Virus record (IMG/VR): IMGVR_UViG_3300028840_006907 | Location: 1-64,000 of that record | Reading direction: 5' to 3' (one strand) | DNA from: a virus | DNA length: 64,000 nucleotides | In this document: piece after piece, positions 1 to 64,000 of the stretch | Layout: each line of letters begins with the position of its first letter | How positions within the stretch are numbered: the first letter of the stretch is position 1 | The notes under the pieces: model-generated | What the model saw: only the letters and a program-made list of their open reading frames with translations | Database searches by the model: none | Told to the model about the DNA's origin: nothing | Program-made: the position numbers and the translations under genes

Positions 1-356
1 ATTATATCTGGTGGAGTTCCAAACCATAGTTTTCTGGGAGTCTTATATTTCAGTTTACCAATAGCAATACCTAGGATCAATAAAATTTCCATGATACGAT
101 GATAACTAGCCCATTGATCACCGTTTTTATTTTTACACATATTTAGGAATGTGTCACCACCGTTACTTTCCAGAAATGATTCAGGAAGCTGATTTATGAG
201 TTCACCGATATTAGCTTTGTTCTCTTCAAGTCTGCCAGGGTGAAGTCCAAAAGTTTGAAGAATGCCTTCTGCTCTGACATGTTTGGTTGTATCTTCTCCA
301 TTTTGAAAGAGACAGTTGTTTAATATTTCCTCTACGTTATTTTCAGTTAATTCCAT
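1..356 (-). CDS. hypothetical protein (partial, C-terminus beyond window edge)
   Basis: ATG at 354-356 on minus strand, frame open to position 1; co-oriented with downstream genes. Confidence 0.35.
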   Translation of the reverse strand, partial: MELTENNVEEILNNCLFQNGEDTTKHVRAEGILQTFGLHPGRLEENKANIGELINQLPESFLESNGGDTFLNMCKNKNGDQWASYHRIMEILLILGIAIGKLKYKTPRKLWFGTPPDI

Positions 357-359
357 GGA

Positions 360-605
360 TTATTCTCCTACAATTTCATCATCTACACTAAGTACCGGTG
401 ATACTACGATATACCATTTTTTACATTTTAATAATGATGTGACAGATTGACTTGATCCTATTAGTCTTCCATTATCTAATTCAACCCACCAGACCCAGGT
501 TCCGGCTTTACGTTGCCAATAACCTGGGTAACATCGGTAGAAAGAGACAGCTTTTAAATTAAACTCATCTTCAAGTCTCTTAATTAGTTTTTCACTTTTT
601 TTCAT
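360..605 (-). CDS. hypothetical protein
   Basis: 81-aa ORF; stop/start abut neighbours. Confidence 0.45.
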   Translation of the reverse strand: MKKSEKLIKRLEDEFNLKAVSFYRCYPGYWQRKAGTWVWWVELDNGRLIGSSQSVTSLLKCKKWYIVVSPVLSVDDEIVGE

Positions 606-787
606 TATTCATCGTCATCATAGCTACTATCATCATCGCTATCAGAACCGAAGATAGAATCATCATCATCAAAGGAACTTGATGATTTATAGCTACCAGA
701 TCTCTTTATTACTTTACCACATCTAGGGCATTTAGAGCCATATACAGCAGTTCCGCATTTTGAACATTTAGTCATATCACCCTCCAT
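605..787 (-). CDS. small zinc-ribbon protein with acidic Asp/Ser-rich tail
   Basis: CSKCG...CPRCG motif pair then DDDD/SDSDDD tail. Confidence 0.5.
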   Translation of the reverse strand: MEGDMTKCSKCGTAVYGSKCPRCGKVIKRSGSYKSSSSFDDDDSIFGSDSDDDSSYDDDE

Positions 788-807
788 ATTTTATTTAGAT
801 CTTTTAT

Positions 808-1467
808 TTAATTGTTAGTTCTATTAAGTTTTTTTACTTTAGAACTTTCTTCTATTTTAATATTATCAATTTCTTTAAATGCATTATTAGCAATACCTTC
901 ATAAACTTTTCGAAATTGAACAACTATCCGATTTATAAGATCTTTAATAAGGTTATTTAAAAGATACCAAATAATGCTGATGGGCCAATACATAACCCAT
1001 ACAGATATTTTCTTTTTACTTTCTTTAAATACTGGCCTTTCATAGCCATAACGAATCTGGCTTTTCCATTCCTCATGTAATTTTTTAGATATTGTTTTAG
1101 TATCTTTAGGAAGTTCCTTATCTTTTAAAAAATCCTCCCATTTTTCTTCTGTCTTTTTTGCTATCTTATTAAGCAAGAGTCCCCATTTTACCCAGGACCA
1201 TATAATTCCGAAAAGGATATATCCTGGTATTATCCATAAAAGATGGATAGGATTTTCTATTATCCATTTGAAAATGTTAATTTTTGCGAAAAATTGGATA
1301 GCTAAACTGTAAAGGACTAGCAGAACTATAGCGAATTCAAAAGAATCATGCTCTTCACAAATAATAGCTATAATAATAAAAATAAGAGTAAAAATATAGA
1401 ACCAAATTGAAATGGCAAATAGCGCTGAAAATAACGCTACAATCACTAAACCCTCCTCTTTTATCAT
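808..1467 (-). CDS. multi-pass membrane protein
   Basis: 219 aa, several long hydrophobic segments in N-terminal half. Confidence 0.5.
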   Translation of the reverse strand: MIKEEGLVIVALFSALFAISIWFYIFTLIFIIIAIICEEHDSFEFAIVLLVLYSLAIQFFAKINIFKWIIENPIHLLWIIPGYILFGIIWSWVKWGLLLNKIAKKTEEKWEDFLKDKELPKDTKTISKKLHEEWKSQIRYGYERPVFKESKKKISVWVMYWPISIIWYLLNNLIKDLINRIVVQFRKVYEGIANNAFKEIDNIKIEESSKVKKLNRTNN

Positions 1468-1500
1468 TGTTATTAGAGTCTGTTAATTTATGGCCATTCT

Positions 1501-2574
1501 TTATTCTTTGTCCTGTTGAATTAATGTATTGTTATATTCAGTATTAAAAATTAGTGTGTTATCAGCATTAGAATTACCTAGTAATATCTCTTTTATTTGA
1601 TCTATTTGTATTTCAATCTCTTGATTTGTTTTTACCGGGCAGTTATGGCTCTTATTATGGTAATTAAAATTGTCTATACCATTTGTTTCTGTATAGGTAA
1701 AATGATTATTGAGTCTTTCTTTTATATACCCGTTCATGAAATCAATATTATTGGTAAGATTATTTTCAATAATTTCTTTAAAATCATTATTATATTCAAT
1801 ACCTATACTATTTCTACCAGATGCCATAGCAGCTAGTGAGGTTGTACCGGTACCGAGAAATGGATCTAATATCACATCTCCTTTCAAGGAATACATATTA
1901 ATTAATCGGTATGGTAATTCAAAAGGAAAGGCAGCACTTCGCTCAATATTTTTATGATTAAGTTTTTGCTTTGTACCTTTAAAACTCCAAGTATCAGAGA
2001 ACCATTGATTCCTTTCTTCCCAGAAGAAAGCACTTTGTTTTCTTCTAAGTTTATCCTCAGGAGTGAGAAAGGTTCTTTTACCCATTTTTCTAAATATGAG
2101 TATGTATTCATTTTCCAGGGTTACATAAGCCCCTGCGGGAAGCATACCAGAACCCATGAATTTATTCGGGGCATTTGTTGGTTTTCTCCATAGGATTAAT
2201 GGAAGGGGAATAAGTCCTATATCCATACAGAAATCCATAACTCTGGCATGATTTGGGAATAATTGAAAAGTTTTATAAAATGTTCGAACAGCATCTCCGA
2301 TATTGAGGCAAGCAAAGCCACCGGGTTTTAGTACCCGATAACATTCTGACCATACTTTATCTAGCTCTTGATGCATAGCTTCAAAAAGTGCATTTGTTTT
2401 CATTTCTTTATCTGGTTTGATATCCAGAAAATCAAAGAACAGCATATCCCACATTTCTATCATAGGGTATGGAGGAGAAGTAATTATTAAATCAACACTA
2501 TTGCTCTTTAGTGGAAAGTTATCCCTAGAATCCCCAAAACGTATAATATGGTTAGTGATCATTGGTTCAGTCAT
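1501..2574 (-). CDS. DNA methyltransferase, beta-class amino-MTase (likely N4-cytosine or N6-adenine)
   Basis: Motif IV SPPY near N-terminus (LIITSPPYPMIEMWD) and motif I DPFLGTGTT near C-terminus; order IV then I. Confidence 0.8.
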   Translation of the reverse strand: MTEPMITNHIIRFGDSRDNFPLKSNSVDLIITSPPYPMIEMWDMLFFDFLDIKPDKEMKTNALFEAMHQELDKVWSECYRVLKPGGFACLNIGDAVRTFYKTFQLFPNHARVMDFCMDIGLIPLPLILWRKPTNAPNKFMGSGMLPAGAYVTLENEYILIFRKMGKRTFLTPEDKLRRKQSAFFWEERNQWFSDTWSFKGTKQKLNHKNIERSAAFPFELPYRLINMYSLKGDVILDPFLGTGTTSLAAMASGRNSIGIEYNNDFKEIIENNLTNNIDFMNGYIKERLNNHFTYTETNGIDNFNYHNKSHNCPVKTNQEIEIQIDQIKEILLGNSNADNTLIFNTEYNNTLIQQDKE

Positions 2575-3170
2575 AAATTGTAAATTCCTTCTAGTATTTC
2601 AGCTTTTGTTAATTTTATTCTTGAAGTAGACGGTATAACTGAATCCACTTCTTCTATTACTTCACTTAAATTTAAATTTAAAATATTTGTAATATGAATA
2701 TCAAAGTGTCTCGCTAGAGCTGTCGCGTAACTTGTCCCTCCTATATCTGGGCTATAACATAATACGATTCGGCTTAATTCATGTACGGGATCTGTATGTC
2801 CAATAATCTGATTTACATTACGTTCCATTAATAATTGCACACCACGTTCCATTTCTTGATAAGGTTTTCTGGCAACAAGATCGCACATAAATTCAGCTAT
2901 TTCTTTTTCTCGTTCAGGAATAATAGCATTGCCGATAACTTCCATCCCTGGATCATTCTTATAGGGTCTAATCCCATAAGTTTTCCAAGGTAGGTAGATA
3001 TCGGCAAAACCGTTTGCACCCTTTTCACAGGCTCTATCGGCTCCTACAGCGTGCCCACTACGTAATTTCAATTTGTAGGTATCTACAATAAATCTGCTAA
3101 CATTTTCAAGAATATTTAAATATTTTTCTGGAGTATTACGGCTACCGATTCCTGTAAAAAAACCATCCAT
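2571..3170 (-). CDS. DprA/SLOG-like Rossmann-fold protein
   Basis: FTGIGSRNTP and RSGHAVGADRACEKGA resemble DprA/Smf-SLOG nucleotide-binding motifs; 4-nt overlap with MTase gene. Confidence 0.45.
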   Translation of the reverse strand: MDGFFTGIGSRNTPEKYLNILENVSRFIVDTYKLKLRSGHAVGADRACEKGANGFADIYLPWKTYGIRPYKNDPGMEVIGNAIIPEREKEIAEFMCDLVARKPYQEMERGVQLLMERNVNQIIGHTDPVHELSRIVLCYSPDIGGTSYATALARHFDIHITNILNLNLSEVIEEVDSVIPSTSRIKLTKAEILEGIYNL

Positions 3171-3181
3171 TTTTACCTCAT

Positions 3182-3403
3182 CTAAATTTTTAAAAATAAT
3201 GAACCATCATATTTTAATTTTAAATTTTCTATCCCATTAATAATTTTAGTAAAAACTGCCTTTTTCTCTTTAGTAGTCAAGGTAATATTTAAACAGCTAG
3301 CATAATGATTGATTCCCCAATTTATTATATCTTTGTAGATATATTTCATTTGAGAACAATCTGTGATTACATAGAATACAATATCGGTCATATTATCAGT
3401 CAT
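3182..3403 (-). CDS. hypothetical protein
   Basis: 73-aa ORF, coupled to neighbours. Confidence 0.4.
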   Translation of the reverse strand: MTDNMTDIVFYVITDCSQMKYIYKDIINWGINHYASCLNITLTTKEKKAVFTKIINGIENLKLKYDGSLFLKI

Positions 3404-3681
3404 AATTTGTCTGTATTTAAATCAACAATCTCTCTATCGTAAAGTAGATCAGACCAACAATTATTTGGATTGGGTTCGGTATCTTTATTCCAATCAGCTT
3501 TCAACCCATATACAGAATAATCAACTGGGCAGAATTTTTCCGCTTCCTCCTTTGTCTGCCATACAGAACCACCACGATAGTTTTCTGTCCTTCCAAGTTT
3601 CATACATTTTTCTTGTTTTGATAAATATTGTTTATAACTTTCTGTATGCCCTATCGTAAAAATCATATGTCTCCTTTTCAT
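3400..3681 (-). CDS. hypothetical protein
   Basis: 93-aa ORF; no confident family assignment. Confidence 0.4.
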   Translation of the reverse strand: MKRRHMIFTIGHTESYKQYLSKQEKCMKLGRTENYRGGSVWQTKEEAEKFCPVDYSVYGLKADWNKDTEPNPNNCWSDLLYDREIVDLNTDKL

Positions 3682-3736
3682 GATTAATCCTTATATATTT
3701 ATACGACGCTAGCAATGCAAAAATACAGAAGTTTTT

Positions 3737-4030
3737 TTAGGCTAACATATAAGTTGTTCTAAACCAATCTTTTACCATTTCATTTTCTACACAGATATAA
3801 GCGTAAGCTTTTTCTTTTTCAAAAAACCAATATGCCACAAATACATCAGCGAAACCTGCTTCTTCTATCATTTTTTTCAAATAATATTTATTTATTTTAA
3901 TAAATTTTCCTTTATCAGAATCATCATAATCTAAAGTAAGAGTAAATTGAGGTTCAGCTTGAACTTTATTTGATACGAAATAGACCCCTTTTTCTAAAAA
4001 GTTTAAATTTCTAATTAATCTTTGTTCCAT
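3737..4030 (-). CDS. hypothetical protein
   Basis: 97-aa ORF. Confidence 0.45.
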   Translation of the reverse strand: MEQRLIRNLNFLEKGVYFVSNKVQAEPQFTLTLDYDDSDKGKFIKINKYYLKKMIEEAGFADVFVAYWFFEKEKAYAYICVENEMVKDWFRTTYMLA

Positions 4031-4032
4031 AA

Positions 4033-4224
4033 TTAATTGGGCAATCTCCTATCAGGATAAAAGGTTTCTTCGAGTTTGCCTTTTATTACTTTTTGTGTTA
4101 AGATAAGTATCTCTAAACGTTCTATATGTTCTTTATTCGTTGTCATATGTTTTTTTATTTCATGGGGATCTGCCGTGATCTCATCCCCGCATACAGGACA
4201 ACATAATTTTAATTTTTTATTCAT
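4033..4224 (-). CDS. small zinc-ribbon protein
   Basis: CCPVCG motif; start moved to internal ATG abutting upstream stop at 4217. Confidence 0.4.
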   Translation of the reverse strand: MNKKLKLCCPVCGDEITADPHEIKKHMTTNKEHIERLEILILTQKVIKGKLEETFYPDRRLPN

Positions 4225-5053
4225 AATCAATTTCTTCCGATAAGAGTAATTTGAAAAATGTTTCAGCCAATTCTTGTTCAAAGAATTTTGGCTCTCGAAT
4301 TTTTATAGTATCAAGCTTTAATAGATCTGCAAATGAATCAATTTTGATATCAATCTCTGGATCTATTAAAGGTTGACACCATTCCATCTCTTTCAACATA
4401 TCTGGTGTGAGAAATGTTTTTGCAATAAAAATATCCCCTAAATCTTCCAGGGCCAAGACTCCCATTCGAATATTTAAATAGCAATAACCATCTTTCATAG
4501 CATATTCTTTATTGCTATTTAAGATTAATCCGACTAGGATATCAGCACTAGTTGGGTCAGTTTTATAAATCCTTTTTAAATCCTCTGTGAGGGGGCTGTA
4601 TGCCCTTGGATCCACTCGTTCTTCTAGTCGCTCAATGCAGTGTGAGGTGACGAAGATATTCCCACAGGAGCCCCTATTCGGGCTCCCATACAATATCCCG
4701 CTATTTTTTATTTTATATACTCTATTGAAGTTAGTTTGGTAGGAAGCATTCCCTACACCTTTGAATTTTATATTGGTTAAGTTTATCCAGCGACCATATT
4801 TAGATCTTAATTTTTGTAGGATTTTTTCTTTTATGGCTTTTTGTTTTCGTTGAGGAATTCTTTTTTTCTGGTAATTTTTTCCACATATTTCATCGAATGT
4901 GCGGGACCAGATGATACTTATCATTGCATCTGGATGTTCTTCGAACGTTGATACGTTATCTTTACCGAAATGTTTTTTTAAAAGTTTTAGGTAATAATTT
5001 TCTTCTTCTTTGCCGTATTTGCTTACTATCCATTGAGAGGGATTCTTTTTCAC
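4217..5053 (-). CDS. hypothetical protein
   Basis: 278-aa ORF overlapping SpoVG-like gene stop by 4 nt. Confidence 0.5.
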   Translation of the reverse strand: MKKNPSQWIVSKYGKEEENYYLKLLKKHFGKDNVSTFEEHPDAMISIIWSRTFDEICGKNYQKKRIPQRKQKAIKEKILQKLRSKYGRWINLTNIKFKGVGNASYQTNFNRVYKIKNSGILYGSPNRGSCGNIFVTSHCIERLEERVDPRAYSPLTEDLKRIYKTDPTSADILVGLILNSNKEYAMKDGYCYLNIRMGVLALEDLGDIFIAKTFLTPDMLKEMEWCQPLIDPEIDIKIDSFADLLKLDTIKIREPKFFEQELAETFFKLLLSEEIDYE

Positions 5054-5307
5054 TTGTTTAGCTCCGCTTCGTATTCATCTAATACGGCATTTTCAATAAG
5101 TATTCTGGTTTCATTTTGTATTGGATGTACCATATCTACAATTTTACCAGTTTTTGTTTTTCTGCTTGGCATTGCTACAAAGTGCCCTTGCGCTCCTTCA
5201 ATAATTTTCAATCCTCGGACAATAAAGCAATCATCAAGAACAATATCAACAAAAGCTCTTACATTTCTGCTTCTATGCATTGTTACTTTTATTTCAGTAA
5301 TTTCCAA
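5050..5307 (-). CDS. spoVG: SpoVG-family nucleic-acid-binding protein
   Basis: MEITEIKV...FVAMPSRKT...HPIQNETR matches the conserved SpoVG core along its length. Confidence 0.85.
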   Translation of the reverse strand: MEITEIKVTMHRSRNVRAFVDIVLDDCFIVRGLKIIEGAQGHFVAMPSRKTKTGKIVDMVHPIQNETRILIENAVLDEYEAELNK

Positions 5308-5352
5308 TTTTTGCCTCCTTAAATACAGAGCAAATATTACTACGAAATGAGA

Positions 5353-6360
5353 TTAATCTACCCATTGAATTTTTCTACGGTACTGACCTGTTACTTCATC
5401 TATATCAGAGACATTTCCTGCTTCCTTTACTATTAAATTTAATTTACGTTTTAATTCTAGCTGAAGATCATCACTTTTTATTATTTCGGGAGAAGTATGT
5501 TTCTCCAAAAAATTATTTTTTAAATCAAGCAATTGTTTTTCAATGCTCACATCTCCAACAAAATTGAGTTCTGAAAAATCATCAATAAATTTTTTAAGTG
5601 AATTAATAGTAGGGCCTTTAACAATTTTCCCTGATTTCATATTGGTGGCGATTTTATCACAAAGAGTTACTACTTGTTCACGAAGATTTGTAACAACCTC
5701 ATTGATAAAAGAACCAATCTTTTCTTGGGCCTCTTTCTGATAAACATCGTAGGCAATATTCTCTTTTGCAATTTTATCTTCAGAAACTTTTCTCATTTTC
5801 GGTAGAGCAATTTCAAATATATTCCAGGTTAAAGAGAACCTATTTCTTAATGAAGTTGTGCTTGGATAGTATGATTTTATTCGGTCAAGAAAATTTGTGA
5901 CGAATTCTTCCTCTTCGTTTTCTTTACCTTCAATACTGAATTCATGAACACCTATTTTTGTTTGTCGGTTATAGGCAGCTTTGGCTGCTTCCTCATAAAT
6001 AGGTAGCATCTCTTTTCGTAATTTGTCGTAATCAACAATCAGGTTATCGATTAATTTATTATATGCCTCCTGATATTCCTGAAGAGTTTGCAGTATTTTT
6101 AAAAATTTCTTTTTGGGTACAAACCGTGCTGAACTTATAGGGAATTTAAAACTGTTCGTCTCAACTAGAAACCGAGCTTTACTTTCAATAGATCTGAATT
6201 TATGTATGGTTTCTTTTGGAACGAGCATCTTCTTACCAAGAAGATAAACATTAGATATAGTGTCTTTTTCTAATCCCAAGTCTTGAGCAGTCAGGATTTT
6301 TGCTCCAGTCCAGAACCGCACTTTAATTTCAACTAAAACACCATCTTTAAATATATCCAT
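5353..6360 (-). CDS. DUF3150-like protein (plasmid/phage-associated)
   Basis: N-terminal VLVEIKVRFWTGAKILTAQDLGL pattern recalled as typical of DUF3150; 335 aa. Confidence 0.4.
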   Translation of the reverse strand: MDIFKDGVLVEIKVRFWTGAKILTAQDLGLEKDTISNVYLLGKKMLVPKETIHKFRSIESKARFLVETNSFKFPISSARFVPKKKFLKILQTLQEYQEAYNKLIDNLIVDYDKLRKEMLPIYEEAAKAAYNRQTKIGVHEFSIEGKENEEEEFVTNFLDRIKSYYPSTTSLRNRFSLTWNIFEIALPKMRKVSEDKIAKENIAYDVYQKEAQEKIGSFINEVVTNLREQVVTLCDKIATNMKSGKIVKGPTINSLKKFIDDFSELNFVGDVSIEKQLLDLKNNFLEKHTSPEIIKSDDLQLELKRKLNLIVKEAGNVSDIDEVTGQYRRKIQWVD

Positions 6361-6386
6361 AATTATTTTCCTATCATTAATAAGTG

Positions 6387-6420
6387 CTGTCCCTTTAATG
6401 AAAAAGGGACAGTGTTTTTT
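6387..6420 (+). terminator. hairpin plus T-run oriented for plus-strand transcription
   Basis: ctgtcccttt...aagggacag stem followed by tgtttttt, overlapping stop of 6419-7981 gene. Confidence 0.35.
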
Positions 6421-7981
6421 ATAAGTTTAATTTCCTTTTACCTATTACCTGTTCAGCCTTCATCTCTATTGAAGCTTTTTTCACTCTACGTTTTTCAGAC
6501 CATTCACGGCCTTTCTTAATATCCTCGGCATAAAGCTGTGCTGTAAGTGATACTTCTTTAGCACTTGTAACAAGATCTTCAGTGGAGATTTCCTGATTTT
6601 TGCTGAATGAAAATTTCAGAGTATCATTAATCCAAACTTCAATTTCAGATCCACTAAAATCTTTAGTGGATTTAACTAATTGCTTTATGTCGAAGTTGCT
6701 GGGGTCACGATTTATTTTTCCCAAATGTATTGAGATAATTTTCTCTCGTTCACTATCATAAGGGAAATCAACCCAGAAGATTGCATCCATACGACCACCA
6801 CGAATTAGTTCAGGAGGTAGTTTCGTTGCATCGTTTGAAGTAGCTGCAATGAATACATCAGTTGTTCTTTCAGCCATCCAGGTTAAAAGTGTTGCTAGCA
6901 TTTTTTGAGAAGTCTCATGAACATGCCCACTTTTATTATTAGGAAAAGCTTTTTCGATTTCATCTATTCGTAAGACACAGGGAGCATTTGCATCAACGAT
7001 ACTGAGACATCTTCTTATTTTCTCTTCTGATTCTCCTACAAGACTGCCTAAGAGTGCACCTACATCAAGACTGAATAATGGTCGTTCCCAAACATTGGCG
7101 ATAACTTTTGCAACAAGAGATTTCCCGGTTCCAGGAGGGCCTACGAATAGGGCACCTTTGGGAGGAAGTATTCCATATTCTCTGGCTTTCTCAGTGAAAC
7201 AATTCTTTCTAACCAGGAGCCATTCTTTAAGGTTATCAAGTCCACCAATGTCATCAAGAGTTTCTGTTACACTAATAACATTTAAGAGCCCTGTGTTTTT
7301 AACAACTGTGGCTTTTTCTCTATTAATAACATTAATGTCAAGACATTTTCTTTCAACAATGGAAAGAGAATAAGCATTCTCAGCTTCATCAGATGTCATT
7401 CCTAAGGCTGCTTCAATAAGGGAAGTATCGTTTTTGGGGTACTCTATGGAATCTTCAACTGATCTAGCGTTTTCATAAGCTCGTTGACATACTTTTCTTA
7501 AAGTATTTGTATTTGGAAGTTTAAAATCAATTACAGTTATTTCTTTCTTTAATTCATCTGGTATTGATGAACAGCAAGAAACAACAGCCAAAACTCTACC
7601 GGTAGATCTGCAGATTGGAATTATATTTCGTATTTTTCGTTGAATAAAATCTTTTTTAATATAATGGTGGAAATCTAATAGAAAAAAGATAGAATTCTCT
7701 TCCACCTCTTCTGAACTTATCCAATTAAGAGCCAACATTGGATCATCTGTTTTAGTTTTTATATCTAATTTATTTTCTAAAAGGATATTATTATCATTTA
7801 TTTCTCGGAGTTTGATTCCATCAACTCTGTCCCAAGAATAAAATTTATAATTTCCTTTGTCAAGTTTGTTCATTTCATTTGCTAGGGTTCTTATCGCCCT
7901 ATGTTCTTCATGGGTCTGTATCCACAAAATTGTATAACCGGCACGTATATAATTTGAAAAGATGTGTTCTTTATTTTCCAT
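6419..7981 (-). CDS. AAA+ ATPase with N-terminal domain of unknown function
   Basis: Walker A GPPGTGKS, Walker B VLRIDEIEKA, sensor region TSNDATKLPPELIRGGRMD. Confidence 0.85.
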   Translation of the reverse strand: MENKEHIFSNYIRAGYTILWIQTHEEHRAIRTLANEMNKLDKGNYKFYSWDRVDGIKLREINDNNILLENKLDIKTKTDDPMLALNWISSEEVEENSIFFLLDFHHYIKKDFIQRKIRNIIPICRSTGRVLAVVSCCSSIPDELKKEITVIDFKLPNTNTLRKVCQRAYENARSVEDSIEYPKNDTSLIEAALGMTSDEAENAYSLSIVERKCLDINVINREKATVVKNTGLLNVISVTETLDDIGGLDNLKEWLLVRKNCFTEKAREYGILPPKGALFVGPPGTGKSLVAKVIANVWERPLFSLDVGALLGSLVGESEEKIRRCLSIVDANAPCVLRIDEIEKAFPNNKSGHVHETSQKMLATLLTWMAERTTDVFIAATSNDATKLPPELIRGGRMDAIFWVDFPYDSEREKIISIHLGKINRDPSNFDIKQLVKSTKDFSGSEIEVWINDTLKFSFSKNQEISTEDLVTSAKEVSLTAQLYAEDIKKGREWSEKRRVKKASIEMKAEQVIGKRKLNL

Positions 7982-7998
7982 TTTTCAATTCCTTGAAT

Positions 7999-8202
7999 TT
8001 AAAATTGATTGACTATCTGCTTTATTACTAAAATTCTATTAAGGATTTTATTGTAGGATAGATTTAATTCGTTTTGAATATCTTTAAATGAATAGTTATT
8101 CAGAAAATAAAAAGATGCTATAGTATAAGTTATCCTATCTACTTTTGACTTTAAATAATTCATAATGTCTTTGGAATAATTATTTGCATGTGGCATATTC
8201 AT
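7999..8202 (-). CDS. sigma-70 region-4-like HTH protein
   Basis: ITYTIASFYFLNNYSFKDIQNELNLSYNKILNRI is paralogous to C-terminus of 8180-8800 product. Confidence 0.35.
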   Translation of the reverse strand: MNMPHANNYSKDIMNYLKSKVDRITYTIASFYFLNNYSFKDIQNELNLSYNKILNRILVIKQIVNQF

Positions 8203-8800
8203 TATCCTTTGACTTTGAAAACTTATATACTATTTGTTTAATTTTTGTAATTTTTCTGAGGATTGTATTGTAGGATACTTTTGCAGTATCTTGAATTTCT
8301 TTCATTGAATAACAATCCAGAAGATAAAGACATGCAATGAAATAAGTTATATCATTGAGTTGATTTCTTAGATATTTCATGGTTTCATCAGAGATCAAAG
8401 TATCATCTATTGTTTCGTTAAAGTTAGGCCGGGTAGTATAATCAATATGATTTTTAAGGGTTTTATTATTATTCCTTTCTTCACCATCACTATTATTTTC
8501 ACGCATTGTGATATACATATCAATAGGGAAAAATTTAGGTCTTCGTGATATTGTTCTTATGTAATGAAGGGCATAGCCTTGAACTTTATGTACAAAATAT
8601 GTTTTTAAATAACATCCTTTTGAAAGATCATATTGTTCAAGTAACTCGGATTCAGCTAGTTTTAAAATGAGGTGTTGAAACATCTCACATGGTTCAACAA
8701 TTTTCACAAATTTCATAATGTGAAAATTTAAAATATAATCAATTTCTTCTCTGTTTAGGGTATAGAATTCCCAGAAGTCAGGGTGATATTTTAAATCCAT
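8180..8800 (-). CDS. putative sigma-factor-like transcription protein
   Basis: C-terminal ITYFIACLYLLDCYSMKEIQDTAKVSYNTILRKI resembles sigma-70 region 4.2 HTH. Confidence 0.4.
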   Translation of the reverse strand: MDLKYHPDFWEFYTLNREEIDYILNFHIMKFVKIVEPCEMFQHLILKLAESELLEQYDLSKGCYLKTYFVHKVQGYALHYIRTISRRPKFFPIDMYITMRENNSDGEERNNNKTLKNHIDYTTRPNFNETIDDTLISDETMKYLRNQLNDITYFIACLYLLDCYSMKEIQDTAKVSYNTILRKITKIKQIVYKFSKSKDNEYATCK

Positions 8801-8809
8801 AATAAAACC

Positions 8810-9064
8810 TCATTTTGTGAGACCATCAATTTCTTTCTGGACATTGGTCCAATATTCATGGTCGGTTCCGTTTCCTTTAATTGTGTTAATTTTTTCTCGA
8901 ATCCTTTTTGTTTCTTTCGAGATTTGTCTTTGTGTATTTATGTTTGAAACAGCTCTGTCAGATAGATCATGTGACAGAGCATCAAATGATTTTCCTATAG
9001 CATTCATGATCTTTCTAAGAAAGATCAGTATAGCGATAAGTCCGATAAATGCTAAAAGGGCCAT
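8810..9064 (-). CDS. small membrane protein
   Basis: N-terminal hydrophobic helix ALLAFIGLIAILIFL. Confidence 0.4.
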   Translation of the reverse strand: MALLAFIGLIAILIFLRKIMNAIGKSFDALSHDLSDRAVSNINTQRQISKETKRIREKINTIKGNGTDHEYWTNVQKEIDGLTK

Positions 9065-9220
9065 GTAAGCCTCCTTTATTTTTAACCACAGTATGGATTA
9101 ATGTTAAAACATTTTTCCTTTTTATTTTTATTGCATTTCTCTTTGCATAGAGTACATAAAACCGGAGCAATTTTCGGGTGAAACCATGGACTGAATACCC
9201 GCTCACCGTCGAATACTAAT

Positions 9221-9499
9221 TCAATAGGTGTTAAAATCTCTGTTTTCTTCTTCATTATCTACCTCTGTATCTTGATAATACTCTGATTTCATTTCTCTAT
9301 TTTCTGTTTTATTACCAAAGGCTTTTTCAATAAATTCAGTTTTTTCAATACATTCATTACCTACAAAGCCCTCAGTTTCTTTATGGACAGTTTTACCATC
9401 CCATTCAAATGTTAATTTTATTTCAGGCATTGTTTTCATTCCTTTTTTGATTTGCTTCTTCAAATAGTTTGATAATAGTGCTATCATGAATAAATTCAT
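9221..9499 (-). CDS. hypothetical protein (start uncertain)
   Basis: ORF overlaps upstream gene; internal Met likely true start. Confidence 0.3.
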   Translation of the reverse strand: MNLFMIALLSNYLKKQIKKGMKTMPEIKLTFEWDGKTVHKETEGFVGNECIEKTEFIEKAFGNKTENREMKSEYYQDTEVDNEEENRDFNTY

Positions 9500-9743
9500 G
9501 TTCTTTTATAAAACCATGCTCTTCAAAAGTACTTCTTATTCCATGCATGATTAAATTGTAACGATTCATTAAGTCAGGAATTTTATCATCGGATTTAAGA
9601 ATGTTTATCATTTTCTTTCTATGTTTAATATTTATAATGATTGAGGTAATCATAATAGCAATAATAAAAGCCACAATAGAAAAAACTATTGTCATTACTA
9701 TACTTACATCTTGTAGAAAAAATTTTTGAATATTATTATACAT
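9423..9743 (-). CDS. membrane protein
   Basis: Hydrophobic helix VMTIVFSIVAFIIAIMITSIII. Confidence 0.4.
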   Translation of the reverse strand: MYNNIQKFFLQDVSIVMTIVFSIVAFIIAIMITSIIINIKHRKKMINILKSDDKIPDLMNRYNLIMHGIRSTFEEHGFIKEHEFIHDSTIIKLFEEANQKRNENNA

Positions 9744-10134
9744 AAGCTCTTAATACTATACGATCCTCTTCATCAACAGTTTCTTCATAACTTAAACACA
9801 TTGAATCATATTCTGATTTGGCCCTTTCAACATTATAATAAGTGAAAAGTTTCTTCTGCCACTCTTCACCATATCCATTTGCTTCATCAATATGAGCTAT
9901 ATAATTTCCTTCAACAGTTTGTTCAAAACCGAAGTCATTATGGTAATTACCAATATGTTCTTTACGGATAATAATATGACCTAGTTTTTCTGTTGGATTT
10001 CCTTGCCAATCATTTAACTTATTTGCTATATCAAATATCTCAATCTGCTCCTCGGTAAAACCCATTCGAATCAAGGCTTTAACCAAAGAATCTTTATCGT
10101 TGATTATTGTCACTATGTCAACGTAATGACTCAT
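9736..10134 (-). CDS. hypothetical protein
   Basis: 132-aa ORF. Confidence 0.5.
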   Translation of the reverse strand: MSHYVDIVTIINDKDSLVKALIRMGFTEEQIEIFDIANKLNDWQGNPTEKLGHIIIRKEHIGNYHNDFGFEQTVEGNYIAHIDEANGYGEEWQKKLFTYYNVERAKSEYDSMCLSYEETVDEEDRIVLRAYV

Positions 10135-10281
10135 ACATTTTCCTCGCTCTGATATTGTAAGTTTAATAATTTGAGGTAGTAAGGTTTAAAATAAACAGGA
10201 ATAAAAAACCTGTCAACACTTTTTTAATTGAGATCAATTAAAAATTTTTTACCTAGAAAAATACCTCAATTTAATCGATTT

Positions 10282-10761
10282 TTATTGATGATGCTCGATG
10301 GAATTTCCTCGAAAAAAAGGATTCGAAAATGTTCCATCTTCATCACCGGTGAAATATACCCAACCACTGTCAACGAAATTAAATTTATTACTTAAATATT
10401 TATATTTTCGTTCAAAAGCTTCTCTATCGGTATAAATAATACAAGTTAAAGCGCTGACTGTGTGGGGGTGTTCTTCTATAAATTCAGAATCCAGATCTTT
10501 TTTTTCTGATTCATAGGATAAAAGATCTGCAATTAATATAAAAGCATTGTATTTAGCGGTTAATTGTTTGAATTGTTTTCTGAATTTCGTTATATCTTCA
10601 GCAGTAATTAAATCAATATCATAAAAGATAAGCTCATATTTATCTGTTACTCCAAAAAGCATAGGAGGTAGGTTCTCAGTTGCTACCAATTGCGCCTTAG
10701 AATCCTTAATACATTCTTGAGCTTTCTCTTTTAACATCTTTAAATCCATCATTATACGCAA
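10282..10761 (-). CDS. hypothetical protein
   Basis: 159-aa ORF overlapping upstream gene end. Confidence 0.5.
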   Translation of the reverse strand: MRIMMDLKMLKEKAQECIKDSKAQLVATENLPPMLFGVTDKYELIFYDIDLITAEDITKFRKQFKQLTAKYNAFILIADLLSYESEKKDLDSEFIEEHPHTVSALTCIIYTDREAFERKYKYLSNKFNFVDSGWVYFTGDEDGTFSNPFFRGNSIEHHQ

Positions 10762-11786
10762 ACCTTTTCATTTAATTTTTTAACAATCTTTTTGTTTGTT
10801 AATCTTTCAAGTTCGCCATCCAATATATCATCATAAGCAGTCTTATCTTTACCTGGAATGATGTCCCAGGCATATGTTCCGTAATTTTCCTGTACATGTT
10901 GCATCAGATTTTTGATTTCAACTACTTCATCATCATTGAGGTAACCCAAAACATATGCAACACCAACTTTTGTAGGTAACCCATATTTACAGATTAATTC
11001 AATGGGAGCAAAGGCATCATCGGAAAATTTATTTTCCAAGACACAGATACTGGCTTCTGCAGTATGTCCTGCTTCGATATATCCTTTTAATTGTTTAGCC
11101 TCTTTTCGTAATGTACTGGCATTTATATCCTTCTTAACCAGATAATCGACAATTTCTTCTGGCAATCCGTATTTCTGGATTTCCTTTCTTAATTCATTCT
11201 CAATCTCGATCTCAGTATTTTCTTCTTCATAATTAGATAAATCATTTGCTAGCCCTCTCATATTAGGAGAGAGTTCTGGATAATACTTATAGATAGTATT
11301 CAGGAAAAGCATCCGTTTAACAATACTGGCTTTTTTATGGAGTTGATATTGAATCTTCATATACTGAATAAAATTGGAACGTAAAGTGTTATCAGTATCC
11401 AGAGCTTCGGGAGCCCATCTTAAATCAGAGTCAATGATGTTACCACTCTGCCATTCCTGAAACCAGGCAAAATATATCTGATTATTTTCTTTGTCTCTTT
11501 TATATTTGAGATCTTTATCAATGAATCGAACTTTGAATTGATTCATAGGATCATTGGGATCATCAATTGTTCTGACTCTTCGTGCCATCCTTTTTTCATG
11601 TATGATACGTTCAAATCTCTCTTCAACTTCATCCTGGGATAACATTCTAAGAGGTCTGAATATAAATTCAAATATTTGATAAATAACATAGAGTATGAAA
11701 CTACCAACAATGAGGTAAATCATATCATACTGTAATTTATCTGTCTTATTCTGTTTAGGTGCTGTTGGAGGTAAATTACTTTTCAT
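10752..11786 (-). CDS. membrane-anchored protein
   Basis: 344 aa; hydrophobic helix IYLIVGSFILYVIYQIF near N-terminus; overlaps upstream gene. Confidence 0.5.
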   Translation of the reverse strand: MKSNLPPTAPKQNKTDKLQYDMIYLIVGSFILYVIYQIFEFIFRPLRMLSQDEVEERFERIIHEKRMARRVRTIDDPNDPMNQFKVRFIDKDLKYKRDKENNQIYFAWFQEWQSGNIIDSDLRWAPEALDTDNTLRSNFIQYMKIQYQLHKKASIVKRMLFLNTIYKYYPELSPNMRGLANDLSNYEEENTEIEIENELRKEIQKYGLPEEIVDYLVKKDINASTLRKEAKQLKGYIEAGHTAEASICVLENKFSDDAFAPIELICKYGLPTKVGVAYVLGYLNDDEVVEIKNLMQHVQENYGTYAWDIIPGKDKTAYDDILDGELERLTNKKIVKKLNEKVCV

Positions 11787-12096
11787 CGGTTCTGTATTCC
11801 TTTATATATTTTTGTTTTGAATTTCGGTATACTTCTTGAACTCTTTTCTTTAATTCTTTACTATCGATATATCCAGTGGATTTTAAATCTCTGATAACTC
11901 GTAATTTTGATCTATTATATTTTTCGATTTCATAAGTACTGACTGAGTTATGTGATTTATTGACCGCCCAGTCACAGGCGAATTTTCCACAACAGAGTAA
12001 TAGTAATAATAAACCTATTCTTATGCCCATTCCAATAATCATAAAGATCGGATTAACATTCTTTTTCATATTTTCGAAACGTTCATCGGCATACAT
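11776..12096 (-). CDS. small membrane protein
   Basis: Helix IFMIIGMGIRIGLLLLLLCCG. Confidence 0.45.
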   Translation of the reverse strand: MYADERFENMKKNVNPIFMIIGMGIRIGLLLLLLCCGKFACDWAVNKSHNSVSTYEIEKYNRSKLRVIRDLKSTGYIDSKELKKRVQEVYRNSKQKYIKEYRTDEK

Positions 12097-12099
12097 AAT

Positions 12100-12354
12100 T
12101 TATTCCTCTTGAAATTCTTTATAATCTTTAACAACTTCACTCCAAGGTTTGTGCTCAGTTCCTCGACAGAAAGCAACAAAGCCTTCCAGGAAGTAACGAC
12201 CACCTAAGAAAAGGACATATAAAGTTACAAGAAAGAAAGCCAACCGCATAATTTTTTGTGGCACTCTTTTATATCCTTTTTTCTTCTGCTTCTTAGGTCT
12301 TTTTAATTGGACCTTTTTATTAAATTGTATCTCATTAAGAAATTCGTTGCTCAT
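12100..12354 (-). CDS. small membrane protein
   Basis: Helix LAFFLVTLYVLFLGG; 2-nt gap to FtsK-like gene. Confidence 0.45.
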   Translation of the reverse strand: MSNEFLNEIQFNKKVQLKRPKKQKKKGYKRVPQKIMRLAFFLVTLYVLFLGGRYFLEGFVAFCRGTEHKPWSEVVKDYKEFQEE

Positions 12355-12355
12355 A

Positions 12356-13540
12356 TTATCCTCTTACATAATCAGTTACACAGTTAATTTCATCATCACT
12401 TATCCAGGCACCGTGATATCGTTCAGGTTCAGAAGCACCAGGATAAATCATTAACATATCTCCCTTACCGGCCAGAGCTTCAGCTCCATTGCAATCAAGA
12501 ATAACTCTGGAATCATTTTTGGATGATACTTGGAATGAGATCCTTGAAGGCATATTGGATTTAATAAGACCAGTGATAACTTTAACGATAGGCTTTTGAG
12601 TTGCAAGTACCAGATGGATACCTACTGCTCTGGCTAATTGAGCCAACCGTACGATCATTTTCTCAAGTTCTTTACCTGAAGTCATCATAAGATCAGCCAT
12701 CTCATCAACCACAGTTACTATATAAGGAAGTTTTGTATCGGAATTTTTATTAAAACTTTCGATATTTCTTACTCGATAATCAGCTAAGAGTTTATATCTA
12801 CGATCCATTTCTTCAATTAAATCTGAGAACACATGCACCGCTTCTGAGGGCTCGGTAACCACAGGGCATCTCAGGTGGGATAAATTATTATATGACGCCA
12901 TTTCCACTCTCTTGGGATCGACAAGGACAAGCTGGCATTCATCTGGTGTTCGAGTAAATAATATTGAAAGAAGAATACTATTTATACATACAGATTTACC
13001 TGATCCAGTTTGACCTGCGATTAAAAGATGAGGCATAGTAGTCAAATCGATTATTTTTGGATTACCAATAGTATCGGTTCCAAGTACGATGGGAATCTTG
13101 GTATTGGAATCAGTGGTAAAGATATCACGGAAACCGATAATGGATCTTGTTTCATTCATCATTTCTATTCCAACACAAGCTGTACCTGGAATGGGTGCTT
13201 GGATTCTGATATTGGATGACATTAAAGCCATTGCGATATCTTCAGTGATCTTTTTAATCTGAGCAATCCTTACACCTTTTGATAATTTCAGTTCATATCG
13301 GGTAACCACTGGGCCATGTTTAATATCCTGGACAGCAGTATCGAATCCAAGTTCAGCGATCCTGTTTTCAAGATCATGAGAGCTTAAACTGTTGGGTATT
13401 CTATTGGATGAATACTCGTTTAAGAGTCCTAAATGAGGTTTTCTATATCTTTTGTTTTTCTTCTTTTTACATGCATCTTCCTCGGAATTAAGGAGTTGCA
13501 TTACATTTAAGAGCTTTCTGAATTTTGTTGATTTGTTCAT
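12356..13540 (-). CDS. FtsK/SpoIIIE-family DNA translocase motor (alpha/beta domains only)
   Basis: GPVVTRYEL, APIPGT..VGIE, Walker A GQTGSGKS, Walker B VVDEMADLMM; no N-terminal TM or gamma domain. Confidence 0.8.
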   Translation of the reverse strand: MNKSTKFRKLLNVMQLLNSEEDACKKKKNKRYRKPHLGLLNEYSSNRIPNSLSSHDLENRIAELGFDTAVQDIKHGPVVTRYELKLSKGVRIAQIKKITEDIAMALMSSNIRIQAPIPGTACVGIEMMNETRSIIGFRDIFTTDSNTKIPIVLGTDTIGNPKIIDLTTMPHLLIAGQTGSGKSVCINSILLSILFTRTPDECQLVLVDPKRVEMASYNNLSHLRCPVVTEPSEAVHVFSDLIEEMDRRYKLLADYRVRNIESFNKNSDTKLPYIVTVVDEMADLMMTSGKELEKMIVRLAQLARAVGIHLVLATQKPIVKVITGLIKSNMPSRISFQVSSKNDSRVILDCNGAEALAGKGDMLMIYPGASEPERYHGAWISDDEINCVTDYVRG

Positions 13541-13556
13541 AATTCCTCCACAATAT

Positions 13557-13571
13557 ATTATACGAGATCTC
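13557..13571 (-). promoter_or_regulatory. GAGATCTC palindrome fused to TATAAT box upstream of FtsK-like gene
   Basis: Minus strand reads GAGATCTCGTATAAT, then GGAGG and ATG at 13540. Confidence 0.4.
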
Positions 13572-13698
13572 TTAAAGAGATTCCAGGTTTTTCTTGGGGC
13601 AGAAGTCTATTTTCTTTTATATCAAACCTTTACAAGAGAAAAAATTAAATTAATAATCTTTTGATATTATTGCCTTTGTTTACAAAGAAAGGGTTATA

Positions 13699-14712
13699 AT
13701 GAAATATTTAATTTCTCATCAGATAAAAGTGTTGGCGAATTGTTTAGAGAACTATAAAGAGGTATGGGATATAGTTCCTATAATGATGCGGATCTCTTTT
13801 GAGAATCCCAAATTAAGTATGAAAGAGATTCAGGTTAAAAGTAAGATGGAAAATTATGGGAATCTTTTTTCAAGAATAATGGCAGATTTAAAAACTGCTC
13901 AGGAAAAGAATATTGTTTTCAAAAGACCTCATAAAGTTTTTAAGCAAGCGGATGATTTGCTTGTGTTATTTAATAAGTTGACAGGTAAAAAAGAAACCAC
14001 AAGTGAGAGTTCTGAAAATGAGTTATTAGATATTGTTAATATCCTTTCTGAAAATGTCAAACCTTTATCAAAAAGACCAAAGTGGGAAATTGAAAATCTT
14101 AAGGTCATGGATGATATCGATGCCTTAATGAAGAAGTTTCCTTTTACCATTCAAACGGTATTGCAACGCTCCATAAAAAGGAAAGAAGAAATAGAGCAGG
14201 AATTGGGAAAAGGTGTCACAGCAAAAAGAGAAATAAAAGTGTATCTCGATATGGATAGTTGTATCACCGACTGTGACAAGGCTATCAGGAAGCTAGGACC
14301 GAAAGTTGCCAAAGGTTTAGCAGATGATGCTTCCGAGGAAGAGAAGCAATACATGTATGATAAGATTGAAGAGAAGGGGGCTGAGTTCTGGTCTGAAATG
14401 GAATGGATGCCCAAAGGTGAAGAGCTTTGGAAAGTGGTAAAGAAATATGATCCTGTTTTGCTGTCCTCACCAGGATTATTTAAATGGGCTCCTGGTGGAA
14501 AGAAAAATTGGGTAGATAAAAATATTCCAGGAACAACTTTGTATCTTGATATTGACAAATATCAATGGGCTGAACCCGACTCAGTTCTCATCGATGATCG
14601 GGTTTCAAATATAGAGAGTTGGAAAGAGGCCGGTGGTGAAGCCATCCTTTATGAAAATGATCCAGAACTCGTTAAATTAAAACTAAAAGAGATCATCAGT
14701 CAACCGGGGTAA
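13699..14712 (+). CDS. protein with C-terminal HAD-like 5'(3')-deoxyribonucleotidase-type domain
   Basis: YLDMDSCI (DxD-type) and C-terminal VLIDDRVSNIESWKEAGGEAILYEND; only long plus-strand gene in the left arm. Confidence 0.45.
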   Translation: MKYLISHQIKVLANCLENYKEVWDIVPIMMRISFENPKLSMKEIQVKSKMENYGNLFSRIMADLKTAQEKNIVFKRPHKVFKQADDLLVLFNKLTGKKETTSESSENELLDIVNILSENVKPLSKRPKWEIENLKVMDDIDALMKKFPFTIQTVLQRSIKRKEEIEQELGKGVTAKREIKVYLDMDSCITDCDKAIRKLGPKVAKGLADDASEEEKQYMYDKIEEKGAEFWSEMEWMPKGEELWKVVKKYDPVLLSSPGLFKWAPGGKKNWVDKNIPGTTLYLDIDKYQWAEPDSVLIDDRVSNIESWKEAGGEAILYENDPELVKLKLKEIISQPG

Positions 14713-14935
14713 CTTTTTTATCTGCAAAACCTTCTACTTTGTAATGAACTAGAACTCGTGCAAGTTGTGTCGCGCTAACGATTTCAAATGTTAGATTTGC
14801 ATCTTTAATTTTATTCCACACTCTTTGCATTGCAGCACATTCTTCTTCATTTGGTTCTTCAGGAATAAAAAAGTATCCTTTTTGTTTTTTTCTTTTCCAC
14901 CAGAAAAATAAATCTAATAACCACATAATAACCAT
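14696..14935 (-). CDS. hypothetical protein
   Basis: 79-aa ORF, convergent overlap with 13699-14712. Confidence 0.35.
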   Translation of the reverse strand: MVIMWLLDLFFWWKRKKQKGYFFIPEEPNEEECAAMQRVWNKIKDANLTFEIVSATQLARVLVHYKVEGFADKKVTPVD

Positions 14936-14952
14936 CCTATATCAAAAAAAGA

Positions 14953-15168
14953 TCATTTAATGGTTATTATATCATTCGTGCTTTTTTGGTTCAAGAAATA
15001 AAGATTAATTTCTAACATTAAAAGTTCTGTACCATCACAGTAACCTTTCCACCATTCTTCGTATTCTTTTGTTCCTATATCATATAAGCATTCTTTAAAT
15101 GGTTCGTTTAATTTTTTGGTGGATGTGATAAGTCCTTTACGATACGGAGTAAGTGTAGATAAATCCAT
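14953..15168 (-). CDS. hypothetical protein
   Basis: 71-aa ORF. Confidence 0.4.
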   Translation of the reverse strand: MDLSTLTPYRKGLITSTKKLNEPFKECLYDIGTKEYEEWWKGYCDGTELLMLEINLYFLNQKSTNDIITIK

Positions 15169-15269
15169 ATGAAATCTCCTTGGAATGATTTGTGTGTAAA
15201 ATAAAAAAGGGACACTCTGAGAAAGCGCCCCTTTTTAACTTGAAGGAATTTGTGAATATATCAGATCAT

Positions 15270-17330
15270 TTATTCCACAGTGCGAACAAGTAAATATTTA
15301 GCTCCATTATATGTTGGAAAGTATGAATAATAATTTCCTCTATTGAAGAAACTTTCGGTCATAGTAAATTTTACCATTGGATCAATTACTGATGGACCAG
15401 TATAATCAGTTTGTGATTCACCTGGAATCGCATTTTCATATTTATCATTCAATCTGATCTCTCCCAGGACCACTACACCATTATTAAATGCGTAATGGAA
15501 TTCAGCTTCAGTAGAAATTCGGAATCCATTCTTGGTCAGATCCATTTGAATATCCAAACTATCAGTATAAGTATAAGCTGTATCCAATCCAGCACCTTTT
15601 GATTTCTCGTTACAGTATTTTATTGCTTCAAAGTAATTACCTAAACTGTAGGTAGTAGTATCAAACCAGAAATCATAACTGAAACTGACATCGATAGGAG
15701 GTAAAGGAAACCAATGATATTGGTATACATTATTCTGTAATTTACCGAACATGGTAGATTGATTTTTCGATTTTATCTTATACTCACCATTAAATAGGAA
15801 AAGAACTTTAAGTGTAACAGTATCCAAAGCAGTATTACCATCATCATCGGTAACCCGAAGGACACATTCAATAACAGAATCTGAGTTCATTGGAATAACA
15901 TATTCATATTTACTGGTATCTGTAGCAGATTCATCTGTAACAAATGTTCCGGTATTCCCAATGTCCCATTCCCATTTTACAATGTGACCATAGCCATCTG
16001 TGGCAGTACCATGAAGAATAACTGTATCTCCTACAACAATCATAGAGTCACTGTTATTAACGAGGAAAGAAGGTCTGCACTGTCCTTCAACAAAGGTACT
16101 CGCTATAGGCTCATCTTTGACCACTGTAACAGTTATTTGATCTGAAGATGTGTTACCATCATTATCAGTAACTCGAACCACATAGACCATATCACCATTT
16201 CTTTGTCCGGTGACATCGGGAACAATCACTGAGGTGTCACCTGTGCTTGTTTCTTTAAATCCTTCACCATTAATATCCAGTTCCCATTTTGAGATTCCTC
16301 TGCTACCGATAGGGTCAGTGGCAATACAGGTAATATGGATTGTATCATAGATACTAACAGTAGTATCATTTCCTATAATCTGTACTTCTGGTTTTGCATT
16401 TTCTGCACTAAAGGGAGGAATTTCAATATCACCAGCTATACTATTGAAAAGAATATTTGGACTTTGACCGATAAGTTTATCTTGGTTATTAAATACATCC
16501 ACATACACATTATATTTATTTGTACCTACAGAATAAATGAAGTAAACGAAACCACTATAGGTATTACTGGAAGTATTATGCCAGAGTTCAGCGGTCTTGG
16601 TACCATTGATATCATCACCAGTAATATTGGCTTGGATAAGGCTGATTGTATCAGGGAAAAACATAGGTAAGTATAAGTTTCCATAGATATCTCTCTGTAT
16701 GACAAACAGATCCGGTAGGGTATCAATCCATTCACTGATATTGGTAGTAGAGAGTACTTGGTTATCTTTAATCAGATTTAGAGTATCATTAATATCATCT
16801 TGTGATAATCTAGCAAAGACACCACCACTGATTGTGGCATTGTCCCCGATCCGGGTTAAACTTGGTTTACCTCTATCATAGAGACTTGGTGATTTAAAGT
16901 TATGTACTTTATTGCCAATCTTTAATTGAACGATATACATTTGTGCTGATAAACCAGTGGCAGGATTAATTGAATAGTTACCAGGATCAAGTTTTCGGTT
17001 TAAAGCAGTGAAGACATTTTGACCACTCAGATTATATACCTTAATAGAAACCTGAGTTTTCTTAAGAACCGGGAACCAGAGTCGAGAGTTATCATATTTA
17101 ATTGTATTAAGGGATACTGAAGATTGGTTTTTAATATCATTGGAAAGTTTTGATAAGATATAGATACCATCAGCACCGGTAGTATCAGAAATACCTTGTC
17201 CTTTTAATGTCGCAATAACGCCAAACATCGGACTGTTATTGTTGTCCAGAACCTTACCTGTAATATATAAGTCCTGGGCATTAACTGTAATTAATAAAAA
17301 TAAAACGATAAGAATAAAAGATTTGTACAT
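15270..17330 (-). CDS. secreted multi-domain protein with CarboxypepD_reg-like and PKD-like repeats
   Basis: Signal peptide MYKSFILIVLFLLITVNA; GKVLDNNNSPMFGVIATLKGQGISDTTGADGIYIL; two VRVTD(N/D)DGNT PKD-like units. Confidence 0.7.
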   Translation of the reverse strand: MYKSFILIVLFLLITVNAQDLYITGKVLDNNNSPMFGVIATLKGQGISDTTGADGIYILSKLSNDIKNQSSVSLNTIKYDNSRLWFPVLKKTQVSIKVYNLSGQNVFTALNRKLDPGNYSINPATGLSAQMYIVQLKIGNKVHNFKSPSLYDRGKPSLTRIGDNATISGGVFARLSQDDINDTLNLIKDNQVLSTTNISEWIDTLPDLFVIQRDIYGNLYLPMFFPDTISLIQANITGDDINGTKTAELWHNTSSNTYSGFVYFIYSVGTNKYNVYVDVFNNQDKLIGQSPNILFNSIAGDIEIPPFSAENAKPEVQIIGNDTTVSIYDTIHITCIATDPIGSRGISKWELDINGEGFKETSTGDTSVIVPDVTGQRNGDMVYVVRVTDNDGNTSSDQITVTVVKDEPIASTFVEGQCRPSFLVNNSDSMIVVGDTVILHGTATDGYGHIVKWEWDIGNTGTFVTDESATDTSKYEYVIPMNSDSVIECVLRVTDDDGNTALDTVTLKVLFLFNGEYKIKSKNQSTMFGKLQNNVYQYHWFPLPPIDVSFSYDFWFDTTTYSLGNYFEAIKYCNEKSKGAGLDTAYTYTDSLDIQMDLTKNGFRISTEAEFHYAFNNGVVVLGEIRLNDKYENAIPGESQTDYTGPSVIDPMVKFTMTESFFNRGNYYSYFPTYNGAKYLLVRTVE

Positions 17331-17497
17331 AAAAGTAACTCCTTTAATTTTAATGTGTATGATCCATATTACTTAACCTCAATATTTCGAGGACATTACA
17401 AAATCTTAATAAATTATACCCAGAAAATTTCAAATAAACAAGATTAAAGTTTTAGCATTTACTTGTGAGAAAGTTATTGGTAGGTACTCCTAAATGT

Positions 17498-17528
17498 CAA
17501 GGGCACCAGGAAGTAGCCAGTGCCCTTG
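17498..17528. promoter_or_regulatory. perfect 9-bp inverted repeat with 13-nt spacer
   Basis: caagggcac...gtgcccttg in the 310-bp gap upstream of the PKD gene start. Confidence 0.3.
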
Positions 17529-17639
17529 AAGTCATCATTAATCATCAGTGGAGTAAAGTATTGTTTATATTTCATTATATTTTTATGGGAAGGAATTTAC
17601 AAGAAAAATTTTGAATATAAAGTAACATGGAATGGATAA

Positions 17640-18146
17640 TTATTTTTTATTGTTTTTGATTTTTAATAGATTCATTTTTGTTTTAAGTGTTTTTTCATTA
17701 ATCGATAATGCAGTCGCAACTTTTCCAGCAGTTTTAAATTGATGAAATAAAGCTTCAATGATAACTTTTTCTTGTTCATCTGTGACATTTACATGTATCC
17801 CTAATTTCTTGATTCGAGCACGGACTGAAGACACACTGGTCTTTAATGCTTTTGCAGTATTTTGAATGTTATATTTATTCTTTTTCAGAATATTCTCAAA
17901 CCATTCTTTTCTTTTCTCAGGATCTTTTGGTTCTCCTTCCAGGTAACCATAATCGTTATCAATTCCTAAACGTTTCATTTGTTCATAAATAGTTTGGGGG
18001 GATTTACCCAGTGCTTCTGCAACTTTCTTACCGTTACCATATTGATTTAAAAGGGCTAAAAGAATAACTTTTTTCTTTTTATCTTCTTTTTGAATACGTT
18101 CTTTAAAACGTTTTTTCTTTACTTTTGAATCTAATTTGGTTGTCAT
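17640..18146 (-). CDS. DNA-binding protein with three tandem Fis-type-like HTH motifs
   Basis: KVAEALGKSPQTIYEQMKRLGI, NTAKALKTSVSSVRARIKKLGI, KVATALSINEKTLKTKMNLLKI. Confidence 0.55.
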   Translation of the reverse strand: MTTKLDSKVKKKRFKERIQKEDKKKKVILLALLNQYGNGKKVAEALGKSPQTIYEQMKRLGIDNDYGYLEGEPKDPEKRKEWFENILKKNKYNIQNTAKALKTSVSSVRARIKKLGIHVNVTDEQEKVIIEALFHQFKTAGKVATALSINEKTLKTKMNLLKIKNNKK

Positions 18147-18195
18147 TATAATTCCTTTGAAAATTGTGAATAAATATTTAATTTACAAATTTAAA

Positions 18196-18519
18196 TTATT
18201 GAATTAATTTTGTAGCCATCTCATAATAGATTTTGTCCATTTTAGGACATTGTCTTTCCATTTTCTTTAACCAGTCAATAACTGAATCGCTCTCTTCAAT
18301 TGGTGGTACAGTTTCAATAATTTTAAAAAACTTTTTGAAAATTCCAGTACCACATGTCTCATAGTAACCACTATTACCATAATCAGGATAAACTTGGTAA
18401 TATGGTCTACCATTTTTATCTTTCTCTTTATATTCACAGAAATAATGTTCTCCTAAAGAATAACCTTCCAATCCATTCCTGGCCATAGGAGCTTCGATAC
18501 ATAGACATAATTGAAACAT
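18196..18519 (-). CDS. hypothetical protein
   Basis: 107-aa ORF downstream of NAD-binding gene. Confidence 0.45.
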   Translation of the reverse strand: MFQLCLCIEAPMARNGLEGYSLGEHYFCEYKEKDKNGRPYYQVYPDYGNSGYYETCGTGIFKKFFKIIETVPPIEESDSVIDWLKKMERQCPKMDKIYYEMATKLIQ

Positions 18520-18539
18520 CTATTACCATCCTTTCATTT

Positions 18540-19607
18540 TTATGGTTTAAATTCTTTATCTATGGCATATTTAATCAATCCAGAGAAATGTTCCAAAACA
18601 TCTGGATATTGAATTGAATTAAATATTTCATGGGATAAATTAGAATTATATTTTTGATTATCTACAGTAATATAAGGAGCGAAAGTTTTACCTACAGTTC
18701 TGTAATATAATTTTTCAAATTTATTTAAATTATTTGGAAATTTATCAACAAATTCAAATTCCTTTACATTTAGCATATTTAAAATAACGGAAAAGTATTC
18801 TTTATGTAATGGAGGATTTGGGTTTATTATATTAAGTTCTGTAAAATCTTCATTGATAGATTTACATATGATTTTAGCAACATAATCTACAGGAACAATA
18901 TTAAGAGTTTCATTTAAATTAATGTGGATTCTAATTGGCATATCCATTTTATATCTATAAAAAAAGTATGCCCAACCATAGAATACATCAAATTTTAAAG
19001 TAATATATAAAGGGAAATCAATTAAACGACCACAGATAACTGAAGGTCGTAATATCTGATAATGAATATTATATTTTTTACAATAACTTGATATATATGT
19101 TTCCATAGTTGATTTAGTTTCTTCATAGGGATTTCTATAAATATTTTTAATTCTATTTACAAATGCTGTACTTATATAAATAAATTTATAAAGTTTTTTA
19201 CTATCGATATTATTTATCAAATTTATAGTTCCCAAATTATTATTTAATAAAAGTTCTTGTTCTGTAGCTTTATCTGTCATTAAATTTGTTGAAGCGGCAC
19301 AATGTATTACTGTCAATTTCTTAGTATCAATATTAGAAATTATATGAAATAATTCTTTACAATTTAAATGACATGGGATAATTTGAAACCTTTCTTTAAG
19401 TATATTTATTGAATATTTCTTTATGAATTCTGGAATATTTTCTGGAGCAAAAATATTTATGCCTCTTTCTATAGGAGTCATATTATTAAAAGGTCTAATT
19501 AATAAAAAAAGTTTAGATGATGAATTATATCTAATAATTTTTTCAAGCAATTCAAAAAAGATATGACTACCTAATAGACCTGTAACGCCTGTAATTAAAT
19601 AATCCAT
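18540..19607 (-). CDS. NAD(P)-binding epimerase/thioester-reductase-like protein
   Basis: N-terminal ITGVTGLLGSH Rossmann motif, YISTAFV, YEETK (YxxxK). Confidence 0.55.
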   Translation of the reverse strand: MDYLITGVTGLLGSHIFFELLEKIIRYNSSSKLFLLIRPFNNMTPIERGINIFAPENIPEFIKKYSINILKERFQIIPCHLNCKELFHIISNIDTKKLTVIHCAASTNLMTDKATEQELLLNNNLGTINLINNIDSKKLYKFIYISTAFVNRIKNIYRNPYEETKSTMETYISSYCKKYNIHYQILRPSVICGRLIDFPLYITLKFDVFYGWAYFFYRYKMDMPIRIHINLNETLNIVPVDYVAKIICKSINEDFTELNIINPNPPLHKEYFSVILNMLNVKEFEFVDKFPNNLNKFEKLYYRTVGKTFAPYITVDNQKYNSNLSHEIFNSIQYPDVLEHFSGLIKYAIDKEFKP

Positions 19608-19651
19608 ATTGAATCCTTTTTAATGGTTATGTGCGATATTGATTTTTTTAT

Positions 19652-19999
19652 TTACGATTTTTCCATTTCTTTTTTCCAAGTATATGTGATATATGAATAA
19701 TCAATATCTTTAAGTAATTTGATTTTCTCTACAGCATTTTCAATATCTGGAATTGATCCTGTTATAAAAAATCTTTTTATTGAAATATTTTCCTCATCAC
19801 AATATCCTGGATTAGAAAAGATAAGGGATAATTTCTCGGTTTTAATTTCTGGTTCTTCTGAAGAATCTTTATTTATTGTATTAAAAATTTCTTCCTCAGA
19901 TAATGAGTTATTTTCGGATAATTCTGATTTTATAAATTGAATAAAACTCTCTGTATTTACATCAAATAATTTGAACATACATTCAGGTAAATTAGGCAA
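19652..19999 (-). CDS. hypothetical protein
   Basis: 115-aa ORF. Confidence 0.45.
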   Translation of the reverse strand: MPNLPECMFKLFDVNTESFIQFIKSELSENNSLSEEEIFNTINKDSSEEPEIKTEKLSLIFSNPGYCDEENISIKRFFITGSIPDIENAVEKIKLLKDIDYSYITYTWKKEMEKS

Positions 20000-20018
20000 A
20001 ATTTTTATCCTTTATTGA

Positions 20019-20222
20019 TTAATCTTCTACAGTGACAGTGGCTTCAGCTCCGCAGGTACAGCATGTCCAAGTGTTATCTGGATTAGGGAATGCAACGGTC
20101 TCAACTGATTCATCGACAACTTCAAGAAAATTACCTGTTTCATCTACTTTCCAGTCCTGGGAGACATGGGCAACAGTTTCAAATGTTTTATGATCCGGGT
20201 TATTGGGACATATAGCTTTCAT
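20019..20222 (-). CDS. hypothetical protein
   Basis: Start moved to internal ATG abutting upstream stop. Confidence 0.4.
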   Translation of the reverse strand: MKAICPNNPDHKTFETVAHVSQDWKVDETGNFLEVVDESVETVAFPNPDNTWTCCTCGAEATVTVED

Positions 20223-20223
20223 A

Positions 20224-20526
20224 TTAAAAATCCTCTCCGAAAATGTATTTGTGATCCCAAGTACTAAGAACGATACCTTTATAATGTGTTTCTTTTTTCT
20301 TGTAATCAACAAAATATTTTTCAATTAAATGTTTATCTGTAAAGTAAAATACTTGTTTAAAATTTTCAGATGCAATGGCAATCAATTGACCAATCTTATT
20401 GAAAACAAGAAGATCATTCTCGTTAAGTGGAAAGAGAATGATCTCATCGTAATCATTTAAACATTGCATATTCCGTACACCTGCTTTGCGTTCAGGAAAT
20501 ATTATTTCAGTTATTTTCTTTGTCAT
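20224..20526 (-). CDS. hypothetical protein
   Basis: 100-aa ORF. Confidence 0.45.
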   Translation of the reverse strand: MTKKITEIIFPERKAGVRNMQCLNDYDEIILFPLNENDLLVFNKIGQLIAIASENFKQVFYFTDKHLIEKYFVDYKKKETHYKGIVLSTWDHKYIFGEDF

Positions 20527-20529
20527 AAA

Positions 20530-20772
20530 TTACTCCCTTTTAAAAATATCAGCGACAAGCGTTCCACCGTGTTTAAGTATTTGAATTGCACTAACAATAA
20601 TAATTGTTAAGATGAGAGGTGCTCCGACCATTACAATCAGTGGACCTAGAATCTTAAAAGTTTTTAACATATACTCCGCATCTTCTGCGGGAGTCGTTGA
20701 CCAGGTTCTTGAAGCATATATCTGTGCTACAAAAGCGAGACATAAGATAAGTAAAAAGACTTTTTGTTTCAT
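20530..20772 (-). CDS. small secreted/membrane protein
   Basis: Signal-like N-terminus MKQKVFLLILCLAFVAQIYA plus second hydrophobic helix. Confidence 0.45.
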   Translation of the reverse strand: MKQKVFLLILCLAFVAQIYASRTWSTTPAEDAEYMLKTFKILGPLIVMVGAPLILTIIIVSAIQILKHGGTLVADIFKRE

Positions 20773-20851
20773 GATTTTTTCTCCTATCTACTTGGAAATA
20801 TTGTACTTGACTTTAATTATACCATAAATTTATATTATTTTTCTCAATTTA

Positions 20852-20897
20852 AATGGGGTGGCTCCCATCATCTCATTTCTCCCCGGCTTTTCCGGGG
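20852..20897. other. GC-rich structured element: ATGGGGTGG box plus CCCCGG-N5-CCGGGG hairpin (copy 1)
   Basis: atggggtgg...ccccggcttttccgggg in intergenic gap; second copy at 45640-45669. Confidence 0.4.
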
Positions 20898-20973
20898 TTG
20901 TCCCACCACAATTATATATTTATTTCTTCAATTTTCCTTGGCAACACCGGGGTTCCCATCATAATCATACACA

Positions 20974-21882
20974 TCAATACTTCGACTGATTACATCCATG
21001 ATTAAATTTGTATTCATTTAATTCATCATTGGACATATGTCCATGTTTCTTGATCGTTTCTTCTAAAATCTGAGGTAATAACTTTTCACCCCAAACTCCC
21101 ATGTTCGGGACAATCTCTCCTCTTGAATTTTTGGATTTGGTAGGGTCTCCTTCAAGAGCATTGGCTCTGATTTTATTTCGTTCCAGTAGCTCCCATTCCT
21201 CATAGTCCTCACGATAAAATCTGTACAACCATAAAAGTTCGATCTCACTCATGAAAGGACATAATAAACAGTTCGATGGATAAGGCACATGCAAGCCCGT
21301 AGAGGCCATGTAATCCTGGCAATCCTTTCTATCCATTCCCATCTCTATGAGTGGATAGATAACCTCTATGGCTTTCTCCTGCCATTTTGGGCGCTCACCC
21401 TTGTTAACACGTTTTTCTTCTCCTTTGGCAATACCGATAAGCATATTGATTTTATCATATGTTTCAGCAAATTGTTTCAATCCTTTCTTTCTTCCTGATT
21501 TAAATCCATATTCTTTTTGAATCCAGTATTCGAGATATTTATATATAGGTCTCAATTTAAGTCTTTCGGTACAAGTTTTGGGAAAACATTTGCTTCCAAT
21601 TCTATTTTTTGTTTTATAGAAAAATCTTAATGTTTGCCAGTCGGGAGAGTGGAATCCCATGTCGTTTGTAAGATGAACAAATTCTACTACATTTTGAGAA
21701 CAGAATTCCTTTATAAATTGTATATGTTTATAGGTATGGGGATGCTCATCACCAGTATCGGCCATGATCACCAAAAGCCGTCCTGGTGCATATTTTTTTC
21801 TGAAATTGTTATCGAGGGCGTACTTGTAAAGTAAAGTGGTGCTGTCTTGTCCGCCCCCGTAACTTAAGACCGTAAGTTCCAT
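20974..21882 (-). CDS. PAPS-reductase/ATP-sulfurylase-like (adenine-nucleotide alpha-hydrolase) protein
   Basis: N-terminal LSYGGGQDSTTLL PP-loop variant of SGGxDS. Confidence 0.65.
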   Translation of the reverse strand: MELTVLSYGGGQDSTTLLYKYALDNNFRKKYAPGRLLVIMADTGDEHPHTYKHIQFIKEFCSQNVVEFVHLTNDMGFHSPDWQTLRFFYKTKNRIGSKCFPKTCTERLKLRPIYKYLEYWIQKEYGFKSGRKKGLKQFAETYDKINMLIGIAKGEEKRVNKGERPKWQEKAIEVIYPLIEMGMDRKDCQDYMASTGLHVPYPSNCLLCPFMSEIELLWLYRFYREDYEEWELLERNKIRANALEGDPTKSKNSRGEIVPNMGVWGEKLLPQILEETIKKHGHMSNDELNEYKFNHGCNQSKY

Positions 21883-22707
21883 CTATTTATTTTTCTCCTG
21901 GTTTGAAGTATCTTTTTTATAAAGGATAAGATCCTTTATTTCATGAGGATTATAATAGAATTGTGTACTCGGATTTTCTTGAGCCATTGAAGTAATTGTT
22001 TTCAGTAATTCTTTTATTAATTGATTTTCTATAGTTTTATATTTTTGAGATGGTAATGGCTCTCCTTTCTTTATAAATAAATTTCTTCCTTTGCATAGTA
22101 AAAGTACTCTACCTCTATTAATCAAATAAGAAGCTTTTTGTTTTGTTATCCCAACGGATTTAGCCCATTCATCAATAGACTGATAACCTGATGGTGGTTT
22201 AATATCTTTCAGTTTTGGTTGAAGAAGAGAAAGGTTTGAAAAGAATTGTTTATCTTTATGTCTATTTATTCGATTACCTTTACAATGTCTACAAGGTTTT
22301 TTACATAAACCTATAAAATGTATTCGTAGATTTCCACAATTTTTACAAAATCCAAGTCTAGGTTTATTTAAAAATAATGTTTTTAGACGCTCGGGATTAT
22401 GATAAATCTGTCTATATTCTTTTCTCTCATTAATTGTTTTGTCTTTGTCATAAGGTCTTGTAGGGATACCTGTATAATATAAATCTATAGCCTCTTTATT
22501 ATATTCTAAAAAAGATACCCAGGCTTTTTCAACTAATAATTCTGGGTCTTTTTTAGCAAGACTTACATGTATATCTTCAAAAAATATGTTATAATTTGAG
22601 AGTGTTTTAAATCCTTCATAAAGCTGTTCCATATCCCATACATGAAAGATATACCTATTAGCATGAAAGCAATTGAAGGCATCTAAAATTTCATCATAAT
22701 CCATCAT
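21883..22707 (-). CDS. zinc-finger protein with HTH-like segment
   Basis: CKNCGN...CKKPCRHCKG cluster; abuts PAPS-reductase-like gene. Confidence 0.5.
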   Translation of the reverse strand: MMDYDEILDAFNCFHANRYIFHVWDMEQLYEGFKTLSNYNIFFEDIHVSLAKKDPELLVEKAWVSFLEYNKEAIDLYYTGIPTRPYDKDKTINERKEYRQIYHNPERLKTLFLNKPRLGFCKNCGNLRIHFIGLCKKPCRHCKGNRINRHKDKQFFSNLSLLQPKLKDIKPPSGYQSIDEWAKSVGITKQKASYLINRGRVLLLCKGRNLFIKKGEPLPSQKYKTIENQLIKELLKTITSMAQENPSTQFYYNPHEIKDLILYKKDTSNQEKNK

Positions 22708-23279
22708 TTCTCCAATTGTACCAAAATTCTCACCAAGTCACTTTTAGTGAAAGTGACATTACCTACTATAAGTTTTCCCCTTTTTATTTGATAAGGGAGA
22801 GAAATATCTGCTGATTCTTTTTGTGAAGTTTCAATAGCTTTGGTAGTTTTAAGGGATTCAATATAAGCTCTTTGTTCTGATCGATTACGAATATGGTCAG
22901 AAGCAAAAACTTGTTTTACTTGATCTGGTTGAAGATTATGTATACTTACTTTCAACACATCATTATTTGGTAATAAAACATCTAGAGGTTCTTCTACATA
23001 TTTAGATTGTTCTGCAAAAGAACATTTTCCAAGTTTCTTTGCCCCTGTTGTAAGATTAGTGAGGAGTTTTACATGAAGAGAACCTCTTCCTACAGATTCA
23101 AACCTGCGCCATGCAGTAGAGGAAATATCAGGATAGGCTTCTTGAAAATCGTATATTGCATCTGGATTGTCATCTATTGTTTTAACATATAGCTTACATG
23201 CTTTTAAAAGATATCCAATACCTTTTGTAAATAACTCTCCAAATTTATTAATTGCTGTTTCTTGAATATTATTTTTCAT
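22704..23279 (-). CDS. hypothetical protein
   Basis: 191-aa ORF, 4-nt overlap with downstream gene. Confidence 0.5.
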   Translation of the reverse strand: MKNNIQETAINKFGELFTKGIGYLLKACKLYVKTIDDNPDAIYDFQEAYPDISSTAWRRFESVGRGSLHVKLLTNLTTGAKKLGKCSFAEQSKYVEEPLDVLLPNNDVLKVSIHNLQPDQVKQVFASDHIRNRSEQRAYIESLKTTKAIETSQKESADISLPYQIKRGKLIVGNVTFTKSDLVRILVQLEK

Positions 23280-23499
23280 TTATTGTACCTTCTAAAGAAA
23301 TATGTGAATTGAATCCTTTAGAGAAATATTGTGCTGGGTTAAATTTAAAAATTGCTATTCCTCCTATTGCCACAAGAAAAATAAAGAGAATGATTCTCCC
23401 GATCTTTCTTGGCAATTCTTTTCTTCGACGTTTAGCCATAAAATCTTTTTCATTTATTTTCATTATTATCCTCATTATTATCCTCATTATTATCCTCAT
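23269..23499 (-). CDS. small membrane protein with N-terminal (MRII)n repeat
   Basis: 12-nt tandem repeat encodes MRIIMRIIMRIIM; then basic stretch and TM helix; start set to first ATG. Confidence 0.35.
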   Translation of the reverse strand: MRIIMRIIMRIIMKINEKDFMAKRRRKELPRKIGRIILFIFLVAIGGIAIFKFNPAQYFSKGFNSHISLEGTINEK

Positions 23500-23508
23500 T
23501 ATTATTAA
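23461..23508. repeat. 12-bp tandem repeat, about 4 copies
   Basis: cattattatcct x3 plus one degenerate copy. Confidence 0.9.
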
Positions 23509-23708
23509 TCGCACTTTACATGGTAATTTAAGAATGATGCTTCATCCCATTTTTTTCCATTGTCTAATACAACTATATCACCTTCCCGTTCAATGACGGG
23601 AGGTTCAATAGCAACGACAACAACAATATCATTGTCTAATGTGCTTCGATATTTTATTCCAATTTCAATCATATCCTTCCTCCTGGTTAAATGGCATACT
23701 CCATCCAT
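23505..23708 (-). CDS. hypothetical protein
   Basis: 67-aa ORF. Confidence 0.35.
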   Translation of the reverse strand: MDGVCHLTRRKDMIEIGIKYRSTLDNDIVVVVAIEPPVIEREGDIVVLDNGKKWDEASFLNYHVKCD

Positions 23709-23887
23709 TTTAATTGTGCCCTTTCCATAAAGGAAAATTTATTATCGATCATCCAGGTTTCTAATTCATTTTTATTCTTGAAGTATCCGGCTTTTACTTT
23801 CCTGGTTAATAAGAGCATCAATTTAAATTTATTCATAGCTTCTGTTTCCATTATATCTTGGTTCTTTAATCTCAGGTATTGAGGCAT
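23687..23887 (-). CDS. hypothetical protein
   Basis: Start set to ATG at 23885-23887, preceded by AGGAGGA. Confidence 0.4.
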   Translation of the reverse strand: MPQYLRLKNQDIMETEAMNKFKLMLLLTRKVKAGYFKNKNELETWMIDNKFSFMERAQLKWMEYAI

Positions 23888-23903
23888 TATATCCTCCTTA
23901 ATT

Positions 23904-23918
23904 ATTATAAGAGATCTC
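23904..23918 (-). promoter_or_regulatory. GAGATCTC palindrome fused to TATAAT box
   Basis: Minus strand reads GAGATCTCTTATAAT, then AGGAGGA and ATG. Confidence 0.4.
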
Positions 23919-24247
23919 AGATAAAGATTCAATATGAATCTTTTAGAATACATTTAATTATATGATTTTTACATACATACGAAAGGCGTAATGGCAAATG
24001 CTATAAGAAAAATAGCAAGAAGAATGAGGCAGATATCGGGTGATTTCATAACATTTTACTCCTTTAAAAGATAGAACTTTGAATTTTTTGGGGTTTCATT
24101 ATCAAAGAAAGCTATTGCTATAATATCTCCTTTGACAAAGAATTGAGTTGCATTCCTAATATTATTAATATTGAATGTCTTATCTTTCATAAATTCTTGA
24201 AATTCAATCTCGGTCACAAGGGAAAGCTCATTCATATCTAATACCTT

Positions 24248-24628
24248 TTATTGGTGAAATTCATCAAATAATTCTTTGGCTTCTCCTCCTATTACAACTT
24301 CATTCTCAAGATTAGCGATCCTGGCAGTCCCTTCGAAGTCACCAGTAGATTTAGTATTGAATTTCTGGATCTCTTCGTCATCGGCACTATCGACATCTTT
24401 ATCGATGATCAATACTTCAGAATCATCTTCAGTAAAAATTTGTTCAACCAAACCACCATCAAGAATGATGACAATTTGTCTCTTTCTTTTTAATTCAGAT
24501 AGGATATTTTCAATTGCTCGAAGATGATACATGTGATGATCATTGAGCATGCATTCATCACAATCAGCCATTTCATCTAAAATATTTTGAATTTGTTTTA
24601 ATAAAGGATTCATTTTATTCCTCATCAA
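24248..24628 (-). CDS. hypothetical protein
   Basis: 126-aa ORF. Confidence 0.5.
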   Translation of the reverse strand: MMRNKMNPLLKQIQNILDEMADCDECMLNDHHMYHLRAIENILSELKRKRQIVIILDGGLVEQIFTEDDSEVLIIDKDVDSADDEEIQKFNTKSTGDFEGTARIANLENEVVIGGEAKELFDEFHQ

Positions 24629-24827
24629 TTGTTAAGGTTTTAGGATCTTCTTTATCATTCCATACATGGACTAAAACTTTTCCTTGAATATGCTCAATAA
24701 AGATCTGTCCATTACCGTCAGCATCGGTAGGGTTTCCTTTACATCCGGGGATGTTAATCTCAAGACCACCATTGCCCTTATCATTATTCAGATTATTTTT
24801 ATGTATTGTCAGTTTCATTTCACTCAT
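24615..24827 (-). CDS. hypothetical protein
   Basis: 70-aa ORF. Confidence 0.4.
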   Translation of the reverse strand: MSEMKLTIHKNNLNNDKGNGGLEINIPGCKGNPTDADGNGQIFIEHIQGKVLVHVWNDKEDPKTLTIDEE

Positions 24828-24999
24828 AACTATTCCTTATCCGTTAAGGTTTTCTTTTCTTTCTCCGAACGTTTCTTCTCAATCATTTCTTTTATCTTTG
24901 ATTTGGGAACCTGTGATAACAATCTCCTTGCTTCTGAAAAAGAGACACATACTCCTTCATCAACTAAAGTTTTTGCATCCATTTATTGCTCCTTGGTAT

Positions 25000-25269
25000 T
25001 TATATTCCCACTTTATTAAGAACAGCTTTTTCCTCTTCAGTGATCTCTATCCAATTGATCTTTTTGATACCAACTTCACCAGCACAATAGAGATAACTGG
25101 AAGCTTTTTCCATATCATCCTCATCCACGTCATCATAAAAAGTGATGAAATTATCATGAACAATATCTTCATCAGCATCATTTTGATTTCCAGTAAGGAT
25201 AGTGGTTCCATTAAATTCATACTCACCACATCGGACAGTATAACGCACTGCTAAATTTTTATTACTCAT
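25000..25269 (-). CDS. hypothetical protein
   Basis: 89-aa ORF. Confidence 0.45.
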   Translation of the reverse strand: MSNKNLAVRYTVRCGEYEFNGTTILTGNQNDADEDIVHDNFITFYDDVDEDDMEKASSYLYCAGEVGIKKINWIEITEEEKAVLNKVGI

Positions 25270-25283
25270 AGTTATATTTCCTT

Positions 25284-25595
25284 TTAATTAAGTTTTACCC
25301 AACCATCATTATCGCAATAATAAGTACCGCTTTCATTAGCAACGATGTCACCTACACTCATTGAAGTATGGTGTAAATCTTTATTCTCTTTAACAAGTGC
25401 ACCTATTTCATTATTATCCTGATATTTTATAAAGATTTTTTCCAGGTCATTCTCAGGTTCTTCGGTTAAGAGAACATGTGTCTCAGAGAAGTCCAAGGTT
25501 TCAAGTTTTAACATCAATTCAGGTAAATTTTTCTCTATGAACCTCCAGCCCATACCTAGATCTCTTAAATTTTTTGCATAATATATCTTTGCCAT
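25284..25595 (-). CDS. hypothetical protein
   Basis: 103-aa ORF. Confidence 0.5.
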   Translation of the reverse strand: MAKIYYAKNLRDLGMGWRFIEKNLPELMLKLETLDFSETHVLLTEEPENDLEKIFIKYQDNNEIGALVKENKDLHHTSMSVGDIVANESGTYYCDNDGWVKLN

Positions 25596-25604
25596 AACTA
25601 TATC

Positions 25605-25943
25605 TTATTTTTTTTTCTTTTCTTTTTTAAAAACTTTTTTTATAGCATCTTCCCATTGTTCCCAAGTTTCACATTTAAAATCTTCAAGATAGAGAATTAC
25701 TCTTTCACCACAATGAGGGCAGAAAAGTAAATCCAATGCTTCTCTTGGAGAACTATCTACATGAATTTTAATAGGCCAATCTCCTCCATGATCTTCTATA
25801 TTTGTTCCAACATAATGGAGAAAATATTTGGCAAAAATATGGAAAGCCATATCGGGACAACAGCATTCAAAAGATTTTATATAAAAAGCATCTACATAAT
25901 TTAATAATTTTTCTTTTGGATATTTATTATATCTGAAAATCAT
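25605..25943 (-). CDS. hypothetical Cys-containing protein
   Basis: 112 aa with CCCP and CPHCG motifs, K-rich tail. Confidence 0.5.
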   Translation of the reverse strand: MIFRYNKYPKEKLLNYVDAFYIKSFECCCPDMAFHIFAKYFLHYVGTNIEDHGGDWPIKIHVDSSPREALDLLFCPHCGERVILYLEDFKCETWEQWEDAIKKVFKKEKKKK

Positions 25944-25955
25944 CAGAACCTCCTC

Positions 25956-26261
25956 CTACCAATCAAATTTTTCAAGTTCATTATAGATTTGACCATCACG
26001 ATCCAATTTTAAATATTGGCATCCCTGATCCTTGGCCAATTGGATTAGATTCCAAACAGCATCGGAATAGAATTCATTTTTAATGGGATTATTAGAGACA
26101 CAGATATAATATCCGTAATTGAATTTATCGACAATTAATTTAGCTTTATCTGGAAAGATAGCATCATATTCCAAATGCTTATTATCTTTCAAAGTTATAT
26201 GTGCTGTAGAAATTACAAGTATTTTTTGAATTTCGAATTTTGTCAGTGTATTTATAGACAT
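25956..26261 (-). CDS. hypothetical protein
   Basis: 101-aa ORF. Confidence 0.5.
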   Translation of the reverse strand: MSINTLTKFEIQKILVISTAHITLKDNKHLEYDAIFPDKAKLIVDKFNYGYYICVSNNPIKNEFYSDAVWNLIQLAKDQGCQYLKLDRDGQIYNELEKFDW

Positions 26262-26262
26262 T

Positions 26263-26520
26263 TTATACCTCCGTTAATTGTTCAGCTTCAAACCAAAACT
26301 GTTTGGGCATGCTAGTATCCAGTTCCCGATTACTATGAGCAGAAAGATCAACACAGTATTCAGTAGTTTCACCAACTTTAACTGGATTCCAATTTGATTC
26401 ATAAGTTCTTTTTGTAATAATTTTTTTTCGTGTCTTAACGACAAAACCACTGAGACCATGTAGATATTCACAAATCGTTCCCAGTGGTTTTATCTTCACA
26501 CATGATTTTTTCTGTATCAT
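26263..26520 (-). CDS. hypothetical protein
   Basis: 85-aa ORF, 2-nt gap to next gene. Confidence 0.45.
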   Translation of the reverse strand: MIQKKSCVKIKPLGTICEYLHGLSGFVVKTRKKIITKRTYESNWNPVKVGETTEYCVDLSAHSNRELDTSMPKQFWFEAEQLTEV

Positions 26521-26576
26521 ATAATATACTCAATTTTCTCCTATAAGTTTAATATAAATACTTTGAATCATTGAAC

Positions 26577-26768
26577 TTAGTCTTCTATGATACCCGCTAA
26601 TTTGTATAGATCTTTCCATATTTCACGACAACTATTACAGGTTATTTCAACGATAATCTCAGCGCCATCAGCTTGTGGCTCTCCAGCATCCAATTCATCG
26701 GAGTTACAATGCGGACATCGTACTCCTTGGTTCTCGACATATTGTTTTTCTTGTTTAGAATTAATCAT
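26577..26768 (-). CDS. small zinc-ribbon protein
   Basis: CPHCNS...CNSC motif pair. Confidence 0.5.
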   Translation of the reverse strand: MINSKQEKQYVENQGVRCPHCNSDELDAGEPQADGAEIIVEITCNSCREIWKDLYKLAGIIED

Positions 26769-26771
26769 AAA

Positions 26772-27197
26772 TTATTTCTCCTGTGATTTTTCTTTTACCC
26801 ATGTCTCATAGCCAAATAGAGTACCGCCTTTGACTACTTCATTTACCCAAGCCTCCTCAGTATATTTTGCCTTTAATGCTATCATTTCATAATCAGGAGG
26901 CTTAATCTTTTCAAGATTGATAATGAAATCTTCTTGACCTAAATAATTATATCCTTTGGGGATATCAACATAAGCACCTTTCTTATCATACTCAACAGGT
27001 AAATATTTAGTCTCATGATATTCTTCACTGATATAATAAGGCACCATTAAATCAGTATCATGGATTTGAAAAGTATTACCTGTAATATAAGTAGCAGTTT
27101 CCCGAAGAGTCTCTTCACTGGTCTGTACTTCATCTCCGGCTTGCAGGTAGAGTCGGGTAATTCTTTTACCTTTATGTTTGATGACTTTTTTAATCAT
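26772..27197 (-). CDS. hypothetical protein
   Basis: 141-aa ORF. Confidence 0.5.
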   Translation of the reverse strand: MIKKVIKHKGKRITRLYLQAGDEVQTSEETLRETATYITGNTFQIHDTDLMVPYYISEEYHETKYLPVEYDKKGAYVDIPKGYNYLGQEDFIINLEKIKPPDYEMIALKAKYTEEAWVNEVVKGGTLFGYETWVKEKSQEK

Positions 27198-27481
27198 TAT
27201 TCAGTTTCCTCTAAGGTTTTAACAGCATTATGATAAATTGAGGCTAGTTCAGGGTAATTCAAAAGATTCTCATCAATTTCATCCCCATTACCAGTTCCGA
27301 AATCTTTTTTGATTGTTTCTATAAGCGATACCAAGACAGAATTTATCTTATCAAATTTAGTTGAAAGAAGTTTTAATAGTTGGGTTTGTGTTTCATCTTC
27401 ATTAGATAAATCTGATAAAGCATCGATCAATCCACTTATGTTATTCGTATAACCATTTTCATTTAATATATTTTTAATCAT
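27197..27481 (-). CDS. hypothetical protein
   Basis: 94-aa ORF, 1-nt overlap coupling. Confidence 0.45.
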   Translation of the reverse strand: MIKNILNENGYTNNISGLIDALSDLSNEDETQTQLLKLLSTKFDKINSVLVSLIETIKKDFGTGNGDEIDENLLNYPELASIYHNAVKTLEETE

Positions 27482-27491
27482 TTCAGTCTCC

Positions 27492-27752
27492 TTAAGAACT
27501 AAAAATTACTTCACCAATCTGTTCACCATTTTCTTTAACTTCTTTATCAAGTTCTTTTTCAATCCCAACAAGAAATTTATATAAACTTATATCATCTTTA
27601 TTTTCTTCTTCATTGAGCCATTCGGTAAGGGTATCGATATTAACAACAGCTTGACCATCACCCTCAGCAATACAATTAAGGGATGAAGTTATTTCATCCA
27701 GTATTCCGGAAGGACATGTAACATAAGCGATTTTCGAATAAGTAATTTTCAT
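27492..27752 (-). CDS. hypothetical protein
   Basis: 86-aa ORF. Confidence 0.45.
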   Translation of the reverse strand: MKITYSKIAYVTCPSGILDEITSSLNCIAEGDGQAVVNIDTLTEWLNEEENKDDISLYKFLVGIEKELDKEVKENGEQIGEVIFSS

Positions 27753-27763
27753 AATTGTTCTCC

Positions 27764-28150
27764 TTATTCCAGTTCAAAATTATTATTTAAATATTCAGTG
27801 ATTTTCCAAGATTCACTTTTCTTTTTCCAATCAACCATTTCATTATCAGTAAGTACATTTCCATTATCCAATTGGAATTTAAGATTTAAAATGTCATCAG
27901 CAACAGACTTTCTTCTATCTAACCAGATAGTTTGACATTCTTCACACCAAATAAGAATAGGTTCGGTTATCCAGGTATCATCACCTGATAAATCGAATTC
28001 AATATACTCACCTCTAATTTCAAGGCTATTACTATCACATATCTGTATACCTCTAGCCATAAGATTATCATGATTCTTACAAGTTATACATCCATATTTA
28101 ACGATATGATTTATAATTTTCCATTCATTTCCTGTAATTTCCATAATCAT
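27764..28150 (-). CDS. Cys-rich zinc-binding-like protein
   Basis: CITCKNH...CEECQ motifs. Confidence 0.5.
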   Translation of the reverse strand: MIMEITGNEWKIINHIVKYGCITCKNHDNLMARGIQICDSNSLEIRGEYIEFDLSGDDTWITEPILIWCEECQTIWLDRRKSVADDILNLKFQLDNGNVLTDNEMVDWKKKSESWKITEYLNNNFELE

Positions 28151-28248
28151 ATTCTCCTTATACGTTACAGCATATATTTGATTTGTATACCCTTCAGGGT
28201 ATAAATAAACCGATAATGGATATGTTTATACCTGATCGGGACTAATTT

Positions 28249-28854
28249 TTATATCTCTCTGATTTTAGATGTATCAAATTCACCTTTGATAAAATATTCA
28301 GGCGGTAAAATGTATGCAGTCAAATTTCCATCACTATCCAGATCAGCTTGCCCAGGATAGCATGGTGAACAAAAACCAACATTATCTATTATGTATTTTG
28401 ATTGCAATATCTGAAGAGTACAACCGTTCCCCATATTAACGATAACCGATAAGTCCTGATCAGGATCAGGAATATATTTATCATCAGCATCCTTAATGAA
28501 TCCATAAAGGTAAGTAGTATCAGAACATTCCCAACAATCACCTAGTTCTTCAATCTCATCTTGAGTCTTACCTTCAATAGCTTCTTCCCATGCTATATCA
28601 ATAGCATTATTGATCAATTGCTCATCCAACATATCCGGTTTAATACTTGCTGTATCTAAAACACCAGTTCTAATATTCAAAATTTCAATAAACTCTCTAT
28701 CATCAGATTGTACTTTTATTACAGCATATTCATTGAGAGAATCTTTACCAATTTTCATAGCATCTTTTCTTCTAGTTAATCCTTCATCAACAACCACATA
28801 ATCACGATTATCAAAATCCTCTTGTGTCTTATATCCATATACATCATAAGTCAT
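28249..28854 (-). CDS. hypothetical protein
   Basis: 201-aa ORF. Confidence 0.5.
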   Translation of the reverse strand: MTYDVYGYKTQEDFDNRDYVVVDEGLTRRKDAMKIGKDSLNEYAVIKVQSDDREFIEILNIRTGVLDTASIKPDMLDEQLINNAIDIAWEEAIEGKTQDEIEELGDCWECSDTTYLYGFIKDADDKYIPDPDQDLSVIVNMGNGCTLQILQSKYIIDNVGFCSPCYPGQADLDSDGNLTAYILPPEYFIKGEFDTSKIREI

Positions 28855-28857
28855 ATA

Positions 28858-29013
28858 TTACTCCTCTACTTTAAGCATTTTCCCATTACACATGGGACAT
28901 GGATCATCAGCATAGGTTTTATCACCCTCTACAACAATACCATTGATACCATTTTCACCTTCATTATCTTCAATGAAGTACCCACACTCAGTACATTTCC
29001 ATGATTCATTCAT
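28858..29013 (-). CDS. small zinc-ribbon protein (below ORF-track cutoff)
   Basis: 51 aa, CTECG...CPMCNG; ATG overlaps TAA of upstream gene. Confidence 0.45.
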   Translation of the reverse strand: MNESWKCTECGYFIEDNEGENGINGIVVEGDKTYADDPCPMCNGKMLKVEE

Positions 29014-29396
29014 TAGTTACTAAGCTCCTCAGCAATAGCAGAACTAATAACTTCCCAATTGATCCCAATGGTAGCATCAAAATGTTGCTTCAGGTATCTG
29101 AGAATATTGATTGCTTGCTCATCAGTAATTTCATGACCATCATCTTCCGCTTGACTTTTAATGTCAGCAATAGACCAACCTTCCAGGATGACTTCTTCAG
29201 CACCACCCAAATCAACCTTGGTCTCTTGTGCTTCCTGAATTAAACTGTCCATAGAAGCCTTTATATTTGATTGTGCATCCTTCCAATTATCAGCTTGTTC
29301 GATAGCTTCATTCACTAGGGCTTCAATGGTAGCACTCCCACGTCTTAAATCTTCGACTCTTTCTTTTAATTCTTCAGGTATATTTTCAAATTCCAT
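29013..29396 (-). CDS. hypothetical acidic protein
   Basis: 127-aa ORF. Confidence 0.5.
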   Translation of the reverse strand: MEFENIPEELKERVEDLRRGSATIEALVNEAIEQADNWKDAQSNIKASMDSLIQEAQETKVDLGGAEEVILEGWSIADIKSQAEDDGHEITDEQAINILRYLKQHFDATIGINWEVISSAIAEELSN

Positions 29397-29522
29397 ATCT
29401 TACTCCTTAATTAAATGACCGTAATAATTATTTCAATGACCTATAATGAAACTCAGAATTATTGTAGTAAATCCCACTATAAGAATTGAATGACTGTATA
29501 ATTTGTGCCATTCTTTTTCCTC

Positions 29523-30077
29523 TCAATTTTTAATATTATTAAATAGCCAATGTTTAACAGTAGCTTTGTTAGTATTTTTATATCCTTGTAGAACAATAGG
29601 ATCAATATCCCCACTCTCGGCTTCCGGGAAACTATTAGCAATCGATGCCCAAAAAACATCCTCCGCTTTTATAAGGGCATCATCCAATTTTTCCATGTAT
29701 TTAAAAACATTAGCGGTAAATTTGATATAAGTATCAATTGCTTCATCATAGGTGATCGGATAATTATCAAGAGTATAAATCAATGAATTGTTTTCCCATA
29801 TCTCTATGGAAAACCAACCCCATTTATTCATATCACCATTAGAATTAATTTCTTTTATTTTATCATCAGTTAATTCATCAATAACTTTATGAAAATTTTC
29901 GTTATTATAATTTTTCATTTTATAAGTAAATTCATATTCCCCTGCAACAGTAAGAATATAGGTAAGTCCTTTAAGTTCAATAGTAGCAAGATCACTATCA
30001 TAAAAGATGACATCGGTTTTATTATCAGCAATTTTTTCAAGATGATGTTCCATTGAACCAATAATATTAAAGTCCAT
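29523..30077 (-). CDS. hypothetical protein
   Basis: 184-aa ORF. Confidence 0.5.
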   Translation of the reverse strand: MDFNIIGSMEHHLEKIADNKTDVIFYDSDLATIELKGLTYILTVAGEYEFTYKMKNYNNENFHKVIDELTDDKIKEINSNGDMNKWGWFSIEIWENNSLIYTLDNYPITYDEAIDTYIKFTANVFKYMEKLDDALIKAEDVFWASIANSFPEAESGDIDPIVLQGYKNTNKATVKHWLFNNIKN

Positions 30078-30082
30078 AATTA

Positions 30083-30274
30083 TTACATCCCTTCTTCAAT
30101 TTCCTGAATTGATACATCACGTCCAGCCATAGCTTCCAATTTACTCCACTTACGCATGATATCATTATAGCGTTTTTTAGTTTCTGAAGAACTAATCTCA
30201 CCATCACAACTCAAGTTCTCCGGTGATAAATCAATCACTAAATCTTCGAACATTTTACGTATGCTTTTAATCAT
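30083..30274 (-). CDS. hypothetical protein
   Basis: 63-aa ORF. Confidence 0.4.
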   Translation of the reverse strand: MIKSIRKMFEDLVIDLSPENLSCDGEISSSETKKRYNDIMRKWSKLEAMAGRDVSIQEIEEGM

Positions 30275-30275
30275 G

Positions 30276-30524
30276 TTATTTTCCTTGTGTGTATTTTTTA
30301 AGTACTTTTTTTACTTCTCGTGCAGTCTCCCCACGCCATGTCTTCATATTATTCAATGCATATAATATCTGAAGTTTAAATGAATCAACAGCCATACCAT
30401 TTAAACCACCAAGTTCTATCGATTCAGAAATATTTTTTAGATATGATTGGGCATAAGGATTTTTACACTGTTCTTTAGCAATTCTTATAGCTTCATCAAC
30501 TGTCATATTTATTTTTCTATCCAT
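30276..30524 (-). CDS. hypothetical protein
   Basis: 82-aa ORF. Confidence 0.45.
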   Translation of the reverse strand: MDRKINMTVDEAIRIAKEQCKNPYAQSYLKNISESIELGGLNGMAVDSFKLQILYALNNMKTWRGETAREVKKVLKKYTQGK

Positions 30525-31458
30525 TAAATTCTACAAAAGTAGTATTGAGCATTGAATCATCCGGTAACGGGAAAGGCATAATTAAAGAAGTCGAATCATT
30601 ATTTGAAATAGTTACTGCGTGTTTCTTTGATTTGGGAAAATTTATATATCCCTGTGCAAGCTTTAAGACCTTCTTTAAATTATTAGCATCAAGCATAATA
30701 ACCTTATCAGGAAACAATTCAACACCAATATTGATTTTAAAAGAAAGCCCTGCACCACTCACAACTTTAATATCAGTACCATCAAATACCACAAACATAT
30801 TCAAGATATAGTGAGGCTTTAATAATTTAAGAGCTTTAAGAATATCCTTCTTAATCTTATCGGTGATTTCGATATGGGTATTCCCTTTAGGAACACAGTG
30901 AAACCAGGAAGGATAGACTTCTCTAGTAATAAGCTCACAGATAATTGTAACACCATCACCTTTTGCAATAGAATACTTATCATTAAAGAATATCTGAGTT
31001 AGTTTAAAATGGTGTAACAGTTTCCAGAACTCAGGTCTTATTAAAATCGATTCCGGTATATCTTTTAATTCATGAGTGTATAAGATCCGGCCATCAGTCG
31101 CAACAATACATTCATGTTCTTTATCGAAATAAATCCCTGATAAAGAATTATCTTTATCGTTACTTACGAAATTCACAATCTCGTATGGGATATCTGTGAC
31201 ATCAACCATAGGCATCTCAGCATTTAAATCAACACCGAGATTCATTTCTGGAATATCAGAGTAACCCATATTTAATAGTTCACCCTTACTGAATGTGTAA
31301 TGTCCTTCTTCCATTTCTGAATCTATGGTAACCCATATCCAACCATGTTCTTTATGATTCGTGAAATGAGCTTTCCCATTAGAGAAGAATATCCTATTGG
31401 TTTTTGATAACATTTTTATCTTTTTCAAAGTTTTGATACTCATAATTATTAACTCCAA
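30517..31458 (-). CDS. hypothetical protein
   Basis: 313-aa ORF overlapping both neighbours. Confidence 0.55.
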   Translation of the reverse strand: MELIIMSIKTLKKIKMLSKTNRIFFSNGKAHFTNHKEHGWIWVTIDSEMEEGHYTFSKGELLNMGYSDIPEMNLGVDLNAEMPMVDVTDIPYEIVNFVSNDKDNSLSGIYFDKEHECIVATDGRILYTHELKDIPESILIRPEFWKLLHHFKLTQIFFNDKYSIAKGDGVTIICELITREVYPSWFHCVPKGNTHIEITDKIKKDILKALKLLKPHYILNMFVVFDGTDIKVVSGAGLSFKINIGVELFPDKVIMLDANNLKKVLKLAQGYINFPKSKKHAVTISNNDSTSLIMPFPLPDDSMLNTTFVEFNG

Positions 31459-31838
31459 TCTTCCATGTGATGGATAATAGGTTCATCTTCACAAATTTCC
31501 CAAGCATCATTTAAATATTCTGTGACGTTCTTGGCACAGGTCTTATAATCCCAATCCAGGATTTCACCACCAAGGAATTTAGCAAAAGCAAAACGTTGAT
31601 ACTTTTGTGTCTTTGGATTCCAACGAGCAATTTCACAATAGATTCCTTCACTACCAGAGTTTTCTACCCGAGCGATACATTCATCTTTGATTTTGATTAA
31701 CTCTGATACTTTTATATGATTACACTCTTCTCCATATTGAGAAAAAGATAATTGTTCGATTAATTGTTTTGTTTCAGTATTCATACTTTTGTTGCTCCGC
31801 ATTTCTTTATTTGTATTCTCTATAAATTCTCTACTCAT
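31449..31838 (-). CDS. hypothetical protein
   Basis: Start set to second ATG, preceded by GGAGG. Confidence 0.45.
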   Translation of the reverse strand: MSREFIENTNKEMRSNKSMNTETKQLIEQLSFSQYGEECNHIKVSELIKIKDECIARVENSGSEGIYCEIARWNPKTQKYQRFAFAKFLGGEILDWDYKTCAKNVTEYLNDAWEICEDEPIIHHMEDWS

Positions 31839-31868
31839 AAAAACCTCCATTATTAATCATTATAAGAG

Positions 31869-31883
31869 ATCTCAGAAAAGGAT
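31869..31883 (-). promoter_or_regulatory. GAGATCTC palindrome fused to TATAAT box
   Basis: Minus strand reads GAGATCTCTTATAAT, then GGAGG and ATG. Confidence 0.4.
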
Positions 31884-31963
31884 TCAAGGAAATTCTTCTA
31901 AGATCTTTTAAATATAAATTATATGTATCTGGAAATATTATAGTTATAGGTAGGAAGAAATAT

Positions 31964-32206
31964 TTATTTCCATATTTCGTAGGTAATGATACTATCCTTT
32001 TCATGGAAAGAAGGACAGGAAACTAAACAAGTACCTTCATCATTTGCGTAATAGTATCCGGTAAGAGAGGTGTCTTGTTTCTTAATATTAAAACCCTTCT
32101 TTTTCGCCATAGCATCAAATTGAACTATGGGTATATTAGAAGCAATCACCTTAGCTTTATTTGTAACCAATGTATCATGATCAACTAAGACAACAGAGAT
32201 ATTCAT
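31964..32206 (-). CDS. hypothetical protein
   Basis: 80-aa ORF. Confidence 0.45.
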   Translation of the reverse strand: MNISVVLVDHDTLVTNKAKVIASNIPIVQFDAMAKKKGFNIKKQDTSLTGYYYANDEGTCLVSCPSFHEKDSIITYEIWK

Positions 32207-32240
32207 AATTAATAACCTTTCGATAAAAAACCTTTATAAT

Positions 32241-32570
32241 CTATCGAATTAAATATAAAGATAGATTTCGTTCATCTATTTGTTTAAAACCTTGAGAGAT
32301 ATACCATTTTTGAAGTTGTTCAAAGGATAAATCACTATCTAAAGGAGATGCATTTAATACTATTCCTGTATCGGGAAGGAGTGATTCAATAAATTGATTC
32401 AATAATTTTCTCCCATTTTTTTGATACTTAATAGTAACTTGTATATTTTCAATCATTATCCAGGTATGGGTTTTATTCCAGAAGGGGCTGTCTTCTTCAT
32501 CAAATTCATATCGGATGTCTTTAGTAACAAAATGATAAATTATATATCCTTCAAGTGTTTCAAATTGCAT
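32241..32570 (-). CDS. hypothetical protein, weakly GNAT-acetyltransferase-like
   Basis: QKNGRKLL and C-terminal WYISQGF loosely resemble GNAT motifs; start moved to internal ATG. Confidence 0.3.
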   Translation of the reverse strand: MQFETLEGYIIYHFVTKDIRYEFDEEDSPFWNKTHTWIMIENIQVTIKYQKNGRKLLNQFIESLLPDTGIVLNASPLDSDLSFEQLQKWYISQGFKQIDERNLSLYLIR

Positions 32571-32595
32571 AATTGATATACCCTCTCTTTTTTGA

Positions 32596-32898
32596 TCAGA
32601 CTTTTCTTCTGTCAATACAAGCTTCACATTGGCAATTCTTAGCAGCAATCTTATCCAGTTCACTACCAACAACATAAGAATCGATATTATAAATAAACCC
32701 GTGACTTCTCACAGTTCTATCTTTCTTATTCCAAAATCCCTGTGCTTTCATTCCACTTACACTACCACTTGAATCGATATTAGCATGAGCACTATGCCCT
32801 AAACCCGTAGTCCCATCTTTTATCCAGGCAATCCCGGTCTTTGGGCAACGATGTAACTCTACATAATCTCTGATATTTTTAATAAATGTATTATCCAT
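32596..32898 (-). CDS. hypothetical protein
   Basis: Start set to internal Met (MDNTFIKN). Confidence 0.4.
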   Translation of the reverse strand: MDNTFIKNIRDYVELHRCPKTGIAWIKDGTTGLGHSAHANIDSSGSVSGMKAQGFWNKKDRTVRSHGFIYNIDSYVVGSELDKIAAKNCQCEACIDRRKV

Positions 32899-33003
32899 GA
32901 TCTTAATCTCCTTTATAATTAAATACAAAGCCATAGAGAGCACATCTATGGTTCAGAGGTATCTTACTATCCCTGAACCATAGACAGGCTTAAACGGCCT
33001 TTA

Positions 33004-33318
33004 TTAACACCCCATCTGTTCCATAATACTTTTAACTTTACGCACAAACCATATAGGCAATCTTAATATTCCCCCTATACTATTGCCCTTGATATCTTCA
33101 TCTTCCTGTTTAATAGTTTTTAAATATGCTTCTGGTCGTATAAGTGTTCTACTATCCAAAGTAATTGAAGGATTGTTATTTGTATAAATAGAACTACCCG
33201 TAGTCGCTATAATAAACATGTCATCTTTAATCGGAATACCTAATTCCTCTGTAGGAATTATTGTAGTGATAATAGTCTTATCACCAACACATCGTAAGAA
33301 TACTGGATGCTGTATCAT
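33004..33318 (-). CDS. hypothetical protein
   Basis: 104-aa ORF. Confidence 0.45.
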   Translation of the reverse strand: MIQHPVFLRCVGDKTIITTIIPTEELGIPIKDDMFIIATTGSSIYTNNNPSITLDSRTLIRPEAYLKTIKQEDEDIKGNSIGGILRLPIWFVRKVKSIMEQMGC

Positions 33319-33324
33319 AATTAT

Positions 33325-33561
33325 TTACTCCCATGATAAAATTGACATACCTAAACAAGTCTCAAGCTCCTCTTGAGAACTAGGTACATGATCAGGTCGA
33401 AACTTAATCCAAGTAGAAGTTTTAACTCCCCGTACATAGGGAGGATTACATTCGATGGTCACCGCAGGAACAAAAGAAACTATGCAGTTAATCAAACCAT
33501 TACTTTCAAATTCATTGTATCGGGTAAACTTAAATGTATCCATAAATATAACTTCTTCCAT
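33325..33561 (-). CDS. hypothetical protein
   Basis: 78-aa ORF. Confidence 0.45.
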   Translation of the reverse strand: MEEVIFMDTFKFTRYNEFESNGLINCIVSFVPAVTIECNPPYVRGVKTSTWIKFRPDHVPSSQEELETCLGMSILSWE

Positions 33562-33689
33562 AAGTATTTCTGGTTTAATGGGTTACCATTGTCTACCGAC
33601 AAAATCCTCTTCATCTTCATCAGGATTGATCACATTATCCCATATGATCTTTTTAATTTTTACAAATAGCTGTATGATAAATTTCATAA

Positions 33690-33872
33690 TCAGTCCTCTG
33701 GCTGAAATGTTAAGATTAAATTCTCAATCTTTATTCCAAAGCTCCGTACCTTGTCCAATAAGGTCGGGAAATTATCCACTATAATAATTCTCGGTTTATC
33801 CTTAATAATCCCAAAAGCACTTATTGCCTTATCTGAATAATGAAGATTAATCTGTAATTCAATTTTATTCAT
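33690..33872 (-). CDS. small conserved protein, paralog of 35047-35238
   Basis: Shared DKPRIIIV(D/R)(N/D)FP...VR..GIK(I/L)E(N/D)L core. Confidence 0.55.
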   Translation of the reverse strand: MNKIELQINLHYSDKAISAFGIIKDKPRIIIVDNFPTLLDKVRSFGIKIENLILTFQPED

Positions 33873-33873
33873 A

Positions 33874-34542
33874 TCAACATGCCCTCTCTGAATAAATATT
33901 ATAATTCTCAGGTAAGTTTATCGGAACCTCCTGAAACAACTCATCAATAGCCTTCTCCGCTGTAATAGTATCATAAAAGTAGATGTCCTCTACTTCCTGC
34001 TCTAAATCCTCAGCATCCATATCACTCTCCGATAAATCCTCCCTACGAGATACCCTAACTTTAAATAACTTCACTTCATATTTCGATACCAACAAATCCG
34101 GGAAATCATCAGGGTCACCCAATACAATAACAAAAACATTCTTTAAATCATATGCCTCATAATCTATCCAGATACACTCCTGATGAAGGTATCCCCGAAA
34201 CCGAATACCTTTTACAATTGCACCACACTCTATGTAAGGTGCCATCTTAACATCACTAACCTTCTCAAGACTCTCATCCATACGGGCACAACTATTTATA
34301 ATATTACCCTTGTAACCATCATTGTATCTTAATACAACCTCCATAGTACGATCAGGACTAATATCAGCATCAAAGTCAAAATGAAAATCCACCAACAAAC
34401 TTAAACGCTCATACTCAGTTCCCGATCTAAATTTAACCAACCTAATTTTATCAATCTCGGAACCAACAGGCAATGAATTTAATAAATCCTTATCACCTAT
34501 CTTATAGCCACGACTACCATCTGCACTTATATTAACTCTCAT
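33874..34542 (-). CDS. hypothetical protein
   Basis: 222-aa ORF. Confidence 0.5.
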   Translation of the reverse strand: MRVNISADGSRGYKIGDKDLLNSLPVGSEIDKIRLVKFRSGTEYERLSLLVDFHFDFDADISPDRTMEVVLRYNDGYKGNIINSCARMDESLEKVSDVKMAPYIECGAIVKGIRFRGYLHQECIWIDYEAYDLKNVFVIVLGDPDDFPDLLVSKYEVKLFKVRVSRREDLSESDMDAEDLEQEVEDIYFYDTITAEKAIDELFQEVPINLPENYNIYSERAC

Positions 34543-34544
34543 AA

Positions 34545-34901
34545 TTACATTTCCTCCTCTATATATCTCCTTGCTTCATCTTCACTCTTAAAATAAAAAG
34601 TCGTTATATCCTTCAATTTTTTAATACGCCACTTCTTATCCTTATGATGAAATATCCTACCCTCTGAATCAACGATATAATAATAAGTCGAAGCAGCTCT
34701 ACCAAATCCATCAGGTAAATATTGATTACTAACTATCCAATAATCACCTACTCTCGGATACTTATCCAAATAGCCCAACCTCTCATAACAACTTTCACAT
34801 AATAACTCTTCAGAAGTAGCATCCTCCGGGACATCCGGGATACTAATCCCACAAACAATACATTTTATCTGATTTTCATATGCCATAATTATTTCTTCCA
34901 A
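34545..34901 (-). CDS. hypothetical Cys-containing protein
   Basis: CIVCG...CESC motifs; 118 aa. Confidence 0.5.
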   Translation of the reverse strand: MEEIIMAYENQIKCIVCGISIPDVPEDATSEELLCESCYERLGYLDKYPRVGDYWIVSNQYLPDGFGRAASTYYYIVDSEGRIFHHKDKKWRIKKLKDITTFYFKSEDEARRYIEEEM

Positions 34902-35046
34902 TCTTTTTCATAAAATTCACAGACTACATAATCAGCTTTTTTTTCTTTAAAATAAGAACAATAAATACAACCTTTTCCAACTTCAACTTCTTTGTCTTTA
35001 TAGAAAGGACATATTTTTACATTTTTATAATATATCTTCAACATGA

Positions 35047-35238
35047 TTATTTACTCCTTGTTAAATCCTCAAGCTTTATCCCCAATCCACGTACCTGTTT
35101 AAATAACTCCGGGAAATCTCTCACTATTATAATCCTCGGCTTATCCTCAATCAGCCCATAAGCACTTAGCTTATCTGAACTATATCCTAAATTAACCTGT
35201 AACGATACTTTATCCATATTCTTACCTCCATATAACAT
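35047..35238 (-). CDS. small conserved protein, paralog of 33690-33872
   Basis: About half the residues identical to 33690-33872 product. Confidence 0.55.
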   Translation of the reverse strand: MLYGGKNMDKVSLQVNLGYSSDKLSAYGLIEDKPRIIIVRDFPELFKQVRGLGIKLEDLTRSK

Positions 35239-35740
35239 TATATATACCCAATTACCTTTTTTATCCAGTAATATAACATTTTAATACTATCAAATACCAA
35301 CGTCCTATATGGTGCGTCCGTATTAATCTCTATTAAATCAGTCGTCCTATATCTTTAAACTATGGTCTATATAGTAATAAACACGATCTATAAATCAAAT
35401 AACAATTTTAAGGTAATCCTCTTACTCATCAATATCCATATCTTTATAATAAAAAACCCACACATAGCACCTATAAAAATGTGGAACCCTTTAAGGCATT
35501 TCTTAAGTAACTATGTATGGGCACTGAAAGGGATTTATACAAATCCCATTATTATCTTAATATATTAACTTACTATATGTCTATACCTATAAACATATCC
35601 CCCTATATATTACTAATTAGTAATATGAATGTAATTATCCCTATCCCCTATATCTAATAACCTATAAACTATCCATTAAGTATATCTGTATCCTATCCAT
35701 ATAATAACTCTGTAAGAGAAAATTAATATGTATCAGTATG

Positions 35741-35890
35741 CCCATTACCTTGAATAGAATAATGAGTAAGTCAGTACCAGGAACTATACCATCATGAACT
35801 ATGAACTCGGAACTATGTCAGGGAAAACTTGAGTACTTACCCATTACCTTGAATAGAATAATGGGTAAGTCAATACCAGGAACTATGTCG
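35741..35890. repeat. about 48-bp direct repeat x2 (period 99 bp), each with internal inverted repeat
   Basis: cccattaccttgaatagaataatg(a/g)gtaagtca(g/a)taccaggaactat at 35741 and 35840. Confidence 0.85.
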
Positions 35891-36057
35891 GGAATTTCCA
35901 ACGAGTATTTTGAAAAAATTTATTCTCCCTGCAAAACCCGGAACCGATTTCCTAGTTCCTACAATCATATATTAATAATCTTTTGTTATCTGTATAAGTA
36001 AATTTACACAGGGTAATTGACTGATCAAAGTAAGTTAATGTCTTCCCAAACCGAGTC

Positions 36058-36141
36058 TTTGACTTGGGGAAATTGGTTGTTGACTGTAGAGAAGAATAAT
36101 TTCACTTGCTCATTTGGGTATTTGACTTGGGGAAACTGGTT
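36058..36141. repeat. 21-bp direct repeat x2 (period 63 bp)
   Basis: tttgacttggggaaa(t/c)tggtt at 36058 and 36121. Confidence 0.85.
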
Positions 36142-36511
36142 CCCGACTATCAAAAGTGGGGTTAAAAACGAGGGGGGTTACCCCTAAATTTGATATTTCC
36201 AGACTGGGAACTCAGACAGGGGCGATTCCAGACTGTTTCTGGCCAGACTGGGGGAAAGACCTAAGACGGTCTTAGTCCACTCATCCAAGACCATTGCCAT
36301 TTATCTGATCCGTAGCTCCAGACCTGGAATGACTTGGATAGAATTTTATATGTTACTGCCAGACAGAAAATGATCTTTGAGTCTCCACGTCCCAGGATTT
36401 CCTGGACACCGTGTAATCCACGGAACTCTAGGCTATCGGCTGATTTAATTTCGTTCTGAACTTCTATGGGAAGTTCATTCATGTTTATTTGATCTATACT
36501 TGTGATATGCA

Positions 36512-36703
36512 TTAGTCTCTCAATGCCTCACAGGTAAGGGTAGCGGGAACTACTTCAAACTGAGTTCCAGGTTCAGTACCTTGTGTGAGTTCTACTGTAC
36601 GTATGCTGGCTATATTAAAGTCAGTATAGAACTCTGTGTTATCATCCCATGCGAATTTTTTATCTTTATTTATTATGATCCATCCTTGTAATTTCATAAT
36701 CAC
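36512..36703 (-). CDS. hypothetical protein
   Basis: 63-aa ORF. Confidence 0.35.
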   Translation of the reverse strand: MIMKLQGWIIINKDKKFAWDDNTEFYTDFNIASIRTVELTQGTEPGTQFEVVPATLTCEALRD

Positions 36704-36929
36704 CTCTCATTGTACGTTTAAATAGGTTTTCAGGCCATATCCAGACTGAAGAGGTATTCAGCTACCTCTCAGTTCCAGACAGGCTTAAAACAGGTTTATT
36801 CTTCTTCATCTTCGTGGTGTATGATTTCACCAGAAGTATATCCTTCTTTAATAAGTTCTGCTATGTGTTCTCTATCAAGATCGTTGAGTTCATCAACTCC
36901 AGAGAAGGTTAAATTCCACCATCCAGTCA

Positions 36930-37190
36930 TTAGTTTAACTCCTTGATACGTTTGTTAACGGTTATTACTGCTTGTTTATATGAACAGTTTGATTTATTCA
37001 TTTCCTGAGCATACCAGATAAGTCTGATAAAAGATACACAGGCGACTGCTCTGGCATGTTCACGTTCTTTCTTGGTTAATTCACCGGGATTGAAATGAAC
37101 TCCGGCAATAGTCGGGGTTGATAAGCTTCCAGGTGCACCAAATTGCTCAATCCCATACAATTGGTTATTGATTCTTTTGATTTCTGGCAT
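36930..37190 (-). CDS. hypothetical protein
   Basis: 86-aa ORF. Confidence 0.45.
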   Translation of the reverse strand: MPEIKRINNQLYGIEQFGAPGSLSTPTIAGVHFNPGELTKKEREHARAVACVSFIRLIWYAQEMNKSNCSYKQAVITVNKRIKELN

Positions 37191-37314
37191 AATTCTCTCC
37201 TTGATTGGGGGACACTGATTTAAGTTTTACCAGACAAGTCGATTCTGACTATTTTAGACTGAAATCCAGGCTGAATTTCCAGACTGATTTGGGGAACGGG
37301 ATTTCCAGACTGAA

Positions 37315-37512
37315 CTAGTCCGAATCTTCTAGGTTTGCAGATACTTCTCCATCGATTTCTTCAACATCGAAAGGATATTCAACAGAGATTTCGTCCTCAA
37401 GAGTTTCAATAGTACAGTTATCGGGTAAAGGATCTTGTACTTTAATTCTTCTATGAATAGTAATATTATAATAACGAGCCATTGCTACCTCCAGGTTTAG
37501 GTTTGTTTCCAA
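37315..37512 (-). CDS. hypothetical acidic protein
   Basis: 65-aa ORF. Confidence 0.4.
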   Translation of the reverse strand: METNLNLEVAMARYYNITIHRRIKVQDPLPDNCTIETLEDEISVEYPFDVEEIDGEVSANLEDSD

Positions 37513-37691
37513 CCAAAGTTATATTTGCTACTCCAATTTTTATAAAGCAGTTTAATATTTAAGTGAGTATTTCGTTTGATAAATGTTTTTGCCTGTTTCA
37601 ATGCAGAGTTAAATGGTCGGTCTACAAAGAAAACTTTGGTTAATTTATTCTTGGAATCAGTATACTCAATTTTGTATTTCTGTTTATTCAT
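37497..37691 (-). CDS. hypothetical basic protein
   Basis: 64-aa ORF. Confidence 0.4.
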   Translation of the reverse strand: MNKQKYKIEYTDSKNKLTKVFFVDRPFNSALKQAKTFIKRNTHLNIKLLYKNWSSKYNFGWKQT

Positions 37692-38011
37692 TTTCTGATA
37701 TTATGTTGTTCTTTTTGATGAGTCACCCAGCTATCATAACCCAGACGGGTCTCCTCATTAGAGACAGCGAGTCTCCATTCTTTCATAGGAAAGTCGGGAT
37801 CTTCAGTTTCGAGTTTAGGATTTTGTTTGATGTAATCTGCTATGGATAATTCTTTTTCCAGTACACCTTCACACCCATCATTGGTAAGATTGACTTCGAC
37901 TATTTTATAACCATCTTCGTTTAATTGTTTATGTTTTATCATGATCTCTTTTAAGGATGAAGATGTGAAAGTAACTCTTTTAATGATTAAATCTTGGTTT
38001 TGGATCTTCAT
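37688..38011 (-). CDS. hypothetical protein
   Basis: 107-aa ORF. Confidence 0.45.
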   Translation of the reverse strand: MKIQNQDLIIKRVTFTSSSLKEIMIKHKQLNEDGYKIVEVNLTNDGCEGVLEKELSIADYIKQNPKLETEDPDFPMKEWRLAVSNEETRLGYDSWVTHQKEQHNIRK

Positions 38012-38017
38012 AAATTT

Positions 38018-38239
38018 TTACTCCTGGTTATTCTGTACGAGGAATGGGTGAAAACATCCATCTATGTATTGAAGTTTATACTCATCAGTTCCTTCTCTGA
38101 ATACAGTAGGTAAAGTTTCACCTTTATTATTCACATAAGCATTCCCTGTATAGTAATGATGCTTCTTATCAAATGTGAGACCGTATTTCTTACCTATGGC
38201 GGTCAGAGTCCTACGGGCTTTAACAATTTTATTATTCAT
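38018..38239 (-). CDS. hypothetical protein
   Basis: 73-aa ORF. Confidence 0.45.
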   Translation of the reverse strand: MNNKIVKARRTLTAIGKKYGLTFDKKHHYYTGNAYVNNKGETLPTVFREGTDEYKLQYIDGCFHPFLVQNNQE

Positions 38240-38525
38240 TTTCCTTTTTCTCCTTTAAGCTCTTTAATAATAATTCAGCTCTTACACTTTCTTTTAGGAT
38301 CTCTCCATAGTGTTCATGGCCTTCCGGGAATATGAAGTATTGGATAGCTTCTTTCTTGATTGGGCAATCGGCTTCGCCATCTTTTGTGGCTGAATAGAAG
38401 TGGGGATATTGACTATATCCGTTATCCCATTGCAGGGCATAGTATCGGTTAGTCTTTTTTGATTTATATATGTTCTTAAGGAATCCGGTATGACTATATA
38501 CAAATCTTAATTCTTGATAATCCAT
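38232..38525 (-). CDS. hypothetical protein
   Basis: 97-aa ORF preceded by conserved 23-nt leader. Confidence 0.5.
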   Translation of the reverse strand: MDYQELRFVYSHTGFLKNIYKSKKTNRYYALQWDNGYSQYPHFYSATKDGEADCPIKKEAIQYFIFPEGHEHYGEILKESVRAELLLKSLKEKKENE

Positions 38526-38534
38526 ATTGGTTAA

Positions 38535-38557
38535 TCCTTTTTAAGAGATGTCAGATT
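38535..38557 (-). promoter_or_regulatory. conserved 23-nt leader/translation-initiation element (copy 1)
   Basis: Minus strand AATCTGACATCTCTTAAAAAGGA, 10 nt before ATG. Confidence 0.5.
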
Positions 38558-38579
38558 ATAACTTTTAGTTTCTTTTGAT

Positions 38580-38837
38580 TTATATGTTCTTAAGGATATC
38601 AATTAAGTCAGTTAATTCACATTCACAATAAATTGAATAATGTAGACCTTCTGCATCCAAAAAAGTTAATTTGGAATTAATTATTACTAGTTCCTCATAA
38701 TCAAATACATTTACTTTGATAGCGTTACTATCGATATGTTTTGATTTGGTCTTACTTTTATTGATCTCAGTTTTTAATGCTTCTTTAATTTCTTTTTCTA
38801 AATTATTGTATCGATTAAGTAAGTTTTGATATTTCAT
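38580..38837 (-). CDS. hypothetical protein
   Basis: 85-aa ORF preceded by conserved leader. Confidence 0.5.
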   Translation of the reverse strand: MKYQNLLNRYNNLEKEIKEALKTEINKSKTKSKHIDSNAIKVNVFDYEELVIINSKLTFLDAEGLHYSIYCECELTDLIDILKNI

Positions 38838-38843
38838 AATATT

Positions 38844-38866
38844 TCCTTTTTAAGAGATGTCAGATT
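38844..38866 (-). promoter_or_regulatory. conserved 23-nt leader/translation-initiation element (copy 2)
   Basis: Identical 23-mer, 7 nt before ATG. Confidence 0.5.
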
Positions 38867-38871
38867 GTCAT

Positions 38872-39243
38872 TTAATACTGGTTAGTTGTGATAGAGAAAG
38901 AATTATAACAACTACCAAAGACATTTTCGAATCCAGAATGACTAACTAGGTCACTGATTTTAACAGGGAGAGGTAACTTGTTAAATTCATTCTCTGTTAA
39001 TCCCAGGAAACTAAGTAGGTCATTTTTAGAGACCCAATCATATTCTTCCCAAAAATCTATATCAGCATTTACAGTGGCCCAATCAAATACACAATCGTTT
39101 GCTTTTTCTGCAACATTAACTTTATAGTAGAATCGATATTCATTTTCTTTCTTTATAAACTTCCATGCCAGACCGTATTCATAGAGAGATGTACCAAGAT
39201 CTGTATCTGTTCCTTCATATCCTTTGAGTTCTGATAAGTACAT
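38872..39243 (-). CDS. hypothetical protein
   Basis: 123-aa ORF preceded by conserved leader. Confidence 0.5.
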   Translation of the reverse strand: MYLSELKGYEGTDTDLGTSLYEYGLAWKFIKKENEYRFYYKVNVAEKANDCVFDWATVNADIDFWEEYDWVSKNDLLSFLGLTENEFNKLPLPVKISDLVSHSGFENVFGSCYNSFSITTNQY

Positions 39244-39246
39244 AGT

Positions 39247-39498
39247 TTAATCCTTTTTAAGAGATGTCAGATTACAACTTTTAGTTTGTTTAAATTTAAT
39301 GATGAATTGATCAGGGTTATCGAGTCTTACTAGGACAGTACTGGATTCATATTCATATATGATAGCTCCAGACTGTCGTAGGTCGTTCAGTATTTCTGTC
39401 TCTGGGATATTAGTATCTTTAAAGTGATAGATACTATCATTCATACCGGTAGCTCTGGGGAATTTATTATTAGGGTTTTTTGTATATTTTACTGACAT
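39247..39498 (-). CDS. hypothetical protein
   Basis: 83-aa ORF. Confidence 0.45.
   Translation of the reverse strand: MSVKYTKNPNNKFPRATGMNDSIYHFKDTNIPETEILNDLRQSGAIIYEYESSTVLVRLDNPDQFIIKFKQTKSCNLTSLKKD
39251..39273 (-). promoter_or_regulatory. conserved 23-nt leader/translation-initiation element (copy 3)
   Basis: Identical 23-mer, 8 nt before ATG; overlaps last codons of upstream gene. Confidence 0.5.
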
Positions 39499-39718
39499 TT
39501 TTTGTTAATCCTTTCTATTGGTTGTTATTTCATGTATACATAGAATTATGGCGGTAATAAAGCATATTCCCATAATTGGACCGATTGTCCATGACCATGA
39601 GAATGTTCCTATAGAACCTGCCATAATAGCCAGGATCATAATTATGCCTAGTGCGGTAGATATTTTTTCTTTCATGATGGGTATATCCTTTTTTATGAGT
39701 TACAAGATCTACTACAGT

Positions 39719-40375
39719 TTATTCCTCTTCTTTTTGTTTGAGTGAACAGAATTCACTTGCAGAAATAAGTTCTGTTACTGCATTGTATATTTCTAGGTCG
39801 TCATCACTTGGAACAAGTTCCTTTTCATACTCCAGAATAAATTCTAGGATACTTCCCATTTTATGTTCAATGTTTTCTATGTCTGGTAATCTTTTGATAT
39901 CTTCTAACCAGACATCTACATCATTACTATAGGATGAGATGAAACCGTCACAGCTAGTATAGATAGCTTTTAAGAAAGTAGAATAAGATTTAAGGACTTC
40001 TTTATTCTCAAAGAATTTTTTGATAGCTTCAAGATCAATTTCTACTTCAATATTTATCGAGTCGTTTTCATAGTTATACTGTTTAGGGGATGATACATTT
40101 TGTAGATTTATTTTAACAACATATGGTTTTAATTTCTTTTCTACAAATTCAACAAAGATTTTAGCGAGGGCTTTTTCATATCCTTCGTTATCGATTTCAA
40201 GATCATCATATTCGATTTCTTCATCCAGACTGTATCCTTTTTCTTTTCTTTCTTCATGATGCCAATCGTCATTTTCATTATAACCTTCTAATACTTTATC
40301 TGTATCCAGATCATACAGGGTATTATAGAACCCTGGAAAGAGAGGACACCAAGTTTCGATTTTAGTTGTTCTCAT
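39719..40375 (-). CDS. hypothetical acidic protein
   Basis: 218-aa ORF, D/E-rich. Confidence 0.5.
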   Translation of the reverse strand: MRTTKIETWCPLFPGFYNTLYDLDTDKVLEGYNENDDWHHEERKEKGYSLDEEIEYDDLEIDNEGYEKALAKIFVEFVEKKLKPYVVKINLQNVSSPKQYNYENDSINIEVEIDLEAIKKFFENKEVLKSYSTFLKAIYTSCDGFISSYSNDVDVWLEDIKRLPDIENIEHKMGSILEFILEYEKELVPSDDDLEIYNAVTELISASEFCSLKQKEEE

Positions 40376-40677
40376 GATAATCCTCCAGACACTATAATTT
40401 CTCTTCTCTTTTCGAGATGGTGATATCTATGTCTTTTTATAATGGTTAGATCATAACCAATGCTTTCTAGTTCTTCTTTAAGATCTTTATATTCTTCGGG
40501 AGTAGCTAATCTACTTTCCTGAATGATCCCGTAAGGGTTACAGGCTCCGTGTTGGCCTATATGTTCATAAGACGAACAGGTCATAGGATTAGTATTTCCG
40601 GGTTCTTCGGGGAAGATAGCTATTACTTCGTTTGATATTTTCCAGAAACGGAAGATCACTTTAGTTTTGTTATTCAT
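40372..40677 (-). CDS. hypothetical protein
   Basis: 101-aa ORF, 4-nt overlap. Confidence 0.45.
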   Translation of the reverse strand: MNNKTKVIFRFWKISNEVIAIFPEEPGNTNPMTCSSYEHIGQHGACNPYGIIQESRLATPEEYKDLKEELESIGYDLTIIKRHRYHHLEKRREIIVSGGLS

Positions 40678-40679
40678 AG

Positions 40680-40967
40680 TTAAGTCTCCTGTAGAGCGAT
40701 TTGAAATCTATTGGTATACTTCTGTATCTCTTTAGCGTATCTCTCATCACTCATAGTTTGGTTGTCGATTATTCTAATTTCTAGTACTTCTGAATCTTTA
40801 GTAAAAGTATTTATCATGGTAGTCTTGGTAATAGGGTAATATCCTTTCCAGTGTTTCACTATAAAGACTAAAGCCTCTTCTTTTATTACCCACTGTCTAC
40901 CGTACAATAAATCATGCTTTTTCATATCTTGGAGTATGTTTTCGAGTTTTATCCATGTTAATTTCAT
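40680..40967 (-). CDS. hypothetical protein
   Basis: 95-aa ORF. Confidence 0.45.
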   Translation of the reverse strand: MKLTWIKLENILQDMKKHDLLYGRQWVIKEEALVFIVKHWKGYYPITKTTMINTFTKDSEVLEIRIIDNQTMSDERYAKEIQKYTNRFQIALQET

Positions 40968-40968
40968 A

Positions 40969-41331
40969 TTATTTCACACACTTGTAACAGTGATTCATAA
41001 TAGTTGTGATGTTTGTATTAAAGAGTTTAACAAAGAAGTCTTTCTTATCATTATTAATAAGATATTCATAGACCGTATTAACTACATTGGCACTAAAGAG
41101 ATCCAGTAATACACCATCTACTAAAAGGCATTGTTTCTTTTTCAGTACCCATTTAATAGCGAGGATCTTTTTGATTTTACTACCATTAGTTTTACAGGTA
41201 TAATCTTTTACTGTATCGAGTATTTCTAATTTATCCTCACATGTACCATCATACCACCAATCCTTTATGATTTCAATTTCGTATTCTTTTAATTCGTTTT
41301 CGTTCATTGGATTTACTAATGTTGATGCCAT
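40969..41331 (-). CDS. hypothetical protein
   Basis: 120-aa ORF. Confidence 0.45.
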   Translation of the reverse strand: MASTLVNPMNENELKEYEIEIIKDWWYDGTCEDKLEILDTVKDYTCKTNGSKIKKILAIKWVLKKKQCLLVDGVLLDLFSANVVNTVYEYLINNDKKDFFVKLFNTNITTIMNHCYKCVK

Positions 41332-41465
41332 TATATGTTCTCCTTGTTATAATTACCTGGAACAGGTAGAGTTAAAAATATATATTACGTATTAGAAGTG
41401 CTTGAGTCGCGCTTTAAGGCATGGAGTAAGCCCGACCTTTACGGACAGTCGGGCTTCTCTATGCA

Positions 41466-42086
41466 TTACCAGTCCCAGCACCGGGCACATTCCAAACATC
41501 CCGATACTTCATGCCAGACTGCAAGACAGTCCAGAGGATGTTTAGGAACGTTTTTAACTACTGAACCATGACAGTGGTAGGGAAATACTATAATGATTCG
41601 GGGATCATCTGGAACAGTATCTACGTCTCTCCTAGGGCCAAAACACATCTTACCTGGAAATTTACTCCAGACTTTCTTTGGAGTTGTAGCATCGATACTT
41701 AATAATAATCTGAGATTAGGTAATTGATCATTAATGACCTTTGCTATTTCAGGTTTCCTTGTCATGCCATAGAACATAGTTTTAGGGCATTCATTAGCGA
41801 GGTTAATAATATTATTCACGTGATCAGGTAATAGATCACCACATCCATTTAAACGTACTGCATGACAGTTTTTACATTCGACTATGACTTTGAGTAGATC
41901 ATTACCGGTGAAGTAATCAGAAACATAGTTCTGTTTTTTCACGGTATTGGGTAAAGCCATATGTCCGGATCGGGCATAGCAAAGTTTCTGACATAACTTA
42001 CTAGGTCTACAATGCCCTTTCATGGGAAAGTTTATTGAGACACCAGTTTTCTTGTTTTCAGAAATGATAGTTAATGGAGTATACAT
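41466..42086 (-). CDS. Cys-cluster protein, possibly phage Gp37/Gp68-like
   Basis: N-terminal GHCRPSKLCQKLCYA cluster; weak resemblance only. Confidence 0.3.
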   Translation of the reverse strand: MYTPLTIISENKKTGVSINFPMKGHCRPSKLCQKLCYARSGHMALPNTVKKQNYVSDYFTGNDLLKVIVECKNCHAVRLNGCGDLLPDHVNNIINLANECPKTMFYGMTRKPEIAKVINDQLPNLRLLLSIDATTPKKVWSKFPGKMCFGPRRDVDTVPDDPRIIIVFPYHCHGSVVKNVPKHPLDCLAVWHEVSGCLECARCWDW

Positions 42087-42627
42087 ACTTATACCTCCTG
42101 TTAATATGTAACATTGTTCTTAATTTTATTCATATATTAAAGACTCTCTCGTATACTATCTTGAGAGAGGATTTTTCGAATTGATATTTATTTACTGAGC
42201 GAGTAATTGTTGTTGAATTTAATGAAATTTTAAGTACCCCAATGTGCGTGTAAGTAAATTTGAATTTTTCTGTGATAACAGACTGAAAACACTTAGGGAT
42301 GAAAACTGTAAGTACCGTCCCCCAAATAGGGCTAGGGAGGTTATTTTGTATCTGAGAAATCAGATTTGGAAAGTAAAAATAATAATATTTTTCTACTCTT
42401 TTTTGATCTTTTATAATAAATTATAAACGAGTCTCCAGGACATTCAGACCGTCTTGTGAGAAAATGATGAGTTAAATAGTTTGCGCCCCCTGGAAGCTGA
42501 AAACCGAGGGGGCGCATTAACACAAATAAAGGAACGCCCTCAAAAGAGGGTGTCACCCTTTATCTACTTAATATATCCTGAATCAACCAAAAAGTCAACT
42601 TTAATATTTCCAACACTTTATAATAAA

Positions 42628-43926
42628 TTACACGTTATAGTTCTCATTAACTGTTTCAGTTTTCTCAAATTCCTTTTTTAATAATGAGATACCATACATG
42701 CCTACGTCTGGTTGAAAGATTAATAGACGTTCATATTTAGTTCTGCCTTTTGAGAATTTCACTTTATCTCTGACAGAATCGGGGATTTCAGAAATACCAA
42801 AGAGGAGCTTATTAAGAAATTCATATTCTGCATAGAATTGATTCTTTTCATTTTCTTTATAAGATCTTTCTTTCATAAGATTAAGGATAGATCTTTCATT
42901 ACCATCAAATTTCTTTAAGAAGTTAGCATTAACAGTAAACTTCTTAGGTGATTTATATTCTTTCCATTCAACACCTTTCATCCAGTGCGGGAAAGGTTTA
43001 TCAGGATTGGCATATCTAAAGTTGGCGTATTCTTCACCACGAATATAGAACTGTAATTGAGATTTGATCTTATATGTTAGCCATTTCTTTCTTTTAACGA
43101 CTTCTACTAGAGTATCTTGGTTAAGGGGCATCATAGCATATTCCCCGACCAAGGGAGGAATATCTACTTCATAGGTGACTGATTTAATTTTAATTTTTTT
43201 CTCGTTACCAAGTTTAGTAGTTTCAGGCCATTCCTTTTTCTCTTCGGGAGGTAAGACAATACCTTTATCGTTCATAAGTTTAATAAGTCCACCAAGATAT
43301 TGTATTTCATCTTCCAGACGGGCTAGGGCTATTTTAATTACAAAGTAATTAGAGGAGAAGATATTAAATCTTCTTTGAGGAGCTATAAAATTATTAAAGG
43401 TTATCTTTCCATTGGAAGCTAGTTTAATAAAGAACTCGTTCTCTTTTGCAGTGGGCATGAACTCTATACGTTCCCAACCTTCATACCATTCACCGTCTAC
43501 ACCTACAACATTAAAGACTCGGAAGTCTCCGGTATCATCGAACTTCATGATATTAACATCAACTATTCTCATACCAAAAGACCAAAGATCTTTAGCACAA
43601 GAAAGGCCAACGACTTTACCGTGTCTATTTTCTTTTGAGACAAGGTGCTGTCCATCTTTTAAGACTGTGCCTCTCATGGCATGGTACTTAGATATATTGA
43701 TCACGGCATTACGTGACATAAAGTTATACATTGCAGACTGAAGATCGAGAGTAGTTCCGGTATAATTACCTTCAGCATCACAGACTGTTGTAGGATTTTT
43801 ACTGAATATATCGGGAATAAGACTTTTAACTAAGGTCTCATAATCTACATCCTGAGACCTGTTAATAAGAGTTTTTACGAATGGTTCTTTTAATATGTTT
43901 TTTAGTTTTTCAGGTACTTTCTTCAT
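42628..43926 (-). CDS. hypothetical protein (432 aa)
   Basis: Long ORF with TATAAT-type motif about 35 nt upstream. Confidence 0.55.
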   Translation of the reverse strand: MKKVPEKLKNILKEPFVKTLINRSQDVDYETLVKSLIPDIFSKNPTTVCDAEGNYTGTTLDLQSAMYNFMSRNAVINISKYHAMRGTVLKDGQHLVSKENRHGKVVGLSCAKDLWSFGMRIVDVNIMKFDDTGDFRVFNVVGVDGEWYEGWERIEFMPTAKENEFFIKLASNGKITFNNFIAPQRRFNIFSSNYFVIKIALARLEDEIQYLGGLIKLMNDKGIVLPPEEKKEWPETTKLGNEKKIKIKSVTYEVDIPPLVGEYAMMPLNQDTLVEVVKRKKWLTYKIKSQLQFYIRGEEYANFRYANPDKPFPHWMKGVEWKEYKSPKKFTVNANFLKKFDGNERSILNLMKERSYKENEKNQFYAEYEFLNKLLFGISEIPDSVRDKVKFSKGRTKYERLLIFQPDVGMYGISLLKKEFEKTETVNENYNV

Positions 43927-43966
43927 AATGAATATCCTTTTAAAGATTACGGTTCGGTATCATATA

Positions 43967-43978
43967 TTATACGAGATT
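43967..43978 (-). promoter_or_regulatory. CGTATAAT-type box upstream of 42628-43926
   Basis: Minus strand reads ATCTCGTATAAT; half-palindrome variant of the GAGATCTC motif. Confidence 0.35.
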
Positions 43979-44023
43979 TAGGAAAGAAAGTGATAAGAAA
44001 AAAATTTAATTATTTATTTAAGT

Positions 44024-44542
44024 CTAACCTTTCGAGGTATTTAAAGATTTAATATAATCCTTTCGTTTTGTATGATATTCTGTATAAACAAAAGGAATCT
44101 CAATAAATTGTTTCCCATACCAAGACTGGCCTTTAACATTACTTAATTGAACCTTAATATTCTGAGGAAACTCATAGTTATCCATCAACCACTTCCAGAC
44201 TTCTTCAGAGAAAAGGATATGTAGGTCAGAACAATAATTATTCATGTTCTCCTCTGGAATATTAAACATTTCTTGTAATAATTTTTTCCAGGTCATATCT
44301 AATTGATCCAAGATATCTTTCTTATCCTTTTTAGTAAGGATATAATCACACCCGTCCCCAAGGGGGACAAAGCCAGACTTAAGAGCGTGTATGGCTTTGC
44401 CTCCGGCATCGGTGGTTCCGTATAATTCAGAGGAGCATTGAAAATTAATTGATCCATCTTTATAAACTGTTATGGGAGTCTTTCTTTTAATAGTCATAAT
44501 AATCTCCAGGTTAATTGGTGAATAACCAGACTGTCGGTTCAT
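44024..44542 (-). CDS. hypothetical protein
   Basis: 172-aa ORF. Confidence 0.5.
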   Translation of the reverse strand: MNRQSGYSPINLEIIMTIKRKTPITVYKDGSINFQCSSELYGTTDAGGKAIHALKSGFVPLGDGCDYILTKKDKKDILDQLDMTWKKLLQEMFNIPEENMNNYCSDLHILFSEEVWKWLMDNYEFPQNIKVQLSNVKGQSWYGKQFIEIPFVYTEYHTKRKDYIKSLNTSKG

Positions 44543-44720
44543 AAGGTTTATTGTGGAGGTCTAACTTACCACGTAGATTCTTATGAAGGACTTTTACTGT
44601 TCGATAAGTTTTCTTATTAAGTTTAGCTTCTTTCAAAGCCTCTTCATAAGATTTACCAATTACTTTTCTTAATATCTTACCATTTACTTCTATTGATTCG
44701 GGTAGATTACATTGAATCAT
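44511..44720 (-). CDS. hypothetical protein
   Basis: 69-aa ORF. Confidence 0.4.
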   Translation of the reverse strand: MIQCNLPESIEVNGKILRKVIGKSYEEALKEAKLNKKTYRTVKVLHKNLRGKLDLHNKPYEPTVWLFTN

Positions 44721-44983
44721 AATCCCTCCTGTTCTTTATCTATCCATTCAGTTTCTATCTCAGTAAGAGCATTAATTAATTCTCTCATATGAGATATAGG
44801 AACTTCGATGAAACATTTTCCAGGTTGACCTTTACTTGTTATAGGTCTAATTTCTATGAAAGGTCTTTCACCTTCGAATGGACTTTCAAATTGCCCCAGA
44901 CTGAGACCGGAACATTTAAAAGAACCGTTACGTCCTAAGAACTTAGAATGATATCCGTCAAATTTAAAAGTTTTCTTTATCAT
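44717..44983 (-). CDS. hypothetical protein
   Basis: 88-aa ORF. Confidence 0.45.
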   Translation of the reverse strand: MIKKTFKFDGYHSKFLGRNGSFKCSGLSLGQFESPFEGERPFIEIRPITSKGQPGKCFIEVPISHMRELINALTEIETEWIDKEQEGL

Positions 44984-44997
44984 GATTTAATCTCCTG

Positions 44998-45567
44998 TTA
45001 GAGTTTTAATTCTTGTTGAATACCTTCAGTTTTTTCAATATGGTCTATATCGTGATCAATAATGCTTCGAGTATCGGGTAGTAACCCACTCTTTTCATGA
45101 TCATATCCAAAGAAGCCCCAGCAAGAGTGGATCTCTTCACCATCTTTATTTTTAACAATGTATCCGTAGACAGCATCTGTTAATAGACAGTCATAGGTCT
45201 CAACTTCAGACCGAAGAATATCTTTAATCTTTTCGATACGTTCTTCATTAAGTTCTGTCCAATTAAATTCAGACAGGGCTTTGCTTTTCTCTACGTAGAT
45301 CCAACCGACTTGACCACTGTCCCAAGGACAGTCAAAGCCAGTCGTATTCATGGTTAAACCACTGTGATCATATAGATACAGGGGTAGATAGATAACGTCC
45401 TCAAAGGGTATCGAATCGACGTCATATGGTGCGCCTTTATCATTGAAGTCGTAGCGTCTATGTTTAGATACCATTGATCCAAAATTATCCCATTCTGTTC
45501 TAGGGTTCAAGGGATCTTCATCAACATGAATTTCAATTGTGTAGTTTTTATATTTTATAGTTTCCAT
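44998..45567 (-). CDS. hypothetical protein
   Basis: 189-aa ORF. Confidence 0.5.
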   Translation of the reverse strand: METIKYKNYTIEIHVDEDPLNPRTEWDNFGSMVSKHRRYDFNDKGAPYDVDSIPFEDVIYLPLYLYDHSGLTMNTTGFDCPWDSGQVGWIYVEKSKALSEFNWTELNEERIEKIKDILRSEVETYDCLLTDAVYGYIVKNKDGEEIHSCWGFFGYDHEKSGLLPDTRSIIDHDIDHIEKTEGIQQELKL

Positions 45568-45639
45568 AATACCTCAATACCTCTCTTTTATTAAATATAA
45601 TTAACTGGAATGATTTGACTTAGATATATTTTATATATA

Positions 45640-45669
45640 ATGGGGTGGTCATCCCCGGATTTACCGGGG
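45640..45669. other. GC-rich structured element: ATGGGGTGG box plus CCCCGG-N5-CCGGGG hairpin (copy 2)
   Basis: atggggtggtcatccccggatttaccgggg; same bipartite element as 20852-20897. Confidence 0.4.
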
Positions 45670-45722
45670 CTGTCTCTGGGAGAATCGATACAAATGGCGG
45701 TGATTTAGACCACTCCATTTTA

Positions 45723-45980
45723 TTAGACATAGATATATTCTATAGCGGAATGTACAAGATAATAGCATCTTTGACCGTCATAAGTACTTTTATAGTACGC
45801 TACATGCCAGTCTTTTTTAATACTAGGGATGCACGTTCCTGTATATCCAAACTGTTCATTGACTTCTTGGAGGGAGACGTGTTTAAAGAAAGTATTGGCT
45901 GTTATCTTTCTTCCGTTATCAGTCATATCGTTAATAAGTTCTGCTGTGCTTGCAACACAGCATGTTAAATATTCATACAT
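45723..45980 (-). CDS. hypothetical protein
   Basis: 85-aa ORF. Confidence 0.45.
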   Translation of the reverse strand: MYEYLTCCVASTAELINDMTDNGRKITANTFFKHVSLQEVNEQFGYTGTCIPSIKKDWHVAYYKSTYDGQRCYYLVHSAIEYIYV

Positions 45981-46198
45981 GATTTACCTCCAGACTGGGT
46001 ATAACAATTATCTTCACAAGTTCCACCACGTCCAAGTCTATCACAAGCAATGCCATAATCTACTGGGCATATTTCAAGGTTAGATTTAATCTTTCGGTAA
46101 TCGTGGTGTTCACAACTGCGACAAATTGAACCATTTTGAGTGGTATCATTTCCAAGTTTATTACATATACTACCATTAACCGGACATTCTCTAGGCAT
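45965..46198 (-). CDS. cysteine-rich small protein
   Basis: 11 Cys in 77 aa. Confidence 0.45.
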   Translation of the reverse strand: MPRECPVNGSICNKLGNDTTQNGSICRSCEHHDYRKIKSNLEICPVDYGIACDRLGRGGTCEDNCYTQSGGKSCMNI

Positions 46199-46745
46199 TG
46201 TTACTTCTCCTTATCGTTATGATATTAGTTTTCTTCTTTTTCTTGACTCCAGACTTCTTTTGTCTCTGAAATTCATAGTAACTTTCCATATCACGAAGTT
46301 CAATCTCACCTTTCTTCACATACTTATGAAGCAGTGAAATAAATCCGGTAACCTGGAAGATTGCAGTCTTACTAGATAACTTATCTTTAATTTCCAGACA
46401 GGCATCTTCGTGTATCTCTCCATTAAGAGCGATAAACTCCTGTCTCATTAAATCTTTCTCCCAATCTTCCAGACTGCGTTTCTTTTCAATCTTGTGCCCG
46501 TTCTTAGATCCTTTAGGGATACGGGGGTCGAGTTCTTTATCTGTTTTCTCAGATACAGATTTAGTTGGAAGTTCCAAAGTGGTTTGTACTGGTGTTTTAA
46601 GTTCTTTCTGTTCAGGTTTAGAAGTATTCATCTTCTCTTGAACCATTGCAGGAATGATAACTTTTTTAACGAAGGTTAAAACGATAGTTCTATTTTCATC
46701 ATTGATTAAATCAAGTGTAGAATTTAAAAGATCATTAGTATTCAT
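46191..46745 (-). CDS. hypothetical protein
   Basis: 184-aa ORF, K-rich C-terminus. Confidence 0.5.
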   Translation of the reverse strand: MNTNDLLNSTLDLINDENRTIVLTFVKKVIIPAMVQEKMNTSKPEQKELKTPVQTTLELPTKSVSEKTDKELDPRIPKGSKNGHKIEKKRSLEDWEKDLMRQEFIALNGEIHEDACLEIKDKLSSKTAIFQVTGFISLLHKYVKKGEIELRDMESYYEFQRQKKSGVKKKKKTNIITIRRSNNA

Positions 46746-46877
46746 TGGATACCTCCATATTTATTATTTATGATATGTTATTTATTATCGATACTTTTTC
46801 GGGACTCTCAACTCTTATGGTATCGATAAGTCCCCCCAGTAGAGAGTTCCTATCTCTCTACCGGCCAGAGTTATATA

Positions 46878-48008
46878 TTAACCAACAAGATCTAAGATCT
46901 TATCAAGGGTTTCATTCTTTTCTTTCATTTGAACTGTAGGATTAGGATTATGTGAAGTCTCTTCAGGAGATTCAATTAATTCCAATACAGTTTCGAGAGC
47001 ATTGGATTTTAATTGAGCACCACTACCTACCCACGCACTATCGGCACGGGCTTGTTCTTGAGTAGTATATCCAGACGTAGATGTTACTCTACTAGGTCTT
47101 TTATGATCCACGTAATTAGTAACAGCATTCACCAAAGCCATACCCGTTCCAGCTTGTTCCGGGATAGCATTATCATCATTATCATTAAATAGTTTAGCTA
47201 TCTCAAGGGCTTTATCAGATTTCTTATCTGATTGTTCCCATTTCTCACCAAAGATACGAGTCATAGTCTGTGCAAAAAGTTCTTTGGTAACTTTATGAGT
47301 AATAATCTTTTCAAACTTTTCTTTAAGAGAATTTATATCCTGTTTTAATCCGGTTTGAATCTCAGTGGTTATTTTATTAAGTTTCTCTTTAGCACCTTTG
47401 GTATGTCTTACTTTAATCATTGCATCCTTAGTGCCTTTAGATAAGGCAAAATTCAAAGTGTTCTGACATACTACCCGTACATCGGTGAGCATAATTGTAT
47501 TACTCATAGTTCCATCATGAGCACTCATAAACATGATAAATGTTTCGTGTTTATCATTTCCGATGGAAGCGTTAAAGGGGACACGGGCCAAAGCCCAGAC
47601 ACGTTCTCCACGTCCTAAAACTCCGGCAGCTTCATAATGTGCACCATCAATCTGTTCTAAGACATTATCAATCCATCCACCGATTTCAATATTTTGCGTA
47701 GGTTCATAGGTATTACCTACGATACCAAGGGCGCTTTCCTTACCAGTTAAATCGGAACGAAAGATACCAAATTGATTCGGGAAAACATATCCTTTAGGTA
47801 CAGTGCTTCCAGGTTTCCATAAAGGATTCTTAAAGAATAACGGCCTTTTTTCGACCGTCCAATCTAATTGAGCCAGTTCATAAGCTTCTTTCCAGGTCAT
47901 TGCATGATTGACCATTTGTCCTAGTTCATGCCACGGTAAACCATGTTCATCTATGGCATATGCAGCCGATACTAAACCGTTTTTTGCTGTAAATAAATTA
48001 TGAGCCAT
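46878..48008 (-). CDS. DUF932-like phage/plasmid protein
   Basis: N-terminal AYAIDEHGLPWHELG...MTWKEAYELAQLDWTVEKRPL pattern recalled as typical of DUF932. Confidence 0.5.
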   Translation of the reverse strand: MAHNLFTAKNGLVSAAYAIDEHGLPWHELGQMVNHAMTWKEAYELAQLDWTVEKRPLFFKNPLWKPGSTVPKGYVFPNQFGIFRSDLTGKESALGIVGNTYEPTQNIEIGGWIDNVLEQIDGAHYEAAGVLGRGERVWALARVPFNASIGNDKHETFIMFMSAHDGTMSNTIMLTDVRVVCQNTLNFALSKGTKDAMIKVRHTKGAKEKLNKITTEIQTGLKQDINSLKEKFEKIITHKVTKELFAQTMTRIFGEKWEQSDKKSDKALEIAKLFNDNDDNAIPEQAGTGMALVNAVTNYVDHKRPSRVTSTSGYTTQEQARADSAWVGSGAQLKSNALETVLELIESPEETSHNPNPTVQMKEKNETLDKILDLVG

Positions 48009-48274
48009 TGAAAGACTCCTTTCATGATAAGGGTTCCACTAACTTATTAAAGTCAGCTATTATAGTTATTTGGGTTTTTTATTTACTATGAGGGATTGAC
48101 CAGACTATAAAGAGCATTGCCTTTATTATCAGTCTGGCCTGTTTTCTTCCAGAGACCGAAAGAACTATTTATATATTCAGGTTCAGTCTCTACACCATGT
48201 AATCTGATATATTCAGACCATGAATATTCAGACCATGAAGTAGTGCAGACAGGGGGAGAAGGGAAAGCAATCAT

Positions 48275-48763
48275 TTATACAATGCTCCAGATTTCTTTAG
48301 TCTCACCGTCTTTAACTTCGTAAAAGGTCACGTTACCGTGATCATTCACTAAGAACAATTCACCGGTATAGTTATCAGGGACTTCAGACAAGTCTGAAAC
48401 TTTAATACCGTCGAAATCAATATCATCTAAGTCACACGGCCAGTAACCGTAATCGGAACCATCACCGGGATGGGCACCGAAGTAACAATATGGCGGAGCA
48501 AAAGAATCAAGTGCATTCCAAAGATCTTCATTGAGATATTCTGAAACGTTCTCACTGTCCCAGTCTAAATCTTTGTCCTCTGGAATATTAAGATCTTCTT
48601 TTTCTTCGTTATATTTAATGATCTTTTCACCTTCAGCAATAACTGAAGTATACTCGTTATTTTCATCCAGTTCTTTCAGAAGATCTAAGAAACACGGGAT
48701 AAGATCTTCTGGTTTCATTGTTGCATGACTAACTGTACCTAATGTTATTTTCATGTTATTCAC
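48275..48763 (-). CDS. hypothetical acidic protein
   Basis: 162-aa ORF. Confidence 0.5.
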   Translation of the reverse strand: MNNMKITLGTVSHATMKPEDLIPCFLDLLKELDENNEYTSVIAEGEKIIKYNEEKEDLNIPEDKDLDWDSENVSEYLNEDLWNALDSFAPPYCYFGAHPGDGSDYGYWPCDLDDIDFDGIKVSDLSEVPDNYTGELFLVNDHGNVTFYEVKDGETKEIWSIV

Positions 48764-48770
48764 TCCTTCG

Positions 48771-49079
48771 TTATATTATATCTTCGATTGATTCATTATC
48801 AATGTGCCATTGTTCGCATTCATCAATTTCTTTTTCAATGGCTTCAGTAATTTCCTCATCCAGGTCGAGAACATTATTTAAATAATCTCTCCAGTTCTGG
48901 ATAGTATCATTATGAGTCACTCCCCACATACCGTTTTCGTTGTGTTCTTCCATAGTATCTACATCGGTATCGTATTGATTAGGATTAATGCAATGATCTT
49001 GTATACTGTGTACAGTTTCACTTGCATAAATCTGATATTCTTCAGAGTTAATTAAATCTTTCAATGTCTTTATAGTCAT
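48771..49079 (-). CDS. hypothetical acidic protein
   Basis: 102-aa ORF. Confidence 0.45.
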   Translation of the reverse strand: MTIKTLKDLINSEEYQIYASETVHSIQDHCINPNQYDTDVDTMEEHNENGMWGVTHNDTIQNWRDYLNNVLDLDEEITEAIEKEIDECEQWHIDNESIEDII

Positions 49080-49100
49080 AGTTAATTCCCCCGATAAGGT

Positions 49101-49613
49101 TTATATTTTATTTAATAGATCTTCAAAGCTTTCAGCAGTGTTCAAAGTAATGAGGAAATCCTTAATATCACTTTCTTTAATGATCTTCTCATGACTATTA
49201 TTGTTTCGAGTTATCTCTTCAGCTAAAAGAGAAACTTTGTTGCCATTTAAATAAATCTCAAATGTTTCGAAATAACCATCTTTATCAATTCTGTCTCTGA
49301 TATTGGCTATATCTTCGAGATATAAATTTATCTTACTTTCGACATTAATAATTACATGACGTTCCTTAGTATCAAAATTGACCTTACAGTTTATATCAAG
49401 ATGTTTAAACATGTTTTCGATTGCATCCAATGTACTTTCTTTTGGTGCTATCTGGTAAGTTATTTCTGTGTTCTCAGAAACGATTGCTTTAATCTTATCT
49501 TTGATAGAGTTATCTATCTCCTGTGAGCACGTGAGGATAATTTTATTATTGCCGTTTTTTGTGAGTTCAATGTTATTATCCTCACATACTCTTAATAGTT
49601 CATTGTTACTCAT
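49101..49613 (-). CDS. hypothetical protein
   Basis: 170-aa ORF. Confidence 0.5.
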   Translation of the reverse strand: MSNNELLRVCEDNNIELTKNGNNKIILTCSQEIDNSIKDKIKAIVSENTEITYQIAPKESTLDAIENMFKHLDINCKVNFDTKERHVIINVESKINLYLEDIANIRDRIDKDGYFETFEIYLNGNKVSLLAEEITRNNNSHEKIIKESDIKDFLITLNTAESFEDLLNKI

Positions 49614-49618
49614 AATAT

Positions 49619-50077
49619 CTATATCCTTTTGTGATGTTTAATCATTCTTGCAGAATTATCCCGACCTGTACTAACATGAATCAGGAAGTTATATTTAACT
49701 TTATCCTTCCTGATTATTTCAATGTACAAATGATCAGAAACAAAACCGTTTTCTTTAAGATCTTCAGTATCACCGGCACCTTGGTACCATACTAACTGTA
49801 TAGTATCATTCTCCCGTAATAAACTGATAACAGTCTTTAACGGGCAAAATTCGAAGTCATACATACTGTGATGACTGAAACAGTATGTCTTATTTTTGTA
49901 GCTATAATTTATATATCTTTGTTTCGATTCTACGTTAAATACATGATCACTATCGAACGGGTTATCGTCAGATTTCTTTTTATAGCACTCCACTGTACTA
50001 ATAGAGTTTTCAGTTCTAAAACATATTGTATCGGCTTGTTTCATTGCCTGTATATCGATCTTCTTAATGGTTTTCAT
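49619..50077 (-). CDS. hypothetical protein
   Basis: 152-aa ORF. Confidence 0.5.
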   Translation of the reverse strand: MKTIKKIDIQAMKQADTICFRTENSISTVECYKKKSDDNPFDSDHVFNVESKQRYINYSYKNKTYCFSHHSMYDFEFCPLKTVISLLRENDTIQLVWYQGAGDTEDLKENGFVSDHLYIEIIRKDKVKYNFLIHVSTGRDNSARMIKHHKRI

Positions 50078-50090
50078 AGTCTGTATCTCC

Positions 50091-50300
50091 TTATTTATTA
50101 TGTGCTGTTCTAATCATTGGATCATATGTCCCATTGTTCCAAGCTTGAATTTTATTAATAGCAGTCTCGAAAGACTGCAATTCTTCTGGTGATCTTTCTC
50201 TAATTTCTCTTTTTGCTTCAATCTTCATAGTAAGACTGAAAGCACCAAATAATATTATTACACCTATACATATACTTAAAAATAACATAATATATTCCAA
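50091..50300 (-). CDS. small membrane protein
   Basis: Helix FLSICIGVIILFGAFSL. Confidence 0.4.
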   Translation of the reverse strand: MEYIMLFLSICIGVIILFGAFSLTMKIEAKREIRERSPEELQSFETAINKIQAWNNGTYDPMIRTAHNK

Positions 50301-50344
50301 TCATTAAAGTTATGGGGGAAGTTATTCCCCCGTTAATTATTTAA

Positions 50345-50650
50345 TTATTTAATAGGCATTCCCAAAGTTTTTGCTACATTGTTCCAAGTTTCTTTCTCTT
50401 TCCATCCAGTCTCAAGAGCATTGAGAGCGGTTACAGCATGATTATATTGCTCTGTTGTGCCCTTATTAACTATTCGACTGAGAAAAGGCTTTGCCTGATT
50501 AAAGAACATAAAATGATGACCGTCCTTAACGATTCGTTTATGTGCGAGTTCTCTGAGAGCGGTATAATTATCTTTCCGGTATTTCTTAGCTCTCATTACG
50601 ATTTTTTTGCCATTGGTTGAATTTTGCAGTGCGTCTTGAATAGAGTTCAT
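50345..50650 (-). CDS. hypothetical basic protein
   Basis: 101-aa ORF. Confidence 0.45.
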   Translation of the reverse strand: MNSIQDALQNSTNGKKIVMRAKKYRKDNYTALRELAHKRIVKDGHHFMFFNQAKPFLSRIVNKGTTEQYNHAVTALNALETGWKEKETWNNVAKTLGMPIK

Positions 50651-50908
50651 GGTTCCTCCATGTTAAGGTTTATGTTAGTTATTTAATTATTATCTTTGTT
50701 ACGTATTAGTCTACGTAGAGTATTAATAGTCCGGTGACTTGTTCTTTGGTCATTCCGCTTAAGGCTTTGATAAATTCTATCGTTGTCCTTTCACCTTGTG
50801 TTTTGAGAAGAGTATTTATACATGCTTTCATTTCGGGTATCATCTCTATTGTGTTCATTGGTGTTATAGTTACAGTCTCCATGTTTTTTCTCCTGTCTGG
50901 TTTAAGTT

Positions 50909-51517
50909 TTAGTTATAGCGAGTTATTCCGTCACTGGATTCAAAATCCATTGCGAGTATGGTATATAATTCCGTTTCCTGTGTATTAATTGTGTCTGGAT
51001 TGACTTGTCTGGAATATCCATCACTGCTTTCAAAATCCATTGCGAGTGAAGCAAATTCATTTGATATGGTTACAAGCGAGTTAACTGGTTGAATTTCAAC
51101 GATTTCAGTCTGGGTTTGGACTTCTTTAATACATTCATCCATTAAACTATTTAGAGTATCTAAGTCGGTAGTTTTTACGAAGGTTTCCCAGTCCTCTTTG
51201 GACATATTAAAATATTCTCGTACGACTTCGAGTTTATCTATATCTGTTATAGTTTTTACTTTGTTCCCGTTTTGCCAAATACTTTTAGCTTTATTAGTAT
51301 ATATAATCTCGCCTGTAAAGTTATGGTTGAAATTTAACCAGCGAGTCTCGTTATTTACTGACGGGTCAATGACTTCAGCGAGTTTATTACCAAAACGGTT
51401 TATACGATAACGGCCAGTACATTGAACGTTTATCCATTCACGAATTGTTTTTCTTGCGGTTTGGTTTGTGCCATTAATAACAGCACCAATTAATTTATCG
51501 TTCATTAGTATAGACAT
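50909..51517 (-). CDS. hypothetical protein with duplicated C-terminal LAMDFESSDG motif
   Basis: First gene of the leftward array next to the control hub; about 35-nt DNA direct repeat inside its 3' end. Confidence 0.5.
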   Translation of the reverse strand: MSILMNDKLIGAVINGTNQTARKTIREWINVQCTGRYRINRFGNKLAEVIDPSVNNETRWLNFNHNFTGEIIYTNKAKSIWQNGNKVKTITDIDKLEVVREYFNMSKEDWETFVKTTDLDTLNSLMDECIKEVQTQTEIVEIQPVNSLVTISNEFASLAMDFESSDGYSRQVNPDTINTQETELYTILAMDFESSDGITRYN

Positions 51518-51572
51518 AATATTTCCCCTTGTCTAATGTATATATTAACAGTCAATTATTTTTTTCTGTTGT

Positions 51573-51940
51573 CATGAATAATGAAAAAAGTTTAGTAACT
51601 TTCCGAAGTTTTAAGAAACTTTTTCTTTGACGTTTGTTTTTTGTGGCTTTCATGAGTAATGAAAAAAGTTTAGTAACTTTCCGAAGTTTTAAAAATTTTT
51701 TCTTTCATGTAAACTTTTCCTTGTCTACATGAGTAATGAAAAAAGTTTAGTAACTTTCCGAAGTTTTAAAAATTTTTTCTTTCATGTAAACTTTTCCTTG
51801 TCTACATGAGTAATGAAATTAGTTTGGTAACTTTCCGAAGTTTTAAAAATTTTTTCTTTCATGTAAACTTTTCCTTGTCTACATGAGTAATGAAATTAGT
51901 TTGGTAACTTTCCGGAAAAAATTGTAAAAACGCTATTTTC
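51573..51940. repeat. 77-bp tandem direct repeats, about 4.4 copies
   Basis: Units begin at 51573 (degenerate), 51651, 51728, 51805, 51882 (partial). Confidence 0.95.
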
Positions 51941-52312
51941 CTTTATATAGGGGAGAGCCAGAAATCGCCCGTTTGATGTGCGTGATATATACGCCCGAAA
52001 ATGTTCCCGGTTCTAACCCCCCAGTGAAATACCCTTTCCACAAAAGTGAAATACCCCAATACAACTATACCATACCCGACCATACCCCACCCCCGGGACC
52101 TGTCTTCGGGATCATCATCATGCGCTTGCTTTTCGTGCGCTCAATGCCATACCCACCCCCTTTTTGTAAAGATTTTTGGAAGTTGGAAATGGATGGAGTT
52201 AGATTGGATTTTTTGGATGGTAGAAAATTTTGGCTGGTGGGAGAGACCCCACAGTAAAGTACCCGGTTGGTTCAGGGAAGTACCAATATGGTTCAGTGGA
52301 GTGTCTTTTTTG

Positions 52313-52370
52313 TGGCGCATATCCTGTTATAGTGGCGCATATTCTATTATAATGGCGCATATTTCAGTTC
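52313..52370. repeat. three direct GTGGCGCATAT boxes at about 20-bp spacing
   Basis: gtggcgcatatcctgttata / gtggcgcatattctattata / atggcgcatatttcagttca. Confidence 0.9.
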
Positions 52371-52397
52371 AAAGCTCTCAGAACCCAGTTCAAAGAA

Positions 52398-52628
52398 CAG
52401 GGAACAGGGAACTGAGCACAGGGAACTGAGCACAGGGAACCGAGCACAGGGAACCGAGCACAGGGAACTGAGCACAGGGAACTGAGCACAGGGAACTGAG
52501 CACAGGGAACCGAGCACAGGGAACCGAGCACAGGGAACTGAGCACAGGGAACCGAGCACAGGGAACTGAGAACAGGGAACCGAGCACAGGGAACTGAGAA
52601 CAGGGAACTGAGAACAGGGAACCGAGCA
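52398..52628. repeat. 14-bp tandem repeat array, 16 copies, GC-rich
   Basis: CAGGGAAC(T/C)GAGCA with T/C and C/A variants; partial copy then units from 52405. Confidence 0.95.
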
Positions 52629-52872
52629 CCTGTATCTGTGATCTCGGAAAAGTTTCGGGAAAAAAATCGGGAACGGCTCAGGGCTGAGAAATAGGTATGA
52701 ATTTTTTTGGGGTATAATTTTTGGAGTTAAACAGTTGGGGAAATTGGAGTTATCTTATGTGAGGTGATGGGATAGTTTATGGAGGGTGAAAATTTTTTGG
52801 TATAGTTTGATGGAGAAACAGGTATAATACTTATAGGACGGAAAAATTTAAGTCTAATGGTTCGAGGATCTT

Positions 52873-53064
52873 GTGAAGAAGAACACAAAGCGTAAATTAA
52901 ATAAATTGATAGCATTTTGCAAGGATGAGGGGATGGACATAAGTGCGGATGGTGGTTTAATTTATGTCACGGTAGGAAATGGTCGGATGAATGAGGAGGT
53001 TTGGTGTGAGAAGGCTATCAGTGGTTTTTCGGAGGTTGGTGATTTTGGTTTTAACGAGGATTAA
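52873..53064 (+). CDS. hypothetical protein, first gene of rightward array
   Basis: 63-aa ORF; GGTATAAT box about 40 nt upstream. Confidence 0.45.
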   Translation: MKKNTKRKLNKLIAFCKDEGMDISADGGLIYVTVGNGRMNEEVWCEKAISGFSEVGDFGFNED

Positions 53065-53095
53065 AACCTATTAACATTAAACAATTGAGGTAGTT

Positions 53096-53815
53096 ATGAA
53101 CAATAAGATGTATTTAAACAGTTTTATAGATGCATTGAAGGTTTTATCAGTAGGGACTCTTGATAATTATAAGGAGGAGTTTACTGTGGGATTACCTTTG
53201 GACCCGGAGATATTTAAGGAGGTCATACGGAATGGAGTTATGGCTATTCGTGATGGGTCTCATTTTTTTCTTCGTGACATTAAGAAGGTTCGGATTAGGG
53301 ATATGCCGAATGAGTTGCATGAGATTCCAGATCTTTTCACGATATCTTATAAGGCTGATGTTTTTAATGATGAGTTAGTGAAGGAGGATGTTGAGGCTCA
53401 TACTTTGGTGGTTCGTAGATTATCAGATTTGGCATATTCTGTTGTATTGTGGGCATCTCAGGATTTGGAGGTATGGCAACCTATACCTATTTATAATGTT
53501 GTAAATTTTGATGCTGACTTTAATGTTGAAGATGGGGCGTTGCCTTATAGTTATTGGGCGCATGAGTGTTTTTTAAATGGTCAGGGTGATATGATGATTC
53601 GCCAATTACCGTTTGAGAAATTGAATGAAGATCAGGTTGAATATTTAAATCAAACTTATTTATTCCCGATTTTATTTGAGTTATTTCTTGGATTTTGGAA
53701 CAAGTATCCCAGGCTTAGCTTTAAGGATCAGGTTTTACGAAATCGGACGTTGGTACATGATGAGGAGGGTGATGTTTTTTCATTGGATTGGATAAAATAC
53801 AAGGAGATAGTATGA
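53096..53815 (+). CDS. hypothetical protein
   Basis: 239-aa ORF. Confidence 0.55.
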   Translation: MNNKMYLNSFIDALKVLSVGTLDNYKEEFTVGLPLDPEIFKEVIRNGVMAIRDGSHFFLRDIKKVRIRDMPNELHEIPDLFTISYKADVFNDELVKEDVEAHTLVVRRLSDLAYSVVLWASQDLEVWQPIPIYNVVNFDADFNVEDGALPYSYWAHECFLNGQGDMMIRQLPFEKLNEDQVEYLNQTYLFPILFELFLGFWNKYPRLSFKDQVLRNRTLVHDEEGDVFSLDWIKYKEIV

Positions 53816-54702
53816 AAAATTTACGTGAGATGAAAGATATCCCGGAGGTCATGTATCGGAAGTCGCGTGAAGCGATTTGGTATGACATGAGTCAAGGGGG
53901 GGAATTATTTAATCGGTGTTATGTTTGTGGTCATCATAAGGATGATATGGAGACGTGTACTCATTTTATAAGGGGTATTGAGAATGAGATAGATATTAAG
54001 GAAGTGGCGTCTTGGTTTAATCAACCACCTGAGGTCATAGAGGACCGCGTGATTAATAACACGTTTATTTTACCGTATAATGCAACAAAGGGAGTTGAAT
54101 ATTTACCGGTGAAATATCATGGTGAAAATATAGCGGTATTTCCGATTTGTGGTGGGTGTCAGGCACTTATGCGTATACCTTTTGCAACTGAAGCAGATGT
54201 AATCAAAATGAAGGAGATGAACATGGATAGAGCGATAATAATGACAGGTAAGGCGGTAGAAACTGGTGATATAAACGAGAAGAAGTGTTGTTATTTATGT
54301 GGAAGGCCGGAGGGATCTGACAGTCTTTCGGTTCCTTATAATAAGAGGACTGAGGAGACGTTATTAGCGAAAATTACCTTACGGATGGTGACCTTTAATA
54401 CATCTGAAGAGATGAATATAAAATTTAAGTATTTGGTATGCCCGGAGTGTGAGATTTTATTGGGGGTATCTCCTCGGATCTTTATGAGTCATGATGGTGG
54501 TCATTTAAATGAAGATCATGATCCGTTTGATCTTACTGAATTAAACAATGGGATTCAGGCGATTTTAAATGGCAATATTTCTCCGACATTACAGGCAAAG
54601 GTTTTGGAATACATAAAGGCAGCGGGTCCTGAGTTTTTCATTAATGAGATTTTAACTATTACCAGTAAGAAGAGGAAGAGGAAGAAGAAAAATGGCAAAT
54701 AA
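53788..54702 (+). CDS. Cys-rich protein with several CxxC pairs
   Basis: CYVCGHH, CGGCQ, CCYLCG, CPECE; true start possibly an internal Met near 53812. Confidence 0.5.
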   Translation: MDKIQGDSMKNLREMKDIPEVMYRKSREAIWYDMSQGGELFNRCYVCGHHKDDMETCTHFIRGIENEIDIKEVASWFNQPPEVIEDRVINNTFILPYNATKGVEYLPVKYHGENIAVFPICGGCQALMRIPFATEADVIKMKEMNMDRAIIMTGKAVETGDINEKKCCYLCGRPEGSDSLSVPYNKRTEETLLAKITLRMVTFNTSEEMNIKFKYLVCPECEILLGVSPRIFMSHDGGHLNEDHDPFDLTELNNGIQAILNGNISPTLQAKVLEYIKAAGPEFFINEILTITSKKRKRKKKNGK

Positions 54703-54919
54703 ATTACAATCGGAAGAGAACACGGTATCTTTTACAGATTGTATCAGGGTTGAAGTTCGTGGAGAGTTAGCGGGATCATTTATGGAGTATTGTTTAAAGA
54801 ATAAGATTTATTCGATGAGAGCTGGGATGTCTGGTCCTGGCATTCATATTGGATTTTATTTGTTGGAGCACCGGGCCAAGATAGAGTCATTTTTTGATGG
54901 AGTCATAGATGAAGAATGA
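54692..54919 (+). CDS. hypothetical protein
   Basis: 75-aa ORF. Confidence 0.45.
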   Translation: MANKLQSEENTVSFTDCIRVEVRGELAGSFMEYCLKNKIYSMRAGMSGPGIHIGFYLLEHRAKIESFFDGVIDEE

Positions 54920-55160
54920 GCGGACTCGTATACTTCTATTATATAAGCCTGAGCAGAAGCTTCTTAAGACGGTTTTGCGGACGATACATGAGATTCGGGA
55001 GGTTTACGGGTATTATTATGTGGGCTGGTTTGTTTATGATCGTTTTGATCATTTTTGTTTTCGTTCAAAGAATGCGACTACGTGGATTGAGCTTTATGGC
55101 TGGAGTCCTTTGATCGTGGCTTGGAAGCGATACAACTTTAACAAGCGGAGGTACTTATGA
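54909..55160 (+). CDS. hypothetical protein
   Basis: 83-aa ORF. Confidence 0.45.
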   Translation: MKNERTRILLLYKPEQKLLKTVLRTIHEIREVYGYYYVGWFVYDRFDHFCFRSKNATTWIELYGWSPLIVAWKRYNFNKRRYL

Positions 55161-55354
55161 ACGCATCAACATCTATTAAATTGGATAAATTTTTAGAATA
55201 TTGTCGTGAGAATGGGATTCGGTTGAGTGCAGTTGGTCAGATTTTTCTCAATGTTGATGGTGATATCATTTTTACTCCCTATGGCAAGATCACCGAAGAG
55301 ACAGTGGTGGATGATTTTCAGAATGAGAAGTTTATTGGTAATTATACAATATAG
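55157..55354 (+). CDS. hypothetical protein
   Basis: 65-aa ORF, 4-nt overlap. Confidence 0.45.
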   Translation: MNASTSIKLDKFLEYCRENGIRLSAVGQIFLNVDGDIIFTPYGKITEETVVDDFQNEKFIGNYTI

Positions 55355-55363
55355 GAGATTTTT

Positions 55364-55780
55364 ATGGTACCCAATACATTCACAGACGAAGAAGTTGATA
55401 TAGCCCGAAAATATGTTTTATCTCAGATTAGGAGATATAGTCGGTTTAAGAACGGGAAGAAGTTAGGGAACCCGTTTGTCTTTTATAAGGACGTTTTGGC
55501 TCAGATAGGGTATTATATAGAATCTGAGCATGACGGGGATCGTGCTGGTATACTTGCTGCGCGTATTTCAGAGGCAGAATTTTCTGAGCATGGAGTGCTT
55601 ATAGGTGCGGTTATAGTGAGTCAGGAGTATCGTCGTCCTGGTCCTGGTTTTTATGTATTTGCCGAGGAGAATGGGTTATTTAATTGTCATGGTAATGCCG
55701 ATCCGGACGGGGCTCGGGAGTTGAATTTTTGGGATCAGCATGTTACTGAAATTGTAAGACATTATGGGAGGCAGAGATAA
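55364..55780 (+). CDS. hypothetical protein
   Basis: 138-aa ORF. Confidence 0.5.
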   Translation: MVPNTFTDEEVDIARKYVLSQIRRYSRFKNGKKLGNPFVFYKDVLAQIGYYIESEHDGDRAGILAARISEAEFSEHGVLIGAVIVSQEYRRPGPGFYVFAEENGLFNCHGNADPDGARELNFWDQHVTEIVRHYGRQR

Positions 55781-55933
55781 TGATACATTCTTATCAGGTT
55801 GGGGAGATATGTAATGATCCTTTATATGTGGACTATGCAATGAGAGGTGATATTGTTGAAGTCAGTCTTGATGAGGTAGAACTTGTACAAGCCTCTGATT
55901 CAGATGCTTTTTTATCAGAAGAGGATTTAATAA

Positions 55934-56359
55934 ATGAAAAGAGTTAAATGTCGTTCAGATAAAGTGACTGTTTTTCCTGTTACTGGAGGTCATTATCAAC
56001 AAAGGATTGAGGAAGTAACAATTGGAAATGTTTATGAAGTGATTAGGGTTGTTCGTGATGATTATTATGAAATCCTTCCTGATGAGGGATTCCAAACCAA
56101 AGTGCTTCCTGATTACATGTTTGAGTCAACCAATGAACCGGTTACCATTAACCCGGATCGGGAGAAGAATGAAAAGAAGAGACAGGAACGATTAGAGAAG
56201 GAGCGAAAGGAACGGGAAGCTCAGAGAATTCGCGAGGAGATTCAAGATAGAGCATTAGCATATTATAATCCGGTTGCATGGTATAAAAAACAGAAAGCGA
56301 AAAAGCGCTTATCAGATGCTCTTTCTCAGATTTTTACCTCTGGTTTACCTTATGGATAA
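55934..56359 (+). CDS. hypothetical protein with charged coiled-coil-like segment
   Basis: EKNEKKRQERLEKERKEREAQRIREE. Confidence 0.5.
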   Translation: MKRVKCRSDKVTVFPVTGGHYQQRIEEVTIGNVYEVIRVVRDDYYEILPDEGFQTKVLPDYMFESTNEPVTINPDREKNEKKRQERLEKERKEREAQRIREEIQDRALAYYNPVAWYKKQKAKKRLSDALSQIFTSGLPYG

Positions 56360-56370
56360 AGGAGATAAGC

Positions 56371-56694
56371 ATGGTTGAAAAATCATGGGAAGAAATAGAA
56401 GGAAGAGACTGGACTGCTATACAGATAAAAGATGCTCAAAAAAAGCATAATGATGGCATAATAGAAAACATAGTTATGAAATTTGATAAGCCAGAGACAG
56501 CGAATGGTTTCAATAGATGGTTACAATTTTGCGGGGAATTTAAAATAACTGTAGAAGACATTACTCCTGCAGATGTCCGTCTTGTATGGTATGGCCCGAA
56601 TTTGAATAACATCACATTTATGACTGAGAAGAATTCTCAAAAGTACATTAATGAAAAGACGAGATTGATTTTAATAAAGGATATTGAAAGATGA
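56371..56694 (+). CDS. hypothetical protein
   Basis: 107-aa ORF. Confidence 0.5.
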   Translation: MVEKSWEEIEGRDWTAIQIKDAQKKHNDGIIENIVMKFDKPETANGFNRWLQFCGEFKITVEDITPADVRLVWYGPNLNNITFMTEKNSQKYINEKTRLILIKDIER

Positions 56695-56939
56695 TCACAC
56701 GCATTGGATTGGATGCTGCGATCAGCATGATCGATAAGGATATCCCCGAGGCCCTGGAGCCTTACTGGGCTACTGTGAAGCAATTTATAGATGAGTTGCC
56801 AGAAGATACCTTAATCCAGTTGCTTCAATCTATTGCTAATCAGATAAATACTAGGGGTAATTGTCTGATAATTCAGCAGGAAGAAGATTTACGAGTAGTA
56901 AAAGATATTGATTTAGTATTATTTAAAGATTTAAAATAG
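56691..56939 (+). CDS. small protein, tandem paralog A
   Basis: Shares I.E.LE.YW.TV...DDLPE.TL..L..SIA core with next gene. Confidence 0.5.
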   Translation: MITRIGLDAAISMIDKDIPEALEPYWATVKQFIDELPEDTLIQLLQSIANQINTRGNCLIIQQEEDLRVVKDIDLVLFKDLK

Positions 56940-56949
56940 GAGCGGTAGT

Positions 56950-57195
56950 ATGAAAGTTAAACGTTCTGATTTAACAAAAGCTATACGTGAACTTGATGAA
57001 AAAATACCTAGTGAATTAGAATCTTATTGGAAAACAGTCAGATTAGCCCTAGATGATTTACCAGAAGAAACTTTATGTAATTTGTTTGGATCTATTGCCA
57101 GAGAACTGGGTTTAAAAAATCAATGTCTTCTGATTCGTAAAGGGGATGATATTGGTATAGTTACAAAATTTAAAGCGATAAGGATACCTGATTAA
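56950..57195 (+). CDS. small protein, tandem paralog B
   Basis: Same length and motif spacing as 56691-56939 product. Confidence 0.5.
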   Translation: MKVKRSDLTKAIRELDEKIPSELESYWKTVRLALDDLPEETLCNLFGSIARELGLKNQCLLIRKGDDIGIVTKFKAIRIPD

Positions 57196-57197
57196 TT

Positions 57198-57545
57198 ATG
57201 AGACAGATAAAATTGGCTTCAAATGATAATGATATTACAGCTAAATTAAAAATGACTATAAATTCTAAAATACACCAATTACATGTATTATTGAGTAAAA
57301 ATATAGAACTTGGTAATCTCTTGGAATTAAAAGATGAAGCCTCCGATAATGATTATATCGAATTCGGTGATATAATGTTGAGACAAAGGTTACTCTTGGC
57401 AGAAATAGATTCTTTAATGATTTCTTTAAAACAGATGATTATGATGATTTCAAAAAATAAAAGAGTACAAATAGAGTGGGATGAAATTTCAGAGGAAGAT
57501 TTAAAAGCTGTACGAGATAGTTATTTCCATAAAATAATGGAGTAA
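57198..57545 (+). CDS. hypothetical protein
   Basis: 115-aa ORF. Confidence 0.45.
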   Translation: MRQIKLASNDNDITAKLKMTINSKIHQLHVLLSKNIELGNLLELKDEASDNDYIEFGDIMLRQRLLLAEIDSLMISLKQMIMMISKNKRVQIEWDEISEEDLKAVRDSYFHKIME

Positions 57546-57547
57546 TA

Positions 57548-57829
57548 ATGAATCAAGAGTTTTCAGAGACACCAGTTTCCATTGAGATAGAATTTGATTT
57601 GGATAGATTCAAAATTGATCCGGAAAAAAGTGTGAGGTATACTTTTCATTTTAAAGGCAGTGATGAGTTAAATTCGATAGAAGAAGCTGATATAAAAAGT
57701 TTACATAGTCTATACGCATGTTCTAGTGCTGTTACTATTATGCTTAAAAAATGTATAGATTCTTATTATCATTATATGAATAAAGCTGGAGAAGAAATTA
57801 ACACAATAGTAGAAGAGGGAAAAAAGTGA
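57548..57829 (+). CDS. hypothetical protein
   Basis: 93-aa ORF. Confidence 0.45.
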   Translation: MNQEFSETPVSIEIEFDLDRFKIDPEKSVRYTFHFKGSDELNSIEEADIKSLHSLYACSSAVTIMLKKCIDSYYHYMNKAGEEINTIVEEGKK

Positions 57830-58215
57830 AACAATTAATCCTAAATGAAGGAGATGGTGTAACAACGGTAATTCTAAAAGCAATGATAAATTCATCAATG
57901 GCTGAACTGGATTATTATGAAAACACTGCTTCGAAGATGAATATAGAGAATTGGGATGTTACCGTAGATGTTGAGAGAATCCAAGTTAAAATTGATTCTT
58001 TGGTTAGAATGTTACAAGTACATTTAAAGAAGATCTATTTGACATGGGAAGAAATTGATACTAAAGATCTGGTTATAAAAGATTGGAAAGTATGGAGTTC
58101 AAAGAATAATAAAAATACTTGTTTTGGATCAAAACCAGGTTCCCAGGCTCAGGCAGAGAATGGTTGTGAAAATTGTTGGGATCAGAATGAATGCTTTTCT
58201 AATATAGAAAAATAA
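57826..58215 (+). CDS. hypothetical protein
   Basis: 129-aa ORF, 4-nt overlap. Confidence 0.5.
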   Translation: MKQLILNEGDGVTTVILKAMINSSMAELDYYENTASKMNIENWDVTVDVERIQVKIDSLVRMLQVHLKKIYLTWEEIDTKDLVIKDWKVWSSKNNKNTCFGSKPGSQAQAENGCENCWDQNECFSNIEK

Positions 58216-58389
58216 TATGATTTCAAGATGGAATGTGTTTTTTAACGTGATACTCATCCAGATAATTATGTTATTTGTTACTGAGGCAAAGGAAGGTTTA
58301 CATTTAGTTCGATATTTATCATTTGCCGTTATAGATGTGTTACTTCTCATCTACGCATTAATAGGTTATAGGAAATCAAAAGAAAAATA

Positions 58390-58833
58390 GTGAGGGAAAG
58401 AATGTCATTTTTAGAACCTGAAGATGTTGTTGATCAATTAAAGATTTATAAAAGAGATAGTAGTGATATAGTTCTTTTAAAAGCCATGATAAATAAAGAA
58501 GTGGCTAAATTATTTGTTTTAAATCAAACAAGTGAAGTTATTTTGGAAGATATTCTGAAAATGGATTCAGGATCTGTTCCTGTTTTTTCAATTGAAAAAG
58601 TCACTGAGATGGGACTTGATTATTGTATCTCGGTTGCAAAGATAATTTCTTTAATAAATTCTTTGATACAATCTGGTCATGATGTTCTGGAGTGGGAAGA
58701 AGTGAGTCTATATAAGATAGGTAAAATAGACGGTTTAAAAATATTGGAAAAATTAAGCAATAATATGGACAAATTAAATGAAGCAATGAAAAGTTTTAAG
58801 ATGGATGAGGATTCTTCCGAGGATATAAATTGA
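58390..58833 (+). CDS. hypothetical protein
   Basis: 147-aa ORF. Confidence 0.5.
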   Translation: MRERMSFLEPEDVVDQLKIYKRDSSDIVLLKAMINKEVAKLFVLNQTSEVILEDILKMDSGSVPVFSIEKVTEMGLDYCISVAKIISLINSLIQSGHDVLEWEEVSLYKIGKIDGLKILEKLSNNMDKLNEAMKSFKMDEDSSEDIN

Positions 58834-59198
58834 TGGATTTTTTATTCGAAAAATCAAGGAAAGTCCCTAAGCATAGATGCACGAAATGTTTTAAAGAGAT
58901 GGATCATCTGACAGGAGATGGTATACCTACTGTTGGAAGTCTTATTGCCTGTATAAATTGTGGCCATATTATGATGATTGGAGAATCTTTTAAAATGCTT
59001 GAGGTAGATATACCTCAATTAGCAAGAGAATCAGATATCAAAGATTATTGTAAAATATGTCTTGCTAGTAAAGTTCTTGCTAATGTATTTCACAAAAGAA
59101 ATGGATATTATGCTTCTACCATTTTTGAGGATATTGAAAAACATTGTCCAGGAGGTTGCCATTGGATTGAAGGTACTGGCCAAGGTTTGTATAATTGA
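58830..59198 (+). CDS. zinc-ribbon-like protein
   Basis: CTKCF...CINCGH and CKIC...CPGGCH. Confidence 0.5.
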   Translation: MMDFLFEKSRKVPKHRCTKCFKEMDHLTGDGIPTVGSLIACINCGHIMMIGESFKMLEVDIPQLARESDIKDYCKICLASKVLANVFHKRNGYYASTIFEDIEKHCPGGCHWIEGTGQGLYN

Positions 59199-59250
59199 TT
59201 TTTAGAAATAACTATTGAAGAAATAAAAGATATTTTAGAAAAATTATAAT

Positions 59251-59757
59251 ATGGATCAAATAATAACAGAAATAGCAGAAGTAGCCAAGCAGAATTTAAT
59301 TAAACATGGAAGTTTGGCTCCGGTAGTATTACCTCATAAAAATGGTGTGATTGTACCACAATTAGTAATGAATCTGAGATTTGAAAATGATGAACAGAAA
59401 TACAAAGCATTTGTAATGATTGGAATAACTGCTCAGAAATTTTTTAAAAATGGCTTTATTGACAGAATAGTTCTTGTAATAGAAGGTGCTATGAAAGCTT
59501 ATGATGAGCATACAAGCGAATTGGTAAAAAGAAATCCTGAGCTTTATGCCCCTTTAACATATCCAGAGAGTCAGCGCCAAGAAATCATAATTATTAATGA
59601 CTTTGATTTGATAAAAAAGACGGATTGTTTTTATAGTATAGAATTCAAGAAAAACGGGACTAGCTTTACATTTAAACAATTAGAAAAATATGGATCGATG
59701 CCAGGAGGCATGCGGGATAAATTTTACCTTGGATTAAATTATGAAAAAAATCTATAA
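59251..59757 (+). CDS. hypothetical protein
   Basis: 168-aa ORF. Confidence 0.5.
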   Translation: MDQIITEIAEVAKQNLIKHGSLAPVVLPHKNGVIVPQLVMNLRFENDEQKYKAFVMIGITAQKFFKNGFIDRIVLVIEGAMKAYDEHTSELVKRNPELYAPLTYPESQRQEIIIINDFDLIKKTDCFYSIEFKKNGTSFTFKQLEKYGSMPGGMRDKFYLGLNYEKNL

Positions 59758-60082
59758 ATATTTTATATCTTTTTTTGTTGTGTTATCAACAATATCTATC
59801 GTAATATTGTATATCATTGTTTTTAATTGCTTGAAACATGAAAGATATTATCCTTATAGTTATTTCCATTCCCTAAAACATTATCGTTATAAACCTTTTG
59901 ATTATAATAAATATTATGCCATAACATTTACAGGTTCTCTGGAAAATCAAGATAGTTGCTATGTTTTAAAGAATAACAATCTTATAAAAGCTCGTTTTTA
60001 TAATTCGCCACAATTAGATCTATTAAATATAAAAGACAGTTCAAAAGTAGAAGTAATTATACAAGGAGTAATGGAAGAATGA
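59741..60082 (+). CDS. membrane protein
   Basis: Helix FISFFVVLSTISIVILYIIVF. Confidence 0.45.
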   Translation: MKKIYKYFISFFVVLSTISIVILYIIVFNCLKHERYYPYSYFHSLKHYRYKPFDYNKYYAITFTGSLENQDSCYVLKNNNLIKARFYNSPQLDLLNIKDSSKVEVIIQGVMEE

Positions 60083-60351
60083 AAGACAAAGAATATAATT
60101 TAAATCTTAAAGCTGGGTTCAAAATAGGTAATAATAAAATATGTGGCAAAAGAACTAAATATAGATCTGAAGAAACAGCTCGTAAGGCACTTTTCATGAG
60201 ATTAGAGAGGAAAAAAAGTCAAAATTTTTTAGGATATTACCCATGTGTATTCTGTGGAGGATGGCATATCGGTTTGAAAATGTTTATGAAATCATTAATA
60301 AAATATGAGAAGATAGAACTTCCAAAAGAAAAAGTAGATATGTTGAGATAA
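60079..60351 (+). CDS. hypothetical basic protein
   Basis: 90-aa ORF, 4-nt overlap. Confidence 0.45.
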   Translation: MKDKEYNLNLKAGFKIGNNKICGKRTKYRSEETARKALFMRLERKKSQNFLGYYPCVFCGGWHIGLKMFMKSLIKYEKIELPKEKVDMLR

Positions 60352-60747
60352 AGTTTTTTAGAGGTATTTAATATGGCATTAGAAGTATTATCTATACCGG
60401 AAGAACAATTACTTGAAGTAGTTATGGTCATTCGTGCAGGCTTGCAAGTCGTTGATGTTTCACGTGAAACATCAGATTACTTAATAAATTGGTGTAAAGA
60501 AGAAGAGGAGTATCTAAATGGGTGATTTGAAAGGAAAAGTAGAATGCCCCGTTTGCGGAGAAGAAGTGGATTTAGATGATTCGGAAAAAGCAGTAGCCCA
60601 TATGTCAAAAAGATGAAGCTCATAAAAATCATTTGGATAGGGCTCGAATTAATCATCTGATGGAGATGTTTACTGGATCTGGAATTATAAGGAAGGTCTG
60701 AATAGTTATAAAAATTATTAATTTAGTTAAAAAGAAGGAGTAAAAAA

Positions 60748-61041
60748 GTGCAGACAGATAATTTATTCTGTGATTTAAGAGAAGATGATGAATACTTTCC
60801 TATTGGATGTAATACAAGTCCGATAGCTCTAATATGGATAGAGAAAGGGGAAATTCAAACAAAGTATATGCAAGGTTGGTGTAAAAGTCGTTCCCGAATG
60901 GTAGCTGAAAATATAAGAGAATTACGAGATAAAAAGATCCCTTTTAAAATTATAGGTACATGGAGTGGTGAGTATAGCTCGAATATGTTTAATCTTAATC
61001 CTGAGAGAATTGAAAAGCTTTTGGAACTTCATGGTAATTAA
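60748..61041 (+). CDS. hypothetical protein
   Basis: 97-aa ORF. Confidence 0.45.
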   Translation: MQTDNLFCDLREDDEYFPIGCNTSPIALIWIEKGEIQTKYMQGWCKSRSRMVAENIRELRDKKIPFKIIGTWSGEYSSNMFNLNPERIEKLLELHGN

Positions 61042-61045
61042 TACA

Positions 61046-61498
61046 ATGCTTGTTGAAGAAAAAATCATAGAGGTTTTGGATTTAGATGAATGTCATGTTC
61101 TTTTGGAGAATTTCAAGAGTGAGATTTTTTGCCATTATAATGTGCCAGAAGATTTCAGTACCAGAATTTTAGTAAATGTCCTTAAGAAGATCGGGTTTGA
61201 AAATCAAGTTAACCGTCTCGATGCTACTCTTGATATGTGTCATTTAGAATATTCTGAGGATGGGGATTTCTATAAGAAAATTGTAAAGCATGCAGTTTAT
61301 TTATTTCAATTGTTTATAATTTGGGATAGGCAAGAAGAATTATGTGAAATAGAAATACCTACCCAAAGCCTGATCGATGATCTGCCCGAATTACCGCTGG
61401 TGAAATTTAAAGAAGATGGAAATGCAGAATGTCAGATTGAGTTAATGGTTCAAGTTAGGGAATTTATGAGATCGATGGTAATTAAGGATTGGGTATAA
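61046..61498 (+). CDS. hypothetical protein
   Basis: Start moved to ATG just after upstream stop (MLVEEKIIEV). Confidence 0.45.
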   Translation: MLVEEKIIEVLDLDECHVLLENFKSEIFCHYNVPEDFSTRILVNVLKKIGFENQVNRLDATLDMCHLEYSEDGDFYKKIVKHAVYLFQLFIIWDRQEELCEIEIPTQSLIDDLPELPLVKFKEDGNAECQIELMVQVREFMRSMVIKDWV

Positions 61499-61510
61499 GG
61501 TTCCGTTTTT

Positions 61511-61732
61511 ATGGGTAGTTGTAGGTATAAATATGTTTTAGATCCAGATATTACCCAAATGAATATTTGGGATGATATAAAAAGGCGCATTGAGAGAGAA
61601 AAATTGGTACAGGCTTTAAAAAATGGTGATGATAAAACTATACAAAGATTGATGCCTGATAAAGACCTACAGGAAATGCTGAAACAATTTCATGATGCTT
61701 GGATAAGCAGATTCCCGGAAGATGACATCTGA
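61511..61732 (+). CDS. hypothetical protein
   Basis: 73-aa ORF. Confidence 0.45.
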   Translation: MGSCRYKYVLDPDITQMNIWDDIKRRIEREKLVQALKNGDDKTIQRLMPDKDLQEMLKQFHDAWISRFPEDDI

Positions 61733-62109
61733 TGGCGAGTAGATACGAAATATTATTAAGACAAGAGGATCCCTTTTATGGGAAATGCCCTAAGGGTGGG
61801 AACCATGAATGGGGAACTGATGGACAGCATTCAAATCAATATTGTAAGAAATGTTTTTTAAATAGACCAGAACCACCGAAACTTGAGGATAAATACATAA
61901 CTGAAAATAATAAGACTATAAGTTTATTTAGTGAAAAAAAGTGCTTTGATGGCCAGGATCATGTGTGGGGTATTGATGGTGCTCATTCAAATGTTTATTG
62001 TAAAAAATGCTTTATGAGTAAACCTGAAGATACCCCTGCAGATCCGTATGAAGATGAAGTTGATTTAAAGAAGAAAAAGGAGTTTGATATAACAGATTTG
62101 AATGGCTAA
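61732..62109 (+). CDS. protein with two tandem zinc-ribbon-like repeats
   Basis: CPKGGNHEWGTDGQHSNQYCKKCF and CFDGQDHVWGIDGAHSNVYCKKCF. Confidence 0.5.
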   Translation: MASRYEILLRQEDPFYGKCPKGGNHEWGTDGQHSNQYCKKCFLNRPEPPKLEDKYITENNKTISLFSEKKCFDGQDHVWGIDGAHSNVYCKKCFMSKPEDTPADPYEDEVDLKKKKEFDITDLNG

Positions 62110-62812
62110 TGGAGGGAAAGTGACTAAAGATAAAAATGTTTCAAAATATAAAATAACCGATCCAGAATTTTGGATTAATGAAAAAGGGGATCATCCGACT
62201 CCTAGAACGATGATAACTGTTAATCATGTACAAAGAGGTATTTGGAAACCTGCTGATAGTATTATCAGTGTAGAAAGTGTTTTAAAATATCTGAAAAGTT
62301 TAGCAGAAGTGAAAGATGAAATCCCTATGGAGGATGACGGATCTGATAGAATTTCTGTAGCATTGACATGTTCAAGAATGTTAAATTTTGAGAATAATTC
62401 CAAAGAAGAAGTTGAACCTTTTCTTAGATTAGATCTCCCAATAGTTTCAGTTAAAGCACCCTTGGCTCTTTTTGGAAACATTGAATATGAAGAACATAAA
62501 CTTTCTAAAATGATTATAGAAATGGCTCAGAAAGTTCATATCGATGTTGAAAAAAAATATGTGGAGATTGGGGGTTTAAAAGGGCTTTATGGTAACATGA
62601 ATTTGGTAGAATATACTCAAAATAATGAAAATGAATTATCAGAAGTTTTTTTTGGAAGATGGCTTGAATGTCAATCTATAATTTTTGAATTCAGTATTCT
62701 TAATTTTAATGATGATAATTTATTTACTATTCGAGGTCTTTGGTTAGTAGACCATTGGGATTTTATAGACGTTTTTACTTCTCCAATATTTAATATCATG
62801 ATAAAAGAGTAA
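62102..62812 (+). CDS. hypothetical protein
   Basis: 236-aa ORF. Confidence 0.5.
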   Translation: MANGGKVTKDKNVSKYKITDPEFWINEKGDHPTPRTMITVNHVQRGIWKPADSIISVESVLKYLKSLAEVKDEIPMEDDGSDRISVALTCSRMLNFENNSKEEVEPFLRLDLPIVSVKAPLALFGNIEYEEHKLSKMIIEMAQKVHIDVEKKYVEIGGLKGLYGNMNLVEYTQNNENELSEVFFGRWLECQSIIFEFSILNFNDDNLFTIRGLWLVDHWDFIDVFTSPIFNIMIKE

Positions 62813-62816
62813 TAGA

Positions 62817-63362
62817 ATGGTGAAAAAAGAAGAAGTAGTTAAGTTACTTGAAGAACGGGGCTATGGAAGATTTAATGAAGAGTCCTGGATATTGGGATTT
62901 GCAGAACTTCGATCAATATGTGAGATCCAAGCGCATCTAACTGAAACCAAATATGCTGGTACCGATGAATCCGATTCTTGGAGAATACAAATAATGTATG
63001 AATTTGAGAAGGGGATCTTCGTTATGAGCCAGCGCAATATAGTTGAAAACGGAGTCCTTTTACGTGATGAATTTATAGAATGGGATACCAATTTAAGGCT
63101 TTTTATCGAGAGGTTCAGAATACTATCTCCCAATCAATTAATATTTGTGGGACCTGAGAAGGAACCTATGATCCTAAATCCAGGAGAACATGTTAATGAT
63201 ATTCATCCAATAACCGGTTTATGCACTAAGTTAACTCCTCTTTATGGTAGTTGGTTGAAATTGTTAAGGAGTGATTTGGATGAACTGGAAGAATTAGTCA
63301 AATTGTTAAAAAAAGCTAAGATAGAATTAAAACCATTAGTAGAAGATCTTACCAATGAATAA
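62817..63362 (+). CDS. hypothetical protein
   Basis: 181-aa ORF. Confidence 0.5.
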   Translation: MVKKEEVVKLLEERGYGRFNEESWILGFAELRSICEIQAHLTETKYAGTDESDSWRIQIMYEFEKGIFVMSQRNIVENGVLLRDEFIEWDTNLRLFIERFRILSPNQLIFVGPEKEPMILNPGEHVNDIHPITGLCTKLTPLYGSWLKLLRSDLDELEELVKLLKKAKIELKPLVEDLTNE

Positions 63363-63372
63363 GGAGTATGTA

Positions 63373-63552
63373 TGGATGAAATGATTAGTTGCCCACGCTG
63401 TGATGGGGATCCTGGAGCAATTTTGGATGGTGGTCATCCATGTTTTATGTGTAATGGTACTGGAAAAGTCAGAGGTAAGGATTTTACTTTTCATCCTGAT
63501 TACAGAGAACCTGAAAGAGACAAAGAAGAATGATATTCAGATTTATACGTAA
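63373..63552 (+). CDS. small zinc-finger protein (below ORF-track cutoff)
   Basis: CPRCDG...CFMCNGTGKV (CxxCxGxG-like); AAGGAG upstream of ATG. Confidence 0.35.
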
Positions 63553-63838
63553 ATCGTTTTGGACGTTTATTATGATTATAGCCTTTCCAATTGATTACGT
63601 TGGATGGAATTTAATATATGGTGGCACATTTGGCTATAGACCATTAAAACAATGTGTCAAAGATGGATTAAAACAATTAGAAGAATATAAAAGAAAGATA
63701 GATAAATTTTGAAAGAATTTTGGTTAAAAGTACTAGCTGCTTTCATAGGTAATGCTATTGGTGCCCCTTTAGCAATTTTATTTATTTGGCTAATTATAAA
63801 ATTCACAAATTTATAATCATAGAGAAGGAACCCTTATA

Positions 63839-64000
63839 ATGGAACAAGAGATGTTACATGGAATTAATATCATGGAATTCGGGAATACTATTCAGATAGC
63901 TGGTATTATCATGAATAGCGATAGTATGTCTTATTTGATCCCGTTGCCCGATGATGATATCTTGGAAGCAAAGAATTTCCCACTTGATACTGATCAGTGG
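63839..64000 (+). CDS. hypothetical protein (partial, runs off window end)
   Basis: ATG at 63839 preceded by AGAAGGAA; open to window end. Confidence 0.35.
   Translation, partial: MEQEMLHGINIMEFGNTIQIAGIIMNSDSMSYLIPLPDDDILEAKNFPLDTDQW

Follow-up and report, generated by a model that had tools for sequence, protein, structure and literature searches.

Does a tight run of viral genes that ends in a PAPS-reductase-like enzyme amount to a dedicated DNA-modification or anti-defence module? The question is raised by three minus-strand genes, called here g1, g2 and g3 in their 5′ to 3′ order, in the very large phage-like genome of IMG/VR record IMGVR_UViG_3300028840_006907, a contig of 469,617 bp of which positions 1 to 64,000 were analysed (hereafter the window). 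An earlier note on this DNA had read the three genes as an operon, had pointed to a PP-loop in the last one and to a zinc-finger cluster and an HTH-like segment in the middle one, and had proposed that together they modify DNA or counter host defence.

Three coupled genes in a probably longer unit

Coordinates of the genes and of the signals around them are given in Table 1. The overlapping and abutting arrangement noted earlier is found in the sequence: g1 and g2 overlap by 4 nt (ATGA), and the ATG of g3 comes directly after the TAG stop of g2, with zero gap. Judged by the database relatives that each of them has, g1, g2 and g3 are all genuine genes. The operon itself is probably larger than the three genes first proposed. 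Three small ORFs, listed at 81, 67 and 88 aa with likely internal starts around 23463, 23672 and 23887, lie upstream of g1 and probably share its transcription unit; at locus L001, the start of g1 is overlapped by a gene called upstream of it. Because of these overlapping ORFs and of a promoter-like site, g1, g2 and g3 seem to form the distal half of a unit with some six ORFs, the promoter and terminator signals being at consensus level. On the other side, the two GC-rich hairpins that follow the g3 stop (20853-20897) are both present in the centroid fold, with an overall z-score of merely −0.66, and as local hairpins only they are suggestive of a terminator. After them comes TGGTATAAT, a consensus-level −10-like box of the next gene.

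Table 1. Positions of genes, signals and protein motifs in the window
Feature	Positions	Strand	Residues or length	Remarks
g1 ORF	22704-23279	minus	191 aa	
g2 ORF	21883-22707	minus	274 aa	
g3 ORF	20974-21882	minus	302 aa	
Three small upstream ORFs	23269-23514, 23505-23708, 23687-23953	minus		head-to-tail overlap with g1
Promoter-like TTGAAT-17-TATAAT	23904-23932	minus		consensus match only; regional site count not above shuffled sequence
GGAGG then ATG	23885-23897	minus		downstream of the promoter-like site
GC-rich hairpin CCCCGG-AAAAG-CCGGGG	20881-20897	minus		after g3 stop; candidate terminator part
GC-rich hairpin AUGGGAGCCACCCCAU	20853-20868	minus		after g3 stop; candidate terminator part
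g2 zinc ribbon CxxC-x14-CxHC	22282-22347	minus	121-142	four Cys invariant in three known homologs
g2 HTH-like segment	22105-22185	minus	175-201	kept in one of two homologs, missing from the other
g3 PP-loop SYGGGQDST	21838-21864	minus	7-15	variant PP-loop
g3 KTCTERLK	21556-21579	minus	102-109	C104, candidate Fe-S ligand; K109, PAPS-reductase-family Lys motif
g3 DRKDCQ	21316-21333	minus	184-189	C188, fourth conserved Cys, family-specific, also in PptA
g3 NCLLCP	21256-21273	minus	204-209	C205-x2-C208 pair
g3 C-terminal tail HGCNQSKY	20977-21000	minus	295-302	carries C297; predicted flexible

The three genes do not recur as a set

The g1 gene belongs to a large uncharacterised phage family (1,194 representative clusters) that sits in phage replication and recombination modules, where it is found in the context of DnaA_C-HTH, DUF3799 PDDEXK and DnaB genes. 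Neither g1 nor g2 gave a match in Pfam, PHROGs, NCBIfam, PADLOC or the PDB, no Pfam domain was found in three g1 fusion proteins (P0207, P0216 and P0254), and the AF2 model of g1 is poor (pLDDT 55.6). The g2 protein has three known homologs, and its syntenic homologs are 36-39% identical to it. It is laid out as a conserved N-terminal domain, a four-cysteine zinc ribbon and an HTH-like segment. The zinc-finger cluster is real, whereas the HTH-like segment receives no profile support from Pfam, PHROGs or the PDB. Wherever the pair was seen (L001 and L004-L007), g2 is immediately downstream of g1; g2 partners g1, not g3.

In L004-L007 the g1-g2 pair is found with no g3, and g3 stands without g1 or g2 on a 512-kb contig (L002/L003) and at 60 other loci. 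All three genes are together on the window's own contig only. None of 62 g3-family loci has a g1- or g2-like neighbour, and among 51 further phage loci of the g1 family a single one contains a PAPS-like gene, a distant relative. Co-occurrence across genomes therefore does not reveal a conserved g1-g2-g3 operon. Base composition is split in the same place: GC3 is 0.151 for g1, 0.160 for g2 and 0.363 for g3 (window mean 0.272, sd 0.062), so that g1 and g2 on one side and g3 on the other are at opposite extremes of the window's distribution, with the break at the g2/g3 junction.

The proposal that the three genes make up a dedicated modification or anti-defence module, with g2 using its zinc ribbon and HTH to target DNA for g3, draws on the ATGA overlap and the stop-start junction, on the invariant zinc ribbon and HTH-like segment of g2, and on the fact that in Ssp and Dnd systems the PAPS-type enzyme has a DNA-recognition protein as its partner (PMC12707154). 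Since g2 abuts g3 without a gap, it could conceivably help g3 to target DNA in this genome alone. The separate recurrence of g1-g2 and of g3, the residence of g1 in replication and recombination modules and the GC3 discontinuity speak against the proposal, however, and neither g1 nor g2 matches a PADLOC profile for SspB, DndE or any other defence protein. We consider a dedicated module very unlikely. The three genes are juxtaposed, probably co-transcribed neighbours, and their reading as one module is not supported.

The last gene encodes a PP-loop ATP pyrophosphatase

The g3 protein is a genuine PP-loop ATP pyrophosphatase of the PAPS-reductase/SspD/DndC superfamily, in agreement with what had been proposed from its sequence. 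It has the Rossmann-like alpha/beta core and the N-terminal SGGxDS-type PP-loop of this superfamily, and its AF2 model reaches a pLDDT of 95.5. The loop is kept as S-x-G-x-G-Q-D-S in 59 of 60 family members, which indicates that its presence in g3 is no chance match; its G11 and S14 do not vary in any of the four groups of mobile-element (MGE) PAPS-like proteins.

The strongest profile match is PHROG 424, "PAPS reductase" (3e-29, residues 4-238 against profile positions 163-369 of 460). Many of these phage PAPS reductases have an N-terminal extension, whereas the first ~160 profile positions have no counterpart in g3. We take PHROG 424 to be linked to ParB/IbrA-type pairs. The g3 protein does not group with the IbrA/ParB-associated PAPS reductases, as only one of 96 genes flanking g3-family members encodes a ParB partner (ParB_N) and no DUF3440 match was found in g3 by the Pfam search. 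The defence-related profiles nearest to g3 are, in order, SspD, BrxP and DndC. PADLOC SspD matches with an E-value of 2.4e-13 (residues 5-237 against profile positions 3-202 of 277) and is matched by 59 of 61 family members (best 3.5e-15), which is the level of a remote homolog. BrxP is weak, with an E-value of 1e-4 over residues 3-73 only, and is matched by 38 of the 61 members (best 1e-9). DndC profiles do not match g3 at E ≤ 0.1 and are matched weakly by seven of its 61 relatives (best 1.2e-5). Among the profiles put forward earlier for comparison, g3 matches SspD at remote-homolog level and BrxP weakly, and does not match DndC or DUF3440.

Pfam PAPS_reduct (PF01507) scores 17.9 bits (E 0.0032), below its gathering threshold of 22.5 bits, and just a few g3 relatives have a precomputed match; by these scores g3 is a superfamily relative rather than a formal Pfam member. 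No NCBIfam equivalog matches g3, the best being TilS_N at 15.7 bits for a cutoff of 93.6. On these grounds an ordinary CysH, TtcA, MnmA, ThiI, TilS or QueC was rejected; the earlier note had allowed for an ordinary sulfate-assimilation or tRNA-thiolation enzyme, a case that the equivalog profiles do not bear out. Sequence searches of the PDB with g3 or with its family profile yielded noise or nothing, and a broadened profile of the four MGE PAPS-like groups reached PptA, NcsA and CysD. In structure, g3 resembles tRNA thiolases as much as PAPS reductases, with 150-165 of its 302 residues aligned. The window contains neither a second PAPS-like paralog nor tRNA genes, and megablast of 20 kb of it against deposited phages found no match.

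Conserved residues delimit the g3 family well. Its signature consists of SxGxGQDS, C-[TS]-x2-[LV]-K, DRxxC, CxxCP and a flexible C-terminal HGHC tail. All of the 60 members have the second motif, and its C104 and K109 are invariant in two alignments (A2 and A7), as are C205 and C208 of the CxxCP motif, itself found in 56 of 60; C188 is invariant in A2. In hhalign, KTCTERLK is paired with the ACTTQLK motif of PptA, a phage protein discussed below, and DRKDCQ with its NRNDC. In the tail, H295 is invariant, C297 occurs in at least 90% of members, and a cysteine lies within the last nine residues of 57 of 60 proteins; the AF2 pLDDT of g3 drops to 52-73 over the last residues. C104, C205 and C208 are invariant across the four MGE PAPS-like groups and are arranged in a way consistent with the published 4Fe-4S centre of DndC, a PP-loop enzyme in which three cysteines hold this centre (PMC10853773). 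The signature suggests a putative Fe-S cluster on the conserved cysteines, together with a mobile cysteine.

A solo gene of mobile elements

The g3 gene has 548 database relatives, and its family runs to hundreds of members, with identities of 50-69%. They are found on contigs larger than 200 kb, in ordinary phages and in ICE-like regions of cultured bacteria, the elements coming from Bacteroidota, Proteobacteria and candidate phyla. Such identity across elements of very different hosts suggests that what g3 acts on is universal, rather than a protein partner peculiar to one host.

Gene context was surveyed at 62 loci from IMG/VR phages and bacterial genomes (96 flanking genes). The neighbours include PcfJ, ThiF/Prok-E2_D, SRAP, C5 and N6/N4 methyltransferases, ParB and ART-PolyVal; the ThiF/Prok-E2_D genes presumably correspond to a PRTRC cassette. 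A second PAPS-like paralog is near the g3-family gene in about one third of the loci. DNA methyltransferases were found at nine of the 62 loci, roughly double the density in controls on small counts, and directly adjoin the g3-family gene in four cases. This enrichment is statistically weak overall and is not used as a main argument. No ATPase, DNA-recognition or desulfurase partner of the Dnd, Ssp or BREX-4 systems was present among the 96 flanking genes, nor any other cys gene. [quoted passage not shown] Walker-A proteins of at least 400 aa lie within three genes at 6 of 57 g3-family loci and at 10 of 50 controls, hence without excess. With partner genes absent nearby, the possibility that the family belongs to SspABCD, DndABCDE or BREX-4 loci was rejected. 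We conclude that g3 is a solo mobile-element PAPS-reductase-like gene, of a known but uncharacterised kind.

Relation to known thiolation and defence systems

SspD, from the SspABCD system of single-strand DNA phosphorothioation, is the best defence-family profile for g3 and has the PP-loop and cysteine motifs in common with it; by score it is a remote homolog, not an ortholog. Its partners, the SspB nickase (DUF4007), the SspC ATPase and the SspA desulfurase, are missing from the surroundings of g3-family genes. The g3 protein also has a family-specific C-terminal extension of ~130 aa that ends in the HGHC tail, and it is carried by phages and ICE-like regions, whereas SspD is found in defence islands. 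DndC of DndABCDE is of one superfamily with g3, whose conserved cysteine triad, spaced C...CxxC, is consistent with the three-cysteine centre of DndC; g3 differs in the lack of a DndC profile match and of a nearby DndD (or CxC) ABC ATPase or DndE. The similarity to BrxP of BREX type 4 is weak and covers the PP-loop region. The BrxP profile is ~779 positions long compared to 302 aa for g3, which is not fused to DUF4007 and lacks brxC, brxZ and brxL as neighbours.

A further protein to compare is PptA of Vibrio phage vB_VhaP_VH-5 (PDB 21fy chain C), like g3 the product of a solo phage PAPS-reductase-like gene. When the PDB was searched with the broad MGE PAPS-like profile, PptA was the top sequence match (E 1.5e-5). 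The hhalign alignment of the two pairs EHP, C-T-x3-K, GEExR, DRxDC and NCxxC motifs, at 23% identity and a probability of 37%. PptA is 250 aa long, however, its loop reads SCGAPS and has no Asp, the HGHC tail is missing, and it falls outside all four MGE PAPS-like groups defined here. Literature searches for PptA or phage VH-5, and for phage-encoded SspD-like counter-defence, found no relevant paper, and PP-loop or PAPS enzymes are unmentioned in a jumbo-phage comparative paper (PMC7824862).

In another Vibrio phage, 44E38.1, the PAPS-reductase-domain protein p0018 is fused to a Dam methylase, and together with a neighbouring gene it confers anti-Dnd activity (bioRxiv 10.1101/2021.05.05.442762). 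We liken it to g3 by description, both being phage proteins of PAPS-reductase type. The counter-defence value of p0018 was shown experimentally. Unlike g3, p0018 is a fusion, and a second gene is required by it or comes with it; its Dam moiety recalls the g3-family genes that sit directly beside DNA methyltransferases. Aca-regulated phage PAPS reductases have likewise been proposed as anti-defence genes (PMC13551039).

CysH, APS reductase, TtuA, NcsA, TtcA and LarE share with g3 a similarity confined to the core, with no membership at the sequence level. CysH and APS reductase carry a C-terminal catalytic motif, ECG[LI]H (ECGLH). In the g3 family the tail reads HGHC...[YF], not ECGLH, and g3 matches no NCBIfam equivalog of these reductases. 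For the TtuA, NcsA and TtcA thiolases, NCBIfam and Pfam gave no match to g3.

Discussion

The explanation that we favour, with a confidence that stands about midway, is that g3 is a solo mobile-element enzyme which inserts sulfur into nucleic acid by means of an Fe-S cluster and a tail cysteine, as an accessory to a unit of about six ORFs. The enzyme would bind ATP, adenylate an oxygen on its nucleic-acid substrate and swap this oxygen for sulfur, passed on via the cluster and the tail cysteine, with a host cysteine desulfurase as the putative sulfur source. The substrate would most likely be the element's own DNA, for counter-defence or self-marking. The gene would have been appended to the 3′ end of the unit, and g1 and g2 would be an unrelated, independently conserved pair from phage replication and recombination modules. 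A role of g3 in DNA modification or counter-defence, argued from homology, distribution on mobile elements and the anti-Dnd precedent of the Vibrio phage, is plausible but unproven. In a stricter form, the family would be a self-sufficient single-protein thiolation enzyme that marks phage or ICE DNA with phosphorothioate or a thio-base in the absence of ATPase and DNA-recognition partners, a portable counter-defence with which the paralog would cooperate at about one third of the loci. We find this form doubtful. The known phosphorothioation systems all depend on a large P-loop NTPase together with a protein for DNA recognition (PMC12914056; PMC12707154), and the absence of such required partners around g3-family genes weighs against DNA phosphorothioation by g3.

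Three other functions for g3 have to be weighed. The protein could mimic DndC, SspD or BrxP and counter the host's Dnd, Ssp or BREX type 4 systems by plugging into, or sequestering, their partners, which would agree with its homology to these proteins, with the anti-Dnd activity of a phage PAPS-domain protein and with the solo state of g3-family genes, devoid of partners of their own. A pure decoy would have no need of an intact active site, however, and in elements from Bacteroidota, Proteobacteria and candidate phyla, at 50-69% identity, the PP-loop, the cysteines and the C-terminal tail are kept strictly, which is hard to reconcile with dependence on sporadic, fast-evolving host partners; we regard mimicry as unlikely, if slightly less so than the stricter form above. 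RNA is another possible substrate, given that the structural similarity of g3 is as high to tRNA thiolases as to PAPS reductases. As is supposed for further tRNA-related genes of huge phages, g3 could tune translation during infection, acting as a [4Fe-4S]-dependent tRNA thiolase like TtuA, NcsA or TtcA. Yet no tRNA-thiolase model of NCBIfam or Pfam matches it, just about half of the protein aligns structurally, the sequence profiles favour SspD, BrxP and DndC, the window has no tRNA genes, and the family occurs in ICE-like regions and beside DNA methyltransferases. This reading is about as improbable, to our mind, as that of the self-sufficient DNA-marking enzyme. Least of all do we believe in an auxiliary sulfur-metabolism gene, that is a CysH-like PAPS or APS reductase boosting the supply of sulfite. 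Public annotations do name g3 relatives "PAPS reductase", g3 has a cysteine on its flexible C-terminal tail, and we assume a resemblance of its cysteine set to that of APS reductase. These points face the sub-threshold PAPS_reduct score, the missing CysH equivalog, the HGHC tail in place of ECGLH, an intact PP-loop of the ATP type, and a mobile-element context where other cys genes are absent nearby.

Solo "PAPS reductase" genes are among the phage accessory genes most often annotated and least understood. In the literature they are candidates for DNA modification or anti-defence, and we found one experimental case, the anti-Dnd activity from a Vibrio phage. The negative part of the present result is of value in itself, since what looked like a three-gene module is a juxtaposition, and g1 turns out to belong to a very large uncharacterised family of proteins from phage replication modules. 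For g3, the analysis sharply delimits a clade that is conserved to an unusual degree (50-69% identity) among widely differing mobile elements and travels without Dnd, Ssp or BREX-4 partners, and endows it with a testable catalytic signature: the variant PP-loop, the C...C...CxxC set and the HGHC tail. Should it work on DNA without partners, the enzyme would represent a minimal system for sulfur modification and make a compact tool.

Gene layout and transcription unit

g1, g2 and g3 all have database homologs and are real genes. Their tight coupling, put forward in the earlier note, was confirmed: g1 and g2 overlap by a 4-nt ATGA, and the ATG of g3 (N-terminus MELTVLSYGGGQDST) lies directly 3′ of the g2 stop codon TAG. 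The unit is probably longer than the three genes proposed there, with three further small ORFs overlapping head to tail upstream of g1. These ORFs are preceded by TTGAAT-17-TATAAT, then GGAGG and ATG, and beyond g3 there is a pair of GC-rich hairpins, with a TGGTATAAT box before the next gene, all of these promoter-, SD- and hairpin-type signals being consensus-level only. A small ORF lying just upstream of g1, whose product looks like a membrane protein, contains a perfect 12-bp tandem repeat of 3.8 copies (plus strand TCATTATTATCC, coding strand AGGATAATAATG). Every unit has an in-frame ATG together with an SD-like AGGA, and the encoded MRIIMRIIMRIIMRII stands at the start of the ORF.

The exact three proteins were located on a 469,617-bp contig. 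We infer a huge phage as its source; the label is a cautious one, as the PHROG families matched in the window include a DNA methyltransferase, an FtsK-like protein and others without assigned function, and no close relative was found among deposited phages. Capsid and terminase genes were not found within the window. Minus-strand genes and negative GC skew extend to about 51.5 kb; from about 52 kb the genes are on the plus strand, GC is higher and the skew is about +0.3. This simultaneous switch may mark the edge of a module or be related to replication.

Coordinates of the features discussed (window, unless a locus is named)
Feature	Coordinates	Strand	Remarks
g1	22704-23279	minus	191 aa
g2	21883-22707	minus	274 aa
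g3	20974-21882	minus	302 aa
Promoter-type signal	23904-23932
Tandem repeat	23460-23505
Small ORF	23269-23514
DNA methyltransferase	1501-2574		PHROG_67, 3.7e-43
FtsK/SpoIIIE-like ATPase	12356-13540		1.4e-95
5′-3′ deoxyribonucleotidase domain gene	13699-14712	plus
Repeat-containing protein	15270-17330		686 aa; signal-peptide-like N-terminal segment, internally repeated segments; no match in PHROGs
HTH-type protein	17640-18146		168 aa; more than one position matching Fis/PucR-type helix-turn-helix families (HTH_30, HTH_50, HTH_8); also PHROG_323 "transcriptional regulator, D5-like"
SDR / thioester-reductase-like gene	18540-19607		Pfam NAD_binding_4, 5.8e-23; GC 22.8%, GC3 12%, both the minimum among sizeable ORFs
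Strand and skew switch	~51500-52100
PptA gene, Vibrio phage locus L121	4929-5681		MN497414.1 18758-19510; annotated hypothetical
Second-paralog locus, 512-kb contig L002 (first interval)	10562-11563
Second-paralog locus, L002 (second interval)	11862-12746		paralog on this contig followed by an N6/N4 DNA methyltransferase
PAPS-like protein, locus L030	5047-7446		799 aa; PAPS-like region and Walker-A motif
g3-family member, L030	7449-8921		490 aa, unusually long; directly downstream of the 799-aa protein

g3 is a PAPS-reductase-type PP-loop enzyme

Among 5.8 billion proteins, g3 has 548 relatives, with identities of 49-69% in the best 120 of these. Its reading as a PAPS-reductase-like PP-loop enzyme was borne out by PHROG 424 "PAPS reductase" (E 3e-29), by PADLOC SspD (E 2.4e-13) and by a confident AlphaFold2 model (pLDDT 95.5, pTM 0.91), and the class, a PAPS-reductase-type PP-loop ATP pyrophosphatase, is almost certain. 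Pfam PAPS_reduct scored 17.9 bits, below its 22.5-bit threshold. Across the family, SspD, BrxP and DndC profiles matched 59, 38 and 7 of 61 members, respectively. The final 130 residues or so are family-specific.

Of 60 members, 59 carry S-x-G-x-G-Q-D-S, all carry C-[TS]-x2-[LV]-K, 56 carry CxxCP and 57 carry a C-terminal ...HGHC...[YF] tail, the sole low-confidence part of the model; within DRxxC, C188 is invariant (family alignment A2). When the family was aligned together with three sister groups of PAPS-like proteins from mobile elements, G11, S14, C104, K109, G150, E155, C205, C208 and E234 stayed invariant. DndC has been described as an ATP pyrophosphatase of the PP-loop type whose 4Fe-4S centre sits on three cysteines (PMC10853773), and the C104/C205/C208 triad fits a putative cluster of this type.

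Membership in the known systems, including those named for comparison in the earlier note, was not found. PADLOC gave no DndC match and a BrxP match of E 1e-4 only; NCBIfam gave TilS_N alone, at 15.7 bits where the cutoff is 93.6, and g3 failed as CysH. It also failed as a tRNA thiolase, so that an ordinary sulfate-assimilation or tRNA-thiolation enzyme does not describe it. In the 96 genes directly flanking g3-family genes, there was no SspB or SspC-type ATPase as in an SspD locus, and one ParB, which does not make an IbrA-type pair.

Among solved structures, the broad mobile-element PAPS-like profile has its best relative in "PptA" (PDB 21fy chain C, E 1.5e-5). We identified PptA as a solo gene of Vibrio phage vB_VhaP_VH-5 that comes right after the RNA polymerase gene; our literature search found no publication on it. 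It is remote from g3 (23% identity, hhalign probability 37%, with EHP, C-T-x3-K, GEExR, DRxDC and NCxxC paired in the alignment) and falls outside all four mobile-element PAPS-like groups defined here.

A probably separate history for g1 and g2

g1 has 8 close relatives, and an exhaustive search showed its family to be very large, at 1,194 representative clusters (50% identity, nearly all about 190 aa), with no counterpart in Pfam, PHROGs or PDB; g2 has two syntenic homologs (36-39% identity). In 51 additional phage loci (L070-L120), the g1 family lies inside replication/recombination modules, at a fixed position: upstream are a DnaA_C-type HTH, a DUF3799 PD-(D/E)XK protein and a RuvC-like protein (assigned by eye, Pfam giving no match for the cluster), and g1 is always followed by a non-homologous 210-300-aa gene, with a DnaB helicase downstream. 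g1 and the gene after it are a candidate replication-initiation or loader-type pair.

The modification or anti-defence module suggested for g1-g2-g3 was not upheld. Two other contig families carry g1+g2 as an adjacent pair and have no PAPS-like gene; none of 62 g3-family loci from IMG/VR and bacterial genomes has g1- or g2-like neighbours; and only one of the 51 g1-family phage loci has a PAPS-like gene, a distant one. The closest large relative, a 512-kb contig, carries a g3 homolog (65% identical), and neither g1 nor g2 was found on it. GC3 values stand at opposite extremes of the 54 sizeable window ORFs (mean 0.272, sd 0.062), g1 (0.151) ranking second from the bottom, g2 (0.160) third from the bottom and g3 (0.363) third from the top. 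Given the separate loci, the replication context of g1 and the GC3 contrast, g3 looks like an accessory gene appended at the operon end, behind genes of different history and functional context, and it is quite improbable that the three form a functional module.

Surroundings of the g3 family

Bacterial copies reside in regions resembling ICEs or prophages, in Pedobacter, Sphingobacterium, Pseudomonas, Alteromonas, Marinobacter and others, near PcfJ, ThiF + Prok-E2_D, SRAP and C5 methyltransferase genes. In eight Bacteroidota-type elements, bacterial and viral (L021, L022, L029, L040, L046, L047, L054, L056), they sit amid PcfJ/PcfK-like, SRAP and ThiF + Prok-E2_D genes, the last of which we take to be a PRTRC-like cassette; such neighbours point to accessory regions of conjugative elements.

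A pooled Pfam scan of the 96 flanking genes gave five C5 DNA methylases, one N6/N4 methylase, two PcfJ, and one each of ParB, ART-PolyVal and ThiF, and no cysteine desulfurase, DndD/SspC/BrxC-type ATPase, DndE or SspB. Walker-A proteins of at least 400 aa occurred within three genes in 6 of 57 g3-family loci, as heterogeneous proteins, against 10 of 50 control loci. Methyltransferases within ±8 kb (9 of 62 loci, about twice the control density; four directly adjacent and co-directional) make a weak association. No companion is commoner than a divergent second paralog of the PAPS-like type, absent from the window and found in 23 of 65 loci (L002 and 22 others, e.g. L009, L013, L023, L032, L056, L069), within a few kb and often adjacent. 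These paralogs form three groups; in one, the proteins end in E[SG]CGP[ST]. The 799-aa protein of L030 may represent a fusion within the system or an expanded form of it.

Possible role of g3

g3 has a PP-loop fold of the ATP type in which the Asp-Ser is intact, a set of conserved cysteines and, on its mobile tail, a further conserved cysteine. If it works like DndC/SspD and [4Fe-4S] PP-loop thiolases, it would adenylate an oxygen on nucleic acid at the expense of ATP; the adenylated oxygen would then be replaced by sulfur, passed via the cluster and the tail cysteine and presumably supplied by a host desulfurase. As the putative substrate, DNA is favoured over tRNA, because the profiles favour SspD, BrxP and DndC, and because of phage and ICE-like carriage, sometimes beside DNA methyltransferases.

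A counter-defence role would have precedent: a Vibrio phage PAPS-domain-Dam fusion with its neighbouring gene has anti-Dnd activity (bioRxiv 10.1101/2021.05.05.442762), and Aca-regulated phage PAPS reductases are candidate anti-defence genes (PMC13551039). The main difficulty for the DNA-sulfur reading is that characterised phosphorothioate systems all require an NTPase and a DNA-recognition protein (PMC12914056; PMC12707154), and the g3 family comes without either. DNA-directed sulfur-type modification or counter-defence by g3 is possible, if somewhat doubtful. The best explanation overall, to which we give an even chance, is a stand-alone mobile-element PP-loop enzyme, putatively acting in nucleic-acid thiolation and not in a module with g1 and g2. 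g3 is a further case of a kind already recognised in the literature, the solo PAPS-reductase-like genes of mobile elements, and its relatives make up a well-delimited, unusually conserved orphan enzyme family.

Follow-up and report, generated by a model that had tools for sequence, protein, structure and literature searches.

A 12-nucleotide tandem array of variable copy number that appears to multiply the translation-initiation region of a small orphan gene in a virus-like element

We analysed a 64,000-nucleotide stretch of viral metagenomic DNA (hereafter, the window) that belongs to an element represented by metagenome contigs of about 469 kb. The G+C content of the window is 29-41% in most 2-kb bins and 24.5% in one bin. 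Almost every ORF of at least 150 aa located between position 1 and ~51.5 kb is on the minus strand, and because nearly all ORFs share this orientation, the tandem array described here is read as its reverse complement. The window is densely packed with small co-directional ORFs, and most of the called genes on the flanking contig have no Pfam match on record. The families recognized are an FtsK/SpoIIIE-like ATPase, an AAA ATPase (phrog_8638), an N6/N4 DNA methyltransferase, a PAPS-reductase-like protein, DUF932 and DUF3150. The ORF at the array and its three nearest neighbours matched no Pfam or PHROG family, no tRNA genes were found in the window, and no virion hallmark gene was seen there. 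Megablast searches with 1.6 kb against GenBank phage records and with 12 kb against plasmids (PLSDB) yielded no match, and the matches to phage AAA ATPases are distant only (<30% identity). The element is presumably an uncultivated huge phage or a comparable large mobile element.

The array lies between two co-directional genes, at the 5' end of a small ORF that fills the space between them. The features at this locus are as follows.

23505-23672, minus strand: upstream co-directional gene, 55 aa as called (gene call)
23460-23505, minus strand: perfect 12-nt tandem array, 3.8 copies (TRF, lag-12 run statistics, sequence)
23269-23514, minus strand: longest ORF, 81 aa from a GTG, with the whole array translated as MRLII(MRII)3 (ORF list)
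23269-23463, minus strand: core ORF, 64 aa, MKINEKDF... (ORF list, sequence)
22704-23279, minus strand: downstream co-directional gene, 191 aa (ORF list, relatives)

As its longest ORF, the upstream gene has 67 aa and reaches 23708. It ends with TAA at 23507-23505, directly next to the array, and the following codons in the same frame are TAA, TAA and TGA. The small ORF spans the whole 225-nt gap between the two genes, and its last 11 nt are shared with the beginning of the downstream gene. The translation of the 81-aa ORF begins MRLIIMRIIMRIIMRIIMKINEKDF, whereas the 64-aa core opens at the last ATG of the array (23463) and has the sequence MKINEKDFMAKRRRKELPRKIGRIILFIFLVAIGGIAIFKFNPAQYFSKGFNSHISLEGTINEK. 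This core consists of an N-terminal tail with a net charge of +6, one 21-residue hydrophobic segment that begins 20 residues in (mean Kyte-Doolittle hydropathy up to 2.6), and a neutral C-terminal tail of 23 residues. It is thus predicted to be a single-pass membrane protein with the N-terminus inside, and this one predicted transmembrane helix agrees with the initial annotation, which had placed the repeat at the 5' end of a small membrane-protein ORF.

TRF reports the array at 23460-23505 with a period of 12, 3.8 copies, 100% matches and a score of 92; the plus-strand consensus is TCATTATTATCC, and on the minus strand the unit reads GAGGATAATAAT, followed by G. These boundaries differ little from those given initially (23461-23508, three to four copies of cattattatcct), which were essentially right. 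We counted identity runs for each lag from 4 to 30 across the whole window. At lag 12, the array gives 34 consecutive matches, whereas the longest such run in each of 200 first-order Markov simulations of the window had a mean length of 8.5 (sd 1.0) and never exceeded 12. The best runs at the remaining lags are 7-16 bases long, with the exception of lag 24, which reflects the same 12-nt array, and lags 14 and 28, which reflect a 14-bp array in a non-coding region. No perfect short-period run in the window is longer than the 12-nt array, with that 14-bp array as the one exception. The 14-bp array and a 77-bp array are located at 51.5-52.6 kb. Given a lag-12 run of 34 against a simulated maximum of 12, these head-to-tail copies are a product of duplication, far beyond chance, and not an accident of AT-rich DNA.

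The small ORF is an orphan specific to this lineage and is probably a gene. Pfam and PHROG searches with the 64-aa core gave no match; a word-indexed search of 5.8 billion protein clusters recovered only the cluster of the ORF itself; and an exhaustive phmmer search of 1.84 billion representative proteins returned the self-match and two giant ORFs (P0003 and P0004) alone. The giant ORFs, matched in 44 and 21 stretches, respectively, were rejected as homologues: P0004 is built of near-identical repeats of ~92 aa, whose individually weak scores are summed, and P0003 is likewise matched in many stretches, so these are considered spurious phmmer matches. The downstream 191-aa gene, which has relatives at 51-79% identity, served as the anchor for a comparison of synteny. 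The slot upstream of this gene holds unrelated small soluble proteins in L006, L008 and L009, such that the small ORF is missing from the slot in all three relatives compared, and these genomes provide no orthologous initiation region for comparison.

Examination of the coding strand suggests what is being repeated. The sequence runs AAG TGC GAT TAA, TAATA, then ATG AGGATAATA x3, then ATG AAA ATA AAT; after the last ATG of the array, it continues as AAA ATA AAT GAA AAA GAT TTT ATG GCT. The exact 13-mer GAGGATAATAATG is found in three head-to-tail copies on this strand, against 0.32 matches expected by chance, and each copy comprises a Shine-Dalgarno (SD) core GAGGA, a 5-nt AT spacer and an ATG.

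23461-23497, minus strand: three complete initiation modules, GAGGA + TAATA spacer + ATG (13-mer matches)
23461-23473, 23473-23485 and 23485-23497, minus strand: the individual copies of GAGGATAATAATG (exact pattern match)
23497-23499, minus strand: first in-frame ATG, which lacks an SD (read from the sequence)

The SD-served in-frame ATGs start at 23487, 23475 and 23463. The additional ATG that starts at 23499 is located 5 nt past the upstream TAA and overlaps the series TAA-TAA-TAA-TGA of the upstream frame, which makes it a candidate start for termination-reinitiation.

We compared the start signals of the array with the 25 nt upstream of 43 called genes on the related contig L001. Most of these genes, which cover ~20 kb, carry GGAG, GAGG or AGGA 5-9 nt before the ATG, with an AT-rich spacer; gatgaggaataaaATG and taaggagtaagatATG are examples of such start regions. 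All three units of the array have the same arrangement, with an SD core 5 nt before the start, and the predicted duplex between the array SD and the 3' end of 16S rRNA (-6.1 kcal/mol) falls inside the range of the 43 neighbours. Because GAGGA-N5-ATG matches the start layout of the neighbouring genes, the 12-nt unit has all the parts of a canonical translation-initiation region in this genome, at which initiation is predicted. The initiation site is also expected to be accessible in the mRNA, given that the array is wholly unpaired in both the MFE and the centroid predicted folds of the 2-unit and 3-unit alleles.

Other ways in which the array could act were considered and rejected. RNA structure does not explain it, as the array shows no pairing and shuffled versions of the region are predicted to fold just as well (z = -0.2 and -0.6 for the two alleles). 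Promoter-like sites occur at the chance level (9 found, 9.5 expected), and no terminators were found. Finally, an ORF of 114 aa (FIFIIILIIIL...) runs through the array on the plus strand, whereas the neighbouring genes are all on the minus strand and have SDs.

The initial annotation described the repeat as encoding an (MRII)n N-terminus. The in-frame MRII units are indeed present, with an ATG in each of them as had been noted, but as far as can be judged from the sequence, the repeat multiplies a whole initiation region, which is more than a peptide. The codons of the unit are similar to those of non-coding sequence: AGG accounts for 8% of the Arg codons and 2.3 per 1000 codons in this genome, and the coding-versus-non-coding log-odds are -1.50 for AGG and -0.41 for ATA. 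Because of this codon composition, and because the array starts 5 nt past the upstream stop, MRII may be largely 5' leader rather than a selected peptide.

Codon usage also bears on the question of whether the small ORF is translated at all. The ORF has a leave-one-out codon-usage score of 0.117, the lowest among 42 local genes (the 41 neighbours average 0.279, and none is below 0.141), and one antisense frame comes close to it (0.102). Together with the lack of homologues in the protein collections searched and the unrelated genes that relatives carry in the slot, this would fit an untranslated ORF, that is, a 225-nt gap that is intergenic and an array that is a neutral non-coding VNTR of AT-rich, leader-like sequence. 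Low codon-usage scores, however, are common among hydrophobic proteins, which weakens this argument. Moreover, the probability that 64-81 codons remain free of stops at this composition is only ~0.006-0.001, so that an open frame spanning the gap by chance is improbable; the SD-ATG modules are canonical; an overlap such as the 11 nt shared with the next gene is what coupled genes typically show; and the predicted single-pass topology is well-formed and follows the positive-inside pattern. An untranslated ORF therefore appears unlikely, and we infer that the ORF is translated.

The number of units differs between assemblies. The ENA locus L001 (ERZ27256798, k141_1708087) has two GAGGATAATAAT units where the window has three. 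BLAST aligns all 20,207 nt of this locus to positions 33487-13269 of the window without a mismatch; the only gap, of 12 nt, lies within the array. Thus, the array is the sole difference across 20.2 kb between the window and this ENA contig of 469,021 bp. It measures 46 nt (3.8 copies) in the window and 34 nt (2.8 copies) in the ENA contig, which is continuous across it. The initial annotation had proposed a comparison of copy numbers and held that an invariant number would count against it; with 2 versus 3 units in near-identical genomes, the number is not invariant.

The protein databases carry traces of the same difference. The protein cluster of the ORF has two members. P0001 (68 aa, MRIIMKINE...) is found on two ENA contigs of 469,260 and 469,021 bp, and its gene call in L001 begins at an SD-served ATG. 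P0002 (72 aa, MRIIMRIIMKINE...) is found on NCBI, JGI and Logan contigs, the longest of which has 469,617 bp. The latter product is compatible with the second ATG of the 3-unit allele as well as with the first, SD-less ATG of the 2-unit allele, so the copy number does not follow from P0002 by itself.

Both alleles come from metagenome assemblies alone, and the difference could, in principle, be an artefact of repeat collapse or expansion at an invariant locus. A sign that small-k assemblers struggle at this site is the break of a short-k Logan contig at the array. This contig (L002, from SRR6963591) is 100% identical to positions 23489-18854 of the window and begins at 23489. Logan assemblies use k=31. 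The 31-mers from 23490-23493 of the window duplicate those from 23502-23505, and the first unique 31-mer is at 23489. Because assembly with k=31 would break the 3.8-copy array, and not the 2.8-copy array, exactly at 23489, the start of L002 fits the 3-unit allele and appears to be independent, though indirect, support for it. The 2-unit allele, in turn, comes from a contig named k141_..., which points to 141 as the final k, and the sequence of a de Bruijn contig must be backed by real k-mers. Such a k exceeds the 46-nt array and spans it, which makes repeat collapse in the 2-unit contig unlikely; the array is also well under typical read lengths, and the ENA contig passes through its 2.8-copy array cleanly. 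An assembly artefact is, accordingly, quite improbable. The copy number varies, at least between assemblies, and exactly two alleles are documented. Searches for further variants yielded none: exact flank patterns had no match in IMG/VR, JGI metagenome contigs or GTDB genomes, back-translated P0002 found no relative among metagenome contigs, and two adjacent units used as an exact pattern had no match in IMG/VR.

Taken together, these observations are best accommodated by an array that arose through replication slippage as a multiplication of the gene's own translation-initiation region, a reading to which we assign a probability of about 0.6. The sequence ATAATAATGA, which comprises the AT-rich SD-to-start spacer and the ATG, is found where the upstream gene stops and, at a distance of 12 nt, again at the start codon. 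Because of these two occurrences, an ancestor with one unit would already have contained a 10-nt direct repeat with a 12-nt period and hence would have been prone to slippage. Each slip would then gain or lose one module of GAGGA, 5-nt spacer and ATG in frame, in agreement with the initial proposal that changes in unit number cannot shift the frame. The 3-unit allele would offer three equal SD-served starts and one SD-less reinitiation candidate, and the 2-unit allele two SD-served starts, with initiation possible in any register. The products would be the 64-aa protein with 0 to 3-4 extra MRII units on its basic cytoplasmic tail.

A bound 30S subunit covers ~35 nt. Considering this footprint and the unstructured array, the modules would be alternative registers of one enlarged landing pad rather than independent sites. 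The effect of unit number would be graded, involving the frequency of initiation, the coupling to the upstream gene and the mixture of isoforms, without an on/off state; most likely, it is neutral or mildly tunes expression. The slippage mechanism, the use of several starts and the effect on expression are all what we infer from the layout and the two alleles. We found no evidence of an on/off switch or a holin-type dual start.

A stronger version of the slippage model would have the array selected as a contingency locus, or 'translational rheostat', in which gain and loss of modules reversibly tunes the dose or the isoform ratio in infection. As the sole difference in 20.2 kb, the array seems to mutate much faster than the background; the perfection of all copies points to recent or ongoing turnover; each unit looks like a working initiation region; and duplication of a ribosome-binding site can shift expression several-fold (PMC4488073). 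However, this is a single locus, with no other gene start in the 64-kb window bearing such an array, and just two alleles are documented. Furthermore, the gene is not kept in close relatives, which argues against an important function, and perfect short VNTRs can also emerge and vary neutrally. We consider such a selected locus unlikely. The corresponding general claim, that a slippage-prone SD+ATG array varies initiation and the isoform mix heritably and reversibly while never inactivating the gene, is likewise doubtful, if anything slightly more so.

The closely spaced starts also bring to mind holins, in which the longer, Arg-bearing isoforms would inhibit the shorter one and the number of units would set the timing of lysis. 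The predicted product is a small, phage-like membrane protein, and its in-frame Met codons are only a few codons apart with a positive residue between them (M-R-I-I-M repeated), which matches the definition of the dual-start motif (PMC9636201). Nevertheless, the precomputed Pfam assignments for genes called within +/-10 kb include no endolysin, lysozyme or amidase, directly scanned ORFs gave no lysis-type match (Pfam, PHROG), and the ORF itself matches no holin family. The N-terminal tail already carries a charge of +6 and is predicted to be cytoplasmic with or without MRII, so an additional Arg would leave the topology unchanged instead of flipping the transmembrane segment from N-out to N-in. 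A single transmembrane segment followed by a 23-residue neutral C-tail is unlike the large periplasmic domain of class III holins, and the slot is not conserved in relatives. A function of this type is highly improbable.

Under the preferred reading, multiplication of the initiation region by slippage, the biological weight of the array is probably small, because the array is a single locus with two known alleles, and its gene is an orphan without conservation in relatives. If the number of units tunes translation, the array would be a compact natural example of graded, hypermutable control of expression in a virus-like element, and multiplication of SD+ATG modules might be useful in synthetic biology; the selected version, if true, would be an in-frame, dosage-type counterpart of classical on/off phase variation. 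If the variation is neutral, the array would still be a convenient strain marker (VNTR) for an uncultivated element of ~469 kb. There is also a practical warning for gene calling: the choice of start shifts with the allele, products of 68 and 72 aa are recorded for the same gene, and proteins that are otherwise identical become separate database entries through allele-dependent starts.

Translational phase variation is known from Haemophilus influenzae lic1A, with CAAT repeats and alternative ATGs, and from the Neisseria opa genes, with CTCTT repeats. The array resembles these systems in that a perfect short repeat, subject to slippage and associated with several potential starts, occupies the very beginning of a gene whose product belongs to the envelope or a membrane. 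However, the units of lic1A and opa are not multiples of three, and changes in their number shift the frame and switch expression on or off (or between strong and weak), whereas the 12-nt unit of this array is always in frame and has its own SD and ATG. For this reason, the effect here would be quantitative or limited to the length of the N-terminus. With a unit length divisible by three, a change of one unit does not shift the frame, and an SD-served in-frame ATG is retained in each allele; the array is therefore not a classical phase-variation switch.

Change of topology by an extra N-terminal charge is the mechanism in lambda S and S21. Dual-start holins (lambda S107/S105 and phage 21 S71/S68), in which the longer form gains a positive residue (PMC9636201), share with this locus the closely spaced in-frame Met residues that open a small phage membrane protein. 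They differ from it in having a fixed Met-Lys-Met and one regulated initiation region, in contrast to a polymorphic repeat with an SD for each start. The present locus has no lysis-cassette context or holin match, and its protein has a single transmembrane segment and an N-tail that is predicted to be cytoplasmic already.

The closest precedent for the event itself is from laboratory evolution, where a 10-nt duplication created a tandem ribosome-binding site upstream of Escherichia coli ascB and raised expression 5-6 fold (PMC4488073). Both cases involve a short tandem duplication of the ribosome-binding region just before the start codon. The ascB duplication, however, excluded the start codon and arose once under strong selection, so it is not a natural polymorphic array; here, the ATG is inside the unit, such that the N-terminus of the protein changes as well. 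Heptamer repeats (TAACTGA) directly preceding start codons have been described in Beggiatoaceae and Cyanobacteria, where they form a genome-wide family (~170 sets in one genome) and have been proposed to be a regulator-binding site (PMC4679880). Like the array, these repeats abut start codons and differ between strains in steps of whole units; unlike it, the heptamer has little SD character and no ATG, whereas we observe a single locus with a canonical SD and ATG.

A limited literature search found no described natural polymorphic array with a whole SD+ATG module as the unit. Structurally, with head-to-tail copies of a short unit above chance and a copy number that differs between near-identical genomes (two alleles, both assembly-derived), the array is a VNTR/SSR-type locus and not categorically new. 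It shares with the in-frame coding VNTRs of surface and membrane proteins a unit that is a multiple of three and a length that varies between strains without a frameshift. Those repeats, however, are located inside the ORF and do not multiply initiation signals, whereas here the unit appears to be shaped by the needs of initiation.

The genes in window positions 1-51500 give a hint, from their sequence matches, that the element is large, mobile and equipped with functions for handling DNA; no virion hallmark gene was detected among the ORFs scanned in this interval. The recognizable genes are the following.

1501-2574: N6/N4 methyltransferase
5353-6360: DUF3150 protein
closely following DUF3150 in L005, the corresponding ENA locus: gene of 85 aa that matches the Pfam family SpoVG
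6419-7981: AAA ATPase
12356-13540: FtsK/SpoIIIE-like ATPase
20974-21882: PAPS-reductase-like protein
46878-48008: DUF932 protein

A perfect direct repeat of 15 bp x 2.1 (ATATTCAGACCATGA; window 48209-48239) lies between the ORFs 46878-48008 and 48275-48763 (-). Further along, about 1.5 kb of the window (51520-53090) are free of genes; there, gene orientation flips from minus to plus and the sign of the GC skew changes as well. The region also harbors three tandem repeats, listed below, and on all these features has the appearance of an origin or terminus of replication, or of a control region.

51573-51914: 77-bp x 4.4 array
52313-52363: 20-bp x 2.5 repeat
52404-52629: 14-bp x 16 array, unit ACAGGGAACTGAGC

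Independent assemblies terminate within the 77-bp array (positions 1-130 in the locus L003). The JGI contig Ga0180437_10000019 (388,651 bp) ends at window position ~51792, and the ENA contig k141_1708087 starts near 51875, as calculated from the coordinates of its alignment to the window. Such assembly ends within the array may account for the unequal contig sizes of 469,021, 469,260 and 469,617 bp. Compared by eye, L003 and the window have identical 14-bp and 20-bp arrays.

The small membrane ORF (window 23269-23463, minus strand) has a codon-usage coding score of 0.117 against a mean of 0.279, the lowest among the 42 genes of the 20-kb locus, which could reflect a young gene, horizontal acquisition or hydrophobic composition. 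Beyond its own cluster, an exhaustive phmmer search with the small protein matched two giant ORFs outside the window, namely, P0003, a 3939-aa 'protein' (44 matched stretches, E = 1e-67), and P0004, a 1930-aa 'protein' (21 matched stretches, E = 1e-32). Reading of the P0004 sequence showed that it is built of near-identical repeats of ~92 aa, and its E value arises because the feeble scores of single repeats sum, a pitfall for short queries of basic-plus-hydrophobic make-up.

The slot at window 23280-23505, directly 5' of the conserved 191-aa gene, contains another small gene, unrelated to the rest, in every relative that was compared (L006, 2171-2500; L008, 1-284; L009, 9785-10000, all upstream of the 191-aa gene). 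The products in these relatives are proteins of 69 aa (soluble), 67 aa and 68 aa, and the slot appears to be a spot of local gene turnover. In L008, the relative at 79% identity, the 67-aa peptide is encoded at 68-271, upstream of the 191-aa orthologue. Its C-terminal end, ...GAGEVIGQAVIESVTA, resembles, by eye, the C-terminal motif region of C5 DNA methyltransferase.

Follow-up and report, generated by a model that had tools for sequence, protein, structure and literature searches.

The early promoters of phages T4 and T5 are strong, are read by the host sigma70 holoenzyme and carry extra information in TG-type extended -10 elements or A-rich UP elements. Operators inside promoter spacers are also known, an example being the Arc operator in P22 Pant, and known operators measure about 14-21 bp. 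The met box of MetJ is an 8-bp palindrome, AGACGTCT, which is bound by a ribbon-helix-helix dimer and occurs in 2-5 tandem copies, and in MerR-type promoters a dyad lies within an over-long spacer of 19-20 bp that is twisted by the activator. To our knowledge, almost nothing has been established about the organisation of transcription in uncultivated huge phages. In T4-type phages, the PeSLs are repeated sigma70-like early promoters located in ORFan-rich plastic regions (Arbiol et al. 2010, PMC2839356; see also PMC4122927). A Shine-Dalgarno site and a start codon stand at the 3' edge of the PeSL, and its dyad may overlap the -35 and -10 boxes or lie between them; the stem-loops are stable terminators, often of the form GGGG...CCCC, and the conserved unit is ~100 bp long (PMC2839356).

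We analysed a 64-kb stretch of viral DNA, here called the window, together with 10 kb on each side, which amounts to ~84 kb of a genome of 390-470 kb. An earlier note on this DNA had described a palindrome fused to a TATAAT box that precedes the Shine-Dalgarno site and start codon of three unrelated leftward genes. This was borne out: GAGATCTCNTATAAT is matched exactly at three sites of the window's minus strand (13557-13571, 23904-23918 and 31859-31873) and nowhere on the plus strand, and it was matched in none of 100 dinucleotide-preserving shuffles. The third copy had been placed at 31869-31883, 10 bases off, and the half-palindrome variant that had been placed at 43967-43978 is ATCTCGTATAAT at 43966-43977. 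Each exact copy is followed by GGAGG and then ATG (at 13540, 23887 and 31838), the distance from TATAAT to ATG being 16, 16 and 20 nt, and the genes are unrelated as claimed, the first encoding a 394-aa FtsK/SpoIIIE-like protein and the other two ORFans of 66 and 129 aa. When the three copies were aligned, the motif proved to form the 3' portion of a conserved stretch of 29 bp, T[TG]GAAT-N8-GAGATCTC-[GT]-TATAAT. This unit opens with a -35 box T(T/G)GAAT (-35 to -30), continues with a T-rich spacer of the optimal 17 bp and closes with a -10 box TATAAT (-12 to -7), and the palindrome GAGATCTC fills spacer positions -21 to -14 (Table 1).

These window promoters (W1-W3) resemble the PeSLs: near-identical sigma70-like promoters recur where ORFans abound, each has the Shine-Dalgarno site and ATG of its gene at the 3' edge, and there are hints that copies have been exchanged and ORFans shuffled. 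They differ in their conserved unit, which is 29 bp long, and in their dyad, an 8-bp loop-less palindrome that forms no hairpin by itself. No terminator-like site adjoins W2 or W3, and no recombination junction was mapped to a promoter. The related genome L014 is collinear with the window across W2. In function the family is akin to a PeSL promoter, but it is no PeSL, because it has neither the stable terminator stem-loop nor the ~100-bp conservation. With the T4 and T5 early promoters it shares a consensus-like -35 box, the 17-bp spacing, the -10 box, T-rich spacers, extra conserved positions outside the hexamers and a place at the head of gene blocks, which in T4 and T5 consist of small, non-essential early genes; its extras, however, are CTC at -16 to -14 and the palindrome at -21 to -14. 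As with Arc and Pant of P22, one site is repeated at several promoters, but the perfect dyad of the window promoters measures only 8 bp, one half-site is better conserved than the other and the cognate protein is only a candidate. The likeness to MetJ lies in an 8-bp perfect palindrome as the putative recognition unit at several promoters; unlike met boxes, it occurs once per promoter, W3 having at most one further, degenerate copy upstream, and no ribbon-helix-helix protein was found. A MerR-type promoter was rejected, the spacer being 17 bp in all seven promoters compared and not 19-20 bp. Phage regulatory signals of this kind are familiar, and the window promoters are a variant particular to one lineage.

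Table 1 Predicted promoters, related repeats and first downstream genes of the window, and orthologous promoters in related genomes.
Feature	Positions (strand)	Sequence and elements	Context
W1 promoter	13557-13585 (-)	TGGAATctctttaaGAGATCTCgTATAAT; -35 TGGAAT 13580-13585; GAGATCTC 13564-13571; -10 TATAAT 13557-13562	Divergent intergenic region, upstream of FtsK/SpoIIIE-like gene; orthologous promoters in L012, L014, L015
W2 promoter	23904-23932 (-)	TTGAATctttatctGAGATCTCtTATAAT; -35 TTGAAT 23927-23932; GAGATCTC 23911-23918; -10 TATAAT 23904-23909	Upstream of 66-aa ORFan; orthologous promoter in L014 lacks the palindrome
W3 promoter	31859-31887 (-)	TTGAATccttttctGAGATCTCtTATAAT; -35 TTGAAT 31882-31887; GAGATCTC 31866-31873; -10 TATAAT 31859-31864	Upstream of 129-aa ORFan
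Second 8-bp palindrome	31900-31907	AAGATCTT	34 bp upstream of W3
W4 variant	43966-43981 (-)	CTAAATCTCGTATAAT; right half of palindrome plus TATAAT	39 nt upstream of ATG of 432-aa ORFan
B1 sister repeat	38535-38557 (-)	23-mer AATCTGACATCTCTTAAAAAGGA	3' AAGGA is the Shine-Dalgarno site of the next gene
B2 sister repeat	38844-38866 (-)	Same 23-mer	Upstream of unrelated small gene
B3 sister repeat	39251-39273 (-)	Same 23-mer	Overlaps 3' end of preceding gene; upstream of another unrelated small gene
394-aa FtsK/SpoIIIE-like ATPase	12356-13540 (-)		First gene after W1; heads long leftward gene block
66-aa ORFan	23687-23887 (-)		First gene after W2; no family match
129-aa ORFan	31449-31838 (-)		First gene after W3; no family match
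L012 promoter (FtsK 79% identity)		TTGAAT-aaatttaaGAGAACTCg-TATAAT	Upstream of FtsK ortholog
L014 promoter (FtsK 76% identity)		TTGACC-ttttttctGGTAACTCg-TATAAT	Upstream of FtsK ortholog
L015/16/17 promoter (FtsK 71% identity)		TTGAAC-ttttttctGAGATCTCt-TATAAT	Upstream of FtsK ortholog
L014 second promoter		TTGAGT-atctttctAACTTCTCt-TATAAT	Upstream of 66-aa ortholog (BLASTP E = 1e-13)

Proteins identical to those of the window are encoded on a JGI contig (388,651 bp), an ENA contig (469,021 bp) and a Logan contig. No near relatives at the DNA level were found among deposited phages, to which protein-level matches are only 28-30% identical, and the FtsK-like gene is carried by a family of contigs of 300-590 kb. 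Since the window holds no virion gene, we infer the nature of the genome from PHROG matches, distant phage homologs and the FtsK-carrying contig family, which point to an uncultivated, huge phage-like genome of ~390-470 kb. The GC content is ~32%, and genes run leftward from 1 to 51.5 kb and rightward from 52.9 kb. Only a handful of the 107 predicted window proteins have Pfam family matches. Among the first downstream genes no regulator was recognised, the 66-aa and 129-aa proteins matching no family; the sole homolog of the 129-aa ORFan (59% identity, in L023) lies in a different gene context and has no motif.

In the window, the palindrome GAGATCTC by itself occurs three times in total, never outside the three motif sites, compared with 1.1 occurrences in shuffles and 0.6 by a Markov estimate. 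With up to three mismatches, the motif has 18 window matches against 17.7 expected, indicating that there is no general halo of degenerate copies; two kinds of near match are conspicuous, namely TAAATCTCGTATAAT at 43966-43980 and GACATCTCTTAAAAA, which is present three times. A regular-expression scan of the window for the architecture of the unit returned W1-W3, one plus-strand site and nothing else. W1-W3 are also among the best consensus matches in a generic sigma70 scan. Overall, sigma70-like matches are not enriched in this AT-rich window (91, 85 and 96 found versus 104, 105 and 83 in shuffles), so the argument for promoters cannot rest on consensus alone. Intergenic gaps make up ~9% of the window, and all three promoters lie inside such gaps and point at the downstream gene. 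Because W1 adjoins a strand switch, the gene at 13783-14712 being on the plus strand, the promoter of the FtsK block must sit in that 242-bp gap. Two other good -35/-10 promoters predicted in the window are without the palindrome, namely TTGTTT-17-TATAAT at 17413-17441 and TTGTAA-17-TATAAT at 17574-17602.

Related contigs were gathered through homologs of the window FtsK-like protein; FtsK homologs from IMG/VR were discarded as comparators, being too distant (33-46% identity; L001 has 61% GC). Promoters were found upstream of the FtsK orthologs of three diverged relatives and upstream of the 66-aa ortholog in L014, which remains collinear with the window between 27.7 and 3.8 kb, W2 included. 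W1-W3 and the four orthologous promoters all have TATAAT without a mismatch. The -35 box is TTGAnn-like across these seven (TTGAAT, TGGAAT, TTGACC, TTGAGT or TTGAAC), lies 17 bp from the -10 box every time, and is absent from W4 and from the sister repeats described below. All seven promoters agree in the -10 box, in CTC at -16 to -14, in a spacing of 17 bp and in two T's of the spacer. The flanks of the window promoters are 30-50% identical to those of the relatives (12-21 of 40 aligned positions), a level at which AT-rich DNA is saturated, while the -10 box is identical at 6/6 positions in every pair compared; the palindrome is identical at 8/8 positions among W1-W3 and L015 and at 5-7/8 to L012 and L014. 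This conservation at orthologous positions amid saturated flanks is the main evidence, drawn from sequence comparison, that the predicted promoters are real. Placement agrees with a housekeeping-sigma promoter, the units being intergenic, directed towards the downstream gene and conserved at orthologous positions. Taken together, anatomy and orthologous conservation argue that W1-W3 are very probably sigma70-type promoters. The 'shared promoter' proposed in the earlier note is therefore well supported in silico, as an intergenic, gene-oriented -35/17-bp/-10 unit that is conserved in three diverged relatives. Farther FtsK orthologs (64-68% identity) have (T)G-TATAAT followed after 5-7 nt by GGAGG, with neither the TTGAAT box nor the palindrome.

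Outside this lineage, an exact-pattern scan of IMG/VR with three patterns gave matches at chance level, which stood in uninterrupted sequence and were without a -35 box or Shine-Dalgarno site. The same kind of scan gave one match in JGI metagenome contigs, with no homology to the window, and three in GTDB genomes, where about four were expected. Because the matches in these public collections are at chance level only, the motif appears to be lineage-specific and not a widespread signal. The 10 kb on each side of the window contain no further copies of the motif, and a literature search for GAGATCTC returned only cloning primers with BglII sites.

The palindrome itself is exact in 4/4 promoters of two lineages and in 0/3 promoters of the sister lineage L012/L014, where the broken forms GAGAACTC, GGTAACTC and AACTTCTC stand in retained promoters. 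In a neighbour-joining tree of FtsK, the window genome lies outside (L015,(L012,L014)), which suggests that the palindrome is ancestral and was lost once. A T-to-A change is common to L012 and L014, and L014 has drifted further; as the -35 box, spacing and -10 box were all kept after this decay, the palindrome appears to be dispensable for the promoter. Where it is present, it seems to be maintained. Two spacer types share the 8-mer, TTTAA-GAGATCTC-G (W1, and L012 with one change) and TTTTCT-GAGATCTC-T (W2, W3 and L015), and between W1-W3 and L015 it is identical at 8/8 positions despite ~70-71% FtsK identity and saturated flanks. Being dispensable for the promoter and yet maintained where present, it behaves as a regulatory add-on, although the carriers are four promoters in two lineages and the counts are accordingly small. 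We consider that the palindrome could well have a separate regulatory role, with a protein operator as the leading form, and put the chance of this at a little under even.

The symmetry of the site bears on what such a role might be. A perfect dyad of 8 bp at -21 to -14 overlaps the region contacted by polymerase; perfect symmetry is confined to these 8 bp, and an extended 30-bp dyad is 76% complementary. A dimeric operator would usually be longer than 8 bp. The right half-site (CTC, abutting the -10 box) is invariant in the seven promoters and the left one is variable, an asymmetry more easily reconciled with a contact of polymerase or with common ancestry than with binding of a symmetric dimer. 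That the palindrome is an operator is possible: the data fit this reading but do not prove it. The evidence on the 'built-in operator' of the earlier note is thus divided. In its favour, the 8-mer is exact in two deep lineages and on two spacer backgrounds and is dispensable for the promoter; against it, the left half is less conserved, the symmetry covers only 8 bp and a related non-palindromic repeat is present.

This related repeat (B1-B3) is found upstream of three unrelated consecutive genes. Its 23-mer matches ATCTGAGATCTCTTATAAT of W2 at 16/19 positions. Within an otherwise near-identical 17-mer, the three sister repeats carry the non-palindromic GACATCTC, so that the repeated sequence is TCTGACATCTCTTAAAAA (three copies), and the TATAAT of W2 is replaced in them by TAAAAA, which runs into the Shine-Dalgarno site. 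It may be that an asymmetric block, TCTGA[G/C]ATCTCTTA[T/A]AA, is what recurs; this block occurs five times, always on the minus strand and always upstream of a start codon. TATAAT or TGTAAT stands directly before two of the three sister repeats; speculatively, the block in those two would lie over the transcript start, which is another of the classical positions of a repressor. The W4 variant shares an exact 16-nt run, ATCTCGTATAATATAT, with the copy at 13557 (W1) and has no -35-like hexamer, and it is possibly a -10-only or decayed member of the promoter family.

The evidence above can also be read without any role for the palindrome. The promoters would be real, and a 29-bp cassette, palindromic by coincidence, would have been copied or gene-converted around the genome, its spacer being kept through recent common descent or through T-rich/CTC spacers making a strong promoter. 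We regard this as rather unlikely, although many of the observations accord with it. All seven promoters keep the CTC right half, whereas the left half varies, the sister repeat TCTGACATCTCTTAAAAA is present three times without a palindrome, and PeSLs provide a precedent (PMC2839356). The FtsK promoter of L015 is closer to W2 and W3 than to its ortholog W1, and W1 resembles the promoter of L012; these spacer resemblances do not agree with the FtsK tree and hint that promoter copies have exchanged sequence. Moreover, the different context of the 129-aa gene in L023 indicates that ORFan shuffling occurs, and a spacer 8-mer is palindromic by chance at ~1/256 per position, which we estimate at roughly 1-5% over alternative windows and which is not negligible. 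A copied cassette does not readily account, however, for an 8-mer that is unchanged at 8/8 positions between lineages at ~70-71% FtsK identity when the flanks, at 40-50% identity, are saturated, or for its being the part common to two otherwise different spacer types. Nor does it account for the further decay that followed the break in the ancestor of L012 and L014 while the promoter persisted, which has the appearance of release from a separate constraint.

Two other explanations assign the conserved letters to different machinery. Promoters that carry GATC in a core element and respond to methylation are well documented, and the central GATC or AGATCT could be a methylation target, with the methylation state, for instance of incoming versus newly replicated genomes, setting promoter timing without a dedicated repressor. 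All palindrome-bearing promoters have GATC at -19 to -16, the three window promoters have GAATC (GANTC) at the junction of -35 box and spacer, and a beta-class N6/N4 DNA methyltransferase is encoded at 1501-2574. We nevertheless consider this explanation very improbable: GATC (245 observed, 281 expected) and AGATCT (39 versus 34) are neither avoided nor enriched, the matches of the methyltransferase to named families are far below cut-offs, and conservation of the full 8-mer beyond GATC would be left unexplained. The same ordinary frequencies led us to reject restriction avoidance. Many huge phages encode their own polymerases, and the contiguous block TCTGAGATCTCTTATAAT might be recognised as a promoter by an RNA polymerase or sigma factor that the phage encodes, with TTGAAT incidental and the TCTGACATCTCTTAAAAA sites as weaker members. 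The block of 17 contiguous nt occurs five times, each time directly upstream of a start codon, and generic sigma70 sites are not enriched in the window. We judge this explanation very improbable, since TTGAnn exactly 17 bp before an invariant TATAAT in 7/7 promoters is a housekeeping-sigma signature and none of the 107 window proteins is a polymerase or sigma factor, the window being a minor part of the genome. In addition, the block of the sister repeats ends within the Shine-Dalgarno site, so that a start downstream of it would remove the ribosome-binding site. An RNA element was also rejected: folding is no better than that of shuffled sequence (z = -0.44, -0.66 and -0.59 for the window copies and +0.41 for L015), inverted repeats and folds are inconsistent between copies, and there were no Rfam or tRNA matches.

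We prefer the reading in which the motif would be the downstream two-thirds of a housekeeping-sigma (sigma70/sigmaA-type) promoter family. Host RNA polymerase would presumably read these promoters into leftward blocks consisting mostly of ORFan genes, and GAGATCTC would be a lineage-specific cis-regulatory add-on; a protein bound at -21 to -14 would be expected to occlude polymerase and so to repress. As a whole, this explanation, a host-polymerase promoter family with the palindrome as its add-on, has in our assessment about an even chance of being correct. The promoter set may make up a temporal class, a possibility that the earlier note had raised. The definition T(T/G)GAAT-N8-GAGATCTC-K-TATAAT, with a start at the Shine-Dalgarno site, is testable. 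On this definition, a housekeeping-type holoenzyme would read the ORFan-rich left arm, and the host would be expected to have promoters of the TTGACA/TATAAT kind and to make strong use of Shine-Dalgarno sites. If the palindrome is only an inherited spacer, this is an ordinary phage promoter family.

Among the window proteins, just one could be recognised as DNA-binding; it is 168 aa long and has three Fis-type HTH repeats (17640-18146). An ortholog is encoded near FtsK in the palindrome-bearing L017, and none is present in the syntenic stretch of the palindrome-less L014, in a comparison that comprises three lineages on short contigs; a distant homolog occurs in L021, which is without the palindrome. 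We treat this protein as a candidate regulator, that is, as a lead and not as evidence. An extended form of the preferred reading makes the palindrome the operator of a phage-encoded regulator, such as the 168-aa HTH protein, which would be gained and lost together with its sites and would switch a genome-wide set of host-polymerase promoters, possibly including TCTGACATCTC sites over transcript starts. We think this unlikely, but if true, the regulator and its operator would constitute a temporal circuit complete in itself, which could be read from the sequence of an uncultivated ~400-kb phage. The sister lineages with and without the palindrome are a natural experiment that could reveal the regulator.

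The position of the transcript start can be estimated from the spacing of the elements. GGAGG lies 6-10 nt past the -10 box, and 6-7 nt past it in most promoters; this short distance suggests that transcription would begin at or just before the Shine-Dalgarno site and that leaders would be ~10-15 nt long. In the promoter of the 66-aa ortholog in L014, only 2 nt separate TATAAT from GGAGG, an arrangement that would produce a nearly leaderless mRNA.

Each of three consecutive, non-paralogous small genes carries upstream one of three identical copies of a 23-mer, AATCTGACATCTCTTAAAAAGGA. This repeat is identical at 16 of 19 positions to W2, one of the window's three 29-bp minus-strand promoters (W1–W3), which have an 8-bp palindrome within their spacers. 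The 23-mer is not palindromic and is itself devoid of TATAAT, and TATAAT or TGTAAT directly precedes two of the three copies. Palindrome-less sites with promoter spacing were also found as a pair within a single non-coding gap of 310 bp, with a GC-rich hairpin, CAAGGGCAC...GTGCCCTTG, between them. The only recognisable DNA-binding protein within the window is a 168-aa product with repeated Fis-type HTH motifs. Its ortholog was identified in the close relative L017 (987-1331), and none was found in the stretch of L014, another close relative, that is syntenic with the window.

At all three window promoters, GAATC, a GANTC site, is formed where the -35 box meets the spacer, and it occurs at this junction in none of the relatives' orthologous promoters. 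A beta-class N6/N4 DNA methyltransferase is encoded in the window. The gap immediately upstream of W2 holds a possible mini-gene of 26 codons, MKSPDICLILLAIFLIAFAITPFVCM, read from the sequence, with its own AAAGGAG ribosome-binding site.

Coordinates of the features in the window and in related sequences.
Feature	Sequence	Position	Strand
23-mer AATCTGACATCTCTTAAAAAGGA, three copies	window	38535-38557, 38844-38866, 39251-39273	minus
Promoter-like site TTGTAA...TATAAT (-35/17 bp/-10), no palindrome	window	17574-17602	minus
Promoter-like site TTGTTT...TATAAT (-35/17 bp/-10), no palindrome	window	17413-17441	minus
Non-coding gap	window	17331-17639	minus
168-aa HTH protein	window	17640-18146	minus
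GAATC (-35 box plus next C), W1–W3	window	13580-13585, 23927-23932, 31882-31887	
DNA methyltransferase	window	1501-2574	
Possible mini-gene	window	23969-24049	minus
AAACCTTA, eight copies	window	2860, 10180, 24633, 24845, 27212, 44542, 49095, 50664	minus (8/8)
CAGTCTGGA(A)-like repeats	window	36183-37319	minus
77-bp tandem repeat	window	51573-51914	
14-bp tandem repeat	window	52404-52629	
GATCTT/AAGATC-type inverted repeats, upstream of FtsK gene	L012	~235-255	
	L014	~6205-6220	
	L015	~1262-1275	
Cas3-like and Cas7fv-like genes	L035	18477-21215	
Intein-split radical-SAM gene	L010	18853-20546	

The strand and positional bias of AAACCTTA, unlike its count, is striking: a start codon lies 8-20 nt downstream of five or six of the eight copies, and the eight occurrences in the window are not an excess over shuffles (5.1). 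Short CAGTCTGGA(A)-like repeats occur in large numbers over several intergenic pieces, and the adjoining stretch, 35218-36260, is almost free of convincing genes.

The regions upstream of the gene for the FtsK/SpoIIIE-like ATPase, which lies downstream of W1, have additional short elements in common among relatives. In close relatives these are inverted repeats of the GATCTT/AAGATC type, ~50-75 bp upstream of the FtsK promoter, and in the distant relatives L018, L021, L035 and L037 a ATTAAAAGATAAT-like box. The alignment of the L035 FtsK has 68% identity and covers 92% of the query. In this related genome, the conserved DUF3150 gene is followed directly on its 3' side by genes for a Cas3-like helicase-nuclease and a Cas7fv-like protein. 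Just past the window's right end, in the extending sequence L010, a radical-SAM protein is split by a LAGLIDADG-containing intein. Nearby is the gene for a protein of 1514 aa, which had no family match.

The leftward and rightward gene arms part in a gene-poor stretch of ~1.4 kb. Two tandem repeats lie inside it, a 77-bp unit in 4.4 copies and a 14-bp unit, ACAGGGAACTGAGC, in 16 copies, and this repeat-bearing stretch between the arms may serve as an origin of replication or as a central control region.

Follow-up and report, generated by a model that had tools for sequence, protein, structure and literature searches.

We analyzed the first 64,000 nucleotides of the IMG/VR virus record IMGVR_UViG_3300028840_006907, here called the window, in which two small genes of similar sequence lie on the minus strand on either side of a short run of other genes. 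Both open reading frames (ORFs) of the pair, which we call copy A and copy B, were present in the ORF listing where the first-pass annotation had placed them (Table 1). Copy A was listed as 35047-35238, a 63-aa ORF starting from the ATG at 35238. However, its true start is most likely the second ATG, at 35217, because a GGAGG lies 7 nt upstream of this codon and all members of the family described below align from there. The ATG of copy B lies 1 nt after the stop codon of a 222-aa ORF, and the copies point the same way, at a distance of 1345 nt.

Table 1 Features of the window discussed in the text
Feature	Position	Strand	Remarks
Copy A	35047..35217	-	56 aa from the probable start; first gene after ~1 kb of noncoding DNA
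51-aa ORF	34889..35044	-	Four Cys (C12, C26, C29, C42); absent from the first-pass annotation
113-aa ORF	34545..34886	-	N-terminal CxxC...CxxC zinc-ribbon-like motif; length from the probable start
222-aa ORF	33874..34542	-	Acidic C-terminal part; orphan within the limits of the searches
Copy B	33690..33872	-	60 aa, ending in ...LILTFQPED; canonical family member
Candidate 34-aa ORF	33583..33687	-	MKFIIQLFVKIKKIIWDNVINPDEDEEDFVGRQW; read from the sequence
Noncoding leader	35239..36260 or 36300		~1 kb, upstream of copy A
Junction motif sites	31441-31456, 33316-33331, 34884-34899, 35042-35057, 38009-38024	-	GGAGTAAATAATYATG
AAA+ ATPase gene	6419-7981	-
DUF3150 gene	5353-6360	-
Tandem repeats	51573-51914, 52313-52363, 52404-52629

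In a BLASTP comparison, the two proteins were identical at 30 and positive at 41 of 52 aligned positions, with no gaps (E = 9e-23). A profile of the family recovered both copies from the six-frame translation of the window at E values of 1e-32 and 6e-25, with the next best match at 0.18. These scores rule out chance or low-complexity similarity, and the resemblance of the pair is real and far beyond chance. The shared core described in the first pass (DKPRIIIV, DFP/NFP, and VR..GIK.E.L) was correct; it is not of low complexity and persists in the profile alignment. We found no third copy in the window (family HMM against the six-frame translation) and no other true protein paralog pair in an all-against-all BLASTP of its ORFs, the remaining matches of which stem from noncoding DNA repeats.

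The segment DKPRIIIV, which makes up the β2-β3 hairpin and edge strand 3 and varies more across the family than any other part, is the same in copy A and copy B, and the three differences in its DNA are all synonymous. The C terminus of copy A, ...EDLTRSK, is without the TFQPE of the family. A nucleotide comparison of the copies and their flanks, which had been proposed as a check, aligned them at 77% identity across 108 nt (33716-33823 versus 35061-35168). This similarity stops at the borders of the coding sequences, and the flanks do not align.

Two genes had been reported between the copies. Both of them (34545-34901 and 33874-34542) are present, but the count was wrong, since three ORFs lie there. 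The third, a 51-aa ORF that is annotated as a gene in public data, starts 2 nt past the stop codon of copy A, whose last codons form its AAGGAG ribosome-binding site, 9 nt before its ATG. It had no homologue in the family libraries (Pfam, PHROGs, PADLOC, and NCBIfam) or in the related loci. The next ORF was listed as 118 aa from a TTG at 34901, but its true start is probably the ATG at 34886, giving 113 aa. It showed sub-threshold matches of zinc-ribbon type only (DUF7685, E = 0.065, and LysW, E = 0.021, in Pfam/NCBIfam), with no above-threshold family, no homologue in the related loci, and no tblastn match in GenBank phages. For the 222-aa ORF, there was no family in the same four libraries, no GenBank phage or IMG/VR match, and no homologue in the related loci, and it matched only itself in a word-index search of 5.8 billion proteins. 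This last negative carries little weight, because the same search with copy A as the query returned copy A alone and missed copy B, which the collection contains and which has the 8-residue word DKPRIIIV in common with the query. When the query is a short or orphan protein, a negative from the word-index search should not count as absence.

Downstream of copy B, a candidate 34-aa ORF that is not in the ORF list has its ATG 2 nt past the stop codon of copy B, and GAGGA in the last codons of copy B could serve as its Shine-Dalgarno sequence. In the relatives, the next gene begins 3-12 nt past the stop of the family gene or overlaps it. We also noted a gene-junction motif on the minus strand, GGAGTAAATAATYATG, which joins a Shine-Dalgarno sequence, a stop codon, an AT spacer, and a start codon. 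It occurs five times at ≤2 mismatches versus 0.3 expected. All of the sites fall inside 31-38 kb, which suggests a stereotyped translational coupling across this block of small genes.

The noncoding DNA upstream of copy A is likely to be the promoter or regulatory region of a transcription unit headed by copy A. It contains a terminator-like hairpin, a 47-nt repeat and a 31-nt repeat (TTTGACTTGGGGAAAYTGGTT) in two copies each, and ATATAGGACG twice. Each 47-nt repeat contains a hairpin of its own, which in the better copy is ACTTACCCATTA…TAATGGGTAAGT. A block of ~95 nt in this leader is ~85% identical to a noncoding stretch of the locus L004 (4290-4720), compared with only ~50% identity between the proteins of L004 and those of the window. 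The block surrounds the terminator-like hairpin GGGGTAACCCCCC-TTTTT, followed by CCCACTTTTGAYAGTCGGGAACCAGTT, and CAGTCTGGAA-type motifs recur in both the leader and L004. The leader had no Rfam family and no exact match in IMG/VR; the conserved block could be a regulatory element or a noncoding RNA.

The small-protein family and its predicted fold

An exhaustive HMMER search of 1.84 billion representatives with a profile of the pair gave 8 genuine relatives of 59-114 aa and one spurious hit (P0010, 769 aa), a repeat protein with 9 short repeated stretches. A profile search of 90% clusters brought the family up to 24 clusters. In the alignment of the 24 members, Q7 and N9 are invariant in (L/F)QVNLHF, S18 and G21 are near-invariant in ISAxG, and the start of the helix, NFPxLL, is conserved. 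The C-terminal motif is (L/I)(T/S)FQPE, with the protein ending 0-2 residues later in 22 members, so that the signature of the family reads (L/F)QVNLHF ... ISAxG ... NFPxLL ... LTFQPE-COOH in ~60 aa. Copy B has all four signature features (Q-V/I-N, ISAxG, NFPxLL, and (T/S)FQPE) and copy A the first three, being the only member of the 24 without TFQP. The codons of the C-terminal motif vary synonymously across loci of 31 to 52% GC, which indicates that the constraint acts on the protein. Because of this variation, and because several loci have CCGGAA, we rejected retention as the Shine-Dalgarno sequence of the next gene as the sole cause of the conservation of TFQPE; CCGGAG may nevertheless double as such a sequence in several loci.

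Neither copy had a notable match in Pfam-A, PHROGs v4, PADLOC 2.0, or NCBIfam 20, and the other family members matched none of these libraries either. Neither DNA nor protein searches matched the region to GenBank phages or PLSDB plasmids, scans of IMG/VR gave no match and no close relative, and the pair profile matched nothing in the GTDB genomes. A scan of JGI metagenomes added one locus only. A profile search of PDB sequences gave no genuine match, the hits being designed repeat proteins that we set aside as spurious. The family is undescribed and uncatalogued; its fold is itself common. Two members, P0011 and P0024, have N-terminal Cys/His-rich extensions joined to the β3-α-β domain. That of P0011 reads C..C…CxxC, and that of P0024 reads CNC…CKH (CxC…CxH), which is SWIM-like by eye; neither had a Pfam match, including to SWIM or zinc-ribbon models. 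A "Rosetta-stone" link between these extensions and the zinc-ribbon-like and Cys-rich ORFs of the window was discarded, as they have no sequence similarity.

We ran AlphaFold2 with the family alignment, following the earlier suggestion to predict the folds of the small proteins, and obtained β1-β2-β3-α1-β4 models for both copies. The copy B model, a confident one (pLDDT 92.5), has strands at residues 4-9, 17-23, and 26-32, a helix at 35-44, and a strand at 52-56, and the copy A model (pLDDT 86.6) has the same arrangement, with a short fourth strand kept. The predicted arrangement is a common one, the "half RNase-H" unit, which represents the minimal RNase-H-like core. Foldseek gave no significant match in PDB or BFVD.

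The toxin-binding N-domain of HicB antitoxins has the same partial RNase-H-like β1-β2-β3-α1-β4 arrangement, as seen in the HicB/UPF0150-like structures that we compared, stand-alone UPF0150-like proteins included (PDB 3k6q, SWOL_0700; 1wv8, TTHA1013; and 2yzt, TTHA1756). However, none of 10 family members matched the Pfam HicB, HicB_lk_antitox, or UPF0150 models at E values up to 10, nor did the two copies match HicB/UPF0150 models at E values up to 0.1. Full-length HicB has a C-terminal RHH or HTH domain, whereas the family protein ends 4-5 residues past strand 4 (22/24 members), and HicB has an adjacent HicA, whereas neither HicA nor another toxin family was found among the neighboring genes here (Pfam, PHROGs, PADLOC, and NCBIfam). 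The combination of QVNLHF and a C-terminal TFQPE is a signature of the family's own and not that of HicB.

Compared with RNase-H-like nucleases and transposases (phage RuvC, 4ktw; IS110-type transposase, 9t56), the family has only the first half of the fold, and its likeness to actin-like ASKHA ATPases (AlfA, 6f95; ParM) and sugar kinases is to their first subdomain only. At strand 1, where RNase-H-like enzymes have a catalytic Asp and ASKHA proteins a phosphate-binding loop, the family has the invariant Gln and Asn, and the five-stranded sheet and later carboxylates of the nucleases contrast with four strands and one helix here. Because the models lack the strand-1 Asp, strand 5, and any later helices, nuclease- or ATPase-type catalysis, and with it an enzyme of the RNase-H/ASKHA type, is very unlikely. 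Judging from strand periodicity, Q7, N9, S18, T55, and Q57 would lie on the sheet face opposite the helix, and together with the terminal Pro-Glu they make up a putative functional surface. Small single-domain proteins made early by phages to block host or defense proteins, such as T4 Dmd (60 aa) and T7 Gp2 (64 aa), are likewise ~60 aa long, with a three-stranded sheet and one helix, and are encoded in small-gene arrays like the present family. Rapid divergence and lineage-specific duplication are common among such genes.

History and possible roles of the two copies

Each of the 11 distinct related loci that we recovered has exactly one family gene, and this holds as well for those with ±10 kb of flanking sequence; all of these genes are B-like. 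The neighbors of the family gene vary among the loci and are not conserved. A seeming second copy in L009 (9065-9205) proved to be an out-of-frame artifact of a conserved upstream gene. The genes common to the related loci and the window include those encoding the AAA+ ATPase and DUF3150 and homologues of 30517-31458, 31964-32206, and 49619-50077, among others. In a neighbor-joining tree, copies A and B were sisters in 119/200 bootstraps, a weakly supported grouping, with P0005 next, and the copy A branch was ~2 times as long as that of copy B. The paralogy and duplication proposed in the first pass are therefore supported, as the copies are homologous and closest to each other in the family tree. 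As to its other suggestion, a pair of small regulators, the copies have no DNA-binding domain and no family match.

Over 52 aligned codons, the copies gave a dS of 0.57 and a dN of 0.37 (dN/dS, ~0.65). The identity of DKPRIIIV in what is otherwise the most variable part of the family points to both copies being maintained with a lineage-specific feature in common; alternatively, it may have arisen by old gene conversion. The simplest history would be a local duplication in the present lineage followed by asymmetric divergence, with the C-terminal motif lost from copy A. We regard the locus as a local duplication of an ordinary kind, in sequence that is poorly known; it reveals no new type of genetic element.

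Our preferred reading, to which we give about an even chance, is that a small stand-alone gene for a nonenzymatic half-RNase-H/HicB-N binding module was duplicated locally, probably in this lineage specifically. A nonenzymatic binding role is suggested by the absence of catalytic carboxylates, and the working surface would be formed by conserved polar residues on three of the strands (1, 2, and 4) and the C-terminal Pro-Glu. Copy B, as the canonical member, would retain the ancestral function. Copy A, tail-less, folded, and constrained, would be the first gene of the leader-driven unit and would have retained the fold and the DKPRIIIV hairpin while losing the C-terminal motif and diverging faster. 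It may have become sub- or neofunctionalized, for example by binding either copy B itself or the partner of copy B while lacking the activity that depends on the tail, so that the two copies would divide the labor. The three intervening ORFs would most simply be small genes specific to this lineage that have built up in the space separating the duplicates, and they and the pair are probably cotranscribed as one co-oriented, tightly packed unit.

We consider it unlikely that copy A is instead a decaying duplicate, or incipient pseudogene, leaving copy B alone functional. The loss of a near-universal C-terminal motif from copy A only, its longer branch, and the fairly high overall dN/dS would fit such decay. 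However, the frame of copy A is intact, its GGAGG Shine-Dalgarno sequence is strong, and it is the first gene in the operon; AlphaFold2 predicts its complete fold, Q7, N9, S18, and G21 are kept, and the DKPRIIIV differences are synonymous only.

A slightly poorer prospect is a HicB-like antitoxin or neutralizer, in which each copy would bind the product of the gene coupled downstream, the 51-aa protein for copy A or that of the 34-aa ORF for copy B. Besides the failure of the family to match the HicB/UPF0150 models and the lack of a HicA-like or other toxin family among its neighbors, the downstream genes are unrelated to one another across loci, and the protein has no DNA-binding domain. The tight packing of genes is general in these genomes.

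We give little credence to the suggestion, made in the first pass, of an acquired module, in which the paralogs as direct repeats would delimit an inserted or excisable three-gene cassette. The copies are direct repeats 1345 nt apart, and the available searches returned no homologue of the three intervening genes. Nevertheless, the DNA repeat lies within the coding sequences only and does not run into the flanks, its perfect stretches are too short for efficient homologous recombination, and we found no long near-identical flanking repeats and nothing resembling a recombinase, integrase, or transposase in family scans of the nearby ORFs; we therefore rejected a repeat-bounded cassette. The GC content stays at 0.32-0.33 through 30-36 kb, with no island. 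In the relatives, which the first-pass annotation had named as a place to look for the cassette, all 11 loci are single copy with unrelated neighbors, and the intervening ORFs are without homologues. These ORFs have the same strand and packing as the neighboring genes and share their Shine-Dalgarno sequences and junction style (GGAG-TAA-ATAATT-ATG), and no terminator-like site was predicted between 35238 and 33690. Given these shared features and the lack of a GC island, a recombinase, and an internal terminator-like site, the bracketing of three genes by the paralogs is most probably incidental.

Equally doubtful is the more elaborate idea of a new minimal half-RNase-H/HicB-like effector class in huge phages or giant mobile elements, in which an invariant free TFQPE-COOH would dock onto or inhibit a host or defense protein. 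The tail-less copy A, evolved in this genome and sharing the lineage-specific DKPRIIIV edge strand, would pair with copy B and regulate it, and the two would act as one unit with the intervening Cys-rich and zinc-ribbon proteins, the kind of extension that is fused to the domain in two relatives.

Genome setting and significance

The window has ~32% GC, and nearly all of its genes are on the minus strand up to ~51.5 kb. The exact proteins are encoded by a publicly available contig, AT-rich and mobile-element-like, that measures 469,617 bp. Few genes of the window are recognizable, namely, those for the AAA+ ATPase, DUF3150, FtsK/SpoIIIE, DUF932, an N6/N4 DNA methylase, GP88, an HTH protein, and a deoxyribonucleotidase-like protein. 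There is no tRNA in the window and no Rfam family.

The AAA+ ATPase and DUF3150 genes form a pair conserved with related loci (L005, L013, and L015), with 45-47% identity in L005, and relatives add DUF2997, MoxR-DUF2201, CbbQ/CobT, WGR-DNA ligase, and GIY-YIG to it. AAA+ homologues of 29-43% identity (L017-L044) are found on contigs of 100-560 kb binned into metagenome-assembled genomes (MAGs) of many unrelated phyla, including Riflebacteria, Dependentiae, Verrucomicrobia, and Acidobacteriota. Such a distribution is consistent with a mobile element or huge phage that is widespread, and it points to an unclassified, widely distributed group of very large mobile elements or phages. We saw the small-protein family only in large genomes of this mobile-element or huge-phage-like kind that also have the AAA+ ATPase with DUF3150, some of which add CbbQ/CobT, MoxR-DUF2201, and WGR-ligase modules.

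The direct significance of the pair is modest. Lineage-specific duplication of small accessory genes is ordinary in large mobile genomes. The analysis does delineate an uncatalogued small-protein family of 24 sequence clusters that has a confidently predicted fold and an unusual motif placed strictly at the C terminus and is specific to poorly known, very large mobile-element-like genomes from metagenomes and MAG bins of many phyla. The two copies also form a natural pair with and without the tail, which could be used for probing the role of the TFQPE terminus.

Elsewhere in the window, three arrays of tandem repeats, with units of 77 nt (4.4 copies, 93% match), 20 nt (2.5 copies), and 14 nt (ACAGGGAACTGAGC, 16 copies), coincide exactly with the switch of the coding strand from minus to plus. 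The GC skew flips there from negative to strongly positive, and the region resembles a replication origin rich in iterons or else a divergent control region.
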